Part shown: piece after piece, positions 1 to 64,000 of the stretch | Layout of the letters: every line of letters starts with the position of its first letter | How positions within the stretch are numbered: the stretch's first letter is position 1 | NCBI GenBank assembly: GCA_963721805.1 | Contig: CAVRJY010000001.1 | Location: 1,440,001 to 1,504,000, forward strand | From: Nitrospirota bacterium | GTDB taxonomy: Bacteria; Nitrospirota; Thermodesulfovibrionia; Thermodesulfovibrionales; JdFR-86 | Direction of reading: 5' to 3' | DNA length: 64,000 nucleotides | Program-made: the position numbers and the translations under genes | Notes under the pieces: model-generated | The model's input: the letters and a program-made list of their open reading frames with translations, nothing else | The model's database searches: none | Told to the model about the DNA's origin: nothing

Positions 1-1
1 G

Positions 2-136
2 ATGCTCTCCCCGTGCCCTACCGACTGGTGGATGACCCCGGCGGAATCGCTCGCATGGATCAGGGCCGAGATGATGAAGGCCTTCCCGCTGGGCGTATAC
101 AAAGACAAGTTCGCGGACGAAGCAAAGACATGCTGA
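2..136 (+). CDS. 2-oxoacid:ferredoxin oxidoreductase beta subunit, C-terminal end (5'-partial)
   Basis: Hand translation MLSPCPTDWWMTPAESLAWIRAEMMKAFPLGVYKD...TC*; the LSPCPTxW and FPLG pattern fits beta subunits; overlaps the gamma subunit start. Confidence 0.75.
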   Translation: MLSPCPTDWWMTPAESLAWIRAEMMKAFPLGVYKDKFADEAKTC

Positions 137-684
137 GCGGAACGCTGGTGGCGGGCTCGGGCGGGCAGGGCGTATTGTTTTTGAGCAAGCTCCTTGCCCA
201 GGCCGCGATGACCGCCGGAAAGAACGTGACGTTCTTCCCGTCATACGGGGCCGAGATGCGCGGCGGCACGGCCAACTGCACGGTGGTAATTTCCGACGGC
301 ATAATAGGCTCGCCCGTCGTGCGCACGCCCGACGTGGTGGTCGCGATGAACGCGGCATCCATGGCCCGTTTCGAGCCGAAGCTCAGGCCCGGCGGGCTGT
401 TCATCTACGACTGCTCGCTGGTCAAGGCCCCCCTGGGGCGCACCGACCTCGAGGTGGTCGCGGTCCCGGCAAGCGACGTCGCGGCCGGGCTGGGCGACAA
501 CAAGGCCGCGAACATGGTCCTCCTGGGCGCGCTTATCGCCCGCGAGCCGATCCTGGGCATCGACGAAGCGCTCTCGGCGCTCGAACGCATCACCCCGGCG
601 CACAGGCGCGCAGGGCTTGGGCTTAACGCCGAGGCACTGAGAAAAGGTTTCCACTGTGGTGAAAATACGAAAAGCGCTGGTTAA
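130..684 (+). CDS. 2-oxoacid:ferredoxin oxidoreductase gamma subunit
   Basis: AGSGGQG, PSYGAEMRGGTANC and ANMVLLGA motifs; ATG at 130 overlaps the upstream stop. Confidence 0.9.
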   Translation: MLSGTLVAGSGGQGVLFLSKLLAQAAMTAGKNVTFFPSYGAEMRGGTANCTVVISDGIIGSPVVRTPDVVVAMNAASMARFEPKLRPGGLFIYDCSLVKAPLGRTDLEVVAVPASDVAAGLGDNKAANMVLLGALIAREPILGIDEALSALERITPAHRRAGLGLNAEALRKGFHCGENTKSAG

Positions 685-1114
685 GGACGTCCCGCAGATA
701 CACAAGATAGTCAACGAGTTCGCCAGCGCCAACTCGATGCTCCCGCGTTCCCTCAACGACCTTTACGACAACATCAGGGACATGTTCGTGGCCGAGGACC
801 GGGGCGCGCTCATCGCGGTTTGCGGCATGCACGTGCTCTGGGATGACCTCGCCGAGGTCCGCTCGCTCGCGGTAAAGAAAAACCGCCAGGGCGAGGGCAT
901 AGGCAAGACGCTCGTGCGCCGCGCCCTCAAGGACGCGAAGACCCTGGGCATCAAGCGCGTCTTCGCCCTTACGTACGTGCCCGGATATTTCAGCTCCACG
1001 TTCGGTTTCAGGGTCATCGAGAAGTCCGAGCTGCCGCACAAGATATGGGGCGAGTGCCTGCACTGCCCGAAGTTCCCGGACTGCGACGAGGTCGCGGTCA
1101 TCAAGGAAATATAA
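656..1114 (+). CDS. GNAT amino-acid N-acetyltransferase (short ArgA-like)
   Basis: MLPRSL, LAEVRSLAV, QGEGIG acetyl-CoA motif, LPHKIWxECxxCPKFPxCDE tail. Confidence 0.85.
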   Translation: MVKIRKALVKDVPQIHKIVNEFASANSMLPRSLNDLYDNIRDMFVAEDRGALIAVCGMHVLWDDLAEVRSLAVKKNRQGEGIGKTLVRRALKDAKTLGIKRVFALTYVPGYFSSTFGFRVIEKSELPHKIWGECLHCPKFPDCDEVAVIKEI

Positions 1115-1770
1115 TGCTCAAGCTCGGGTTTCTGGCATCGGGCAGGGGCTCGAACTTCCAGTCGATTGTCGATGCGTGCAAGGCCGGGAGGATCGAGGCC
1201 AGCCCCGCGCTGCTCATATCTGACGTGTCAGACGCTTATGCGCTTGACAGGGCCGAGCGCCAAGGCATACCCCATAAGTTCATCGACCCCAAAGGCTTCG
1301 GCACCCCGGACGAATACTTCGCCCTCATAGCCTCGGAGATGAAGGCGGCGGACGTGGGGCTCGTGGTGCTCGCGGGGTTCATGCGCATCGTGCGCAGGCC
1401 GCTGCTCGACGCGTTCCCGATGCGGGTGATGAACATCCACCCCGCGCTGCTGCCCTCGTTTGCCGGGCTGCACGGGCAGGCCCAGGCAGCGGATTACGGG
1501 GTGCGCATAGCGGGCTGCACGGTGCATTTCGTGGACGAGGGCATGGACACCGGGCCGGTCATCATACAGGCGGCGGTCCCTGCGCTTCCGGGCGATACCG
1601 AAGATTCGCTTGGCGCACGAATCCTCAGGGCCGAGCACAGGATATTCCCGGAGGCCATCCGGCTGTTCGCGGCCGGGAGGCTGCAAGTGCGGGGGCGCAA
1701 GGTGATGGTAGAGGGCTATGACGCGGCCCGCGAGGACGCGGTGCTCTACAGCCCGCCGCTTGGAAGTTGA
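1114..1770 (+). CDS. purN: Phosphoribosylglycinamide formyltransferase
   Basis: ASGRGSN, LAGFMR, NIHPALLPSF, GCTVHFVDEGMDTGP. Confidence 0.95.
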   Translation: MLKLGFLASGRGSNFQSIVDACKAGRIEASPALLISDVSDAYALDRAERQGIPHKFIDPKGFGTPDEYFALIASEMKAADVGLVVLAGFMRIVRRPLLDAFPMRVMNIHPALLPSFAGLHGQAQAADYGVRIAGCTVHFVDEGMDTGPVIIQAAVPALPGDTEDSLGARILRAEHRIFPEAIRLFAAGRLQVRGRKVMVEGYDAAREDAVLYSPPLGS

Positions 1771-1818
1771 GCTTGCGCGCGGTTTCCGTTAAGATAGACA
1801 ACTAGGAGGGCACGAGCG

Positions 1819-2340
1819 ATGGTAACCACAAAACCGTTTTTGGCAACGGCTCAGATACAGGCCAAGGTCAAGGAGCTGGGGGCCAGGATATCGGCCGACT
1901 ATGAGGGGAAAAACCTCCTCGTGGTCCCGATCCTGAAAGGCGCATTCATGTTCGCCTCCGACCTGGTGCGGGCGATATCCATACCGCTTTCGGTGGACTT
2001 CGTGATGGCCTCGAGCTATGAGCACACGGACTCCACGGGCGAGGTCAAGCTGCACTGCGACCTCAGAGACAGCATCAAGGGGCGGGACGTCCTGCTCGTC
2101 GAGGACATCGTGGATACCGGCCTGACGCTCAACTACATCAGGGAGACCTTCATGCAGCGCGAGCCCGCGAGCATAAAGATATGCGGCCTGCTGAACAAGC
2201 AGGAGCGCCGGGTCATGGACATCAAGATCGATTACGCGGGCTTCGAGATACCTAATCTTTTCGTGGTCGGCTACGGGCTGGACTATGAAAACAGGTACCG
2301 CAACCTGCCCTACATTGCTATATTCAAGAAATCGACATAA
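1819..2340 (+). CDS. hpt: Hypoxanthine phosphoribosyltransferase
   Basis: ILKGAFMF, LLVEDIVDTGLT PRPP motif, FVVGYGLDY...YRNLPYI. Confidence 0.95.
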   Translation: MVTTKPFLATAQIQAKVKELGARISADYEGKNLLVVPILKGAFMFASDLVRAISIPLSVDFVMASSYEHTDSTGEVKLHCDLRDSIKGRDVLLVEDIVDTGLTLNYIRETFMQREPASIKICGLLNKQERRVMDIKIDYAGFEIPNLFVVGYGLDYENRYRNLPYIAIFKKST

Positions 2341-2358
2341 CACAAGGAGCATGAAAGA

Positions 2359-2730
2359 GTGTACGAGCTTACCATAGAGACTACGTTCGCGGCGGCCCAT
2401 CAGCTCAGGGGCTACGACGGCAAGTGCGAGAACCTCCACGGACACAACTGGAAAGTTCAGGTGCACGTGATCGCCGAATCGCTCAACGACATAGACATCG
2501 CCATAGATTTCCATGACTTAAAACGCATGGCCAACGAGATCGTCGCACCCCTGGACCATTCGTTCCTGAACGACAAGTTTCCGTTTACTGAGAAGAACCC
2601 CTCATCGGAGAACATCGCCCGCTTCGTATACGACGGGATGAAGAAAAAGGTCAACGACGAATACGTGAGGCTCACGGCCGTGACGGTCTGGGAGTCCGAA
2701 AACGCATCCGCGACCTACTATGAGGACTGA
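2359..2730 (+). CDS. queD: 6-carboxytetrahydropterin synthase
   Basis: FAAAHQL, CENLHGHNW, NPSSENIA, VWES. Confidence 0.93.
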   Translation: MYELTIETTFAAAHQLRGYDGKCENLHGHNWKVQVHVIAESLNDIDIAIDFHDLKRMANEIVAPLDHSFLNDKFPFTEKNPSSENIARFVYDGMKKKVNDEYVRLTAVTVWESENASATYYED

Positions 2731-4048
2731 CGAGGCCCTGGCCGGGGCCGCCCTGCGCCTCGCAAAGGCGGGCGGGGCCTCTGACGCCGAGGTATACCAG
2801 CGCGCCACACGGACGCTCTCGGCCGACGCACGGAGGGCCTCGATGGAGGCCATCGAAAGCTCGCTCACGTTCGGCTACTGCCTCCGCGTCATAAAGGACG
2901 GCCGTGCCGGGTTCTCATATTCCAACAACCCCTCGGACATGGAAAGCGTGGTCAACGACGCCCTCGTCTCGGCAGGGTACACCGAGCCGGACGAGCACCT
3001 AAACATTATAGATCCCGAGCCGCCGGTAACCGGGCTTGCCACATACGACCCGGACGTCGAGGCGATGACCTCCGAGCACGCGCTGGAGCTCGCGTGCCGC
3101 ACAGAGGCCGCATGCATGGGGGCCGACCCCCGCATGACGAAGATACGCAAGGCCTCGGCCTCGTTCTCGTCATCCGAGACGCGCATAGCGAACTCCAGAG
3201 GCCTGACGGTCTCTTACCGCGCGACCGCTGCGAGCGCATCTATCATGGCCGTGGCGGAGGAGGCAGGGGAGGGGCAGGTGGGCTGGGAATACGCGCTCTC
3301 AAGGCGGCTTTCGGAGGTAGACTTCGGTGCGGTCGGGAGGGACGCGGCCAAGCGCGCGCTTGAGCTTCTGGGCGCGCGGAGGATGACCGCGTGCAAAGCT
3401 CCGGTATTGCTCGACCGCTCGGTTGCGGTGGATTTCCTCGGCGTCTTCGCCTCGATGCTATCGTCCGAGGCGGTGCAGAAGGGAAAGTCGCTGCTTAAGG
3501 GCAGGCTCGGCCAGCGCGTGGCAAGCCGGTCCATCAATATAGTCGACGACGCGCTCCTGGCCTCGTCACCCGGCTTGAGGCCGTTCGACGACGAAGGGGC
3601 GCCCGCGAGGGCAACCGTGCTCGTACGCGAGGGCGTGCTAGAGGGATATATGTATAACGCGCATACCGCAGCGAAGGAAGGCCGGCGCACGACCGGCAAC
3701 GCCGTAAGGGGAGGCTACATGTCGCCCCCGAGCGTAGGGCCCCTCAGCCTTTACATCGAGCCCTCATCCGCGGCCTCAGACCTTTTCGGAGAAATGGGCA
3801 CCGGCCTATACGTCACGGACGTGATGGGCATGCACACGGCCGACGCGATCTCGGGAGACTTCTCGGTAGGCGCATCCGGGCTGTGGATAGAGGGGGGCAG
3901 GGCGGCCTATCCGGTGAAGGAGGCCGTGATCTCGGGCAACATGCTCGGGTTTTTCAGCGGGGCCCTCGCGCTTGGGGACGACCTGAGGTTTTACGGACGG
4001 ATGGGTTCGCCCTCGATACTGTTCGGCCAGACGGACATCAGCGCATAG
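2720..4048 (+). CDS. TldD/PmbA family protein (PmbA-like)
   Basis: PFDDEG, TTGNA, SGDFSVG, PVKEAVISGN. Confidence 0.88.
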   Translation: MRTDEALAGAALRLAKAGGASDAEVYQRATRTLSADARRASMEAIESSLTFGYCLRVIKDGRAGFSYSNNPSDMESVVNDALVSAGYTEPDEHLNIIDPEPPVTGLATYDPDVEAMTSEHALELACRTEAACMGADPRMTKIRKASASFSSSETRIANSRGLTVSYRATAASASIMAVAEEAGEGQVGWEYALSRRLSEVDFGAVGRDAAKRALELLGARRMTACKAPVLLDRSVAVDFLGVFASMLSSEAVQKGKSLLKGRLGQRVASRSINIVDDALLASSPGLRPFDDEGAPARATVLVREGVLEGYMYNAHTAAKEGRRTTGNAVRGGYMSPPSVGPLSLYIEPSSAASDLFGEMGTGLYVTDVMGMHTADAISGDFSVGASGLWIEGGRAAYPVKEAVISGNMLGFFSGALALGDDLRFYGRMGSPSILFGQTDISA

Positions 4049-5386
4049 ATGAAAAAAGTCTTCATCATAGACGACGAGCCGGAGATCCTCGCATCCCTTG
4101 GGATGATCTTCACCGTGGCGGGCATGGAGGCCGTGACCGCGTCTTCGGGCCGCGAGGCCATGGAGAAGTTCTCGGTCGAGCCGGTGCCTGTCGTCATATG
4201 CGACAACGCCCTCCCGGACGTCCGGGGGCTCGAGCTCCTGGGCGAGCTCCGGGGCATACTCCCGGACGTCCAGATGATCATGTTCACCGGCAAGGGCACG
4301 ATAGACATCGCGGTGGCCGCCATGAAGGCCGGGATGTACGACTTCGTGACCAAGCCCGTCGAGCCGGAACATTTAATCCACCTCGCGCGCAAGGCCCACG
4401 AGCTCTATGACGCGCTCTCCGCCAACAGGGCCCTGCGGGCCGAGGTAATGACCGTCTCGGACGAGGACTACGTCGGCAGGTCAGCCGCTGTGCACAAGCT
4501 AAAGCGCATGGTCCACGCCGTGGCCCCCACCGACAGCACCGTGCTCATCCAGGGCGAAAGCGGCACCGGCAAGGAGCTGGTCGCCCGGATGATACACAAG
4601 TACAGCGAACGCAGGCGCGGCCCGTTTATCGCCGTCGACTGCGGCGCGATCCCGGAGGGGCTCGTCGAGAGCGAGCTGTTCGGACACGAAAAGGGGGCCT
4701 TCACCGGCGCCCACGGCATGAAAGAGGGTAAGTTCGAGCGCGCGAGCCATGGGACGCTGTTCCTCGACGAGATATCCAACCTGCCGCTGGCCGCTCAGGC
4801 CAAGCTCCTGCGCGCCTTGCAGGAGCGCGTGATCGAACGCGTAGGCGGCACCAGGAGCGTACCGGTCGATATCAGGCTTATAGCCGCGACAAACTCCGAC
4901 CTGCAGGACGGGGTCGCTTCAAAGAATTTCAGGGAGGACCTTTACTACCGCCTCAATATAGTCAAGCTCAGGCTCCCGCCCCTGAGGGAGCGCAAGAGCG
5001 ACATCATGATGCTCGCGAACCATTTTATAGAGAAGCACCGCGAGAGGGCGCGCTCCGAGGTGCGCGGCATATCCAAGGAGGCGCTGAGGGCGCTGATGGA
5101 GTATTCGTGGCCCGGCAACGTCCGGGAGCTCGAAAACGCGGTCGAGCACGCGATGATAGTCGCAACGACGCCCGAGATCATGCCCCACGACCTGCCCATG
5201 GCCGCGGAGGCCGCGCCCGGCGCGCCTCTGCGCGAGGAGGCCTCCGGAAGCATAAAGGACGCCGAAAAAAAGATGCTGGTCGAGGCCCTGATGCAGCACG
5301 GAGGCAACAAGATACAGACCGCCAGGGCGCTGGGCATACAGAGGTCAAGCCTCTATAGCAAGCTCCGAAAGCACGGGCTGATATAG
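4049..5386 (+). CDS. NtrC-family sigma54-dependent response regulator
   Basis: Receiver domain; GESGTGKE, ESELFGHEKGAFTGA, WPGNVRELEN; C-terminal Fis-type HTH. Confidence 0.95.
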   Translation: MKKVFIIDDEPEILASLGMIFTVAGMEAVTASSGREAMEKFSVEPVPVVICDNALPDVRGLELLGELRGILPDVQMIMFTGKGTIDIAVAAMKAGMYDFVTKPVEPEHLIHLARKAHELYDALSANRALRAEVMTVSDEDYVGRSAAVHKLKRMVHAVAPTDSTVLIQGESGTGKELVARMIHKYSERRRGPFIAVDCGAIPEGLVESELFGHEKGAFTGAHGMKEGKFERASHGTLFLDEISNLPLAAQAKLLRALQERVIERVGGTRSVPVDIRLIAATNSDLQDGVASKNFREDLYYRLNIVKLRLPPLRERKSDIMMLANHFIEKHRERARSEVRGISKEALRALMEYSWPGNVRELENAVEHAMIVATTPEIMPHDLPMAAEAAPGAPLREEASGSIKDAEKKMLVEALMQHGGNKIQTARALGIQRSSLYSKLRKHGLI

Positions 5387-5389
5387 GAT

Positions 5390-6070
5390 ATGCGCGCGCG
5401 CGAAAGCGAGATAACTTACCGGCCCTCCGAGCACCGTGACAAGTACGAGGCCATCGCCCGCATATCTTCCCTCCTCGCCCACAAGATAAACAACCCCCTT
5501 ACCGTCATGACCAACTACCTGTTCCTGCTGAAGCAGTCCTCGCAAGGCGATAATAATGCCCTGGGCATGCTAGGCAACATAGAGGAGGGCGTACACCGCA
5601 CGCGCGACATAATGCACGAATTCGTCGACGCCTCGAGGCCGTGCACCGGGCGCAGGGAGAAGATTCCCATAGATGACCTGATCAGCGAGGCGATCAGTTG
5701 CCTCCGGGCCGGGATCGGGGGGGTCGCGTTCAGCCTCGAACTGCCCGAGGGTCAGCGGATCAGAGCCGAGCGCGAAGGGCTCGTCTCGGCGCTCTCGATC
5801 ATAATTACAAACGCCGTAGAATCCGGCACGGGGAAGGTCATAATCTCATCCGAACAGGACCAGCGGCGCAGCGTTATAAGGGTCAGGGATTTCGGCCGGG
5901 GCATACCTCCTGAGAACATCAGCCATGTCTTCGAGCCTTTTTTCACCACGCTCGAAGCCCACCTTGGCCTCGGCCTTTACAGGGCATACCATATAGTGCA
6001 GTCACTCGGCGGGTCCATATGGTGCAGGTCCTGGGATTCGGGCTCTGAGTTCGTCATCGAGCTCCTATAG
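5390..6070 (+). CDS. Short histidine kinase with no obvious sensor domain
   Basis: H-box LAHKINNPL, N-box, DFGRGI, FEPFFTT, GLGL. Confidence 0.85.
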   Translation: MRARESEITYRPSEHRDKYEAIARISSLLAHKINNPLTVMTNYLFLLKQSSQGDNNALGMLGNIEEGVHRTRDIMHEFVDASRPCTGRREKIPIDDLISEAISCLRAGIGGVAFSLELPEGQRIRAEREGLVSALSIIITNAVESGTGKVIISSEQDQRRSVIRVRDFGRGIPPENISHVFEPFFTTLEAHLGLGLYRAYHIVQSLGGSIWCRSWDSGSEFVIELL

Positions 6071-6188
6071 AATCAAATCTCAGGGAAAACTCCGCCTGTC
6101 CACCTCTGTCTGTCCATAAAACGCACAACTGTACAATTAGTGGTCGCCACTGATCTCATGAATCCCTTGATTAATATGGCATTAGACT

Positions 6189-6204
6189 TGGCAGGCGAAT
6201 TGCA
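6189..6204 (+). promoter_or_regulatory. Sigma54 (-24/-12) promoter
   Basis: TGGCAGGCGAATTGCA = GG-N10-GC, near consensus TGGCAC-N5-TTGCA; downstream of an NtrC-type gene; TGT-N11-ACA at 6111-6127 could be an activator site. Confidence 0.7.
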
Positions 6205-6216
6205 TTATCAAGGTTA

Positions 6217-6603
6217 GTGAAAAAGATACTGGTAGTAGATGACGAACGGGAAGTCAGGGAATCACTGGAGCGCGTGCTTGTGACGGCGGGTTACGAGGTC
6301 AAGACCCTGGCGTCAGCGCGCGAGGCTCTGAGCTACATTAAAGATAACCCTGTGGGGCTGCTTCTGGTAGACCTCTCAATGCCGGGCATGAGCGGAGAGG
6401 ATCTGCTAAAGCAGCTCCATAAAGAAGGAAACCTGCCCCCCTCGCTGGTTATAACTGCCATGGCGCCCTGGCAGACGCTGGGGGTAATAGAATACGGCAT
6501 CGGGTATATCAGGAAGCCAATAGACAACGACATTTTGTTCCCCATCATAGAGAGCATGATGCGAAAGGAGTCTAAGAATGAAGAAGTTTCGTGTGCTGGC
6601 TGA
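6217..6603 (+). CDS. Single-domain response regulator (CheY-like)
   Basis: ILVVDDE, DLSMPGMSG, KP; GTG start. Confidence 0.88.
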   Translation: MKKILVVDDEREVRESLERVLVTAGYEVKTLASAREALSYIKDNPVGLLLVDLSMPGMSGEDLLKQLHKEGNLPPSLVITAMAPWQTLGVIEYGIGYIRKPIDNDILFPIIESMMRKESKNEEVSCAG

Positions 6604-6862
6604 GATGATAATCCTACAGGCACTGGAAGACCTCACGCATCCCAGGCGCAGCGCAGAGGCCGTTGAGTTTTTCTCCGGCAACGATTTCATAAAGGTCGCG
6701 CGCGCGGCCGGCATGGACCAGGACCAGACGCTCAAGATGCTCGAGTACGTCTGCAAGGTATACCAGGACCTGAAATCGATAAAACAAAGGCATGATTCGC
6801 AAAAGGCAGACAGGGTCAGAACCTCCCCTCGGGCCCTGTCTGCTCCCTCCCTCGCATATTAG
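6578..6862 (+). CDS. Hypothetical protein
   Basis: 94-aa ORF with AAGGAG SD, overlapping the response regulator stop. Confidence 0.6.
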   Translation: MKKFRVLAEMIILQALEDLTHPRRSAEAVEFFSGNDFIKVARAAGMDQDQTLKMLEYVCKVYQDLKSIKQRHDSQKADRVRTSPRALSAPSLAY

Positions 6863-6948
6863 GAAACAGGGCGGATAGCATGGGCCAGGCGCCCGGCTAT
6901 CCGCCCTTTCCTTGATGTTTTCCGGTGTTGCTGATATGATACCCACTG

Positions 6949-8139
6949 ATGCCCGACCCATTATCTTTATTACGCAAAGACCGCCTCGTCCGCAAGGTAT
7001 TCTCGCTATCAGGCCCTGAGGAGATCTACCTGGTCGGCGGATACCTCCGAGACGTGCTCGCAAGCGGCAGGCGCTCAAACGACCTCGATTTCACGGTAAA
7101 GGCGGACTATCACGGCGTCGCGTGCGACGTCGCCGCGAAGATCAACGGGAAGGCCATCGCGCTCAAAAAAGAATCCCTGACCCGCGTGGTCACGGAGGGG
7201 CGGGAGATCCTGGACTTCACCCCCATGCAGGGCGGGAGCATCGAGGCTGACCTCCGGGCTCGCGACTTCAGGATGAACGCGGTCGCGTGGTCCCCCTCCA
7301 GCGGTCTCGTGGACGTCACCGGCGGCGCCGACGATATCCGGTTAGGCCGGATCTCAGCGATATCAAAGGAAAACCTGATCTCGGACCCCTTGCGGGTGCT
7401 CAGGGCATACAGGTTCCACTCGGAACTCGGGTGGGCAATCGTGCCCGCCACCCGCAGGATGCTCAAGGAGCTGGCACCGCTGCTGGCCCAACCGGCAAGT
7501 GAAAGAATCACCTTAGAGTTGATCAAGACCGCATGCTCGGCAGGCACCCTTAAGACGCTTAAAATCGCCCATAAGGATGGCGTCATAAGGGAGTTAATAT
7601 TCAATGGTAACAGCCAGTTAGACAATAACCTTAAACTGATTTCGAGAATTTACGAAAGACTTAGTGAGATTCCTCAACAGGACATTAATTTTATCTACCC
7701 TCAGGGGCTGACATATCCAGGATTACTCGTGATCGAGGCGCTCATGCTCGGCTCCACCGGGCACCGTCTGGCCCTGAGCCGGGAGGTCAGCGAAAGGCTT
7801 CGAACCGTGAGCACGATGTACCCGGAATATAGGGCGCTGGGAAGACGCCCGGAACCGGATCGGCTGTTTGAGCTGTTCAGGGGTGCGAGGGACACCGCGC
7901 TCGACCTATTGATACTTTCTGAAAACCAGGGGTTGATACCCGAGTTATTGAGGTATCGGAAAATTGACAAAAAACCGGTAATCAGCCCAGTTAGGATTAT
8001 GACGGCCACCGGACTTGAGCCCGACAGGGAGCTCGGAAGGGTGATCCTGGAGCTCAAGCTCCTTGAATTTAAAGGAGAAATCACCTCGTTGCGAGACGCG
8101 CTGCGATACCTCAAGCCGGTTTATCTCGATTTAACATAA
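6949..8139 (+). CDS. CCA tRNA nucleotidyltransferase / poly(A) polymerase family
   Basis: YLVGGYLRD, DLDF, DLxARDFxMNA, DPLRVLRAYRF, SERI. Confidence 0.85.
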   Translation: MPDPLSLLRKDRLVRKVFSLSGPEEIYLVGGYLRDVLASGRRSNDLDFTVKADYHGVACDVAAKINGKAIALKKESLTRVVTEGREILDFTPMQGGSIEADLRARDFRMNAVAWSPSSGLVDVTGGADDIRLGRISAISKENLISDPLRVLRAYRFHSELGWAIVPATRRMLKELAPLLAQPASERITLELIKTACSAGTLKTLKIAHKDGVIRELIFNGNSQLDNNLKLISRIYERLSEIPQQDINFIYPQGLTYPGLLVIEALMLGSTGHRLALSREVSERLRTVSTMYPEYRALGRRPEPDRLFELFRGARDTALDLLILSENQGLIPELLRYRKIDKKPVISPVRIMTATGLEPDRELGRVILELKLLEFKGEITSLRDALRYLKPVYLDLT

Positions 8140-8156
8140 TATATCTTATCGGACAT
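8129..8156 (-). other. dif: dif site (XerC/XerD chromosome dimer resolution site)
   Basis: Minus strand ATGTCCGATAA-GATATA-TTATGTTAAAT: exact E. coli-type XerD arm, 6-bp spacer and a XerC-like arm; flanking genes converge on it. Confidence 0.88.
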
Positions 8157-8285
8157 TGGCTGTAAACCGGTAATGTTAAGAATGTGTTAATCCGCGTGCC
8201 CAGCGCATACCCTTACTGGCCTATTCATTGGTCAGCCGCCCTGTACAATGATTATGCACAGCGTTATCTCTTATATATCACTAGG

Positions 8286-9518
8286 TTACGAGCTATTTAA
8301 GGGGTCTGCAACGAGCATTCCCCCATCGAGGCCGACAATCGCTGCCGTGACCACGCGGCCGCGGCAATAATCCCCGCCCGCAACCCGGACTTTCAAGTAA
8401 TTGTCCGATGTTCCGGTGGAGGCGCCGCGCCCGTCGGCTCTCTCTATAAGAATGGCAAGCGTTTGGCCGAGTTGCAACTTGCGATAACCCTGTTTCTTGG
8501 CATCAGATATCGCTCTGAGCTCGGAGGTCCTGCGGTTTCTCATTGCGCCGCCTACGGAATCCTTGATCTTAGCGGCATCTGTGCCGGCCCGTGGGGAGAA
8601 CGGAAAGACGTGCATATAGGTAAATGGCAAATCCTTCAACAGTTTCACGGTGTTACGGTGCATCTCCTCGTCCTCGGACGGGAACCCGGCTATCACGTCC
8701 GTCCCCAGCGCGATCGCGCCGAGCCTCCCGGTGACCCGCTCGACGGTCTGTCTGAACTGACGAGTGTCATACCGCCGCCGCATCTGGCGCAAGATTTCAT
8801 CGTCCCCGGCCTGAAGCGGGAGGTGCAGGTGCCTGCATATCCGGGGATCGGCTAGCAACTCAAGGAGCCGGTCGTCGATCTCCGTAACCTCTAGCGAGCT
8901 GAGTCTGAACCTTGCCCCGCTGGTGCCCTTGAGCAGCGTCTCGATCAGGTCGGCTAATTTCACTTTATAATCAAGCCCATACTGGCCGAGGTGGATGCCC
9001 GTGAGCACGATCTCCTCAAACCCGGCCTCTATTGCCCGCGATGCCTCGGCTACCACGGCCTCGAGCGCAACGCTCCTGGAGCGGCCCCTGGCGGCCGGGA
9101 TCACGCAGTAGCTGCATGAGTTGTTGCAGCCGTCCTGGACCTTGAGCGCATACCTGCTACGGTCGCCAATAGATAAAGTGTTACATTTATCATTATCGAT
9201 AAACTCAGCGATAGATAGCATTTTATCCTTATTGCTGACGATCCGCTCAACCCCGCCGATACGAAGGATCTCATCGGGGTTGAGCTCGGCGTAGCAGCCG
9301 GTCGCGATCACGCGACCGCCCGAGCGCGTGGCGCGCCTGATCAGCTGCCGGGACTGGTAATCCGCCTTGTTCGTGACGGTGCAGGTGTTGACGATGCAGA
9401 AGTCGGGGTGCTCGTGGATATCGACGATCTCGTGGCCCGAGGCAGAGAGTTCGGCACGCATGCGGCTCACCTCGGCCTGATTGACCTTGCATCCGAGGGT
9501 GAGGAGCGCGAACCTCAT
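8286..9518 (-). CDS. mtaB: tRNA t6A methylthiotransferase
   Basis: Starts MRFALLTLGCKVNQAE; NTCTVT, KVQDGCNNSCSYCVIP radical SAM motif, EIVLTGIHLG. Confidence 0.92.
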   Translation of the reverse strand: MRFALLTLGCKVNQAEVSRMRAELSASGHEIVDIHEHPDFCIVNTCTVTNKADYQSRQLIRRATRSGGRVIATGCYAELNPDEILRIGGVERIVSNKDKMLSIAEFIDNDKCNTLSIGDRSRYALKVQDGCNNSCSYCVIPAARGRSRSVALEAVVAEASRAIEAGFEEIVLTGIHLGQYGLDYKVKLADLIETLLKGTSGARFRLSSLEVTEIDDRLLELLADPRICRHLHLPLQAGDDEILRQMRRRYDTRQFRQTVERVTGRLGAIALGTDVIAGFPSEDEEMHRNTVKLLKDLPFTYMHVFPFSPRAGTDAAKIKDSVGGAMRNRRTSELRAISDAKKQGYRKLQLGQTLAILIERADGRGASTGTSDNYLKVRVAGGDYCRGRVVTAAIVGLDGGMLVADPLNSS

Positions 9519-9519
9519 C

Positions 9520-10820
9520 TCAGAGAGGCAACCTGCCGTCCAGGGAGTGACGCCTGGCGCGGACGATCTCGACGTGGACGGTCTGGTTGATAAGCGCGGG
9601 GTCGCCCGGGAGGTTGACGACCTTGTTGGTGCGGGTGCGGCCGGTAAGCATAGCGGGGTCGGTCTCGCTCGGGCCCTCGACGAGCACTTCGAGCACCGAG
9701 CCGACGAGCGGGATGTTAATCTCGAGCGTGATAGCATCCTGAAGCTCGAGTATCTCGCCCAGCCTCGCGGACGAGACCGCCTCGTCGAGCTGGCCATCCA
9801 TAGTGGCGGCCTTGGTGCCCGGCCGGGGTGAGTACTTGAATGCGAATATGCCGTCGTACCGGACCTCGCGGAGCATACGCACGGTGTCTTGGTGGTCCGC
9901 GTCCGTCTCGCCGGGGAACCCGGCTATGATGTCGGTCGTGAGGGCGATACTCGGCACCCTGGCCCGGAGTCGCCTGACCTTGTCGAGGTATGCCTCGGCG
10001 GTATACCCCCGGTTCATTAACCGCAGTATGCGGGTCGAGCCGGACTGCATCGGCAGGTGCAGGTGCTCGCAGAGCTTCGGAAGCTCGGCTATCGCGTCGA
10101 TGAGCGCATCCGAGAGGTCGCGGGGGTGAGAGGTTACGAACCTCACGCGCTCGATCCCCCCTACCCGGTCTATCGCCCTGAGCAGGGAAGGGAAGTCCAG
10201 GTCGCTCTTGTATGAGTTGACGTTCTGTCCGAGCAGCGTCACCTCTTTGCATCCGTCGCGACCCAGGGCCTCGATCTCGACGATGATGCTCCGCAGACGG
10301 GCGGCTGCGCTCGCGGCCGCGCGTGTATGGCACTATGCAGTAGCTAGCAGAAGTTGTTGCAGCCGTACATGATCGAGACCCATGCGCGCGCCCTATCCTT
10401 CCGGCTGACCGGAAGCTCCATCAGCGCGATCTCGGGATTGTCCTCGACCGCTATGCCGGTCGTGGCCGCAAGCAGCCCCGGCAGGGTATGGAGGTTCTGG
10501 GGGCCGATCACGTAGTCCACGACGCCCTCGACCGACTGAAACAGCTTGTCGCCCATCTGCTGGGCTATGCAGCCGGCGGCGACGACCTTGAGATCGGGGC
10601 GCTGCTTCTTGATGGCCTTGAGGCGGCCCAGTTCGCTCATGAACTTCTGTTCGGCCTTCTGGCGGATGGAGCAGGTATTGAAGACTATAATGTCGGCATC
10701 CTCGTATGAGCCGGTCTCGGTGTGGCCCTCGTTCATTAGCAACCCGGCCATCTTTTCGGAATCGTGGACGTTCATTTGGCAGCCGAAGGTATGGATGTGA
10801 AATCGTTTCCCGTTACTCAT
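9520..10820 (-). CDS. miaB: tRNA i6A37 methylthiotransferase; two apparent single-base frameshifts near 10345 and 10290
   Basis: TFGCQMNVHDSE, NTCSIR, GCNNFC-(shift)-YCIVPYTRGRERSR-(shift)-TLLGQNVNSY, FKYSPRPGT and TRAM domain across three frames. Confidence 0.9.
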
Positions 10821-10873
10821 AACCAGATATTATCTCAAATGGGGGCTGGGTATCGCAATTGAAGCCCTTTCTG

Positions 10874-10996
10874 AAAGCGCGCGAAACTCGCGTGATACGT
10901 TGTCACGGCTCGAAAGCCGCTCCCTCGGAGTACATCACGGTACACCTGCGGTCGGCTTTCTCGCCGTTCCTAGTCTGACACGATTTCTCGCGCTTT
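10874..10996 (+). repeat. 123-bp imperfect palindromic intergenic element, copy 1
   Basis: AAAGCGCG...CGCGCTTT termini, internal ACGGC..GAAAGCCG/CGGCTTTC..GCCGT arms and a GTAC-N6-GTAC centre; closely similar to the reverse complement of 16458-16579. Confidence 0.85.
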
Positions 10997-11088
10997 GCGG
11001 GGTTAGACGCGGCACAGCCGCTGGACCCCGCACCCCAAGGTCAACGGCTTTAATTGGATAGCCATGGTGTAGAGAGTTATACTAAGCC

Positions 11089-11885
11089 ATGATCCACTGG
11101 ATACGAGACCACAGGCGCGCGGAACTAAGAAAGCGGCCGTTCCCGGCTGAATGGGAGGCGATAGTGCGCCGAAACGTGGCGCACTACTGCGTGCTGGACG
11201 ACGCGGAGCGCGCCGAACTTCAGGCGATGATGCAGGTATTCATCGAGGAGAAGCACTGGGAGGGCTGTGGCGGCCTTGAACTCACCGAGGAGATGAGGTG
11301 ATCATCGCGGCGCAGGCCTGCCTGTTGCAGCTCGGGCTAGCGCATGACTATTACCGCAATGTGCAGTCGATCCTTGTCTATCCCTCGACCGTGGTGCCGC
11401 CGGAGTATCACCCCGGGGTGTTCGAGCGGGTGGACGGCCCGGTGGCCTCTCCGGTTCCCTTATTAGGTCAGGCATTCAGCCAGGGGCCGGTGATACTGGT
11501 CTGGGACGCGGTCTTGCGCGGTGCGCGCCACCCGGAACAGGGGCATAATCTTGTCTATCATGAGTTCAGCCACAAGCTCGACATGCTGGACGGTGCCGCT
11601 GACGGCACGCCGCCGATAGCGGACAAGGCCCAGTTCGCGGAGTGGGTGGTGGTGTGCTCCAGAGAGTTCCTGCGGCTTAGGGGCCTTGCCGCCAAGGGAC
11701 ATAAGACGTTCCTCGACTCATACGGCGCTACAAACGAGGCCGAGTTCTTCGCGGTCGCGACTGAGGAGTTCTTCGACAGGCCGCTTGCACTTAAAGAACA
11801 TGCCCCGGCGCTATACCATGTCCTGAGCGCCTACTACCGCCAAGACCCGGCGGGACGCGTCAACCGCACCTGTCCCATTAAGTAG
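11089..11885 (+). CDS. MtfA-family (peptidase M90) zinc-dependent peptidase; one frameshift near 11298
   Basis: EGCGGLE..IAAQACLL, ILVYP, NLVYHEFSHKLD, YGATNEAEFFAVATEEFF, YYRQDP; two ORFs joined by one indel. Confidence 0.85.
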
Positions 11886-12032
11886 TTGGTGATGTTAATA
11901 CGCTAACTCAAAAAATCTTCAACATTTTTTTCGAGCCAAGACATGCAAGCTCGGAAATGTGCTAGATCATCATCAGATATATTCTTAGCGTGTGCGTCAA
12001 TCCTATGTTTATTTATAACCTTCATCTTTAAC

Positions 12033-12628
12033 GAAAACCATGCCAGTATGCCCCGTGGCTTGCCACGGGGATGAATGGCATCCCTGCCGGGGGGATGTAA
12101 GGGGGGCTGGAAGTCCCCCTTTCCCGCCGAGGCAATTGCGGGCTATCATGAGGCATGGGGTTACGCAGGACGAGTCACGCTGTATATGACACCGGGTACC
12201 ATCTGGTATGGTGTCCTAAGTATCGCAAGAGACTGTTCGCGCAAAGTTACATGCGCGAGCGGTGCGCGGAACTTTTCAGGGAGATAGCTGAAGAGTATGA
12301 ATATGAGATAGTGGAGATGGAAGTGGCGGAGGACCATGTGCATATATTTCTATCGTTCCCGCCACGGTACTCGATAGGGGTGGTGGTCAGAACCCTGAAA
12401 AGTATCAGCGCCCGTGAGCTGTTCAAGCAATACCCATCGCTGAGGCAAAGACTATGGAAGGGTGAGCTGTGGGAGGATGGGTACTTTGCGCGGACAGTCG
12501 GGGACAGCTTGACCTCGGAAATGATCCGCAAATACATACGCGGCCACAGAGCAGAGAAGCAATTGCCTGCGCAGCTGGACTTATAGCTGCGCCACGGATG
12601 CCCCGTGGCTTGCCACGGGGAGCTTCAC
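12033..12628 (+). mobile_element. IS200/IS605-family insertion sequence (tnpA only, 596 bp)
   Basis: Identical subterminal hairpins CCCCGTGGCTTGCCACGGGG at 12051-12070 and 12601-12620; follows TTTAAC, ends TTCAC; no target duplication; ends ambiguous by 2 bp. Confidence 0.9.
12155..12586 (+). CDS. tnpA: IS200/IS605 Y1 (HUH) transposase
   Basis: YHLVWCPKYR, DHVHIF (HUH), LWxxGYF, catalytic Tyr in KYI. Confidence 0.95.
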   Translation: MGLRRTSHAVYDTGYHLVWCPKYRKRLFAQSYMRERCAELFREIAEEYEYEIVEMEVAEDHVHIFLSFPPRYSIGVVVRTLKSISARELFKQYPSLRQRLWKGELWEDGYFARTVGDSLTSEMIRKYIRGHRAEKQLPAQLDL

Positions 12629-14651
12629 TCAAAATCGCTAAGATCTTTGCCGAATATGTTTTTGAAGGTCGGCCATTCTTTTGAAATAATATTTGTCAAA
12701 TCTCGAAAGTAAATTTCACAAATATTGGGGTCGAATAAATCCTTATAAGAAATTGCTTGATATTTCTTTGATCTAGGTTCGGCATATATTTTTAAGACAT
12801 TTGCTTTTGCTTTATTTTGACCTAATTGTGCTAAGAGTTGTGATTTGATTATTTTCCTGATTTTGGGTTCAATAAGATTTCTTCTCTCGGAAATCTCACT
12901 AATTTTTTCTTCTTTTGTTAGTTTCATTTTTTTAAATTTATTTTTCTTAAGGAGGTATTTGTTAATTGCATCAATTCTAAAATCATATTGTCCGCGCTGA
13001 TTCTTCTCAATAATGCCATATCCTATTAAGTGATTAGTATATTCAGGTGAATTTTCAGCTAAGGTATGGAAGAAATCAATGTCGCCCAGAGCTAGTTGTT
13101 TTAACATTTCGTATTCGTCAGGATAATTCCTTTCTAACACGTCTAAAACCATTTCAAAGTAGTCAGAGTGTCTATCCTCGAATTCTTGTTTGCAATTGTT
13201 GTATAAAATTCTGTCAATATTAGTTGGGCGATCTCCATTACTATTCAGATGGATATAACTGCATAGTTGTCTAATTAAGAATGGATGTCCGCCATAGTCC
13301 TCTGTTAATTTTGCAAATAATACATCATCAAATCTCAAGCCCATAAAGTTACCAAGTTTGGAAACCATATCTTGAGTTTGAGATACACCGAATCTTTCAA
13401 TATAATAAAATGGAACTGAGTTATAGATTGGGTTGTCTTTTCCATTAATACTTGATTTTTCGACACACATAGGATTGGTTCCTACTATGCAATATGAAAA
13501 GATATTATCCAGCGCTTGAAAAGATGATCGAATAGACTGCCAGAAGAAAATAAAGTCGTTGTCGTGAGCCCAATGAGTTGATGCTGAAATGTTGAAGGTT
13601 ATATTCTCAATCTCATCGAAAAAAATCAGTATTTGTTTATCGCCAAGTTTTCTATGTAACTTCTGAATATCTTCTCTAAAGAGTATCGCAGCGTTTTTTT
13701 CTGTATATTCATTTTCTGGTCTTATTTCGGTTGACAGATGAAAAGTATCTTTCAATTTGTTAACAATAAAATGCAACGCTTCATTCCATCGTCTCCTATT
13801 AAAAGACGTGTCCTGACAATCAATAACAATTGAAACATCTTCATCTCTAGCAAGCGCTCGCTGGACGCCATAAATTACAGATGTTTTACCTGATTTTCTT
13901 AAGCCAAATAATCCAGAGTTTTCATTGGAGTGATGTCGACTAATTATGTCATGCACAATATCTCTTCTGCCAAAGAAATATAAATCCTTTTTTAGGGCTG
14001 ATTGGAAGGAAAATAGATCGCGCGAAAAAAAATGTTTCTTAAATCTATTAATTAGAAAGAACGAGTCGTCATTGCTTTGAAGCTCATCATAAGAAAAAGG
14101 CACAACAATCTGGAGTTCTTTGTCTTGCATCAATAGGTCAGAGATTTTTGATCCTATATTGTTGTCCTTGCTAATGAAAACACTACAGATTCTTTCAATG
14201 CGCAAAGTCTGATGCATCTTTACTACTTCATCAATTGAATCTAATGCCCTTGGCTCAAAATCAGGATATGCGCTAAAAATAACAATGATTTCCCTTTCGA
14301 TATTAAACATTTCGCTATAATGTTGAGTCGCCTTCATTAGTAGGTAGTTATAGCTGCTTTTTATTTTGTTTCCCATCGTAACTGTACCACTTCTTGTAAC
14401 ATACCATTCTTTAGAAAGCTTACCTATCACTTGTTGCTCCTCTGAAGTAAATCCATACAATTTAACTTGAGGATGACGTCCCGGTACGACGACTCTATTC
14501 ACTTAAAGCCTCCCTATACAAATATTAAATAACAGTATAATACATAGATAATCAATTAAATTCAATATGTATATAATGTCTGAAATAATGCTATTGTTGA
14601 GCAACAAACGGTTTAGTTTCGCTATTCTCCCCATACCACACAACCCCGGAA

Positions 14652-15851
14652 TGTAAAGGTTACGCTCTTACCGGACAGTATCAGGCTGGAAAAAGCAGGC
14701 GGCAGCCAGCCCTTCCATCGGTTAGAATGTTTCACCACAAAACACAGACCGAAGGAGGAAGGGCATGACTGCCAAAGAAAAGATATCACAAGGGAGGCTT
14801 TCAATGCTTCAGCTGGCCGAGAGGCTCAGGAACGTGTCGGAGGCCTGTCGCCGCCGGGGGGTGAGCCGCAGCCAGTTTTACGAGTACAAGCGGGCGTTTC
14901 AGGAGCAGGGGTTTGCGGGGCTCGCGGACCTTCCGCCGATAGCGCGTAGCTGTCCCCACAAGACGCCTGAGGAGGCCCGCAAGCGAGTGATCGAGATGAG
15001 CCTTGCTCACCCCCGGTGGGGGAAGCAGCGCATCTTCGAGCACCTGCTTCTGGAGGGCATATTGGTGCGTCCCTCAACTGTGTATCGCATCCAGGTTCGC
15101 GAGGGGCTGGAGTCGAAGGCCAAGCGCATCCTCCGGCTTGAGCAGGAGGCTAACGGCAAGGAGATCGAGCTAACGGAGGAGCAGGTCAAGCTCATCGAGC
15201 GGGCCAATCCGTGCTTCAGGGAAAGGCATGTGGAGAGCGCATATCCGGGCTATCTGCTCAGCCAGGACACCTTCACGGTGGGCAAGCTCAAGGGCATCGG
15301 GACCGTGTATCTGCAGGCCGTGGTGGACACGTACGGCTCTTATGCCTTCGGCAAGCTGTACACGTCGAAGAGGCCCGAGACGGCGGCCGACGTGCTCTAC
15401 GACCGCGTGCTGCCGTTTTACGAGGACCATGGCATCAGGGTCCAGCATGTCCTGACGGACAACGGCTCGGAGTACTGCGGCAAGCTGCTGCGGCATCCGT
15501 ACGAGCTGTTTCTGGCGCTTCACGACATCGCGCATCGAAGGACGAAGGTGGCGACACCGAGGACAAACGGATTCGTGGAGCGGTTTAATCGCACCATCCT
15601 GGACGAGTTCTTCTCGGAGACGTTCAGGTACCGGTTCTACGCATCGCTCGATGAGCTGCAGTATGACCTCGACCGGTGGCTGCACCACTACAACAACGAG
15701 CGCCCTCACAAGGGCTATCGCAACATGGGCAGACGGCCAATAGAAACTATCGAGCTGGGCAAAAAGCTAAGACAGAAAGCTGAGGAGGAGGCCGCCTGAT
15801 CAGTGCGACCGATGAGATGGAAAACTGTCCGGAGAGCACTGGACTTTTACA
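14652..15851 (+). mobile_element. IS481-family insertion sequence (1200 bp) with 8-bp target duplication
   Basis: TGT...ACA ends; imperfect TIRs TGTAAAGGTTACGCTCTTACCGGACAG / TGTAAAAGTCCAGTGCTCTCCGGACAG; CCCCGGAA at 14644-14651 and 15852-15859. Confidence 0.92.
14765..15799 (+). CDS. IS481-family DDE transposase
   Basis: NVSEACRRRGVSRSQFY HTH; QDTF, TDNGSEY, TNGFVERFNRT, YNNERPH. Confidence 0.95.
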   Translation: MTAKEKISQGRLSMLQLAERLRNVSEACRRRGVSRSQFYEYKRAFQEQGFAGLADLPPIARSCPHKTPEEARKRVIEMSLAHPRWGKQRIFEHLLLEGILVRPSTVYRIQVREGLESKAKRILRLEQEANGKEIELTEEQVKLIERANPCFRERHVESAYPGYLLSQDTFTVGKLKGIGTVYLQAVVDTYGSYAFGKLYTSKRPETAADVLYDRVLPFYEDHGIRVQHVLTDNGSEYCGKLLRHPYELFLALHDIAHRRTKVATPRTNGFVERFNRTILDEFFSETFRYRFYASLDELQYDLDRWLHHYNNERPHKGYRNMGRRPIETIELGKKLRQKAEEEAA

Positions 15852-15855
15852 CCCC

Positions 15856-15911
15856 GGAACCAGTCAATAGGAACTGGTTCCATGGAACCAGTTCCTAGGA
15901 ACCAGTTCCCA
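15856..15911. repeat. Four tandem 14-bp units with near-palindromic core GGAAC-NN-GTTCC
   Basis: GGAACCAGTCAATA / GGAACTGGTTCCAT / GGAACCAGTTCCTA / GGAACCAGTTCCCA. Confidence 0.8.
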
Positions 15912-15946
15912 TGGACGCGTTCCGCCCTGCCGTTCTATCATCGCGC

Positions 15947-16378
15947 ATGAAAAAGACAGATGCAGTAAAGAGAGACATGGCAAGGGCGATGGTTGAGGCG
16001 GGACTGACGTACCGCGAGGTAGCGGACAAGCTCGATATAAGCATCGGGACGGTGCACAGCATCGTCGTCGAATAAGGCGGACGACCCTACACCGCTCGCG
16101 CGGGACATCCGCAGCAGGTTCAGTGCGCGGTGCATGATGATGGCGGACGAGATGCTTGGAGGATATCGGAGGCTCAGATATCGCAGCGTCACCGCTAGCA
16201 GCAGGTGATCATCTCGATGGCGATACTGCTGGACAAGGCCGCCGTGCTCGAGAAGGAACAGGCACCCGAGAAAGGCCGCAGCGGCAAACATCCGAACTCC
16301 AAACACGGAGGAGCAGAAATAAATGATGATTTCCAGAGGGTTGAGTCTGCGTCCTTCCCGTTCATCCGAACGCACTAA
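15947..16378 (+). pseudogene. Frameshifted phage-like HTH protein remnant
   Basis: MKKTDAVKRDMARAMVEAGLTYREVADKLDISIGTVHSIV (HTH); after frame changes it continues ...QQVIISMAILLDKAAVLE...; needs several indels. Confidence 0.5.
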
Positions 16379-16457
16379 AAAAATACGCGCGGCGGTATGC
16401 GGTAGGTATGTTCTAACTATGCCGTTGACCGCTCGCACGATTATGCAGGGGAAGGTT

Positions 16458-16579
16458 AAAGCGCGAGAAATCGACTTCAGACTAGGAACGGCGAGAAGAC
16501 CGACCGCAGGTGTACTGTGATGTACTCCGAGGGCGAGGCTTCGAGCCGTGACGACGTATCAAGCGATTTGGCGCGCTTT
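16458..16579 (-). repeat. 122-bp imperfect palindromic intergenic element, copy 2 (inverted relative to copy 1)
   Basis: Reverse complement aligns end to end with 10874-10996, sharing blocks such as CCCTCGGAGTACATCAC, GTACACCTGCGGTCGG, TTCTCGCCGTTCCTAGTCTGA and CGATTTCTCGCGCTTT. Confidence 0.85.
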
Positions 16580-16595
16580 GCGCTAATCGAACAGG

Positions 16596-16853
16596 CTAGT
16601 CAAGTATCGCCGCCTTCTTCTCAATCCCTCTCGCCAGCTCTTCCTGGCCTTTGCAAAGCTGATGCACATCATCCGCCATGCTGAAGAGCGTGAGTACGAG
16701 GGCCTGTATGGTCGTCACATTTGCCGGGGCGACAGAGCATACGTCCCTGACCTTGCCCTCGATCAGGGTCGCGAGGTCGCGCAGGTGTTCCTCGGAGGCC
16801 TCGGCCTTGACCGTATATTTCTGCCCGAGTATGTAGACTTCGGCTGATGCCAT
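16596..16853 (-). CDS. zapA: Cell division protein ZapA
   Basis: EVYILGQKYTVK, ALVLTLFSMADD, coiled-coil tail; follows a ZapB-like gene. Confidence 0.8.
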   Translation of the reverse strand: MASAEVYILGQKYTVKAEASEEHLRDLATLIEGKVRDVCSVAPANVTTIQALVLTLFSMADDVHQLCKGQEELARGIEKKAAILD

Positions 16854-16863
16854 ACCGCCCGCC

Positions 16864-17172
16864 TCAGTTGGATTCGATGGATTCAAGCTCGCCCAGCAGG
16901 TCTTCGATCTGGTCCTTGATGCTGAGTTTCTCGGACGAGAGGGCGCGGATCTCCTCGTCCTTCTCGGCGAGGCGGGACTCCATCTCGCGGAGCTTGAGTT
17001 CGAGCGCGGCCGTCTTTGATTCGAGAGCGGCCTTTTCTTCCTTGAGCTGCTTGACCTTATTTATGGCTGCGGTTATCTTGCTGTCGAGTTCTTTCAGGCG
17101 TTCCACGGGGGCGGTATCCTCCTTTTTTGGGCGCATCGGCGCCGCGTCTGATTCACCGAACAGGGAGTTCAT
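16864..17172 (-). CDS. ZapB-like coiled-coil protein
   Basis: All coiled-coil (LKELDSKI...IEDLLGELE), directly upstream of zapA. Confidence 0.65.
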   Translation of the reverse strand: MNSLFGESDAAPMRPKKEDTAPVERLKELDSKITAAINKVKQLKEEKAALESKTAALELKLREMESRLAEKDEEIRALSSEKLSIKDQIEDLLGELESIESN

Positions 17173-17222
17173 GACGTAATAGGATACCACATCGCGGGGC
17201 GCAATTTCATAGCCGCGGGGCC

Positions 17223-17735
17223 CTACAGGAGGCGCTCGATTTTGCCCATCATCTCGGGGCCGGTCCAGTCCTGCCCGCTGAAGAAGACCTCGATTATATC
17301 GCCTCGCTTGTCTATCAGAAACGTGGTCGGGGTGGAGAAGACATGGTACTTGTGCGAGACGGTCAGACCGTCGTCCTGCAGCACGATGAAGCCGAGCGGG
17401 TGGTCTTCGAGGAAGCCCTTGAGCCTGCGCGTGGAACTGTCGGCCGAGACCGCGATTATCCTGAGCCCGCGCGGCGAGAGCTTGTTGTACAGGGCGTTTA
17501 ACTTCGGCATGTCGTCCACGCAATTCGGGCAGAAAGTGGCCCAGAAATTAAGGAGCACGACCTTGCCCCTGAAAGACGAGAGCGAGAGCGTACCTCCGTC
17601 GAGCGTGTCGAGCGTGAACTCCGGGGCCGGTCCCACGCCGCCAGGCGCATCGTCCTCCGCGAGCGCCGGGCAGGCCAGCGCCAGCACGCAGAGTGCAACA
17701 ATAAGCATTCGGGTCGCCATATGCGTCAGTGCCAT
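17223..17735 (-). CDS. TlpA/ResA-like thiol-disulfide oxidoreductase
   Basis: Signal peptide, APEFTL, LNFWATFCPNC, PTTFLIDKRG. Confidence 0.9.
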   Translation of the reverse strand: MALTHMATRMLIVALCVLALACPALAEDDAPGGVGPAPEFTLDTLDGGTLSLSSFRGKVVLLNFWATFCPNCVDDMPKLNALYNKLSPRGLRIIAVSADSSTRRLKGFLEDHPLGFIVLQDDGLTVSHKYHVFSTPTTFLIDKRGDIIEVFFSGQDWTGPEMMGKIERLL

Positions 17736-17828
17736 CGAATCCCCCCCATCAGAACGAAATGAACGGCTATTAATTAACTTATCGAAGCTGGGGGGTGGGA
17801 AGTCAAGTTGGGCGCTAAAGCTCTAACT

Positions 17829-19748
17829 TTAAAGTGAGCCGAGGGTCCCGATGTACTGCGGGTAAATCCTGTAGTGGTAGTATGACGATAGGATGCGCTT
17901 GACGTAATCGCGCGTCTCCTGATAGGGGATGTCCTCGATGAACTCGTCGGGGTCGCGCAGGCGCTTTGCGTGGTCCATCCACGAGTGGACCTTGTCGGCC
18001 CCGGCGTTGTAAGCGGCCAGGGCGCGCGGCACCGAGTTGAACTCCCTGATCAGCGTGGCGAGATAGTGCACGCCCATGCGGATGTTGTTGTCGGCGTCCA
18101 TGATCGAGACCCGGTCCGAGACGCCCTTGATGTTCAGGCTCGATGCCATGCGGTGCGCGGTCTGGGGCATGAGCTGCATGAGCCCTATCGCACCGGCAGG
18201 GGAGTACGCCTCGGGGTCATACCTGCTCTCCTCGCGGATCACCGAGAGGACGAGGAACGGGTCGATGCCGTTATGCAGGGCCGCGTCCGAGATCACCGGC
18301 CAGTAGGCCATGGGATAGAGTATGTCGTCAGGGCGCGGCTCGTCCTTGATCCTGTATATCGCGGCGAGCGCGTCGTGGTAGCGGCCGAGGTCCTTAAGCC
18401 GGTAGGCGGCCTCGGTTACCCGGCGGTCGTCGTGCGCGGTCTCGGCCCTGGCGAGCAGCTCGCGCCCGGCCTCCTCGCCGAGCCCGACCGCCACGAGCGC
18501 GTCTATGCGCTCGTCAGGGGTGATGCAGGGCGCGGCCGACTGTACGGGAGGTGGCGGGGCCGGGGCCTTTTTGTATACGTGAGCCATGAGGCCGTAGAAG
18601 CCGTTATCGTCGATCTTTGCATATATATGTCCCGCGCCCTTGCCAGCGCGCTCAGTGGCGCGGCCCTCCCAGTAGAGGTACCGCGGGGATTTGTACGTGT
18701 CGTAGAGCGAGGAGAAGACGCTGGCGGCGCTGTTGTAATTGCCCACGGCATACAGCGTCCAGCCCATGCGCCATACCGCCTCCTCGCGCAGGGACGCAGA
18801 GACGTCCGAGACCTTCACGAATATGCCGAGCGCCTCGGCCGCATGGCCCTCGCGGCGCTTCTCCTCGCCCATCGCGATCAGGAGCTCGCCGGCCTTGGGC
18901 TCGCGCGCCGCGACGAGCGCCTGCATCACGGCCTCGAACTTCGCGATCTTCCCGGCCCTCAGGTAAGAGCGCGCGGCGAGGTAGCCCTGCCCCACCCCCT
19001 CGCAGACCGGCCCGGCCTCGGCGTACCGCTTCTGCCTGAAGAGGCAGTATGCGAGCTTCTCGGTCGCGGCGTTACTGATCGCCGGGGGCAGAGACATCTG
19101 CATAGCCTTCTTGATAGTCGCCTCGGCCTCGGCGTACTCCATCGCGTCTATCAGGTTAGCCGAGCGGGTGAGCAGATCATCCGCGCTGAGGGCCGAGGTG
19201 TCGATCTCCAGCGCGGCGGCCTTCGCATTGCGGCCCGCGCGGATGTAGATATCCTTGAACAATTTTCGCGCGCGGCCGGTATCCCCCGAGCGCTTGAGCA
19301 CCGTAGCAAGCAGGAACTCAGCATCGGCGTCGGCCGGGTGCTGCGCAGTGTACTTATCAAGTTCGGCGAGCAGGCGGGCGTCTTGGCCCGAGTCCTTCAG
19401 CACCTGTATGAGCAGGGCCTCGCGCCTGGCAGGGGAATCCGGGTATGCGCGGGCCATTTCATTGAGCGCGTCCTCTGCCATGCCATAGGACTTGAGCCCG
19501 TCGAGCGCCTTGGCGCGGAAGTAGAGCGCGAAGTCTCCGAGCACGGGCAGCGAGGATCGGGCGGAGGTAAACTTCTCGGCAGCCGAGGCATAGTCGCCGG
19601 AGCGGTAGCGTTGCAACGCATCCCTGAAGACCCTTATGCCGTCTTCGTTTGCGGCGATTGCTAATGAAGGGACGATGAGGATGACAACGAGGACTAACGC
19701 TAAGAAGGAGGGAGTATGGAGGCGGCGAGCGGACTTGAACCGCTGCAT
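17829..19748 (-). CDS. Soluble lytic transglycosylase (TPR-like repeats + SLT domain)
   Basis: IREESRY, AIGLMQLMPQTA, ALAAYNAG, IPYQETRDYVKRI; signal peptide; start placed at the ATG inside tRNA-Cys. Confidence 0.85.
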   Translation of the reverse strand: MQRFKSARRLHTPSFLALVLVVILIVPSLAIAANEDGIRVFRDALQRYRSGDYASAAEKFTSARSSLPVLGDFALYFRAKALDGLKSYGMAEDALNEMARAYPDSPARREALLIQVLKDSGQDARLLAELDKYTAQHPADADAEFLLATVLKRSGDTGRARKLFKDIYIRAGRNAKAAALEIDTSALSADDLLTRSANLIDAMEYAEAEATIKKAMQMSLPPAISNAATEKLAYCLFRQKRYAEAGPVCEGVGQGYLAARSYLRAGKIAKFEAVMQALVAAREPKAGELLIAMGEEKRREGHAAEALGIFVKVSDVSASLREEAVWRMGWTLYAVGNYNSAASVFSSLYDTYKSPRYLYWEGRATERAGKGAGHIYAKIDDNGFYGLMAHVYKKAPAPPPPVQSAAPCITPDERIDALVAVGLGEEAGRELLARAETAHDDRRVTEAAYRLKDLGRYHDALAAIYRIKDEPRPDDILYPMAYWPVISDAALHNGIDPFLVLSVIREESRYDPEAYSPAGAIGLMQLMPQTAHRMASSLNIKGVSDRVSIMDADNNIRMGVHYLATLIREFNSVPRALAAYNAGADKVHSWMDHAKRLRDPDEFIEDIPYQETRDYVKRILSSYYHYRIYPQYIGTLGSL

Positions 19749-19792
19749 GAAGGTTTTGCAGACCTCTCCCTTAGCCACTTGGGTACGCCGCC
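19717..19792 (-). tRNA. tRNA-Cys (GCA)
   Basis: GGCGGCG acceptor stem, anticodon loop CT-GCA-AA, GGTTCAAGTCC T-arm, encoded CCA. Confidence 0.95.
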
Positions 19793-19807
19793 GATCAGAC
19801 TTAAATT

Positions 19808-19882
19808 TGGAGCGGGAGACGGGATTCGAACCCGCGACCCCAACCTTGGCAAGGTTGTGCTCTACCACTGAGCTACTCCCGC
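19808..19882 (-). tRNA. tRNA-Gly (GCC)
   Basis: GCGGGAG acceptor stem, TAGCTCAGTGGTAGAGC, anticodon GCC, GGTTCGAATCCC, CCA. Confidence 0.97.
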
Positions 19883-19968
19883 TTTCACTTCGACTGCACA
19901 GACGGAGTTTTGTCTGGGCACCGCAGCATAGTATATAATACTAAAGAAAGAAGTTTAGGTTTGTCAAC

Positions 19969-21447
19969 ATGCTATACCCGGACATAGAAAGCTTTAGACA
20001 ATACGCCACCGAAGGCAACCTTATCCCCGTATACCGGGAGATACTCGCTGACCTGCACACGCCCGTATCGGCGTTCATCAGGCTCGGGGAGGCCCCCGCG
20101 TTTTTGCTCGAGAGCGTCGAGGGCGGCGAGAAGTGGGCGCGGTATTCGTTCATCGGCCTGCGCCCCTCGAAGGTCATCAAGGGCCGCGGCCGCACGCTCG
20201 AAATCCAGACCGCAGAAGGTGTTGAGGGCATCGAGACCGATAACCCGTTTGAGTACCTGAAGGCTATGATGGCCAAGTATAAGGCGATTCACCTGCCCGG
20301 CCTGCCGCGCTTCTGCGGCGGCCTCGTGGGGTATATAGGATACGACACGGTCAGGTTCGTCGAGGACATCCCGGACACTAACCCCGACCTGCTCGGCATG
20401 CCTGACATATTTCTCATGCTCACCGATACGATGCTGATATTCGACAACCTCCGCCAGAAGATCGCGGTGCTCTCCGCCGTGCACACCGACGGCACTGACG
20501 TCGACGCGGCTTATAATGACGCGGTCGATAAGATCGACGGCGTGATCAGCATGCTCATGGAGCCGGCCGAGCTGCCGATAGGCTCCGGTCCGACAGAGGC
20601 CACGCCTCCTGAGTTCGTCTCGACTTTCGGGCCAGCCGAGGCATTTGAGTCCGCGGTGGTCAAGGCCAAGGAATACATTAAGGCCGGGGATATCTTCCAG
20701 ATCGTTCTCTCGCAGCGGTTTGAGAGGCCGACGACCGCGCATCCGATCAACGTATACCGCGCGCTGCGCACGATCAACCCCTCCCCTTACATGTACTACC
20801 TCCACACCGGCGAGGGCGATGTCATAGGCTCTTCGCCCGAGATACTGGTCAGGCTCGAAGACGGCAAGGTGATTCTGAGGCCGATCGCGGGCACCAGACG
20901 GCGCGGTGCGACCGAGGCCGAGGACAGTGCTCTGGCCGCGGAGATGGAGGCAGATCCCAAGGAGTGCGCCGAGCATATCATGCTCGTGGACCTCGGCAGA
21001 AACGACGTGGGGCGCGTATCAAGCATGGGCAGCGTCAAGGTCACTGACATGATGAGAGTGGAGCGTTACAGCCACGTGATGCACATGGTCTCTGACGTCG
21101 AGGGCGACCTCCGCGAGGGGCTCGACGCTTTTGACGTGCTTCAGGCCTGCTTCCCGGCCGGGACGGTATCGGGCGCTCCAAAGGTGCGCGCGATGCAGAT
21201 CATAGAGGAGCTCGAGACCGTGCGGCGAGGGCCGTATGCCGGGGCGGTCGGGTATTTCAGCTACTCCGGCAACATGGACATGTGCATAACGATCCGCACG
21301 CTTTTGTATAAGGACGGGAAGATCTCGGTGCAGGCCGGGGCCGGGCTGGTCGCGGACTCCGTGCCGAGCCTTGAGTACAAAGAGACCGTCAATAAGGCCA
21401 CCGGCATGATGCGCGCGGTCGACATGGCCGAGCGCGAGCTGGGCTAA
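19969..21447 (+). CDS. trpE: Anthranilate synthase component I
   Basis: [54 protein letters not shown]. Confidence 0.95.
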
Positions 21448-21458
21448 AGGATAAACAC

Positions 21459-22037
21459 ATGCTACTGATGATCGACAACTACGACTCCTTCACATACAAC
21501 CTCGTCCAGTACCTGGGCGAACTGGGGCAGGACGTGCGCGTATACCGCAACGACAAGATCACGCTCGACGAGATCGCCTCGCTCGCCCCGGAGGAGATCG
21601 TGATATCCCCCGGCCCATGCACTCCCAACGAGGCCGGGATCTCGATGGACGTAATCCGCCGGTTCAGCGGCAGGATACCGATACTGGGCGTATGCCTCGG
21701 CCACCAGTCCATAGGCGCTGTCTTCGGCGGCGAGGTCATCCGCGCCCCGAGGCTGATGCACGGCAAGACCTCGCCCATCCACCACGACGGAAAGACAATC
21801 TTCGAGGGGCTCCCAAACCCGTTTATAGCCACGCGTTACCACTCTCTGATAGTCAGGCGGGAGAACCTGCCCGACTGCCTCGAGATCAGCGCATGGACCG
21901 AGGAGGGCGAGATCATGGGCCTAAGGCATAGAGATATGCTTGTCGAGGGCGTGCAGTTTCACCCAGAATCTATACTCACCTCCGACGGCAAGCGCCTGCT
22001 CGGTAATTTCCTCAGGCTTGCGAAGGCCAAGCGTTGA
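21459..22037 (+). CDS. trpG: Anthranilate synthase component II (glutamine amidotransferase)
   Basis: [35 protein letters not shown]. Confidence 0.93.
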
Positions 22038-23045
22038 TACACGAGGCGCTCAAGATGGTCGTAGGCGGGATGGACCTCTCGGAGGCCGAGATGTCCGGCT
22101 GCATGTCCGAGATCATGGAAGGCCGCGCCTCGGACCTGCATATGGCGGCGTTTCTCACGGCCCTTCGGATGAAGGGCGAGACGGTCGACGAGATCACCGG
22201 CGCGGCGCGCATCATGCGTGAGAAGGCCGCGCGCATTAAATCGCCCGAGGGCACCTTAGACACATGCGGCACGGGCGGCGACATGGCCGGTACCTTCAAC
22301 ATATCCACTACCGCTGCGCTCGTCGTCGCGGCATGCGGCGTGCCGGTCGCCAAGCACGGCAACCGTTCGGTATCGAGCAGGTCAGGCAGCGCGGACGTGC
22401 TCGAGGCTCTCGGGGTGAAGATAGACCTTACGCCCGATAAGGTCGAGCGGTCGCTGTTCGAAACCGGCTTCGGGTTTCTGTTCGCCCCGCTCTTTCACCC
22501 GGCGATGAAATACGCCATCGGCGCGCGCAAGGAGCTCGGGTTCAGGACGATATTCAATATCTTGGGGCCGATCACCAACCCGGCGGGCGCGAAGCGCCAG
22601 TTGCTGGGCGTCTTCGCGGACGGCCTGACCGAGACGATATGCCGCGTGCTCGGCAACCTCGGGGCAGAGGACGCGATGGTCGTCCACGGCGAGGATGGGT
22701 TAGACGAGATCACTATCACGGACTCCACGCGCGTCTCGCGCCTGGTCAATGGCAAGGTCGAAAATTCGCTCATCTCGCCCGAGGACTTCGGGATGAACCG
22801 CGCCCCGATCAAGCGAGATCGCCGGAGAGGGCAAGGAACGAAACGCCGAGATCGCGTTAGAGGTATTAAGTGGCGTCAAGGGACCGAGGCGCGACATAGT
22901 CGTGATGAACACCGCGGCCGCGCTCGTGGTCGCGGGACTGACGCCCTACCTCGCCGATGCCGCAACGATGGCCGCCGAGGCGATAGACAGTGGCCGCGCT
23001 TCGGCCAAGCTCGAAGAAATCAGAAAATTCACGAATTCCTTTTAA
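22034..23045 (+). CDS. trpD: Anthranilate phosphoribosyltransferase; frameshift near 22811
   Basis: [30 protein letters not shown]; after a +1 shift continues GEGKERNA...[11 protein letters not shown]...AIDSG to TAA at 23043-23045. Confidence 0.92.
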
Positions 23046-23692
23046 TGCACCTGCTTAGCAATTTCGTAGACATCTTCCTGCACCTCGACGTGCACTTAAG
23101 CGCGGTGATAACGCAGTACGGGATATGGACTTACCTCATATTGTTCGTCATAATATTTTGCGAGACCGGGCTCGTGGTGACGCCGTTTCTGCCGGGCGAC
23201 TCGCTGCTATTCGCTGCCGGGACTTTCGCTGCACTGGGCTCGCTCGACGTATGGATGCTCACGGCCCTGCTCGCGGCCTCGGCGATACTCGGAAACATGA
23301 CGAACTACCAGATCGGCCGCATCATCGGCCCGAAGGCCCTTTGCAGGCCCAATTCGCGCATCTTCCGGCGGGAATACCTCCAGAAGACCGAGCTGTACTT
23401 CGAGCGGTACGGGGCGATGACGATCGCGCTGAGCCGCTTCGCGCCGATAGTGCGCACGTTCGCGCCTTTCATGGCAGGGGTCGGGCGGATGCGGTACATG
23501 AAGTTCGCGGCCTACAACTTCGCGGGCGGGCTCTCGTGGGTATTGCTTTTCATCTTTGGGGGGTATTTCTTCGGCAACATCCCGTTCGTGCGGAAGAACT
23601 TCACGCTGGTCATTATGGCCATCGTCCTCGTCTCGATCCTGCCGACGGTGATCGAGGTCGTCAGACACCGCCGTACCGGGCAACAGTCTTAA
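23045..23692 (+). CDS. DedA family membrane protein
   Basis: IIFCETGLVVTPFLPGDSLLFAAG, RFAPIVRTFAPF; ATG overlaps the trpD stop. Confidence 0.92.
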   Translation: MHLLSNFVDIFLHLDVHLSAVITQYGIWTYLILFVIIFCETGLVVTPFLPGDSLLFAAGTFAALGSLDVWMLTALLAASAILGNMTNYQIGRIIGPKALCRPNSRIFRREYLQKTELYFERYGAMTIALSRFAPIVRTFAPFMAGVGRMRYMKFAAYNFAGGLSWVLLFIFGGYFFGNIPFVRKNFTLVIMAIVLVSILPTVIEVVRHRRTGQQS

Positions 23693-23699
23693 TCCGATT

Positions 23700-25487
23700 C
23701 TAATTACGCGTCTTGGCCGTGGCTGTGTTCGAGAAGTCCGAGAGCCCGTAGGTCGGGCTGTAGGCCGCCATCCTGAAGTAGTACCTCTTATGCCTCTTAA
23801 GATGGATCGCGGATACGGACGTAGAGCTGCCGTCCAGCAGCCCGAGGTACTTAAACGTGACGCCGTTTGTGCTGTACTCGAAATAATACTCAAGGTCGCT
23901 GACGCCGCTGTTGTACCCATTGGCCGACCAGTTTAGTAGTATCTTCGAGGACGAGACCGTGGCAGCGGTCAGCGGGCCGGGCGCATACGGCGCGACCTCA
24001 TAAGAAGCGGTCATCCAGTCCGAATCCCCCACGCCACTTGTGGCCCGCGACTCGACGTTCAAGGTCGAGCCCACGGCCGGGACGTTGGCCAGGCTGAAGG
24101 TCGCAGAGTTCACGACCCCTAAGCCCTGCGTGGTCCAGTCCAGCGTGTCAGGGTCCTGTATATGCACGGTATACGAGGTCGCGGTCGTAGAGTTTCGGAC
24201 CCAGTTGACGGTCAAGGTTGAGCCATCCCCGCTTACGTGCCCGGTCATGTTCGACGGCGGAAGCGGGCTGTAATCGGCGGCGTTCAGGACGAGCGAGTTA
24301 TAGACGTTCAGGCGGCCCCCGCTTACGGTGCTGCCGGCCAGCACCGGATCGACGCCCAGCAGCAGGGCCTCGCGGGCCTGCTTGTAGTCGTACTCCGGGT
24401 GTTTGGCCTCGATCAGGGCGAGCGCGCCGGCCGAGATCGGGGACGAGAACGAGGTCCCGTCCATGTAGACATACTGGCTGTTGAAATACGTGCTCAGGAT
24501 GTCGACGCCGGGCGCACCGAGGTGCACGGTGCCGTGGCCGTAGTTGGTAAACCATGCAAGGCCGTCGGTCTGGTCCGTCGCCCCGGCCGAGATGACGTTG
24601 TCGAGGTCGTGCGAGGCCGGATACGTCGGGGTCTCGTCGTTGTCGCAGCCGAAGTTTCCGGCGGCCGCGACGAGGAGCACGCCATGCTCGCCCGCGTATT
24701 GGATCGCGTCGCGTTCGGCCTCCGAGGGCTCGACGACATAACAGCCTGACGGGTATGCGTAGCTCGCGTTAAGGACGCGCGCGCCGTGGTCCACGGCGTA
24801 CCGGATGGCGCGGGCTGCGGTGGCGATGTCGCCCGAGCCGGTGCTGTCGAGGACCTTGACCGACATTATCCGCACGCTGTTGGCGATGCCCGCGACCCCG
24901 ATAGCGTTATTGCCCACCGCCCCGATGACGCCGGCGACGAACGTGCCATGGCCGTTGTTGTCCTCCGGGGGCTTGTCAGTGTTGACGAAGTTCTTTCCAT
25001 GCTTGCCCCTCTTGTTGGTCCACATGTCTGCCTTGAGATCCGGGTGATTGGACTGCACCCCGGTGTCAAGCACCGCCACCACTATGCCCGTCGCGCTGGG
25101 CTGGACCTCCCAGGCCGCCGTGGCGTTAACCATCGGAAGGCTCCACTGGGAGGAGTAGTACGAGTCGTTGGGGGGCGTGCCCACGGCATGGATGATGTAG
25201 TTCGGCTCTGCATACTGCACGTTGGGGTCGGCCCTGAAGCTCGCCACCGCGTCCTCGACGCTCATGCCCGCCGAGAGTCTGACGCGGTGGGTGCGCTTGT
25301 GCCCAATCCGTTCGGAGGATATCCCGCCGTGCGCGCGCATGTCCGTTAGGCTGACAGTATCCGGTACATTGTTTTTGTACTTGACTATGACCTCGCCCGC
25401 GACGTAAGGGGCATACAGGGCCGCGCAGAGCGCCGACGCCCAGCCCATCACGAGCACCAGGGCCAATATCCGGATTGTCGTTTTCAT
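23700..25487 (-). CDS. Secreted S8 (subtilisin-like) serine protease with FN3-like C-terminal domains
   Basis: Signal and propeptide (YAEPNY); VAVLDTG, HGTFVAG, AAAGN, GTSFSSP triad motifs. Confidence 0.9.
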   Translation of the reverse strand: MKTTIRILALVLVMGWASALCAALYAPYVAGEVIVKYKNNVPDTVSLTDMRAHGGISSERIGHKRTHRVRLSAGMSVEDAVASFRADPNVQYAEPNYIIHAVGTPPNDSYYSSQWSLPMVNATAAWEVQPSATGIVVAVLDTGVQSNHPDLKADMWTNKRGKHGKNFVNTDKPPEDNNGHGTFVAGVIGAVGNNAIGVAGIANSVRIMSVKVLDSTGSGDIATAARAIRYAVDHGARVLNASYAYPSGCYVVEPSEAERDAIQYAGEHGVLLVAAAGNFGCDNDETPTYPASHDLDNVISAGATDQTDGLAWFTNYGHGTVHLGAPGVDILSTYFNSQYVYMDGTSFSSPISAGALALIEAKHPEYDYKQAREALLLGVDPVLAGSTVSGGRLNVYNSLVLNAADYSPLPPSNMTGHVSGDGSTLTVNWVRNSTTATSYTVHIQDPDTLDWTTQGLGVVNSATFSLANVPAVGSTLNVESRATSGVGDSDWMTASYEVAPYAPGPLTAATVSSSKILLNWSANGYNSGVSDLEYYFEYSTNGVTFKYLGLLDGSSTSVSAIHLKRHKRYYFRMAAYSPTYGLSDFSNTATAKTRN

Positions 25488-25527
25488 GGCCTACATTTTA
25501 TCAGAATCGGCGCAGCTTTGCCGGGGC

Positions 25528-26361
25528 CTATTGCCGCTTATAGAACATGCCGCCGCCGAGGATCTCGAGCATCTCTTCAGTGACCTCCTCCTGCCGGACG
25601 TAGTTCTGCGCGGACTCGAGCGCCGAGATATGCTTTTCTAAGTTTTTCGACGCGCCCTCCATGCTCCTGAGGCGGTACCAGTTCTCGCTGCGCAGGGACT
25701 CGGCGCAGCACCTGTATAGGCTGATGTACAGAAACTCATCGAGCAGTCCCTCAAAGACCGCCTGCGGCGCGAGGTACATAAGCGGCGGGAATCCGGGGGA
25801 GGCCGCCGCGGCCTCGGGCGGCAGCACGCGCTCGACCGAGAGGCCGGCCTGGTTGTCCGCCACCGAGGTAAAGACCATCGCCAGGCTGTCGTATTCGCTC
25901 GCCCCGTAGATCCCGGTTATATTGGAGGCCAGGGTCCTGAGCATATCGTGGATGCCCTCGACGCTCACGGCCGATTCCATGAACCCACCGTACCGGATTC
26001 CAGCGCCTTCGAGGACGCCCCTTAGCCTGCCGCCCACGACGAAGAGCGTATCGCTCGCGGTGACGGCATCGCGCACGGCCTCGGCGGCCTTCTCGTTAAA
26101 CGCCCCGCAAAGCCCCTGCGTCGAGCCGAACGCAACCAGGAGCCGTCTGCCGCCGCCTTTGCTTTCCCTGGGTGAGGGCGGGACATGCGCCGTCAGGTCG
26201 CGGATCGCACCAAGCAATTCCCGCTCGTACTCGCGCGAGGTCAGCACGGATTGCTCTGTCTTCCTTAGCGCCACGCCGGCATATGCCTTCATCGCGCCCA
26301 CGATGTCCTGCATCGCGCGAAACGTGCCTATCTGCTTGCCTATGTCCGCGGCGCTGGCCAC
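25528..26361 (-). CDS. atpG: N-type F-ATPase gamma subunit
   Basis: IVGAMK, GLCGAFN, SENxxRLRSMEGA, RQEEVTEEMLEI. Confidence 0.9.
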   Translation of the reverse strand: MASAADIGKQIGTFRAMQDIVGAMKAYAGVALRKTEQSVLTSREYERELLGAIRDLTAHVPPSPRESKGGGRRLLVAFGSTQGLCGAFNEKAAEAVRDAVTASDTLFVVGGRLRGVLEGAGIRYGGFMESAVSVEGIHDMLRTLASNITGIYGASEYDSLAMVFTSVADNQAGLSVERVLPPEAAAASPGFPPLMYLAPQAVFEGLLDEFLYISLYRCCAESLRSENWYRLRSMEGASKNLEKHISALESAQNYVRQEEVTEEMLEILGGGMFYKRQ

Positions 26362-26364
26362 GCC

Positions 26365-27861
26365 TCAGCCCCCCGGTCTCGCGATCAGCCCGCCAAGCCT
26401 CGCGGTGTCCTTCTCGGTAAGGGTGGCTCCGTTTCTGAGCCGCTGCATGGCCTCGGGCATCTCGGACTTTACGAGATCGAGCATCTCGCGGCAGGTCTTG
26501 TCCACCGCCGCAAGCTCGATCCCGTCGAGCGCCCCGGTGCCGAGTATCGTCATGCGCATGATCTGGTCCTCCACGGGCAGGGGGTGCAAGGGCGGCTGCT
26601 TCAGGAGTTCGCGCATGCGCTCGCCGCGGCGGATGAGCTTCGCGGTCTCTTCCTCCACGCGGGCCCCGAACTTCGTGAATACCTCGACCTCCATGAAGCG
26701 CGAGTAGTCGATCTTGAACCCCGCGGCCACCTTCTTCATAGCCTCGGACTGGGCCTTGCCCCCTATCCTCGAGACCGACCTCGCCACGTCCACCGCGGGG
26801 CGGAGCCCCTTGTTAAACAGGCTCGTATCGAGGTATATCTGGCCATCGGTTATGGATATCAGGTTCGTCGGGATATAGGCCGATATCCTGCCCTGCTGCG
26901 TCTCGACTATCGGGAGCGCCGTGATCGAGCCGCCGCCGTACGAGCGGTCGAGCTTCGCCGAGCGCTCCAAAAGCCTCGCGTGCAGAAAGAAGATATCGCC
27001 CGGGTATGCCTCGCGCCCCGGGGGCCTCCTCAGCAGGAGGCTCAGCGAGCGGTACGCCTCGGCGTGCTTCGTCAGGTCGTCATATACGATCAGGACGTCG
27101 CGGCCCCTGTCGAGGAAATACTCAGCTATAGCAGTGGCGCTGTAAGGCGCGATGTACTGGATGCCGACGGAATCCGACGCGCTGGCCGCCACGCACACGG
27201 CGTGCGAGAACTCGCCGTATTTCTTGATCTCCTCTATAGTCTTGAGTATCCGCGAGTTCTTCTGGCCTATGGCCGCGTAGACGCAGATCACGCCCGTGTC
27301 CTTCTGGTTTATGATCGTATCGACCGCTATCGCGGTCTTTCCGGTCGAGGGGTCGCCGAGGATGAGCTCGCGCTGTCCCCGGCCTATCGCGAGCATCGAA
27401 TCTATGGCCGTGATGCCGGTATACAGCGGGGCGTTAACGAAATCCCTCTGGATCAGCGGAGGCGCGGTACGCTCGACCGGATAGGTGGCTGCGGATTCCG
27501 GCACCGGGCCGCCGTCAAGCGGGTTGCCCATCGGGTCGACGACGCGGCCCAGCAACCCCTCCCCCACTCCAATGGATGCGAGGCGTTCGGTCTTGCTCGC
27601 GCGCATGCCCGCCCTGACGTCGAGACACGGCGTGAGCAGCACGATGCCGATGCTGTCGGCCGAGATATCGAGCACTATGCCCTGGTCGCAGCCCTCAAGC
27701 TGTATGAGTTCGTACAGCTTCGCGTCCCTGAGCCCGGCGATCCGCGCTATCCCGTCCCCGACCGAGAGCACCCGCCCTTCCTGCGATACCCTGAGCGAGA
27801 GCCCGCTCTGCCTTACGGTCTCGTTGATCTGCTGGAACACCCCGGCGAGCGCGGCCTCCAT
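26365..27861 (-). CDS. atpA: N-type F-ATPase alpha subunit
   Basis: GDGIA, GRGQRELILGD, GKT, RRPPGREAYPGD, ITDGQIYL. Confidence 0.95.
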   Translation of the reverse strand: MEAALAGVFQQINETVRQSGLSLRVSQEGRVLSVGDGIARIAGLRDAKLYELIQLEGCDQGIVLDISADSIGIVLLTPCLDVRAGMRASKTERLASIGVGEGLLGRVVDPMGNPLDGGPVPESAATYPVERTAPPLIQRDFVNAPLYTGITAIDSMLAIGRGQRELILGDPSTGKTAIAVDTIINQKDTGVICVYAAIGQKNSRILKTIEEIKKYGEFSHAVCVAASASDSVGIQYIAPYSATAIAEYFLDRGRDVLIVYDDLTKHAEAYRSLSLLLRRPPGREAYPGDIFFLHARLLERSAKLDRSYGGGSITALPIVETQQGRISAYIPTNLISITDGQIYLDTSLFNKGLRPAVDVARSVSRIGGKAQSEAMKKVAAGFKIDYSRFMEVEVFTKFGARVEEETAKLIRRGERMRELLKQPPLHPLPVEDQIMRMTILGTGALDGIELAAVDKTCREMLDLVKSEMPEAMQRLRNGATLTEKDTARLGGLIARPGG

Positions 27862-27862
27862 A

Positions 27863-28603
27863 TCAGACTACCTTCTCCCGAAGCCCCATGCTCAAGGCCT
27901 TAAGCTGTCCGGCCAAAGACATGTCGAACACGAGGTCGTTAGCCCTCACCACCACGCCTGCTATCAGTTCAGGCTCGACGGTCACGTCCATAGAGGCCGA
28001 CGGCATCGGCGCGATTGCCGACCTCAGCCCATCGGCCAATGCCTGCGCCATGGGGAATGCGCTTGCGAGTTGCACCTGCACGGGGCTGCCGTCCTTCGGG
28101 GCGGCCCCGCTTATCTCGGCCGATATCCGGCCCGCCTCGGCCATTAACCTGCGGACGAGGGCGGCATGCAGTTCCGCGTCCGCGGCGTCCTTCAGGAGCA
28201 GCCCGGCGTATGACGCTACGGCCTCGATGGCCATGCCCTTGACTGCCTCCCCGGCCTTCGCCCTTTCGGCCTCAAGGAGCGCCTTCTCCTTTTCAGCGAC
28301 CTTTCGGGCCTCGGCCTCGGCCTCGGAGATGAGGCGCGCCTTCTCGGCGGCGGCCTGGTCCTTCGCCTCGTCCATCATGCGCGCGCTCGATGCCCGGAGT
28401 TCGCCCAACTCCTTCGTGCGCGCGTCTTTAAGGGCCTCGGCCTCGCGCTTCGTCCTCTCGGCATCCTCCATCAGCGCCGCGGAAGCGGCCCTGCGCTTTT
28501 CCATTATCTCGCGGACCGGTTTGAAGAGCACGCGCCTGAGGATAAGCACCAGTACGGTGAAGTTGATTATCTGAAACGCGAATGTCCAGAAATCGAACTT
28601 CAT
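27863..28603 (-). CDS. atpF: N-type ATPase b subunit with delta-like extension
   Basis: WTFAFQIINF TM helix, coiled coil, PELIAGV tail; 246 aa. Confidence 0.88.
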   Translation of the reverse strand: MKFDFWTFAFQIINFTVLVLILRRVLFKPVREIMEKRRAASAALMEDAERTKREAEALKDARTKELGELRASSARMMDEAKDQAAAEKARLISEAEAEARKVAEKEKALLEAERAKAGEAVKGMAIEAVASYAGLLLKDAADAELHAALVRRLMAEAGRISAEISGAAPKDGSPVQVQLASAFPMAQALADGLRSAIAPMPSASMDVTVEPELIAGVVVRANDLVFDMSLAGQLKALSMGLREKVV

Positions 28604-28866
28604 TTTGCGAGCTGTCCGATCAGCGGATTGGCGAAAAGCACAATCAGCGCGATTACGAACGAATAGATCGCTATAGATTCGATCAGCGCCATCCCGACGA
28701 ACAGCGTCCTCATGATCTGGGCCGAGCTCTCAGGCTGGCGCGCTATCGCCTCTAGGGCCTTGGCGAGCGCCTCCCCGAGCCCCCTCGCCGGGCCGTACCC
28801 GCCGATGGCTATCGCCAGCCCCGCCGCCGCTATCGAGACAGAGACCACTATTGCCATGGAATCCAT
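28600..28866 (-). CDS. atpE: N-type ATPase c subunit
   Basis: IARQPE loop, RTLFVGMALIESIAIY, FANP; GGAGG SD before ATG 28866. Confidence 0.93.
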   Translation of the reverse strand: MDSMAIVVSVSIAAAGLAIAIGGYGPARGLGEALAKALEAIARQPESSAQIMRTLFVGMALIESIAIYSFVIALIVLFANPLIGQLAK

Positions 28867-28882
28867 TATCAAGCGCCTCCTT

Positions 28883-29548
28883 TTATTTTTGATCCCCAAT
28901 GCCGCCCGCGATGAAGACGAGCGTCAGGATACCGAATATATACGCCTGTATCAGGCTGATGATGAAGTGCAACAGGTCAAACGGCACCGGCACCAGAAAC
29001 CCTACGATCCCCAGGAGTATCAGCGCTATCAGCTCTCCGCTGAGCATGTTGCCGAAGAGCCTGACCGCGAGCGCGATAGTGCGCGTGGCCTCTGCAATCA
29101 GATTAAACGGCAGCAGAAACCACGTGGGCTCGGTGTAATGCCTGAGGTATCCCTTGAACCCCCTCGCCCACAGGCCGAAGATGTGAGTCATCGAAAACGA
29201 GAGCACCGCGAACGCGAAGGTGGTGTTCAGGTCCGCGGTCGGGGTCGTAAAGCCCGGCAGCAGCCCTATGAGGTTTGAGGCTCCGATCAGCAGCCAAAGG
29301 GTGCCGATGATCGGCACCACCGGGGCCGACAGCGCGGGGAGGATGTCCTTCACCGTATTGTCGACGGCCTCATACGACGCCTCGAGGACCTCCTGCATGA
29401 CCGTTGGCCTCGTCGAGAGACGCCGGGTCAGGACGTATGAGCCCGCGGTGAGCGCGAGCATCACGACCCATGTCGTGATCACCGAGCCGGTGATGTCGAC
29501 CGGGCCCAGGGTGATTACCGCCTGAGGGAATATCTCGGGGGGCTTCAT
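28883..29548 (-). CDS. atpB: N-type ATPase a subunit
   Basis: PTADLNTT, LAVRLFGNM (essential Arg), IQAYIFxILT. Confidence 0.93.
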   Translation of the reverse strand: MKPPEIFPQAVITLGPVDITGSVITTWVVMLALTAGSYVLTRRLSTRPTVMQEVLEASYEAVDNTVKDILPALSAPVVPIIGTLWLLIGASNLIGLLPGFTTPTADLNTTFAFAVLSFSMTHIFGLWARGFKGYLRHYTEPTWFLLPFNLIAEATRTIALAVRLFGNMLSGELIALILLGIVGFLVPVPFDLLHFIISLIQAYIFGILTLVFIAGGIGDQK

Positions 29549-29822
29549 TTCGTCCTCCTCATCAGGAAAAACCAGACGTTATAGATCCCGGCAGCGATGC
29601 CCAGTATTATCAGCGTCAGGGTCCACGAGATATGCCCTCCCGCTGCAATGGTACGGTCGAGATATTTGCCGAGATATGCCCCTGCGACCACCGGGATGAC
29701 GAAGAGCCATCCGCCCGCGCCTATGACCGAGGCGTAATTCCAGAACGTCCGGCGCTCGTCCTTCCACCTCCGGAGGCCCCTTGCCGACCGCTCTATCTCC
29801 TTTAAGAATCCCTCGTCCTTCT

Positions 29823-29826
<4 letters not shown>
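29545..29826 (-). CDS. AtpQ/AtpZ-like ATPase gene-1 membrane protein
   Basis: GWLFVIPVVAGAYLGKYLD, WTLTL; lies between epsilon and a as in N-ATPase operons. Confidence 0.82.
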
Positions 29827-31612
<1,786 letters not shown>

Positions 31613-31699
31613 CTACCCATGAGCAAAGGATATCACCTATGAATGTGCGGCGCAATAAACATCGGTATACAGGCCGCCACTAATGCGATATAATCGGGC

Positions 31700-31819
31700 A
31701 TGGAGCATGAAACACTAAGCAGGCGCATAAGTTTCCTGAGGCCGCTTTGGTGGCTCATTCACCTGATCGCTATCGGCACGGCCTATACCCTCGGGCACCT
31801 GAGCCGGGGATTGTTCTGA
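31700..31819 (+). CDS. Putative 39-aa single-TM micropeptide
   Basis: MEHETLSRRISFLRPLWWLIHLIAIGTAYTLGHLSRGLF*; TATAAT 5 nt upstream; TGATG coupling to the next ORF; paralog adjacent. Confidence 0.65.
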   Translation: MEHETLSRRISFLRPLWWLIHLIAIGTAYTLGHLSRGLF

Positions 31820-31923
31820 TGCTCGCGCGGTTCATGCGATACAAGCCGCTATGGTGGGTCCTGCATGCGGTCACTATTACGGCGGCCTTCCTGCTGGGGC
31901 GGTTCGTACACTTCGAGTTCTAG
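31819..31923 (+). CDS. Putative 34-aa single-TM micropeptide, paralog of the preceding ORF
   Basis: MLARFMRYKPLWWVLHAVTITAAFLLGRFVHFEF*; shares PLWWxxHxxxIxxAxxLG; stop abuts the next ATG. Confidence 0.65.
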   Translation: MLARFMRYKPLWWVLHAVTITAAFLLGRFVHFEF

Positions 31924-32355
31924 ATGGTACGCCGGCACCTGCTGATGGCCCTCGTGATGCTCGCGCTCGTGGGGCTCGTGATCCACTACATAGCTCACCT
32001 TTTTTTCGTTCCCGACAGGGTCACGAAAGCCCTGACGTTTGACGGCTCGAAGTTCATGGCGTCATTATTGGGATTCGTCGACGTGTTCGTCGTCACGGGA
32101 CTTTTTCTGTCGCGCAGGACAGCGGTCTACGGGTATCTCCTAAACGGGATGATCGTCATACTCGGAACTATCCTCATGAGCCATTTCGCTATCGCGTCAT
32201 TCATCGCCAAGGGCATCCCGCCCGAAGGCGTCATCCTCGGCTCCAACGCGATAGACATTACCCTGGCATGGGCGGATTTCTTAGTGGGGCGCGCACTGTA
32301 TGAGGTTATCATGCAGGGTGAACGGGCAGCGGCATATGGGCAGGGGCGCGGCTAA
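31924..32355 (+). CDS. Hypothetical multi-pass membrane protein with His near TM helices
   Basis: 143 aa, about four hydrophobic segments, IHYIAH and MSHF. Confidence 0.7.
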   Translation: MVRRHLLMALVMLALVGLVIHYIAHLFFVPDRVTKALTFDGSKFMASLLGFVDVFVVTGLFLSRRTAVYGYLLNGMIVILGTILMSHFAIASFIAKGIPPEGVILGSNAIDITLAWADFLVGRALYEVIMQGERAAAYGQGRG

Positions 32356-32356
32356 A

Positions 32357-32453
32357 TGGCGAGAGCGTGTGGGAATCGAACCCACCCTGCCCCGATTAGG
32401 GGGCAACACTGGATTTGAAGTCCAGGAGGGACACCAGAGCCCTATACGCTCCC
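32357..32453 (-). tRNA. selC: tRNA-Sec (UCA)
   Basis: 97 nt; 8-bp acceptor stem GGGAGCGT/ACGCTCTC, anticodon arm CTGGA-CTTCAAA-TCCAG, long variable arm, GGTTCGATTCC, GCCA end. Confidence 0.95.
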
Positions 32454-32555
32454 AACTGAAGAAAGCCCCTTAAGTTTACTGGATATTCAGGCTGAATGCA
32501 AAGCTTGGCCAAAGGGCTTGCATGCACGAGCCTTATTAAAGCGGAGGTGTCCACC

Positions 32556-33491
32556 ATGCCTGACAGAGTCCTGTTCGTGGAGGATGAGCCCGGAGCACTG
32601 GGCGCGCTTAAGCGGCTGTTTTCGGGCGAGCCGGTCGAGGTGTCGGCCGCATCGAGCGCGGCCGGGGCCGAAGAGGCGATCAGCCGCGAGGAGGTCGCGG
32701 TCATCGTCTCTGACAACCTCGTCTCCGGCCTGACGGGCATCGAACTCCTGCAGCGCGTCAGGCACATATCCCCCCGGACGGTGCGCATACTAATGACCGC
32801 ACATACGGACGCCCAGGCGGCCATCGACGCGATCAACAAGGGCGAGGTCTTCAGGATCCTGACAAAACCCTGGGACGAAAAGGAGCTTAGAAAAACCGTG
32901 CTTGAGGCCGTTGGCCGCTACAGGGTCTCGAAGACCCTCGCCTCGGCCGACGAGCACACGACGCTCGCCATCGCGCAGGCGATCGAGCTGAAGGACCCGT
33001 ACACTAAGGGCCACTGCGACAGGGTTGCCGGCTACGCCCTTGCCCTCGCAAAAGAAGCGGGGCTGGACGAGGACACCCAAAGGTTAGTGAAGCTCGGGAG
33101 CTGGCTGCACGACTGCGGCAAGATAGGGGTCCCTGAGGCGATACTGAACCATACCGGCCCTCTGTCGAAGGCTGAATGGAATCTCGTGAGGAAGCACTCC
33201 GAATGGGGTGCGGACGTGGCGAGGGCCGCCGGGATGGACCCGCGCATCATCTCGATCATCCTGCACCACCACGAGAGATACGACGGCTCGGGCTATCCGT
33301 ACGGGCTCAAGGGCAAGGACCTCCCCGTCGAGGAGAGCGTCGTGGGCATAGCGGATATCTTCGATGCGCTCATGACGAACCGTCCGTACAGGCAAAGCTG
33401 GCCTCAGGAGCAGGTCATCTCGCACATGAAGCGCGGCAGCGGCACCCTTTTCGACCCCGTGCTGATCGAGATTTTAATCAGGCTTCTCTAG
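32556..33491 (+). CDS. Response regulator with HD-GYP phosphodiesterase domain
   Basis: Receiver domain; YTKGHC, LHDCGKIG, HHERYDGSGYP, RPYR; GGAGGT SD. Confidence 0.92.
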   Translation: MPDRVLFVEDEPGALGALKRLFSGEPVEVSAASSAAGAEEAISREEVAVIVSDNLVSGLTGIELLQRVRHISPRTVRILMTAHTDAQAAIDAINKGEVFRILTKPWDEKELRKTVLEAVGRYRVSKTLASADEHTTLAIAQAIELKDPYTKGHCDRVAGYALALAKEAGLDEDTQRLVKLGSWLHDCGKIGVPEAILNHTGPLSKAEWNLVRKHSEWGADVARAAGMDPRIISIILHHHERYDGSGYPYGLKGKDLPVEESVVGIADIFDALMTNRPYRQSWPQEQVISHMKRGSGTLFDPVLIEILIRLL

Positions 33492-33570
33492 AGCTATTTA
33501 ACTTTATTTTTAGGTATGTTTACTGATCTTATCTAAAGCGTTACTTAAACAATAGGGCTTTCTGATGCGA

Positions 33571-34572
33571 TCATGACTGCGGGTGTATGAATTCCGAGAC
33601 ATGGGGCAGAAGCTCCTTAAATTCCTGATAGGTCACGTTGCCCTGCCAGTGGCCAGAGAGCTTCGCGGCCAGTATGATCCCGAAAAACACCGCTATGACG
33701 ATCAGCCCGAAAGCCACGGGGTTGATCTTGCGCCCGGGCAGGCCCACGTCTAGCGCGCCCTTGGCCGGGCATACGCTCACGCAGCTCAGGCATCCGGTGC
33801 ACTCCGGCGAGCGCACGACCTTGAACTTATCTACCGGCAGGTTCGCGGGGCAGGTTTTCGCGCACTTCTGGCAATTGATGCACGCGGCCTCGTCACGCCT
33901 GATCTTGACGGGGCTAAGCATGCTGATGAGGCCCACTAGCGCGCCGTACGGGCAGAGGTACCGGCACCAAAAGTTCTTGACAGGCAGCGAGACCGCGACC
34001 AATGCCAGAAGCACTACAGCGGTAGTCATGCTCATCTTCGTAAAGAAAAACAACATCTTGGCGTCCGCGACCTTCCAGTACGGGGTGCCCATAAATGCGA
34101 GCACCGAGTCCGGCGTCATCTTGATAAACACGATATACAGAAATATGCCCATCAGTATGTACTTTAGCGACCTAAGCGCGATGTCCGCCCTCGGCCCGAG
34201 CTGGTAGTTGCGGCCGAATGCACGCGCCCCCAGCTTGTGCACGGCCTCGGAGAGCGTCCCGACCGGGCATATCCATCCGCAGAACGATTTCTTGAGCCAG
34301 AGCGATATCAAGATCGCGGCCGCGAAGATCACGAGCCCTGCCGGGTGTATCCAGTCGAAGACGCCGCGCGTGATCCAGAGCTTCAGCGCCATGAGCGACC
34401 CGATCGGCAGGAACCCCTCGACCATCGGTGGCCGGTCGACCTGAGGCCCGCCGCTCAGGAAGTGCTCCGTGAACTCGTAGAACCTGAAGCCGCCCCACGC
34501 GATGAGCAGGAATATCGCCCACTGCACGGCATAGCGGAAGCTGCGGACGTATGTGCGGTCGATCTTTACCAT
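33571..34572 (-). CDS. Membrane 4Fe-4S binding protein (NapH/YccM-like)
   Basis: FCGWICP, WCRYLCPYG, CINCQKCAKTCP, CTGCLSCVSVCP, several TM helices. Confidence 0.88.
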   Translation of the reverse strand: MVKIDRTYVRSFRYAVQWAIFLLIAWGGFRFYEFTEHFLSGGPQVDRPPMVEGFLPIGSLMALKLWITRGVFDWIHPAGLVIFAAAILISLWLKKSFCGWICPVGTLSEAVHKLGARAFGRNYQLGPRADIALRSLKYILMGIFLYIVFIKMTPDSVLAFMGTPYWKVADAKMLFFFTKMSMTTAVVLLALVAVSLPVKNFWCRYLCPYGALVGLISMLSPVKIRRDEAACINCQKCAKTCPANLPVDKFKVVRSPECTGCLSCVSVCPAKGALDVGLPGRKINPVAFGLIVIAVFFGIILAAKLSGHWQGNVTYQEFKELLPHVSEFIHPQS

Positions 34573-34616
34573 ACCGTATTGTAACGGATGGGACGTTCGA
34601 GAGGGTATGATCTACG

Positions 34617-35883
34617 TCAGGCTTTCGAGCAACGCATCTCTACCGCGCACTGGAAGCGCTTGCGGAAATCGTCCACGCTCAAACAAGCGGCCTTTGCGAG
34701 GTGATGGACCTCTTCGCCCTCCAGGTCGCCGGGCAGCAGGCGGATCATGTACTCAAGCGCGACCTGATAGGTCTCGCTCGTGATATCGACGAGCCTCAGG
34801 CGGGTCTTCCCTGTCACGGGGTCCGCGAGCTCGACGAACGGCACTGCCTTCAACCTGCCCTCGTAGAACACCACCATCGAGCCGGTGCCGCCAAGCAGTA
34901 GGAACCTCACCGCGCCGTATCCCAGGTTGCGCGTGTATTCGAGGTCATAGGGGATCGGGTCGGCCGCGCGGAGCTCGTAGCCTATGGTCTTATGGACTAT
35001 CGTGCAGGCGACGCCGCGCTCATGCATCTCCTTTTTAAGCTGGTCCTTCATGAGGCCGCCCGAGGTTGATCTCGGAGAGCCTGACGCGGCCTGCCTCGTC
35101 CTTCTCGAGGTGGGCATGGCTCTTGAGCTCCTCCGGGTCGAACTTGCTCGATATGCCCTCGGCGAGCACAGCGACGCCGAAGTTCTTTCCGGCCGCGAGC
35201 CGCTTGATGATCGAGCCTTCGAGGATCGTCGAGACGGTCTTGAACGATACGTGCTCGGGCAGCTCCTCGGGTATCAGCGTGATCGTGGCCCCGGCCGCCT
35301 TGCCGATGCCGAGCGCGAGGTGGCCGGTATAGCGGCCCATCGTCGTGATGAAGTACCACCGCCCGGTCGAGCGCGCGTCCTCAATCAGATTGCTCACGAT
35401 CTCCACGCCCCAGTGGCGCGCGGTCTCGTAGCCGAACGTGGGCACGCCGCCCGGAAGCGGGATGTCGTTGTCTATCGTCTTGGGTACGTGGATGACCGCT
35501 ATCGAGCCCTTGGCCTCGCGCTCTATCCATCGCGCCATGAAAAGCGTCCCGTCGCCGCCGATCGTGAGCAGGTATCGCACCTTCAGGGAGCGGAGCGTCT
35601 TCATCAGAATGCCGAACTCCTCTTGCAGCCGCTCGGGGAAGTCGCGGGAGGTGGTCAGGATCGAGCCCCCGGTGTCGTGGATGCGGGCGACGTCATCGAT
35701 GGTCAGGCGCACGGCGGCCTTTCGGTCGCCGTTAAACAGGCTCTTGAAACCGCCCTTTATGCCGATGACGGTCTTGCCGCTTTTTTCGGCCTCGATCACC
35801 GCGGCGCTGATCACGCCGTTGATGCCCGGTGCCGGGCCGCCGCCTACGATGATGGCCAGGACCTCGCTATTTTTCGCCGCCAC
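34617..35883 (-). CDS. 6-phosphofructokinase (probably PPi-dependent); frameshift near 35060
   Basis: GGGPAPGIN, IGGDGT, PKTIDND, MGR, AEG, then GYELR in the next frame. Confidence 0.88.
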
Positions 35884-35901
35884 TAACCCCCCGATCTAAA
35901 T

Positions 35902-35939
35902 CGTAGGGGGACGCCCCGTTATAGAGGCGTCCCCCTACG
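35902..35939. repeat. GTAG-type REP-like hairpin between fba and pfk
   Basis: CGTAGGGGGACGCC-N10-GGCGTCCCCCTACG, perfect 14-bp stem; single copy in the window. Confidence 0.6.
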
Positions 35940-35954
35940 GATACATTCCTGATG

Positions 35955-37312
35955 CTAGGCCAGGAGCGCCTTTGCCTCTGCGGGCAGCTCCTTCGCGACC
36001 ACGACGGGCTTCACGTTTTTGTTGACCATCACGGTCGTGCCGTTGACCTTGAGTTTCGTAAACAGGAACTCGAACTTCGCCCCGAGCTCTTCCATCAGCT
36101 TGGCGCGGACGTCGGCCGGGAGGGTCCACCAGTCTTTCTTCTTTGTGCCGAAGCCCTTCTTGCGGGTCTTGTATATGAACTGCTCCTCGGTCTCGCCCTC
36201 TTTCTTTTCCTTGGCGAACTCGACCAGTATGTAGTCGTAAATCTTCTTCTTGAAATCCCCGGGCAGTGGCCGGGCTGTCGTAGATGATGTTCTGAAACCC
36301 GGTCGCGAGGTGGACCTCCGAGGTCCCTGGTCTGCGGGAACATATGGAATGCGTCGTCCGGCAGGGTCGACGCGCCGTGCTGCACGCAGCCGGAGAGCCC
36401 GAACTCCTTGCGCGCGATCTCGGAAAGTTCGCGCAGGGCCTCGAAGTCGATCTTGACCTTGGCCAGAGTGCCGTCCGGCAGTACGACGCCGCCGTGCGCG
36501 GTGCCGGTCTGGATGCTGAGCTTGCTCAGGCCGGTGCCGCCCTTAAATGATTCCTTGAACCCGGCGAGGTATGCGCGCAGCTCGTTTGCGTTGGAGTTCT
36601 TGCCGCCGATCTCGCCGATCTCGCCGCCAATGGATATGGTAACTCCCTTGGGCTCGCTCTCGCGCACGACTCCGGCAAGCTCCGCCGCGAGCGAGAAGTT
36701 CGGCCTCTGCTGCTCCTTGACGTCCGCGGGCGTCAGGTCCACGAGCGTGGAGGTGTCGATGTCTATGTTATAGAACTCCGCGTCGATGGCCTCCTTGATG
36801 AGGCCCTTGAGGTAGTTGGTCTCGGCCGCAGGGTCTGATTTCATGTTTTTAAGCGTTGCCTGGAAGTGGTCGCCCTGTATGAAGACCGGCCCGACGTAGC
36901 CTTCCTTGACAGCGGCCGCGAGCACGACGGTCGAGTACTCAAGCGGGCGCTGCTTCGTGTAGCCGATCTCGGAGCGCGCGATCTCGAAGATCATCGCGTT
37001 GACGTCGAGCTTGCGCGCGGCGCGGAACACGGCCTTCGAGGAGTCGTACGCGAGGCCGCGTATGTTCATAGCGGGCACGGTGAAGCCCGGATAGGACTTG
37101 CCCATCGCCTCGTAAAGCCCCTGTATCGACGCGGGCACCGCCCCGGCAGCCTTGCATGCCTCTTTGATCAGGATCAGCTTGGCCTTCCGCTTCGCGTCGT
37201 CGGCCTCGAAGACCGCGTCGAAGATCAGCTCGTCCATCGATTCGCGGAGCTTCCCAAGGTCCTTGACCTTCACGGCCCCGTTTTCCAGCGCGAGAATCTG
37301 CTTCAAATCCAT
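35955..37312 (-). CDS. Class II fructose-bisphosphate aldolase family protein; two frameshifts near 36328 and 36268
   Basis: FEIARSEIGYT, QGDH, GEIGEIGG, QTGTAHGG, VQHGASTLP, EVHLATGFQN after the shift, FIYKTRKK tail to TAG at 35955. Confidence 0.85.
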
Positions 37313-37512
37313 CTAACTTCCTCCTTGTAAGATATATTGTTCATTAGTACTTCGGTAAAAACCGGAAATGGTAAATATATACCGTCACCGGAACGACAGC
37401 ATGATTATACTTCCTAACGCGGAAAATGTGAAGTTGCATTTGCGCGCTCCGGTGCAATGCCCGGCCCGCCGCCCCGCCTAATTTTTTTCCCCGGCTATCG
37501 TATAATATGCCG

Positions 37513-39167
37513 ATGAGCGATCCCGACGTGAAGACCGCGGCGCAAAAGCATGACATACTGGCCGAAAAAAGCACCTGGCTCTTCACGCTGAAGCGCAAGA
37601 TCACGGTCTCGCTCTTCGCGCTCATGTCGGTCTCGATGGCCGTGACCGTGGCCATCATCGCGGTCTTCGTCTGGAGGTCGCTGATCGACGACGACAGGGC
37701 CAAGACCCAGGAACTCGCCAATACCATGCAGGCCGGGCTCCGAAACCTGATGATCATGCGCGCCCCGGCCCTGATCGACAACTCCATCGACGCCGCGGTC
37801 AAGGGCGGCGGCTCGTTAAGAAGCGTCATGATCCTCGACTCCCGAGGCAGGATCGCCTATTCGACCCATCCCGCCGACGAGGGCAAGGTTATCGACCGGT
37901 TCAGCGAGCCGAGCTGCGTTGGTTGCCACAAGCTCCAGGGCTCGAGCCCGACGCACAGTGACCTGGTAGTGAGCATAGGCGGCGCGAAGGTCCACAGGGT
38001 GGTCCTCCCGCTGCTGAACGAGCCGGTCTGCAACGCCTGCCACGACCCCTCGCGCCCGATCATCGGAAAGCTGATCATAGACAGGTCGCTCGAGCCCACA
38101 TATTCCCTGCTGCGCGGCATCATATACGTGATGGCCGGGATCGGCGCTCTCTGCCTCGGCGGGGTGTTCCTGCTGCTTTCGCGCGGCGTCGACAGGTACA
38201 TCGACGAGGTCGTAAGCAAGAGCACCGAACTCAACGTGCTGTACTCCATGGTCGACCGCCTGAGCAAGACCATCGACATCGACGGCCTCAAGCGCGTCGT
38301 GGCCGAGATACTCTCCGACACCGTCGGCTCGGCCGAGATATGCATTGTCGAGCGCAAGAACGAGACCTCGTTCAGGGTGACGGAGTGGAAGCGCGAGACC
38401 GGACGGCTCGAGCGAAAACGGATCGACAGGGAGGACAGGCTCAACTTCGTGGCCGGCGAATGGCTCGCCGGGAGGCTCACCTACGCGCGCCCTCGGGCGA
38501 CGGCTCCGAGATATACATGCCGCTGGTCGGGATGACCGTGCCCCTCGGGCTGGTCGTGATAAAGAAAGACGAGGCCGTCTCGCCAGTCAACATGGAGCTG
38601 ATCGCGGCGATGGCCAAGCACATAGCCATCGCGTTTGAAAACGCGCGGCTCTATAACATCGCGATAACCGACGAGCTCACGATGCTGTTCACGCAGAGGC
38701 ACTTCAGGCACGTCCTCGAGAGGGAATTTGACAATTTCGAGCGCTACGGCGAGAGCCTGAGCCTCCTGATGATCGACGTCGACGACTTCAAGCCGGTCAA
38801 CGACACCTACGGGCACATCATCGGCGACGCCGTCCTGAGGGGCATCGCCGACTGCGTCAAGGACTCGATCCGCGCAACGGACATCGCATTCCGGTACGGG
38901 GGGGAGGAACTGGCCGTGATACTTCCGGCCACCGGGGTGAAGGGCGCGATGGAGGTCTCCGAGAGGATCAGGACCGCGGTCAAGAGTTCCGTGTTCGACG
39001 AGATGCGCCACCGGGTCAGGGTCACGGTGAGCATAGGGGTCTCGGTCTGCCCCCTGAACGCCTCGTCAATGTACGGGCTGAAGGTCACGGCCGACGAGGC
39101 GCTCTACGAAGCGAAGAAGGCAGGCAAGGACCGCACAGTCCAGTACGAAGGCTGCTGGGAAGGCTGA
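37513..39167 (+). CDS. Membrane diguanylate cyclase with two periplasmic CxxCH motifs; frameshift near 38487
   Basis: TM-CVGCH-CNACH-TM, GAF-like segment (ENARLY), TDELT, DVDDFK, RYGGEEL. Confidence 0.85.
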
Positions 39168-39214
39168 GTTTCAAGGCAGGGGTTCGCGCGGGCGGATGCA
39201 CGCGGCGATGAATG

Positions 39215-39670
39215 CTACTGCTGTTCCTCGAGTTTTTCCATGGCCTCTTCCTGCTCTTTCAGTTCCTGACAGTCGCGGCAGCGGATGGCGAAAGGCAGGA
39301 CCTTGAGGCGCTCGGTGCTGATCTGGTCGCCGCAGTCCTCGCATATGCCGTAGGTGCCCTCGTCGAGCTTGCGCAGGGATTCGTCGATCTTCAGGAGGGC
39401 GTCGCGGTGCGCCCCGAGCACCTGCAGCGCAACGGTCTCGTTGTGGTCTATGACGGCGAGGTCTCCGTCGTCGAGGGCCGAGTCCACGGTGTCGCGGTTT
39501 TCGCCGGTGACATATTTTGATATCTCGGTGCGCGACTCCGAGAGCAGCTCGTCGCGCCTGCCCTGGAGCAGCTCGCGGAGCTGCCTGTTGCGGACGGTAT
39601 CGGGGCTCTCGGCGCCGTCGCCGCTTGCGGCCTTGACGGTCTTGCGCTTTACTTTTTTCGCATCTGCCAT
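39215..39670 (-). CDS. DksA/TraR C4 zinc-finger protein
   Basis: DDGDLA coiled-coil tip, GTYGICEDCG...RL...CRDC. Confidence 0.9.
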   Translation of the reverse strand: MADAKKVKRKTVKAASGDGAESPDTVRNRQLRELLQGRRDELLSESRTEISKYVTGENRDTVDSALDDGDLAVIDHNETVALQVLGAHRDALLKIDESLRKLDEGTYGICEDCGDQISTERLKVLPFAIRCRDCQELKEQEEAMEKLEEQQ

Positions 39671-39677
39671 AGGCGGC

Positions 39678-39818
39678 CTATTTCTCTGCCTTAGCCGCAG
39701 CCTCTTCGACCTTGTGGACTTCCTGAATCCCGCGGACGTTTATGCCCGCGTCCTTGAGCGCCTTCTGTATATCGACCGGCTTCGCGTCGACGACCTTCAG
39801 TATATAGTTGATGTTCAT
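39678..39818 (-). CDS. Small hypothetical protein (46 aa)
   Basis: MNINYILKVVDAKPVDIQKALKDAGINVRGIQEVHKVEEAAAKAEK*; fills the frr-dksA gap with 7-nt spacers. Confidence 0.6.
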   Translation of the reverse strand: MNINYILKVVDAKPVDIQKALKDAGINVRGIQEVHKVEEAAAKAEK

Positions 39819-39825
39819 AGCCCTG

Positions 39826-41748
<1,923 letters not shown>

Positions 41749-41749
<1 letters not shown>

Positions 41750-42550
41750 TACTGCGCAACCTCCTCGGTGGTCTTCGCTGCCTCGGCCGGGGCCGGGGCC
41801 GCTGCCGCTGCCGCCGCTTCGGCCGCTGCCGCTGCTGCCTCGGCCGCCTCGGCCATCTGCTTCTCGATCGTCTGCCTGCCCTCGCGCATCGCGGCGCCCA
41901 TCTTTGAGGTCATCAGCGCGATGGCGCGGATGGCGTCGTCGTTGCCGGGGATGACGTAGTCGATCAGGTCCGGGTCGCAGTTGGTATCGACGAGCGCGAC
42001 GATCGGGATCTTGAGCTTGCGGGCTTCCTGCACCGCGATGTCTTCCTTCTTGGGGTCGATGATGAAGATGATGTCCGGCAGGCCGGGCATGTCCTTGATG
42101 CCGCTCATGTACTTCTCAAGCCTGGTGCGGATCTTCTCGAGCCCGGCGATCTCTTTCTTGGTGAGCTTCGCGTACGTGCCGTCAGCCCTCATCATGGTCG
42201 ATCTTCTTGAGCTTGTCGATGCTCTTTCTGATGGTCGCGAAGTTCGTGAGCATCCCGCCGAGCCAGCGCTGGTTGATGTAGTAAGCGCCGCACTTGTGCG
42301 CCTCCTCGACGATCGAGTCCTGGGCCTGCTTCTTGGTGCCGACGAAGAGCACCCTTGCGTTGCGGGTCGAGGAGTCGCGCACGAAATTGTATGCGACCTC
42401 GAGGCCCTTCATCGTCTTTTGGAGGTCGATGATGTAGATGTCGTTACGTTCGCCGAAGATGTATTTCTTCATCTTCGGGTTCCAGCGCTTGACCTGATGG
42501 CCGAAGTGCACTCCAGCTTCGAGGAGTTCCTTCATCGTGATGACGCTCAT
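41749..42550 (-). CDS. rpsB: 30S ribosomal protein S2; frameshift near 42196
   Basis: [39 protein letters not shown]. Confidence 0.96.
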
Positions 42551-42580
42551 TGCTGATTCTCCTTGTGCTGCGCGGTTTTT

Positions 42581-42650
42581 CCTCCGCCCGAACCCTTCGT
42601 CTCCCCGCAATGCGGGGACCGGACGGGGGCATGCTCAGCCGGGCGTGTGT
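42581..42650 (-). promoter_or_regulatory. rpsB (S2) autoregulatory leader, t44-like
   Basis: Minus strand ACACACGCCCG...GGT-hairpin...CGGGCGGAGG upstream of rpsB, matching the usual ACACAC and GGAGG boundaries. Confidence 0.65.
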
Positions 42651-42739
42651 TATTAGTAAGGCAGAGGAGTTTAGCATATGCCACGGTTTGATATCAAGGC
42701 AATGACGTACATATAGTGATGTATAATTAAGCAGATGCT

Positions 42740-43888
42740 ATGCAAAACAAGGAGATACGCCACTTGGAGCAGATAGTCGTCAACGTGGCCGAAGCGCCGC
42801 TTCTCGAGCGCGCCTTAAGCAGGCAGATGCGCCCCCCTGACATCAGGGCCGCGGTGGACCTGGCCGAGGTGCTCAAAGAGATACTCTCGTGGGCGAACCG
42901 GTTTGTCCCCTCGCACTCCGGCTCGGTGCTTATCGACGACCCCGTGGCCCCGCCCGGCCCGGGCGGGCTGCGCGAGCTGTATTTCCTGGCCTGCTTCGGG
43001 CCCGGATCGGAGAATATCGCCGGCACGCGCCTCGACGAGAGCAAGGGGATCGCCGGAGAGACCTACCTCAAGGGCTGCCCTTACATCAGCAGGGACGTAG
43101 TGCACGACAGCAAGTTCTTCCCCGACATCGACGCGATGACCGAGCACAAGAGCCTCTCGATCATCTGCGCCCCGGTCGTCGTCCAGGGCCGCATAATCGG
43201 GGTCATCGAGCTGATCAACCGGATCGGGCGGGAGAGCTTCGACGGGAGCGACCTGGTCCTGCTGGAGATCTTCGCCGGATACACCGGCACGCTGATAGAA
43301 AACGCCCTCTCGGCGCGCGCCTTCAAGGAGATGTCGAGGCGCGACAATCTCACGGACCTCTACAACGACCGATACTTCTTCCACGCCCTTAAGTTTGAGA
43401 TCGTGCGCGCGCTCGAGACCGGCGGCGACGTCTCGCTCGTGTTTTTCGACCTCGACCACTTCAAGACGGTCAACGACACGTTCGGCCACATGGCCGGAAG
43501 CCGCGTTCTGAAGGAGGTGGCGGACGTCCTGCGCGGGGTCTTCACGCGGGGCGACGAGGTCATGGCCCGCTACGGGGGCGACGAGTACGTCGTGGTGCTT
43601 CCGGGCTCGGGCATCCGCGATGCGGCCGCGATGGCAGAGCGCATGAGGGCCGCGATATCCGGCTTCACCTTCATAAAGCAGCCGGGCGGCCACGGCGAGT
43701 TCCCGCTCGACATATCTGACCTGATAACGTGCAGCGCGGGCGTGGCATCGCTGCGCCACAACCTCTCGGCCTCCTGGACCCCTGAACAGATGGTCGACGA
43801 CCTCATAAGAAAGGCGGACCGCGCGATGTACGAATCGAAGGAAAACGGCAAGGACCGCGTCACGGTCTCGGGCGAGCATACCCTATGA
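42740..43888 (+). CDS. GAF-GGDEF diguanylate cyclase
   Basis: GAF (GIAG...IICAP...GVIELIN), DNLT, DLDHFKTVND, RYGGDEY. Confidence 0.92.
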   Translation: MQNKEIRHLEQIVVNVAEAPLLERALSRQMRPPDIRAAVDLAEVLKEILSWANRFVPSHSGSVLIDDPVAPPGPGGLRELYFLACFGPGSENIAGTRLDESKGIAGETYLKGCPYISRDVVHDSKFFPDIDAMTEHKSLSIICAPVVVQGRIIGVIELINRIGRESFDGSDLVLLEIFAGYTGTLIENALSARAFKEMSRRDNLTDLYNDRYFFHALKFEIVRALETGGDVSLVFFDLDHFKTVNDTFGHMAGSRVLKEVADVLRGVFTRGDEVMARYGGDEYVVVLPGSGIRDAAAMAERMRAAISGFTFIKQPGGHGEFPLDISDLITCSAGVASLRHNLSASWTPEQMVDDLIRKADRAMYESKENGKDRVTVSGEHTL

Positions 43889-44859
43889 GCCATATGAGGG
43901 CGCTGCTGTTCGATGGCGTGCTGAACGTAAAGTCCGGCTATCCTGTGCCTGTGCCGGCGGCCGGCGAGGCGCTCGTGAGGGTGAGGGTAGCTGGCATCTG
44001 CAACACCGACCTCGAGATCACGCGAGGCTACATGGACTTCAAGGGCGTGCTCGGCCACGAGTTCGTGGGGGTGGTGGAGCGCGGCGAGGGCCGCGCCTCT
44101 GCTCTCGCGGGCCGCCGCGTGGTCGGCGAGATCAACATCGGCTGCGGGAGCTGCCACGCCTGCCTTGCCGGGTTCGCAACGCACTGCGCACGGCGCGATG
44201 TCCTGGGCATCCTCGCCAAGGACGGGGCGATGGCCGATTACCTCACCCTGCCCGCCGGCAACCTGATCGAGGTCCCCGAGGGCGTGAGCGACGAGGAGGC
44301 GGTCTTCACCGAGCCGCTCGCGGCCGCGTTCGAGATCATCGAGCAGGTGCACGTCAGGCCCACCGCGCGCGTGCTCGTGATGGGCGACGGCAAACTCGGC
44401 CTGCTGTGCGCGATGGCGCTCGCAACTACAAGGGCCGAGGTATCGGTGCTAGGCCACCATGCGCACAAGCTCGCTATCGCGAGCCGTCTCGGCATGGCTA
44501 CCTATACCCTGCCTGAGGACGCAGGCGGACGGTCATATGATATAGTTATCGAAGCGACCGGCTCGGCCGGAGGGCTGGGCACCGCGCTCGGGCTCGTGAG
44601 GCCGCGCGGCACCGTCGTTTTAAAGAGCACGGTCGCCGCATCGGCCGATATGAACCTCGCCCCGATAGTGATAGACGAGATCACGGTAGTGGGCTCGCGC
44701 TGCGGCCCGTTTCAGCCCGCACTGAGGGCGATAGCATCGGGCGCCGTGGACGTGATGCCGCTTTTGGGCGGCATATACAGGATCGAAGATTCGCTTGAGG
44801 CGTTCAGCGCCGCATCCGGTCGCGACGCGCTCAAGATCCTGATCGACCTTCGAGGATAA
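43885..44859 (+). CDS. Zinc-binding MDR-family alcohol dehydrogenase
   Basis: GICNTD, GHEFVG, CGSCHAC...C, GDGKLG, GSRCGPF. Confidence 0.9.
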   Translation: MSHMRALLFDGVLNVKSGYPVPVPAAGEALVRVRVAGICNTDLEITRGYMDFKGVLGHEFVGVVERGEGRASALAGRRVVGEINIGCGSCHACLAGFATHCARRDVLGILAKDGAMADYLTLPAGNLIEVPEGVSDEEAVFTEPLAAAFEIIEQVHVRPTARVLVMGDGKLGLLCAMALATTRAEVSVLGHHAHKLAIASRLGMATYTLPEDAGGRSYDIVIEATGSAGGLGTALGLVRPRGTVVLKSTVAASADMNLAPIVIDEITVVGSRCGPFQPALRAIASGAVDVMPLLGGIYRIEDSLEAFSAASGRDALKILIDLRG

Positions 44860-44871
44860 GGAGGCTGCACC

Positions 44872-45918
44872 ATGAGCGTAAAACTCACACAGCTCGCGAG
44901 CTGCTCCGGCTGAGCGGCCAAATACAGTCCTCGCGACCTGTACCACGTGCTGGCACAGCTTCCAAAATTCTCCGACCCAAACATCCTCGTCGGCTCGGCC
45001 AACGCCGACGACGCGGGCGTCTATCGCCTCTCGGATGACCTCGCGCTGGTGTTGACCGCCGACTTCTTCACCCCGATAGTGGACGACCCTTACGCCTTCG
45101 GCGCCATAGCCGCCGCAAACGCGCTCTCCGACGTTTGGGCGATGGGCGGCCGGGCGATCACCGCCCTGAACGTCGCGATGTTCCCGGCCGGGCCGGTCTA
45201 CGCCCCGATACTTATAGAGGTCATGCGCGGGGGCATCGAGAAGATGGCCGAGGCCGGAGTCGGCATCATCGGCGGCCACACGATCAAGGACAAGGAGCCC
45301 AAGTTCGGCTTCGCCGTGACGGGCCTCATTCATCCAAAAAATATACACGACAACACGATGGCGAGGCCCGGCGACGCGATGATACTCACCAAGAAGATCG
45401 GAACCGGCATCGTGGCCACCGGGATCAAGAGCGACAAGGCCCGCCCCGAAGCTATCGCCGAGGCCATAGGCTCGATGAGCAGCCTTAACAAACGGGCGAG
45501 CGAGATCATGGTCGAGGTTGGCGTGAGCACCGCGACCGACATAACCGGCTTCGGCCTGATCGGGCACATGCACGAGGTGCTCGCCGCAAGCGGCCGCACG
45601 GCGCGCGTATACAGCCGGAGCGTCCCGTATTTCGATGAAGCGTTAAGGCTCCTGGCGATGGGCATCGCGCCGGGCGGCACGAAGGAAAACGTCACGACGT
45701 TCGAGAAGTACGTCCAGTGGGGCCATGGGGTCACCGAACAGGACATGCTGCTGCTTTGCGACGCGCAGACCTCGGGCGGGCTGCTGATATTCGTCCCGCA
45801 GGGCAGGAAGAACGAGCTCGTCTCGGCCCTGCAGTCCGAGGGCATCCTCGCAGCACACGTCGGGGACGTCCTGGACGCCCCGGCCAGTGGCGACAGGAAG
45901 ATCTTCGTCGAGACCTAG
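44872..45918 (+). CDS. selD: Selenide, water dikinase with in-frame UGA (selenocysteine) at 44911-44913
   Basis: AAGGAGG SD; MSVKLTQLASCSG-U-AAK; DDAGVY, DFFTPIVDDP, NALSDVWAMGG, TDITGFGL, DAQTSGGLL. Confidence 0.95.
44923..44942 (+). promoter_or_regulatory. Candidate bacterial SECIS hairpin
   Basis: TACA-GTC-(CTCGC)-GAC-C-TGTA stem-loop starting about 10 nt after the UGA. Confidence 0.5.
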
Positions 45919-46086
45919 CAGCCCTACCCCGCTTCGCGGTTTAGCGTTCGCCTCGCCCCGCCACAGCCCCATAGCCAATCCGCATCTTAATCATGCGCAT
46001 CAACTGGTTTGAATAATCATTGTATATAGACTTATCATAATATCAAGCGCCAGAAGCCGGTCCGTATGCCGGCAATGAGGGATAAT

Positions 46087-46851
46087 ATGAAGGCATATCT
46101 TATATCTATGATCGCAATAATTGTTTTATTGAGCTGCAAGGCGGCTGAACAGCCATCTTTCATCGACCCCGCCACCGGCATGGAGTTCGTGAAGGTCAGT
46201 GGCGGATGTTATCAGATGGGGGACACATTCGGAGACGGCGAGCTTGACGAGCGCCCCGTCCACAAGGTCTGCGTTGGAGATTTCGATCTCGGCAAGTTCG
46301 AGGTGACCCAGAAGCAGTGGCGGGATGTGATGGGAGAAAACCCCTCCGAGTTCAGTCAGTGCGGCGGGGATTGTCCGGTGGAAAACGTAAGCTGGGACGA
46401 TGCGCAGGATTTTATAGCCGCGATCAACAGGAAATACGGCGTGCGATACCGGCTCCCGACAGAGGCCGAATGGGAGTATGCGGCCCGCAGCGGCGGCAGG
46501 CGTGACAGGTACTCAGGGACTAGCAAAGAAGCCGCGGTCGAAGACTATGCCTGGGTCGCGAGCAATTCCGAAGGCCATACGCATCCGGTGGGGGCCAAGA
46601 AACCTAACGGGCTGGGATTATATGACATGAGCGGTAACGTCTGGGAGTGGACCGGGGATTGCTATGATGACGGCTACTATCAGCATAGCCCGGTGGATAA
46701 CCCGGCGGGTCCGCCCACATGCCTCAGACGGGTGTTTCGGGGGGGCTCGTGGTTTCGGTATCCTGCGGATGTACGCGCGTCTCTGCGCAGCAACTATGCG
46801 CCAGATGTCAGACGCAGCAGTTTCGGGCTCCGCATGCTGAGAATGAAGTGA
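46087..46851 (+). CDS. FGE/SUMF1-sulfatase-domain lipoprotein
   Basis: LLSC lipobox, EVTQ, PVENVSW, RLPTEAEWEYAAR, GLYDMSGNVWEW, RGGSW. Confidence 0.92.
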   Translation: MKAYLISMIAIIVLLSCKAAEQPSFIDPATGMEFVKVSGGCYQMGDTFGDGELDERPVHKVCVGDFDLGKFEVTQKQWRDVMGENPSEFSQCGGDCPVENVSWDDAQDFIAAINRKYGVRYRLPTEAEWEYAARSGGRRDRYSGTSKEAAVEDYAWVASNSEGHTHPVGAKKPNGLGLYDMSGNVWEWTGDCYDDGYYQHSPVDNPAGPPTCLRRVFRGGSWFRYPADVRASLRSNYAPDVRRSSFGLRMLRMK

Positions 46852-46946
46852 TCCTCTGGGTCACGGCCACGGTCAGCATCGGGCTCACCGTCTACTCCCT
46901 GCTTATATGAAGCCATACAGCCAATAATACGCGCTATAATAATCAC

Positions 46947-47396
46947 ATGAGCATCGTCCTCGTCAGCGCCTGTCTCGCCGGCTATCCGTGCAGGTATGAC
47001 CGCACCCACCGCTTAAACGAAAAGGTCCGCGCCATGGTGCGCGAGGGCCTCGCGGTGCCGATATGCCCCGAGCAGCTGGCCGGGCTCGGCGCCCCCCGGA
47101 TGAAGATCGAGTTCGACTCGGAGGGCGGCGGCGCGGCCGTGCTGGACGGCCTCGGAGGAGCGCATTTCGAGGACGGCACGGACTGCACGGTCGTGCTTAT
47201 GAGGGCCGCCGATGAGGTGCTGCGCCTGGCTAAGTTATACGGGGCCACCGGGGCCGTGCTTAAGGACGGCAGCCCGTCGTGCGGGGTGACATACGTCTAT
47301 ACCGGCGGCAGGCGGGTGCCTGGCCGGGGCACGGCTGCCGAGCGCCTCAGGCGGGAAGGCATAGAGGTGCGGGGCGTTGATACCCTTCAGGAGTGA
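46947..47396 (+). CDS. DUF523 (2-thiouracil desulfurase-like) protein
   Basis: VSACLAGxxCRYD, CPEQLAGLGAPR, LKxGSPSCG. Confidence 0.88.
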   Translation: MSIVLVSACLAGYPCRYDRTHRLNEKVRAMVREGLAVPICPEQLAGLGAPRMKIEFDSEGGGAAVLDGLGGAHFEDGTDCTVVLMRAADEVLRLAKLYGATGAVLKDGSPSCGVTYVYTGGRRVPGRGTAAERLRREGIEVRGVDTLQE

Positions 47397-48048
47397 CGTC
47401 CGCTCGCGTACGTTTCCGTATTTCACAATCGGGATAATCGCGCTAAACGTGGCTGTGTTCGTGTTTTCGCTATATGCCGGGATCGAGCCGGTGACGATGC
47501 TGTTCGGCGCGGTCCCGCTGGCCCTCATGTCCCACGTGAGCCCCCAGCCGATAAGCCCCCTGGCGACCGTCTTCACCTCCATGTTCCTGCACGCGGGGTT
47601 TCTGCACATCGGGGGCAACATGCTCTATCTGTGGATTTTCGGCGGCAATGTCGAAGACAGGATGGGCCACATGAGGTTCCTCGCCTTTTACCTCAGCGGC
47701 GGGATAGCGGCTGCGTATTCGCACGCGATCTTAAACGCGACCTCCACGATGCCGATGGTAGGCGCGAGCGGGGCGATATCGGCGGTGCTCGGGGCTTACA
47801 TTTATCTATATCCCCGCGCCCGCATAGACACGCTGGTATTCCTGGGGTTCTTCTTCCAGATCATACGGCTGCCCGCCTTGATAGTTATCGGGGTTTGGTT
47901 TATTATACAGGTCATCAGCGGGATGCTCTCTAGCGCGGCTAGTGAAGGCAGCATGGGCGGCGTTGCCTGGTTCGCCCACATAGGGGGCTTTCTCTACGGC
48001 CTGATCACCGTATTTATCTTCGTGCCTGGAAGGAGGCGCTTGGCGTGA
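47377..48048 (+). CDS. Rhomboid intramembrane serine protease
   Basis: SMFLHAGFLHIGGNMLYL, GASGA, AHIGG. Confidence 0.93.
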   Translation: MIPFRSDVRSRTFPYFTIGIIALNVAVFVFSLYAGIEPVTMLFGAVPLALMSHVSPQPISPLATVFTSMFLHAGFLHIGGNMLYLWIFGGNVEDRMGHMRFLAFYLSGGIAAAYSHAILNATSTMPMVGASGAISAVLGAYIYLYPRARIDTLVFLGFFFQIIRLPALIVIGVWFIIQVISGMLSSAASEGSMGGVAWFAHIGGFLYGLITVFIFVPGRRRLA

Positions 48049-48941
48049 TTATTGTCTGCCCTCGGTGCCAGACCAAACTCAGGATTCCTGACGAAAAGAT
48101 TAAGCCCGAGGGCTCGAAGTTCAAGTGCCCGAAGTGCCCGGCCGTGCTGAATATCAGGAGGCCCGCGGCTCATGCGCCCGCGCCCGAGGCCCTCTCAGAG
48201 CCCGTGATCGAGCAAAAGATCCCGGTAGTGGCCCCGCCGGCGGCCGCAGCGCCCGCGCTCGCTCCGCACACGGTCCTCGTGGCGCACGAAAACGAGACGG
48301 CCGCGCGCGATGCCGAGTCCGCGCTTGCTGCGCTGGGGTTCTCTGTCCTCAGGGCGAGCGACGGGGTGCAGGCGATGATAGCCGCTCTGAAGGGCAGGCC
48401 ATCGGTCGTGCTCGCGGATCCCGCGCTGCCGAAGATTGGCGGCTTCGACCTGGCCAGGACCATGAAAGAACGCCCTGAACTCAGGGGCATAAAAGTCGCG
48501 ATCATCAGTTCGTCCAGGGACTACCGGCGCGCCCGGCGAAACCCGCAGGTCTCGGCCGATATCGACGCGTATATCGACGAGGACGAACTGGCGTCCGGGA
48601 TGGGCGCGATGCTGCGCACTACGCTGTCTGTCGAGATGCCCCCGGCCCCGCCACCGGTACAGCAGGAAATAACCCCTGCCGCCGAGGAAAGCGACGCGGA
48701 GAAACGCGCGAGGCGGCTCGTCCGCACTGTGTTTTCCGACATAGCGCTCTATAACCCGGAGAAGCTCGTGGACGCCCTCCGCACCAACACCTTCGCGCAA
48801 CTCTTCGAGGAGGACATCAGGGAGGGCTATAAGCACTACGTAAGCCGAGTGCCCGACGACGTCCGCAAGCGGAGAGACTACTTCAAGGAAACCATGGACG
48901 ATTTCATCGCCACGAAGAAACACGCCCTGGGCATCGAGTAA
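48045..48941 (+). CDS. Zinc-ribbon (MJ0042-like) plus receiver-like domain protein
   Basis: CPRC...CPKC, Pro/Ala linker, degenerate receiver, ARRLVRTVFSDIALYN tail. Confidence 0.78.
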   Translation: MIIVCPRCQTKLRIPDEKIKPEGSKFKCPKCPAVLNIRRPAAHAPAPEALSEPVIEQKIPVVAPPAAAAPALAPHTVLVAHENETAARDAESALAALGFSVLRASDGVQAMIAALKGRPSVVLADPALPKIGGFDLARTMKERPELRGIKVAIISSSRDYRRARRNPQVSADIDAYIDEDELASGMGAMLRTTLSVEMPPAPPPVQQEITPAAEESDAEKRARRLVRTVFSDIALYNPEKLVDALRTNTFAQLFEEDIREGYKHYVSRVPDDVRKRRDYFKETMDDFIATKKHALGIE

Positions 48942-49131
48942 CAAGCCACCGCATCCCCCCAGGAAGTATTTTAAAAAAGGCTGCCTCACCCGACCGTTTT
49001 CGGGCTTCCCATGCCTCACCACATAAAGTGAAATTTCCACATGACAACCTGCGCATTTCGGTGTACTATCTGGCTAATCGGCAAAGCAAGCCCCTTGAGG
49101 GCTGCAAATTAAAGCCTCAAAGGAGATATCT

Positions 49132-49773
49132 ATGATGAAAGCTTTATCGGCACTGGCACTGGTTTTGATGTTCCTATTCGCGACGGGCTGCGCCTGCATC
49201 AGCCATGACTGCAGGGCTGGTATAGACGACGGCAAGGTCGTATGCAAAACCCTTAATGACTGCGGCGTCTGCAACGCGCCCACGTGCGAAAAGACCGTCT
49301 GCCCGGACTGCCCGACTTGTCCGCCTCCGCCTGCTTGTCCTGTTCAGGCCGCATGCCCGCCCCCGCCTCCTGTGTCGCACGAACCCTTAGCCACATGCGC
49401 GGACATCCCGGACATGAACATATACTTCGATACCAACAAGTACGATCTCGTGACAACGGGCGACGCGAAGCCGAACGAGAACACGGCCACCCTCGACAAG
49501 ATCGTCGATAGCCTCAAAAATCCGGACGACGAGATGCTCGGCGTATTTATCGCGAGCCGTTGCGACGAACGCGGCTCGATCGAGCTCAACCACAAGCTCG
49601 GCGAGAACCGCGCCATGAGCGTCAGAAAATACCTCATGGACAAAGGCATCTCCGAAAACAGGATCAAGATCATCAACAGCGGCAAGGAAAGCCCTCTCTG
49701 CCCGGAGAAGACCAGGGAGTGCTACCAGATAAACAGAAGCGCGGCTATATACTGGTTTAAACTGCACAATTAA
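49132..49773 (+). CDS. OmpA/Pal-like lipoprotein with Cys/Pro-rich N-terminus
   Basis: ATGC lipobox, IYFD, CDERGSxELNHKLGENRA, SGKESP, NR. Confidence 0.82.
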   Translation: MMKALSALALVLMFLFATGCACISHDCRAGIDDGKVVCKTLNDCGVCNAPTCEKTVCPDCPTCPPPPACPVQAACPPPPPVSHEPLATCADIPDMNIYFDTNKYDLVTTGDAKPNENTATLDKIVDSLKNPDDEMLGVFIASRCDERGSIELNHKLGENRAMSVRKYLMDKGISENRIKIINSGKESPLCPEKTRECYQINRSAAIYWFKLHN

Positions 49774-49784
49774 TCAAAGCCGAC

Positions 49785-49824
49785 GGGGGCTCCCGGCGTA
49801 CTCGCCGGGGGCCTCTTTTTTTTT
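49785..49824 (+). terminator. Intrinsic terminator
   Basis: GGGGGCTCCCGGCG-TACT-CGCCGGGGGCCTC followed by a long T run. Confidence 0.8.
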
Positions 49825-49963
49825 GCGGTCCCACGGGTTGCACGTTCACTCTATCCGGATGATTTTCCGCGGGACTTTCTCAGCGTTTGGGTGTAATATC
49901 TTCTCTATCGGCACGGCACGCCCATGGGGGCGGAAAATAAATATTCAAACAGGAGGGATTTAA

Positions 49964-50491
49964 ATGAGAGCTTCAGCAGCACTGATCGTGGTGATGTTCG
50001 CTATTGCACTGGGTTGCGTATGCGTCAATCCGAGCCTCAAGACATGCGAAAAACCGGGCCCTGGCAGTATGGCCCCGGCAGCGCAGCCGCCTAAGGCTCC
50101 TGAAATGGCGAAGACCATGCCGGCCTGCCCGGTGGATGAGCTGGAGAGCCTCCAGGCGACGCTCAAGGACGTCCGGTTCGATTACAACAAATACGAGATC
50201 CTGAAGAGCGACGTACCCAAGCTCAAGACCCTCGCAAAGATCCTCACAGAACACCCGGAACTGGGCGTAAGGATCGAGGGCAATTGCGACGAACGCGGCA
50301 CCGAAGAGTATAACCTCGCGCTCGGCGTCAAGCGCGCAAATGCGGCAAAAGATTACCTGACTGAAAAGCTCGGCGTCCCCGAGATGAAGATAAGGACCTC
50401 GAGCAACGGGAAGGACAAACCGATCTGCGAGGAGCATAACGAAAAGTGCTGGGCCAAGAACCGCAGGGACGAACTTATCCTCACTCAATAA
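49964..50491 (+). CDS. Peptidoglycan-associated lipoprotein (Pal-like)
   Basis: LGC lipobox, FDYNK, IEGNCDERGTEEYNLALG, GKDKP, WAKNRR. Confidence 0.9.
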   Translation: MRASAALIVVMFAIALGCVCVNPSLKTCEKPGPGSMAPAAQPPKAPEMAKTMPACPVDELESLQATLKDVRFDYNKYEILKSDVPKLKTLAKILTEHPELGVRIEGNCDERGTEEYNLALGVKRANAAKDYLTEKLGVPEMKIRTSSNGKDKPICEEHNEKCWAKNRRDELILTQ

Positions 50492-50499
50492 TGAATCCA

Positions 50500-50532
50500 T
50501 CCAGGGCCCCCGCCATACACGGGGGCCCTGGA
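50500..50532 (+). terminator. Stem-loop after the second pal-like gene
   Basis: TCCAGGGCCCCC-N9-GGGGGCCCTGGA perfect stem, no U tract. Confidence 0.5.
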
Positions 50533-50796
50533 ATGCCTAAATAAGCCTTTGCCCAAGGGGCGCGGAGGCCTACAGTGACGTATGTTGACGACGAGGCCCG
50601 GTTGGCCGAGTAGTGCCGCGACGGCGCATGATGCGGCTTTGGCGCGCATCCATGCAAGCAACTGATAAGCATTTATGGCGGTATTAGTGTTACAATGCAG
50701 TGTTGTACAAATCTAAATATTGGCGGTGCATCGAGCTGGAGAAAGAAAGAAAAACCTTTTTGGCTCTCGTTACACGGCCAGGAGGACTGACAGAGT

Positions 50797-52071
50797 ATGA
50801 GTTTTGAGGCATTCGGTTTAGACGCAAGGATTTTAGCAGGAGTAAAGCTAGCAGGCTACGAGTCTCCGACCCCCATCCAAGTGAAGTCGATCCCCGGCAT
50901 TATGGAAGGCCACGACCTTATGGGCCTCGCCCAGACCGGCACGGGAAAGACAGCGGCGTTCGTGCTCCCGATGCTCCACCACATGCTGTCCGCGCATCCC
51001 TCGACGGACGGCACGGCCCGCAAGAAGATCCGGGGCCTGATCATCGCGCCGACCAGAGAGCTGGCGGAGCAGATCAACGACTCGATCAAGGAACTCGGCA
51101 AGAAGACCCCGTTTAAGAGCATGACTATCTACGGCGGCGCTTCTGCCCACAACCAGCTGAGCAAGCTGCAAAAGGGCGTGGACATCGTCGTGGCCTGCCC
51201 CGGCCGCCTGCTCGACCACATGGGACAGGGCAACGTGGACCTCACGGGCGTCGAGATGCTCGTCCTCGACGAGGCCGACAGGATGCTCGATATGGGCTTC
51301 CTGCCGGACATAACGCGGATCATCAAGCAGCTTCCGAAGAAGAGGCAGACGATGCTTTTCTCTGCCACCATGCCGGACGAGATCCGCAAGCTCACCTCGC
51401 AGCTTATGCACCTGCCCGTTACGGTGCAGGTCGACCACGGCACGCCGGCCAAGACCGTATCACACACGCTCTACCCCGTGGCCGAGCACCTGAAGACCTC
51501 GCTGCTGATCGCGCTGCTCCGGCAGATCGGCTCGGGCAGCGTGCTCGTCTTCACGCGCACGAAGTCGCGCACGAGGCGCATAGCCGAGCGGCTCCAGAAA
51601 GAGGGTTTTAATGCCTCCCCGCTACAGGGCGACATGACTCAGGGAAAACGCCAGGAGTCGCTTGACGGCTTCAGGAGCGGCAAGTACCAGATACTGGTCG
51701 CGACAGACATAGCCGCCAGAGGCGTGGACGTCCTCGGCATATCGCACGTCATAAACTACGACATGCCGGATACCTCTGACGCATATACGCACCGCGTCGG
51801 CAGGACCGGGAGGGCCGAACGCTCCGGCGAGGCCATCACGCTCGTGACGATGGACGACAAGATCGCGGTGCAGAGCCTCGAGCGCAACGTCGGCATCGAG
51901 CTGATCCTGCGCGAGCTCGAGGGGTTTGACTACAACGTCGCGGCTCCGCCACGCTCCACTGCCCCGCGCCGCCCAGGCGGCGGAAGCAGGAGGCCGTCAT
52001 CCGGCTCGCCGCGCGGCGGCTCTGGCGGCGGCAGGACCTCCAGCCGCGGACCCAGGCGCACCTCTTCATAA
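50797..52071 (+). CDS. DEAD-box RNA helicase (RhlE-like)
   Basis: Q motif, AQTGTGKT, PTRELA, DEAD, SAT, ARGVD, HRVGRTGR, RG-rich tail. Confidence 0.95.
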   Translation: MSFEAFGLDARILAGVKLAGYESPTPIQVKSIPGIMEGHDLMGLAQTGTGKTAAFVLPMLHHMLSAHPSTDGTARKKIRGLIIAPTRELAEQINDSIKELGKKTPFKSMTIYGGASAHNQLSKLQKGVDIVVACPGRLLDHMGQGNVDLTGVEMLVLDEADRMLDMGFLPDITRIIKQLPKKRQTMLFSATMPDEIRKLTSQLMHLPVTVQVDHGTPAKTVSHTLYPVAEHLKTSLLIALLRQIGSGSVLVFTRTKSRTRRIAERLQKEGFNASPLQGDMTQGKRQESLDGFRSGKYQILVATDIAARGVDVLGISHVINYDMPDTSDAYTHRVGRTGRAERSGEAITLVTMDDKIAVQSLERNVGIELILRELEGFDYNVAAPPRSTAPRRPGGGSRRPSSGSPRGGSGGGRTSSRGPRRTSS

Positions 52072-52212
52072 ACGCTGCAAGCCCGCCCTCCGCCGCGCGC
52101 GATCCCCGCGCCGGCCGCGGGCGGGCCCTCAGCATCCAGATAACAATTGACTTCCGCGCTCCCGCGCTGTGATAATAGCCATTATAATTAATGAGGGCGA
52201 TAAGTAGTCTAA

Positions 52213-52539
52213 ATGGAAAGCGGCAAACTCGACAGAAAGCGCCTGCTGAGGGCCTCGATGGGGATCGGGGTGGCCTTCAGCGTCCTCGTATTCTTCCTCA
52301 TGGACCTGCTCTATTCAGACAGCGGCTCGTGGCGCGAGGTCATAGCGCTGGACCTGAAGTCAAACTACGGCATGGACGTCACGATCCACAGCCCGGCGGT
52401 CTATCTGGTATACGTGCTGATACTGATGTTCCTGATGGCCGTGGGCGCGGGGATGGGGTATCTTTTCTTCCGCATAATGGAGAAGTTCTTCTCGCTCCTG
52501 CACGGCGCGGCGAAGGACGGAGGCCATCATGAGGGATAG
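52213..52539 (+). CDS. Two-TM hypothetical membrane protein
   Basis: 108 aa, two hydrophobic segments, overlaps the cytochrome start. Confidence 0.65.
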   Translation: MESGKLDRKRLLRASMGIGVAFSVLVFFLMDLLYSDSGSWREVIALDLKSNYGMDVTIHSPAVYLVYVLILMFLMAVGAGMGYLFFRIMEKFFSLLHGAAKDGGHHEG

Positions 52540-53407
52540 GCGCAGCGGCCGCCTGGGCAACCGCGGCATGGCCCGCATGGGCATATTATCGCTGCTCGCG
52601 CTGTTTTGCGGGCTCGCGCTGTTTACGGGATACAAGTACTACAAATACTATTTCGAGTCGCCCGACGTATGCATGCTCTGCCACCCGATGGAAGAGGGCT
52701 ACAAGCAGTGGAACGCGAGCAAGCACAACGACATCATCTGCCAGCGCTGCCACACTATCAGCGCGATGGAGGGCAACCGCCTCCTGTTTAAGTACTTCGT
52801 CGCGGGGAGCAACTCGGTCGCCGAGGACCACGGCCGCATCGAGCCCTGGAAGCACTGCATGGAGTGCCACGAATCGGCCGCGTACTCTGGCGCGGTGACG
52901 CTCAGGAAGTCGCATGGACATGCGCGCCACGTATTCATGAAGGGCATGCAGTGCAACGCCTGCCACACGCCGGACATGCGCACGGATTTCAAGCCTGACC
53001 AGAGCCGCTGCCTGGGCTGCCACCCCGAACGCCTCGTGCACGGCATGGGCACGACCGGGATGCGCTGCCTCAACTGCCACAACTTCATCGAGTCGACCTC
53101 ATCGCCGGTCTCGGAGGACAAGTGCATCCAGTGCCACAAGGACGTCAAGAAGGGCAAGGTGATGGCGCAGCTCAAGTGCTTCGACTGCCACCACCCGCAC
53201 GACAAGCTAAAGCTCATCGACCAGGACTGCATGAGCAGCTGCCATGCCAACCAGGTCCGCGTGGGCCAGCACGGGCTGCACCTCAGGCAGGGCATGAAGT
53301 GCCTCGGCTGCCATAAGCCGCACGAGTGGGCGGTCGGCCCGCAGCAGGCGCGCGGGCTGTGCGACCGCTGCCATCCGCTCAGGAACCCGAACGCCTTTAT
53401 CTATTAG
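52529..53407 (+). CDS. Membrane-anchored multiheme cytochrome c (10 CxxCH + 1 CxxxCH)
   Basis: N-terminal TM; CMLCH, CQRCH, CMECH, CNACH, CLGCH, CLNCH, CIQCH, CFDCH, CMSSCH, CLGCH, CDRCH. Confidence 0.9.
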   Translation: MRDRRSGRLGNRGMARMGILSLLALFCGLALFTGYKYYKYYFESPDVCMLCHPMEEGYKQWNASKHNDIICQRCHTISAMEGNRLLFKYFVAGSNSVAEDHGRIEPWKHCMECHESAAYSGAVTLRKSHGHARHVFMKGMQCNACHTPDMRTDFKPDQSRCLGCHPERLVHGMGTTGMRCLNCHNFIESTSSPVSEDKCIQCHKDVKKGKVMAQLKCFDCHHPHDKLKLIDQDCMSSCHANQVRVGQHGLHLRQGMKCLGCHKPHEWAVGPQQARGLCDRCHPLRNPNAFIY

Positions 53408-53440
53408 AAAAACCTATCTCAGCTTTAAGACAGGTTCGGC

Positions 53441-53626
53441 CTACTTCTCGTACGTTATCGCTTCGACCGGGCATATGCCGGCCGCGGACTCGCAGTCGCA
53501 CGACGAGCACTTGCTCGCGTCCACGACGTAGGCCTTCTCGCCTGCATCGAGCTGGAACACCTCCGGGCACAGCTCCACGCACGACCCGCATCCAACGCAC
53601 GTATCCTGATCCACGATTAGTTTCAT
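53441..53626 (-). CDS. Ferredoxin (single 4Fe-4S type)
   Basis: CVGCGSCVELCPEVF...CPVEAI; GGAGG SD. Confidence 0.92.
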   Translation of the reverse strand: MKLIVDQDTCVGCGSCVELCPEVFQLDAGEKAYVVDASKCSSCDCESAAGICPVEAITYEK

Positions 53627-53762
53627 GCCTGCCTCCCTGGGATTATGTGTGACTCTTGCATAGATGATATAACGGCAAGTCCCGCCGCGCAACATCAAGG
53701 CAGGGGCCGATAAAGTTTTCGGCCGCACGTTCCGATAAGTTACTCATAAGGAGGGAACGGAC

Positions 53763-53939
53763 ATGACTACACGCGAGACCATAGAGGCGCTGAGGAACTC
53801 CGAGATATGGGTCTGCCTGTCCGACGAGGAGAAGGCCGACGCGATAAGCTACGCTCTCTCCGCGCTGGGGCTGAAGTTCCATCCACGCGCAGAGCGCGAC
53901 GACGTGGCCGGGCTGCTCGGGGAGACCTACGGCGGCTGA
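53763..53939 (+). CDS. Small hypothetical protein (58 aa)
   Basis: AAGGAGG SD; MTTRETIEALRNSEIWVCLSDEEKADAISYALSALGLKFH...TYGG*. Confidence 0.6.
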   Translation: MTTRETIEALRNSEIWVCLSDEEKADAISYALSALGLKFHPRAERDDVAGLLGETYGG

Positions 53940-53961
53940 GCCTCACCGGACATGAGCCGCG

Positions 53962-54453
53962 CTAATCCAGCGCCGCCATGTCCATGCTCTCCGTGACCTG
54001 CTTGAGCTTCTTCATCAGCACCGTGCCCGCCCCGGTATTGAATATTATCTTCCTGCCCTGGGGCCCCCTGACGTCATAAGCGGTGATCGGGATGCGTTCC
54101 TCCGCAAGCGCCTGTATCGCGAAGTCAACGTTTCGCTGCCCGACGTTCATTATGCCGTTGGTGACGCGCAGTATATCGCCGCCGCCGAAGACCTTGCAGA
54201 CGAGGTCAGACCTCCGCGAGCCGAGTTCCCCCATGATCTCGATGAGCCTCGGTATCGCGACCATGCCGTACTTGGGGCTTGCGAGGCCCTCTCCGTTCCA
54301 CAGCGGGAGCATGAAGTGGTTTATGCCGCCCATCTTCCGCACCGGGTCCCACAGGCATACCGAGACGCACGAGCCTAGCACGGTCGTGACCAGGTGAGGC
54401 TCCGGGTGCGCGAATATATGTCCTGGGAACAGGTAGTGCTCACCGATGGGCAT
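53962..54453 (-). CDS. cheD: Chemoreceptor glutamine deamidase
   Basis: TVLGSCVSVCLWD, GGINHFMLP, KVFGG, VGQRN, GRKIIF. Confidence 0.92.
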   Translation of the reverse strand: MPIGEHYLFPGHIFAHPEPHLVTTVLGSCVSVCLWDPVRKMGGINHFMLPLWNGEGLASPKYGMVAIPRLIEIMGELGSRRSDLVCKVFGGGDILRVTNGIMNVGQRNVDFAIQALAEERIPITAYDVRGPQGRKIIFNTGAGTVLMKKLKQVTESMDMAALD

Positions 54454-54500
54454 GGCTGCCCCCTCTTATGGACTGCGCCTCGTATGGCATGGCGGTTGGC

Positions 54501-55391
54501 TTAGAGGACCTCTTCCTCGCCATCGAATATGAACTCGTTGCCGCCCTCAGAGAAGACGTCCGCGGCCGCGCCCTCTGACTCGGGCAGCGTCACTACGAAC
54601 GCGCTGCCCTTGCCCGGAGTGCTGTCGAGGTGTATCGTCCCGCCCATGAACTCCACGAGCGCCTTGACTATGCTCAGCCCCAGGCCGTGGCCCCGGTGGG
54701 CCTTGCAAACGCCTTCGTCGATCTGTCTGAAGCGGTCGAATATCTCCTTCTGCCTGTCCCTGTCGATGCCGATGCCCTCGTCCCTGACCGCCAGCACGAG
54801 CCTCCCGTCCCTGAGCCGGGCGCTGAGCTCGATCCGGCCCCCCGACATGCTGTATTCGATGGCGTTCGCGAGGAGGTTCGACACGATGCAATAAAGCTTC
54901 TCGGAGTCGGTCCTGAAGGTGGCCGGGCCGGCCGGATCGAGCGAGACGCTGACGACCTTGCCTTCCGATGCGGCCCTCGGGCTGAAGGAGTCGACCGCGT
55001 CCGTCAAAATCCGTCCGATGTTCGATATGGACGGAGCCACGACGGCCTCCCCGGCCTCGATCTCGGCGGCCATGAAGATGTTCCTTATCTGGAAGTCGAG
55101 GCCGAAGGCCTCGTCGTGTATCATGCTGGCGAACCTGGCCACCGGCTCATCGGGCGGGGCGTCATGCGCCATCTCGTAGGAGAGCCCTAGGATCGAGGAG
55201 AGCGGGTTAATTATCTCGTTTCTGATGTTCGAGAGGAAGTTGCTCTTCATCTGCTCGGATTCGAGCAGCTTTTTGTTGACCTCGGCGAGCTTCGCGCTCA
55301 CAATCCTCAGGTCAAACAGCGCCCTCTTGTTTTCCTCGAAGCGAGTCCTCAGCTCCTCGATAAGCTCCTCGTCCGACAGATGGCTGGCCAT
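54501..55391 (-). CDS. Histidine kinase-like protein with Asn in place of the H-box His
   Basis: FLSNIRNEIINPL, NLLANAIEY, DEGIGI, FDRFRQ, GHGLGL, GSAF. Confidence 0.85.
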   Translation of the reverse strand: MASHLSDEELIEELRTRFEENKRALFDLRIVSAKLAEVNKKLLESEQMKSNFLSNIRNEIINPLSSILGLSYEMAHDAPPDEPVARFASMIHDEAFGLDFQIRNIFMAAEIEAGEAVVAPSISNIGRILTDAVDSFSPRAASEGKVVSVSLDPAGPATFRTDSEKLYCIVSNLLANAIEYSMSGGRIELSARLRDGRLVLAVRDEGIGIDRDRQKEIFDRFRQIDEGVCKAHRGHGLGLSIVKALVEFMGGTIHLDSTPGKGSAFVVTLPESEGAAADVFSEGGNEFIFDGEEEVL

Positions 55392-55561
55392 GTCCCCTCC
55401 CTTACCGGTGTCTCTCGTATTTATCTTATCACGAAGCCTCTATTTAGCCCAAACGCGCCTGCGGCATTGAATTTTGCCCCCCCGCGAAACTATAATTAAC
55501 GATCCGAAACCCTGAACCCTCAAAGTCAGGGTTCCGTACATCCGAACCAAGGAGCGTTGCC

Positions 55562-56413
55562 ATGCCGAAAATTCTTGAAAAGAGGCTCATCCGAAAGCCC
55601 GACGTGTTCTATTACAAGGTCGCCGCTCCGGCGATCTCGCGTAAGGCGCAGCCGGGGCAGTTCGTCATCATCCGCATCAACGAGACGGGCGAGCGCATAC
55701 CGCTTTCGCTGGCGGACATCAACCCCGAAGAGGGCACGATCAGCCTGATCGTCATGGTCATCGGGAAGACCTCGGGGGACCTCTCGCTGCTTAACGCGGG
55801 CGACGAGATCCTCGACCTCTGCGGCCCGCTCGGCCAGCCGACCCATATCGGCAAGCTAGGGCGCGTCGTGCTCGTTGGCGGCGGGTTCGGAGTGGCCCCG
55901 CTCTACCCGATCGCAAAGGCGTTTAAGGCCGCGGGCAACGTGGTTACATGCGTGATGGGCGCGCGCAACAAAGACCTCCTCGTCTACGAGGAAGAGATGC
56001 TGCGCGTCTGCGACAAGGTCCTCGTTTCCACGGACGACGGCAGCAAGGGTATCAAGGGCGTCGTCACGATGGCGCTCGAGGCTGAGATAAAGGAAAACGG
56101 CGCGGACCTGGTGATGGCCGTCGGGCCCGCGATCATGATGAAGTTCGTCTCTGCCACGACCAAGCCGCTCGGGGTCAAGACTCTCGTGAGCCTGAACCCG
56201 ATCATGGTCGACGGCACCGGGATGTGCGGCGGCTGCCGCGTCGATATCGGCGGCAAGACTATGTTCGCCTGCGCCGACGGCCCTGACTTCGACGGGCACC
56301 TCGTGAACTGGGACCTGCTGATGAGCCGCCAGAAGACGTACGCACCAGAGGAGAAGATCTCCTTCGACCAATGGAAAGAAAAACACGCGCATATGCTTTG
56401 CGAGACCAAATAA
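55562..56413 (+). CDS. nfnA: NfnA/SudB-like FAD/2Fe-2S subunit
   Basis: PGQFVI, GERIPL, GPLG, GGGFG, MVDGTGMCGGCRV, CADGPDFD. Confidence 0.88.
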   Translation: MPKILEKRLIRKPDVFYYKVAAPAISRKAQPGQFVIIRINETGERIPLSLADINPEEGTISLIVMVIGKTSGDLSLLNAGDEILDLCGPLGQPTHIGKLGRVVLVGGGFGVAPLYPIAKAFKAAGNVVTCVMGARNKDLLVYEEEMLRVCDKVLVSTDDGSKGIKGVVTMALEAEIKENGADLVMAVGPAIMMKFVSATTKPLGVKTLVSLNPIMVDGTGMCGGCRVDIGGKTMFACADGPDFDGHLVNWDLLMSRQKTYAPEEKISFDQWKEKHAHMLCETK

Positions 56414-56428
56414 CAAGGACCCGAGGCG

Positions 56429-57844
56429 ATGACAGAAGAAACCCCCAAGGCTAGAAAGATCATACCCAAGCGCATACCGATGACCGAGCAGGACCCGGCT
56501 GTCCGCGCCACGAACTTCAAGGAGGTCTCGCTCGGCTACACCCGCGAGCAGGCCATGGCCGAGGCGGAGCGCTGCCTCTCCTGCAAGAAACCCGCGTGCG
56601 TCGAGGGCTGCCCGGTCAACGTGCCGATCCCCCAGTTCATAAAGGCGCTCCGCGAGGAAGGCCCGGCGAAGGCCATAACCATCCTCAAGGAGAAGAACAT
56701 CCTCCCGGCCGTATGCGGCAGGGTATGCCCGCAGGAGACGCAGTGCGAGCAGCGCTGCATCGTCGGCAAGAAGCACGACCCGGTCGCAATCGGCAGGCTC
56801 GAGCGCTTTGTCGCAGACGAGGCGATGAGGAACCCCTCGACGGTGGCCCCGGTGCTCCCGAAACCGACCGGCAAGAAGGTCGCTATAGTCGGCAGCGGCC
56901 CGTCCGGGCTTACGGCCGCATCGGACCTCGCGCGCATGGGCCACAAGGTCACGATATTCGAGGCCTTCCACGCCCCCGGCGGCGTGCTGCTTTACGGCAT
57001 ACCCGAGTTCCGCCTGCCCAAGGACATCGTCCGCAAGGAGATCGAGGGCCTGCGCGCGATGGGCGTGGACATCCAGCTTAACTCCGTAGTCGGAAAGCTG
57101 ATCTCTATCGAGGAGATCATGAAGGAGTTCGACGCCTGCTTCATCGGCACCGGCGCGGGGCTCCCGAAGTTCATGAACATCCCCGGCGAGAACCTAAACG
57201 GCGTGTATTCGGCCAATGAGTTCCTGACGCGCGTAAACCTGATGCGCGCCTACACCTTCCCCACCTACGACACGCCGATCAAGCACGGCAGCCACGTCGC
57301 GGTCGTCGGCGGCGGCAACGTCGCTATGGACGCGGTGCGCACCGCAAAGAGGCTCGGCGCTACCGAGGCGATCATCGTATACCGAAGATCAGAGGTCGAG
57401 CTGCCCGCTCGCCGCGAGGAAGTCCACCACGCAAAGGAAGAGGGCATCCGTTTTGAGATGCTCACGTCCCCGGTACGAATAATCGGTGAAAACGGCTGGG
57501 TTACGGGTATCGAGTGCCTGCGCATGGAGCTCTCCGAGCCGGACGCCTCAGGCCGCAGGAAGCCGGTAGAGAAAAAGGGATCGGAATTTGTGATCCCGGT
57601 CGATACCGTAATCATGGCCATCGGCACCGGGGCCAACCCTCTGGTGCCCGAGAGCACGCCAGAGCTTGCCAAGACGAAATACGGATACATAGTCGCCAAC
57701 GATGAGACCGGCGTCACTAGCATACCCGGCGTCTTCGCGGGTGGAGATATCGTAACCGGCTCGGCCACGGTCATCTCTGCCATGGGCGCGGGCCGCAAGG
57801 CAGCCAAGGCGATCAACGAATACCTGATGGCCGCCAAGGCATAG
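56429..57844 (+). CDS. nfnB: NfnB/SudA (GltD-like) subunit
   Basis: RCLSCKKPACVEGCP, CGRVCPQETQCE, GSGPSG, YGIPEFRLP, GGGNVAMD; paired with nfnA. Confidence 0.88.
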   Translation: MTEETPKARKIIPKRIPMTEQDPAVRATNFKEVSLGYTREQAMAEAERCLSCKKPACVEGCPVNVPIPQFIKALREEGPAKAITILKEKNILPAVCGRVCPQETQCEQRCIVGKKHDPVAIGRLERFVADEAMRNPSTVAPVLPKPTGKKVAIVGSGPSGLTAASDLARMGHKVTIFEAFHAPGGVLLYGIPEFRLPKDIVRKEIEGLRAMGVDIQLNSVVGKLISIEEIMKEFDACFIGTGAGLPKFMNIPGENLNGVYSANEFLTRVNLMRAYTFPTYDTPIKHGSHVAVVGGGNVAMDAVRTAKRLGATEAIIVYRRSEVELPARREEVHHAKEEGIRFEMLTSPVRIIGENGWVTGIECLRMELSEPDASGRRKPVEKKGSEFVIPVDTVIMAIGTGANPLVPESTPELAKTKYGYIVANDETGVTSIPGVFAGGDIVTGSATVISAMGAGRKAAKAINEYLMAAKA

Positions 57845-57846
57845 CG

Positions 57847-58635
57847 ATGCAGCAGCAGACGATGGACGATCTTTACAAGGTCAGGGTCCCGCTCTTCGAG
57901 GGGCCCCTGGATCTGCTCCTGCACCTCATCAGGGAGAACAAGATCGACATCTATGACATACCGATCTCGCTGATCACGCACCAGTACCTCGAATACATCG
58001 AGCTTCTGAAGGAACTCGACCTCGACATCGCAGGCGAGTTCCTTGTGATGGCCGCGACCCTCATACACATCAAGTCGCGCATGCTCCTGCCTATCGAGGA
58101 GACCGCGGACACCGAAGAGCTCGAGGACCCCCGCCTCGAACTCGTCCAGAGGCTGCTTGCTTACAGGGAGTTCAAGGACGCCTCGCTCGGGCTCCGCGAG
58201 CGCGAGGAGCATTGGAGCGAGGTCATGTACCGCTCGCCCGAGGCGGAGCCGGAGCTCGACGAGTCCGGGGACGGATCGGGCGAACTGCCGCTTTTCAATC
58301 TGAACATATTCGACCTGCTCATGGCCTTTAGGAAGATCCTGGATCGCGTGCCGTCCGAGATCGCCTCGATCACCAAGGAAGCGCTCTCGATCAAGGACAG
58401 CATGGCGCATATCATCGAGGCGCTGAGGGGCTCGGAGGCGGTGCGGTTTGAGGATCTGTTTGAGGGCGTGGCCTCGAAGCCGCACCTGATCATCACGTTT
58501 GTCGCCCTTTTGGAGGCCATAAAGATCGGGCTTGCGCGCGTGTATCAGGAGGCCGAGTTCGGGCAGCTCTGGGTCATCAGGCCCGAGGACCGGCCTGTCG
58601 AGACTCCGCAATCAGACGCAGTGGCAGCGGCATAG
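57847..58635 (+). CDS. scpA: Segregation and condensation protein A
   Basis: FEGPLDLLLHLI, EFLVMAATLIHIKSRMLLP, TFVALLE. Confidence 0.93.
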   Translation: MQQQTMDDLYKVRVPLFEGPLDLLLHLIRENKIDIYDIPISLITHQYLEYIELLKELDLDIAGEFLVMAATLIHIKSRMLLPIEETADTEELEDPRLELVQRLLAYREFKDASLGLREREEHWSEVMYRSPEAEPELDESGDGSGELPLFNLNIFDLLMAFRKILDRVPSEIASITKEALSIKDSMAHIIEALRGSEAVRFEDLFEGVASKPHLIITFVALLEAIKIGLARVYQEAEFGQLWVIRPEDRPVETPQSDAVAAA

Positions 58636-58656
58636 CCGCCCTGCCCCGTCCCCTCC

Positions 58657-59649
58657 ATGTACGTACTCGGCATCGACACCTCCTGCGACGACACCTCGGC
58701 CTCGCTGCTTGAGTGCTCCCCCGAACGTGTAAGCATAGTCAGAAACGTCGTATCGAGCCAGACCGCGATCCATACCAAATACGGCGGCATAGTGCCGGAG
58801 CTCGCCTCGCGCAGCCACATCGAGATGATCTGGCCGGTCGCGGCCGAGGCCATGGGCGGCATGGACATCAGGCAGCTCGGGCTCGTCTCTGTATGCGCGG
58901 GACCTGGCCTGATAGGCTCGCTGTTGGTAGGCTGCTCTTTCGTGAAGGCGATGTGCTACGCAGCCGGGCTGCAGTTCGTCGGCGTAAACCATCTCGAAGG
59001 CCACATACTCTCCCCGTTTCTCGAGGGCCGCTCACCCGAGTTCCCGTTTCTGGCGCTCGTCGTCTCTGGCGGCCATACGTCCATCTATAAGGTCTCGGAC
59101 TACTGCGACTATACCGGGATCGGCCGCACCAGAGACGACGCGGCGGGAGAGGCATACGACAAGGTCTCGAAGCTTTTGGGCCTCGGGTATCCCGGGGGCC
59201 CTGTGATCGACCGCCTCGCATCGGAGGGCAACCCGCACGCCGTGGAGTTCCCGCGCGCTTATCTGCCCGGAGGGTACGACTTCAGCTTCAGCGGGCTTAA
59301 GACCGCGGTGAGGCTCGCCAGGGAGTCCAACCCCGGCCTCAGCGACGCGGACGTAGCGGCTTCGTTTCAGGCCGCGGTGATCGACGTGCTAGTGCGCAAG
59401 TGCGAATGGGCGATGAGGGATACGGGCATCAACAGGCTCGCGATCTCGGGCGGCGTGGCCGCAAACAGCGGTCTTCGCGCTAGCATGACCGCGATGGCCG
59501 AGGCCACGGGCGTGGAGCTCTACCTCCCGTCGCTTGCGTTTTGCACGGACAACGCCGCTATGATCGCGCTTTCGGGCTACAGGCGCCACCTCAGGGGCGA
59601 ACGCTCCGGGCTCGACCTCAACCCGAGGCCATACCTTCCTATCGGATAG
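58657..59649 (+). CDS. tsaD: tRNA N6-adenosine threonylcarbamoyltransferase
   Basis: GIDTSCDDT, GGIVPELASRSH, HLEGH, VSGGHT, DDAAGEAYDK, FSFSGLKT, CTDNAAMI. Confidence 0.95.
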   Translation: MYVLGIDTSCDDTSASLLECSPERVSIVRNVVSSQTAIHTKYGGIVPELASRSHIEMIWPVAAEAMGGMDIRQLGLVSVCAGPGLIGSLLVGCSFVKAMCYAAGLQFVGVNHLEGHILSPFLEGRSPEFPFLALVVSGGHTSIYKVSDYCDYTGIGRTRDDAAGEAYDKVSKLLGLGYPGGPVIDRLASEGNPHAVEFPRAYLPGGYDFSFSGLKTAVRLARESNPGLSDADVAASFQAAVIDVLVRKCEWAMRDTGINRLAISGGVAANSGLRASMTAMAEATGVELYLPSLAFCTDNAAMIALSGYRRHLRGERSGLDLNPRPYLPIG

Positions 59650-59711
59650 CGCATTACCGATTTTCGTTATGTTAAAATTTAAGCATTCCATTTATATCCA
59701 AAGGAGCAATC

Positions 59712-60887
59712 ATGCTTGCTGACAGGGCAAAGAGAATAAAGCCGTCCGCCACGCTCGCGATGGACGCCAAGGCCAAGGCCATGAAGCAGGAAGGCAGGGA
59801 CATCGTCAATTTCGGGGTCGGCGAGCCTGACTTCGACACGCCTGATAACATCAAGGAGGCCGCGATCCGGGCCATCAGGGCCGGGTTCACTAAATACACC
59901 CCCGCCGGCGGCACGGTGCAGCTCAAAGAGGCCGTAATGGGCAAGTTCAAGTCCGAAAACGGCCTGACATACAAACCCGAAGGCATTATAGTCTCCTGCG
60001 GGGCGAAGCACAGCCTATATAACATCGCTCAGGCCCTGTACGGCCCCGGCGACGAGGTCATCATCCCATCCCCTTACTGGGTCTCGTACCCCGATCAGGT
60101 GCTCTTAAACGACGCGACCCCCGTAATAGTCCAGACGCACGAGGCTGACTCCTTCATGCTCCGCCCCGAGGCGCTAAAAGAGAAGATCACCAGGCATACC
60201 AAGGCGATAATCCTAAACTCGCCCTCGAACCCCACAGGGCTCACCTATGACCGCCATACGCTGGAGGCCATCGCGCAGATAGCGGTCGAGAACAACCTCT
60301 ACGTGATCTCCGACGAGATATACGAACACCTCATATATGACGGCGGCAGGCACGTCAGCATCGCATCTCTGGGCAGGGAGATCTTCGAGCGCACGATAGT
60401 CGTAAACGGGCTCTCGAAGGCCTACGCCATGACAGGATGGCGCATCGGGTATGCGGCAGGTCCGGCGCCGATCATAAAGGCGATGACGAACATACAGGGG
60501 CAGTCGACCTCCAACCCCTCATCGATCTCGCAGGCCGCGGCTATAGAAGCCCTCACCGGGCCGCAGGATTTCATAAGCGTGATGCGCGCGGAGTTCGACA
60601 AACGCCGGAAATACCTGGTCGGCGAGCTGAACTCGATCCCCGGCATGCACTGCCTCACCCCAACTGGCGCGTTCTACGCCTTCCCCAACACTGCCAAGCT
60701 CTACGGCGGCAAGGTGAAAAATTCCACCGAGCTCTCGATGTACCTGCTCGACGAGGCGATGGTCGCGCTCGTGCCGGGCGAGCCGTTCGGGAGCGACGAC
60801 CACATCCGAATATCGTATGCGGTCTCGATGGCCGACATCGAGAAGGCGGTCGTACGCATAAAAGCCGCGATAGAGAAGCTGGTCTAG
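59712..60887 (+). CDS. Aspartate aminotransferase (class I/II PLP enzyme)
   Basis: GEPDFDTP, NSPSNPTG, SDEIY, SKAYAMTGWRIG. Confidence 0.9.
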   Translation: MLADRAKRIKPSATLAMDAKAKAMKQEGRDIVNFGVGEPDFDTPDNIKEAAIRAIRAGFTKYTPAGGTVQLKEAVMGKFKSENGLTYKPEGIIVSCGAKHSLYNIAQALYGPGDEVIIPSPYWVSYPDQVLLNDATPVIVQTHEADSFMLRPEALKEKITRHTKAIILNSPSNPTGLTYDRHTLEAIAQIAVENNLYVISDEIYEHLIYDGGRHVSIASLGREIFERTIVVNGLSKAYAMTGWRIGYAAGPAPIIKAMTNIQGQSTSNPSSISQAAAIEALTGPQDFISVMRAEFDKRRKYLVGELNSIPGMHCLTPTGAFYAFPNTAKLYGGKVKNSTELSMYLLDEAMVALVPGEPFGSDDHIRISYAVSMADIEKAVVRIKAAIEKLV

Positions 60888-60888
60888 A

Positions 60889-61788
60889 GTGGAAAAGGAG
60901 GCACTGGTGCCTTTCCGCTCCGGGTTCATATCTATCACCGGCAGGCCGAACGTCGGCAAGTCCACGCTCCTAAACCAGATCCTCGGCCAGAAGATCGCCA
61001 TAGTGACCAACCGGCCTCAGACCACGCGCAACCGCATCCTGGGCATCAAAAACACCCCAGAGGCCCAGCTCGTATTTTTGGACACGCCGGGCATCCATAC
61101 CCCGCGCCACGGCCTGGGCGCGGTGCTCGTGAAGGAGGCCAAGCAGGCGATCAAGGACGTAGAGGTCGTGCTCCTAGTGGTCGAGCCCCGCACGCCGCGC
61201 AACGACGACCGTGCGGTCATTAAGCTGCTCACCGGCATCAACAAACCGGTCGTGCTTGCGATCAACAAGATAGACTCCGTGAGCAAGCCCGACCTCCTGC
61301 CCGTGATACAGGCGTACGCCGCGCTTTTTGAGTTTAACGAGGTCGTGCCGATCTCTGCGATCGAGGGCGAGGGTGTGGACGAACTCGTACGCGCGCTCGC
61401 CTCGCACCTGCCCGAGGGCGCGCCGCTCTATCCCGAGGACATGGTGACGGACTCGCTCGAGCGGTTCATCGCGGCGGAGTTCATCCGCGAGAAGGTGATG
61501 CGCCAGACCGGCGAGGAGGTGCCGCACTCGGCCGCCGTAGAGATCGTAACCTGGGAGGAGCGCCCCAACGGAGTCGTGAGCATCAGCGCCAACATCTATG
61601 TTGAAAAAGACGGGCAGAAGGGTATTATAATAGGGAACCGCGGCGAGCGGCTCAAGAGCATCGGGGTCGCGGCCCGCACCGAAATCGAAGGCCTCTTGGG
61701 GACCAAGGTGTTCCTCGAGCTATGGGTGAAGGTCAAGAAGGACTGGCGCATGAAGAAGACCGCATTGAGCGAGCTGGGGTTTAACTGA
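60889..61788 (+). CDS. era: GTPase Era
   Basis: GRPNVGKST, QTTR, DTPG, NKID, REK, KH domain GIIIG. Confidence 0.96.
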   Translation: MEKEALVPFRSGFISITGRPNVGKSTLLNQILGQKIAIVTNRPQTTRNRILGIKNTPEAQLVFLDTPGIHTPRHGLGAVLVKEAKQAIKDVEVVLLVVEPRTPRNDDRAVIKLLTGINKPVVLAINKIDSVSKPDLLPVIQAYAALFEFNEVVPISAIEGEGVDELVRALASHLPEGAPLYPEDMVTDSLERFIAAEFIREKVMRQTGEEVPHSAAVEIVTWEERPNGVVSISANIYVEKDGQKGIIIGNRGERLKSIGVAARTEIEGLLGTKVFLELWVKVKKDWRMKKTALSELGFN

Positions 61789-62240
61789 TGCTTCTGAAGA
61801 TGAAGGTCGAGGGGCTGCTCTTCGACCCCCGGAGCAACATGTACATCCTTCTTTTAAAGGACACGGACGGCTCCGACACGCTCCCGATCTGGATCGGCAA
61901 GCCCGAGGCCGACTCGATCGCGCTCGCCCTGGGCAAGGTCGCCACCCCCCGCCCGCTCACGCACGACCTCGTCCGAAACATCATGGACGCGCTCCTGGTT
62001 AAAGTCACCCGCATCGTCATCACGCAGATCATGGACAACACCTACTACTCGCTGATCTACATGACGGACGGCACGAGGGAGGTCCCGGTGGACTCAAGGC
62101 CGAGCGACGCCGTGGCCGTCGCGCTTCGCACCGGCGCGCCGATTTATGTTGAGGACGAGGTGCTCAACAAGAAGAACTCCGACGGACTCGAAGAGTGGCT
62201 CAAAAACCTCAAGCCAGAGGATTTCGGAAACATAATGTAG
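61788..62240 (+). CDS. Bifunctional nuclease family protein (DUF151)
   Basis: LPIWIG, RPLTHDL, DSRPSDAVAVA. Confidence 0.9.
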   Translation: MLLKMKVEGLLFDPRSNMYILLLKDTDGSDTLPIWIGKPEADSIALALGKVATPRPLTHDLVRNIMDALLVKVTRIVITQIMDNTYYSLIYMTDGTREVPVDSRPSDAVAVALRTGAPIYVEDEVLNKKNSDGLEEWLKNLKPEDFGNIM

Positions 62241-62298
62241 TCCCGGCACCGGGCTCCCGGATGGCCCGCACCACGACCGCATTATCGTTTGGCCCCTT

Positions 62299-63036
62299 AT
62301 GCTGAGAAAGACCGAGGGCATCGTCCTGCGCACCATCCCGTTTGGCGAGGCAGACCTGATCGTAACCTACATCACGCTCGATTTCGGTATTTTGAAGGCG
62401 TTCGCAAAAAGTCCGCGTAAAACAAAAAGCCGCTTCGGGAGCAGCCTCGAGCCGTTCACGCACTCCCTCATCGGCGTGATGGGCCGCGAGGACGCCCAGC
62501 TCCCGCGCCTCACGCAATCCGACATCGTCCGTCCGCATCAGGCCTTGAGGGAGAGCCTGCGCACCATGGTCAGCCTAAGCGCGATGGCTGAACTCACGCT
62601 CGCCCTGATGCCCGAATCCGCGCCCAACGAGCCCGCCTTCAGGCTGCTGGAGCAGGTCCTCGACCTCATGGACTCTGCCCCTGACGATCCGCTCTACCCG
62701 CTTGCTTACGCGATCAGGTTTCTGGAGCTCAAGGGCTATGCCCCGGCCCTGGGCGGCTGCGCGATTTGCGGGGCCGCATGCTGTGAGTTTTATCCTTCGA
62801 TGGGCGCGCTGGTCTGCCGCTCTTGCAGGGCCGAGGGCAGTTCGGTGAGGCTTGCGCATGGAAGCATAAAGCTATATGAGGCGCTCGCCGGATGGGAGCT
62901 CGGGAAACTCAGGAGGCTTAAGGCCGGGGCGGGGATGCTCGCGGAGCTGCGCGCGCTGCTCGACGCGCACCTCGGACACGTCCTGACGCGGCCCATGAGG
63001 ACGCCGGACACCGTCGAGGCATTGCGGAACTTGTAG
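62299..63036 (+). CDS. recO: DNA repair protein RecO
   Basis: EGIVLR, GEADLIV, SRFGSSLEPF, CxxC...CxxC zinc finger. Confidence 0.9.
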   Translation: MLRKTEGIVLRTIPFGEADLIVTYITLDFGILKAFAKSPRKTKSRFGSSLEPFTHSLIGVMGREDAQLPRLTQSDIVRPHQALRESLRTMVSLSAMAELTLALMPESAPNEPAFRLLEQVLDLMDSAPDDPLYPLAYAIRFLELKGYAPALGGCAICGAACCEFYPSMGALVCRSCRAEGSSVRLAHGSIKLYEALAGWELGKLRRLKAGAGMLAELRALLDAHLGHVLTRPMRTPDTVEALRNL

Positions 63037-63039
63037 GTT

Positions 63040-64000
<961 letters not shown>

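Follow-up and report, generated by a model that had tools for sequence, protein, structure and literature searches.

What did the gene at positions 11903..14502 of the window (the whole stretch of 64,000 nucleotides analysed) encode before an insertion sequence split it, and is that insertion a plain loss or a reversible switch? The best explanation, to which we give a probability of roughly 0.6, is that this is an acquired, stand-alone STAND–HEPN abortive-infection gene, knocked out here by a recently inserted IS200-type element (Table 1). The gene stands apart from its surroundings in composition, with a GC content of 0.31–0.35 against 0.55–0.65 in the flanks and 0.603 in the host genome (2.78 Mb in 9 contigs). 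The initial annotation had described a strongly AT-rich gene carrying the motifs GLRKSGKTS, FFDEIE and GGHP, and the 625-aa open reading frame and its GC content agree with that description. The annotation had also ended the reading frame at 12625, which is correct in coordinates and content; the small correction is that the element supplies both the last sense codon, which borrows its base 12628, and the TGA stop at 12627..12625, which lies inside it.

Table 1. Features of the interrupted gene and of the inserted element (positions in the window).
Feature	Position	Strand	Remarks
5' part of interrupted gene	12628..14502	-	625 codons, GTG start at 14502
Ribosome-binding site GGGAGG	14509..14514	-	6 nt upstream of GTG, read from sequence
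N-terminal alpha/beta domain	14008..14502	-	about residues 1–165; no Pfam, PADLOC or NCBIfam family
STAND/Orc-Cdc6-like NTPase, helical and winged-helix domains	12928..14007	-	about residues 166–525
Walker A, GLRKSGKTS	13879..13905	-	translation and homologue alignment
Walker B, FFDEIE	13606..13623	-	translation and homologue alignment
GGHP, GxP-type motif of helical domain	13282..13293	-	invariant among 119 listed homologues
HEPN domain, first part (helices before the break)	12628..12927	-	includes the invariant E-x3-R-R-N-x2-E helix
Severed 3' part, last two HEPN helices	11903..12031	-	42 codons at 12031..11906, stop at 11905..11903
N-K-H-R-I-D-A-H, the family's N-x2-R-x-D-A-H (R-x3-H), putative catalytic motif	11990..12013	-	
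IS200-type insertion sequence, 596 bp	12033..12628	+	one of six identical genome copies
tnpA, Y1 (HUH) transposase, 143 aa	12155..12586	+	sole gene of the element; Pfam and NCBIfam
Left-end subterminal hairpin	12051..12070	+	DNA fold
Right-end subterminal hairpin	12601..12620	+	stem sequence identical to the left; DNA fold
TTAAC target pentanucleotide	12028..12032	+	abuts the left end; comparison of six copies
T after right end	12629	+	present in all six copies; comparison of six copies

The inserted element belongs to the IS200 group of the IS200/IS605 family, as its transposase, its hairpins and its insertion 3' of a pentanucleotide all indicate. Its TnpA matched Pfam Y1_Tnp at E 6.7e-42 (142.9 bits, against a cutoff of 23) and NCBIfam transpos_IS200 at E 1.1e-45 (154.9 bits, cutoff 55), and both HVH and a C-terminal Y can be read in its translation. 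The ends have no terminal inverted repeats and carry instead subterminal hairpins with a common 8-bp stem and a 4-nt loop, located 18 nt within the left end and 8 nt within the right; these fold at -13.6 kcal/mol (z -4.4) and -9.7 kcal/mol (z -2.0), respectively. The host genome holds six copies that are 100% identical across all 596 bases. TTAAC precedes five of the six and CTAAC the remaining one, a T follows the right end of every copy, and no flanking target duplication was present at any of them. In having a Y1 HUH TnpA alone within about 600 bp, subterminal hairpins, and entry 3' of a fixed pentanucleotide without target duplication, the element resembles IS200/IS605 elements (IS200, IS608, ISDra2), so that seamless excision is possible. 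Its own target is TTAAC followed by T, as judged from the six copies. TnpA proteins of the IS200/IS605 family excise their elements precisely and reseal the donor.

When the 596 bp were deleted by script, a single 667-aa reading frame (624 + 43 codons) ran across the resulting junction. The regained 42-aa tail, LKMKVINKHRIDAHAK..., aligned without indels with the C-termini of 12 full-length homologues. The T after the element must be part of the target, since a deletion of 597 bp would destroy the frame. Aligned as separate rows with 119 homologues, the main piece breaks off at column 707 and the tail picks up at column 708. Between them, the two pieces retain 61/61 invariant columns and 96 of the 105 columns with a conservation of 90% or more; most of the nine departures are conservative (e.g. 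Y/F, V/I). Because every family-invariant residue is kept, the insertion is the sole lesion of the gene; the identity of the copies and the lack of decay in the tail indicate that it is recent. These results bear out what had been claimed initially: that removing the element restores an unbroken 667-aa frame and adds 42 aa, that no other lesion is visible, and that the insertion happened recently. The further claim, that the gene was cut just before its putative catalytic motif, also held up. The element lies just upstream of the helix bearing N-x2-R-x-D-A-H, and the truncated product therefore keeps the N-terminal domain and the ATPase while losing the last two, motif-bearing HEPN helices.

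The copy might be more than a lesion: as a reversible on/off switch, it would allow a subpopulation to recover a costly defence gene by excision, a form of bet-hedging. A frame restored exactly by removal of 596 bp and an undecayed tail fit such a switch, as do the six identical copies, which imply that the element is active now or was so recently, and the lack of tnpB, the gene that would drive re-insertion at the donor site. A further point in its favor is that, of 2,060 TTAAC sites in the genome, only 7 lie within the gene, a figure that also bears on selection, which may have favored loss of a costly gene. However, TTAAC is about 5-fold denser in the gene than in the genome (3.5 versus 0.74 per kb), two of the six copies lie in flanks with a GC content of at most 0.41, and another copy breaks a second AT-rich reading frame (419 aa, HATPase_c plus DUF4325). 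A preference for AT-rich TTAAC^T sites alone could have guided the element into the gene. Knock-outs of accessory genes by insertion sequences are commonplace, and target bias plus tolerance of loss is therefore a sufficient explanation of the insertion. Among public reads, one run, and no RNA run, contained DNA of the window (6% of words, contigs only, at a depth of about 3–7). In it are the element, flanked as at its other copies, and 151 bp of the gene, with no joint across the element and, at the very low depth there, which is too low to reveal rare excision, no read or contig across the empty junction. We regard a switch as very improbable and the insertion as an ordinary knock-out of a defence-like gene. 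The locus offers a clean natural example of such a gene silenced by an element capable of seamless excision, and its empty junction is easy to seek.

To describe the protein that the repaired gene would encode, we built an AlphaFold2 model of the closest homologue (P0002) from a 119-row alignment (mean pLDDT 87.5, pTM 0.74). The Walker motifs read GLRKSGKTS and ILIFFDEIE, and their G, K, T, S, D and E are invariant in the 119 listed homologues. They are followed by a GxP helical domain and then a winged helix, the layout of an NB-ARC-like tripartite module. Foldseek matched Avs3 and Avs4 (PDB 8dgc and 8dgf) at 9e-8 and 1.5e-6. Motifs and structural matches together uphold the earlier reading of a P-loop, STAND/AAA-like ATPase. 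In the window protein and eight homologues, the Pfam STAND models scored below their gathering scores (nSTAND1 17.1 bits versus 27.1), AAA_35, AAA_14 and nSTAND6 were likewise below their cutoffs, and a PDB sequence search with the whole-family profile gave 0 matches. The N-terminal domain had no match in Pfam, NCBIfam or PADLOC and no named match in an Atlas feature search. In an Atlas structure search, its fold turned up either N-terminally in related ATPases or on its own in proteins of 222 aa, and nowhere else, and a word-based search for short relatives returned eight matches, all of them shortened family members. TIR-like and PD-(D/E)xK readings of this domain, made from motifs by eye, were not adopted.

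The C-terminal domain (about residues 528–667), folded alone from 57 homologues, gave an all-helical HEPN bundle with a pLDDT of 93.7. HEPN structures topped the structural search. The closest known HEPN domains are those of the Swt1-like/Abi2 (AbiD/AbiF) clade, PF18731, represented by PbAbiF (8vz6) and the C-terminal domain of yeast Swt1 (4pqz). Foldseek against the PDB returned nothing at E <= 0.001, and a PDB sequence search with the domain profile gave only chance-level matches (E about 1). The Pfam model PF18731 (HEPN_Swt1) remained below its gathering score of 27.5 bits, with no match in six of eight full-length homologues and E values of 0.0015 (19.2 bits) and 0.028 (15.2 bits) in the other two; a search of the host genome for this family gave no match. 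As a reference set, we aligned nine above-cutoff PF18731 domains from 201 genomes of the phylum. Aligned with these nine by hhalign, the 57-sequence profile of the C-terminal domain scored a probability of 97.3% (E 2.7e-11, 117 columns). Because of this match and the HEPN structures atop the structural search, the assignment of the C-terminal domain to the HEPN fold of the Swt1/Abi2 clade is supported at the level of profiles and models. The two families have in common a helix, F..L..iI...W..F, and the pattern N-x2-R...A-H...D/E-x2-R. They differ in motif spacing: the R-x-D-A-H of our family (R-x3-H) is one residue shorter than the R-N-x-x-A-H of true PF18731 domains, and it departs from the canonical R-x4-6-H. 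Among the 119 listed homologues, the N and R of the motif are invariant and the D, A and H reach a conservation of 90% or more; even divergent members show GR[FP]DAH. The first helix of the domain bears another invariant cluster, E-x3-R-R-N-x2-E-x3-R, an extra feature relative to the Swt1-like clade. The initial annotation's HEPN-like tail, with an R-x3-H motif like that of Swt1-type proteins, is supported by the profile match and by conservation of the motif across the family. A predicted HEPN homodimer scored 0.30, below the 0.42 mark for a verdict.

The family shares several properties with Avs3 and Avs4: a single gene, a central STAND NTPase with helical and winged-helix module, a nuclease-type effector (putative here), and a sporadic, horizontally transferred distribution near other defence genes. 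Avs proteins, however, run to 1,500–2,000 aa, with their effector at the N-terminus and a long repeat sensor at the C-terminus, whereas family members, with 667 aa in the repaired protein, have no repeat sensor, a 165-aa N-terminal domain and the putative HEPN effector at the C-terminus. None of the PADLOC Avs models matched the family.

Since Avs-type STANDs, which include our structural matches Avs3 and Avs4, carry their effector at the N-terminus, the roles of the two end domains might be reversed, with the N-terminal domain as effector and the HEPN domain as a non-catalytic, RNA-binding sensor. The non-canonical R-x3-H spacing is in line with this, and the N-terminal fold precedes related ATPases, some of which also carry nucleic-acid-binding CSD, Schlafen AlbA_2 or IF2_N domains. 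Moreover, a non-catalytic RNA-binding role was proposed for the eukaryotic Swt1 HEPN domain by Anantharaman et al., 2013 (PMC3710099). The N, R, D, A and H of the motif and the E/RRN/E of the first helix are, however, invariant or nearly so across distant phyla, a pattern that suits catalysis better than binding on its own. In Pfam and PADLOC, no effector signature, whether nuclease, TIR or other, matched the invariant residues of the N-terminal domain. We consider the reversed arrangement quite unlikely and retain the HEPN domain as the putative effector.

An NTPase placed ahead of a HEPN effector has precedents. In PrrC and RloC, which act as abortive-infection devices, an N-terminal P-loop NTPase regulates a C-terminal HEPN RNase on one polypeptide. 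Compared by description, our family resembles them in joining an NTPase to a C-terminal HEPN domain in one chain, but PrrC has an ABC-type NTPase, is restrained by a type I restriction-modification partner, and carries the canonical R-x4-H. The survey of Anantharaman et al., 2013 (PMC3710099) treats PrrC as a HEPN protein, includes Npun_F6454, MED222_16016 and Desac_1927 among its Swt1-like examples and lists, in its Table 1, Swt1-like HEPN domains fused to "STAND-ATPase, TPR, S1". By that table entry, the general STAND–HEPN architecture was therefore predicted in 2013. We found the family described in no paper on HEPN, Swt1, STAND NTPase or nSTAND1 anti-phage proteins. Nor was a description found in the accessible part of a 2026 Nature survey of bacterial STANDs (PMC13581612), whose supplements may classify the family. 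In the PADLOC check proposed in the initial annotation, no system model matched, and the C-terminal 100–150 residues weakly resemble PDC-M34B, at E 5e-4 in the window protein and at 1e-3 to 4e-3 in three of eight homologues. PDC-M34B differs in that its profile, of 185–192 positions, describes a separate B protein, one component of a candidate system of several genes; our search found no paper on PDC-M34. The family is an uncharacterised variant of the STAND NTPase with a HEPN effector.

Because of the analogy with Avs-type STAND sensors and with the NTPase–HEPN nucleases PrrC and RloC, we propose the following mechanism. The protein would stay inactive until it meets a trigger, probably phage-derived, that the N-terminal domain or the NTPase module would sense. 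The trigger would drive nucleotide-dependent oligomerisation, which would pair the HEPN domains into an active RNase, and cleavage of cellular or phage RNA would then result in abortive infection. At this locus, the IS200 copy has knocked the gene out by inserting 3' of TTAAC and severing the last 42 codons, and the exact frame would return if TnpA-type precise excision removed the 596 bp. A compound version, in which a compact, inverted STAND immune receptor with a novel 165-aa N-terminal sensor and a C-terminal R-x-D-A-H HEPN RNase is combined with the IS200 copy as a stochastic on/off locus, re-armed in a rare subpopulation under phage pressure, strikes us as very unlikely to be right as a whole. 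If members of the family protect against phage, a protein of 667 aa without a repeat sensor would be a tractable model of a STAND NTPase gating a HEPN RNase, and the family could show whether the R-x3-H variant is catalytic.

A word-indexed protein search returned 1,549 clusters at E <= 1e-3. Among the 119 homologues listed, 118 are 655–693 aa long and one is 638 aa, and the repaired length of 667 aa is normal for the family; the top homologue among the matches listed is 55% identical. The named homologues listed come from Bacteroides, Paenibacillus, Nostoc, Chloroflexi, Sphingobacterium and Methylobacter and are annotated as hypothetical or "AAA-like". When one genome per species was searched across 185,579 species, 417 stretches from very many phyla encoded a relative. 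An orthologue was absent from 120 other genomes of the same order, where three weak partial matches (23–26% identity) are other STAND-like proteins; the neighboring M90 peptidase gene, used as a query, was not found in 10 genomes of the same taxonomic family. Among 72,556 plasmid records, 38 carry a relative (18 from Ralstonia, 16 from Klebsiella, 2 from Nostoc and 2 others), and 34 of these 38 plasmids are conjugative or mobilizable. Relatives were also present at 15 loci on IMG/VR viral contigs, with none in 50,697 GenBank phage records. Such a distribution is typical of an accessory gene that moves horizontally.

To ask what accompanies the gene, we called and clustered the neighboring reading frames in 78 loci. 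No conserved neighbor family or cognate antitoxin appeared in them and the gene therefore stands alone, in keeping with the single-gene architecture proposed initially. We then compared the two nearest reading frames of at least 120 aa on each side, in 77 loci, with a local control, reading frames from 51 of these loci lying 7 kb or more away, scoring PADLOC matches at E <= 1e-8. Matches were found in 43 of 264 near reading frames (26/130 + 17/134) and 9 of 140 distal ones (odds ratio 2.8, p 0.005), with at least one near match in 33 of the 77 loci and none in the other 44. Many near matches are to generic models (mad3, that is, ABC ATPases; reverse transcriptase; MotB-, PolA-, RtcR- and helicase-like). 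After removal of generic models by judgement, the counts were 28/264 versus 5/140 (p 0.013), and on this strict list without a duplicate neighborhood and one shared reading frame, p was 0.022. Clear defence neighbors were present in 20 of the 77 loci: Dazbog DzbA, Upx, SngAB, type I and II methylases, a type II endonuclease, AbiEii (twice), PtuB, LeoA, SoFic, PD-Lambda-2_B and several PDC-S candidates. Defence genes do lie preferentially beside the family, but the effect is modest, drawn as it is from related loci and a local control. The look at homologue neighborhoods suggested initially thus shows an enrichment of about 3-fold in adjacent reading frames, measured against a local, not a genome-wide, control. 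Because of this enrichment, the sporadic horizontal distribution and the carriage on plasmids and some proviral contigs, a role of the family in phage defence is likely, although no PADLOC system model matches it.

The same data bear on whether the protein is instead a selfish, addiction-type RNase module of mobile elements (inter-element competition and post-segregational killing included) or a stress-response RNase, with no part in phage defence. The predominance of conjugative or mobilizable plasmids among the plasmid carriers, the absence from phage records and the 44 loci without a PADLOC-matching neighbor fit such a module. So does a Klebsiella IncF plasmid on which a 667-aa family gene lies alone between replication/partition genes and VapBC and Phd/YefM toxin-antitoxin genes. 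Yet no cognate antitoxin or other conserved neighbor was found in the 78 loci, and adjacent reading frames are enriched for defence-model matches. Furthermore, STAND sensors with nuclease effectors are, to our knowledge, immune receptors, and Avs proteins are among the structural matches. We judge the non-defence reading unlikely and keep abortive infection as the probable role. If members do protect against phage, the family would be a widespread single-gene STAND–HEPN system missed by the PADLOC 2.0 models, with a reach of about 1,500 clusters, the 417 stretches in species-representative genomes, and plasmids of Klebsiella and Ralstonia.

The biggest neighbor clusters, found in 10/78 and 8/78 loci, are histidine kinases and ABC ATPases; they were considered as partner candidates and set aside. 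Mobile-element genes were common nearby, for example IS3-family transposases on both sides of one locus (L039), IS91 at another (L015) and an integrase at a third (L021).

In alignments of the homologues (A2 and A3, the latter covering the C-terminal domain in 57 sequences), the first HEPN helix bears an invariant E-x3-R-R-N-x2-E-x3-R cluster. This cluster matches the RxDAH motif, the putative catalytic motif of the family, in its degree of conservation, and it is missing from the nine aligned PF18731 (HEPN_Swt1) domains.

All six copies of the IS200-type element are followed directly by a T at the 3’ side (in the window and in the right flanks of the other copies, L001, L002 and L004-L006), which makes TTAAC^T the effective target. 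TTAACT accounts for only 374 of the 2,060 TTAAC sites in this genome; the textbook IS200/IS605 model is not known to include a preference 3’ of the insertion point. A second copy, at locus L004 (G000:C1:1250385-1253980), breaks another AT-rich ORF, with a flank GC of 0.35, which reads as 419 aa across the empty site. Its downstream piece, of 366 aa, carries HATPase_c and DUF4325 (STAS-like) domains, and PADLOC returned no match for the interrupted ORF.

The AT-rich STAND-HEPN gene also adjoins an rve-type transposase gene on its upstream side, making it a 2-kb foreign gene bracketed by two different insertion sequences. At L039, a homologue locus from a member of the Ketobacteraceae, one and the same IS3-family transposase pair lies on either side of the homologue, both in the same orientation, in what looks like a composite transposon with the homologue as cargo. 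Family members are also found in 16 records of Klebsiella IncF-type plasmids, for example pF13_1 of Klebsiella pneumoniae (L101), where their sole annotation is ‘AAA-like domain-containing protein’. At three of the 78 homologue loci (L054, L068 and L075) the gene is split into two ORFs, and inactivated copies of the family therefore exist outside the window as well.

Positions of the features discussed, in the window unless a locus or plasmid is named
Feature	Position	Strand	Remark
HEPN first-helix cluster	~12860-12900	-	C-terminal domain
T 3’ of the IS	12629		
rve-type (IS481- or IS3-like) transposase gene	14765-15799	+	immediately upstream of AT-rich gene
M90 (MtfA-like) peptidase gene	11089-11885	+	adjoins AT-rich gene; frames 11089..11301 and 11298..11885
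Split in MiaB-like gene	10230-10360	-	upstream; within ORFs 10344..10820 and 9520..10242
IS copy, L004	1501-2096		
IS3-family transposase pairs, L039	9048-9917 and 12297-13166		
Homologue, pF13_1 (L101)	46805-48808		

The M90 peptidase gene beside the AT-rich gene is spread over two overlapping frames, and the query used for it found a match in none of 10 same-family genomes. A MiaB-like gene in the window is split too: one extra base creates a TAG immediately behind the radical-SAM motif’s CNNFC; the original frame is regained ~45 nt further on. This +1/-1 frameshift pair could reflect either a pseudogene or an assembly error.
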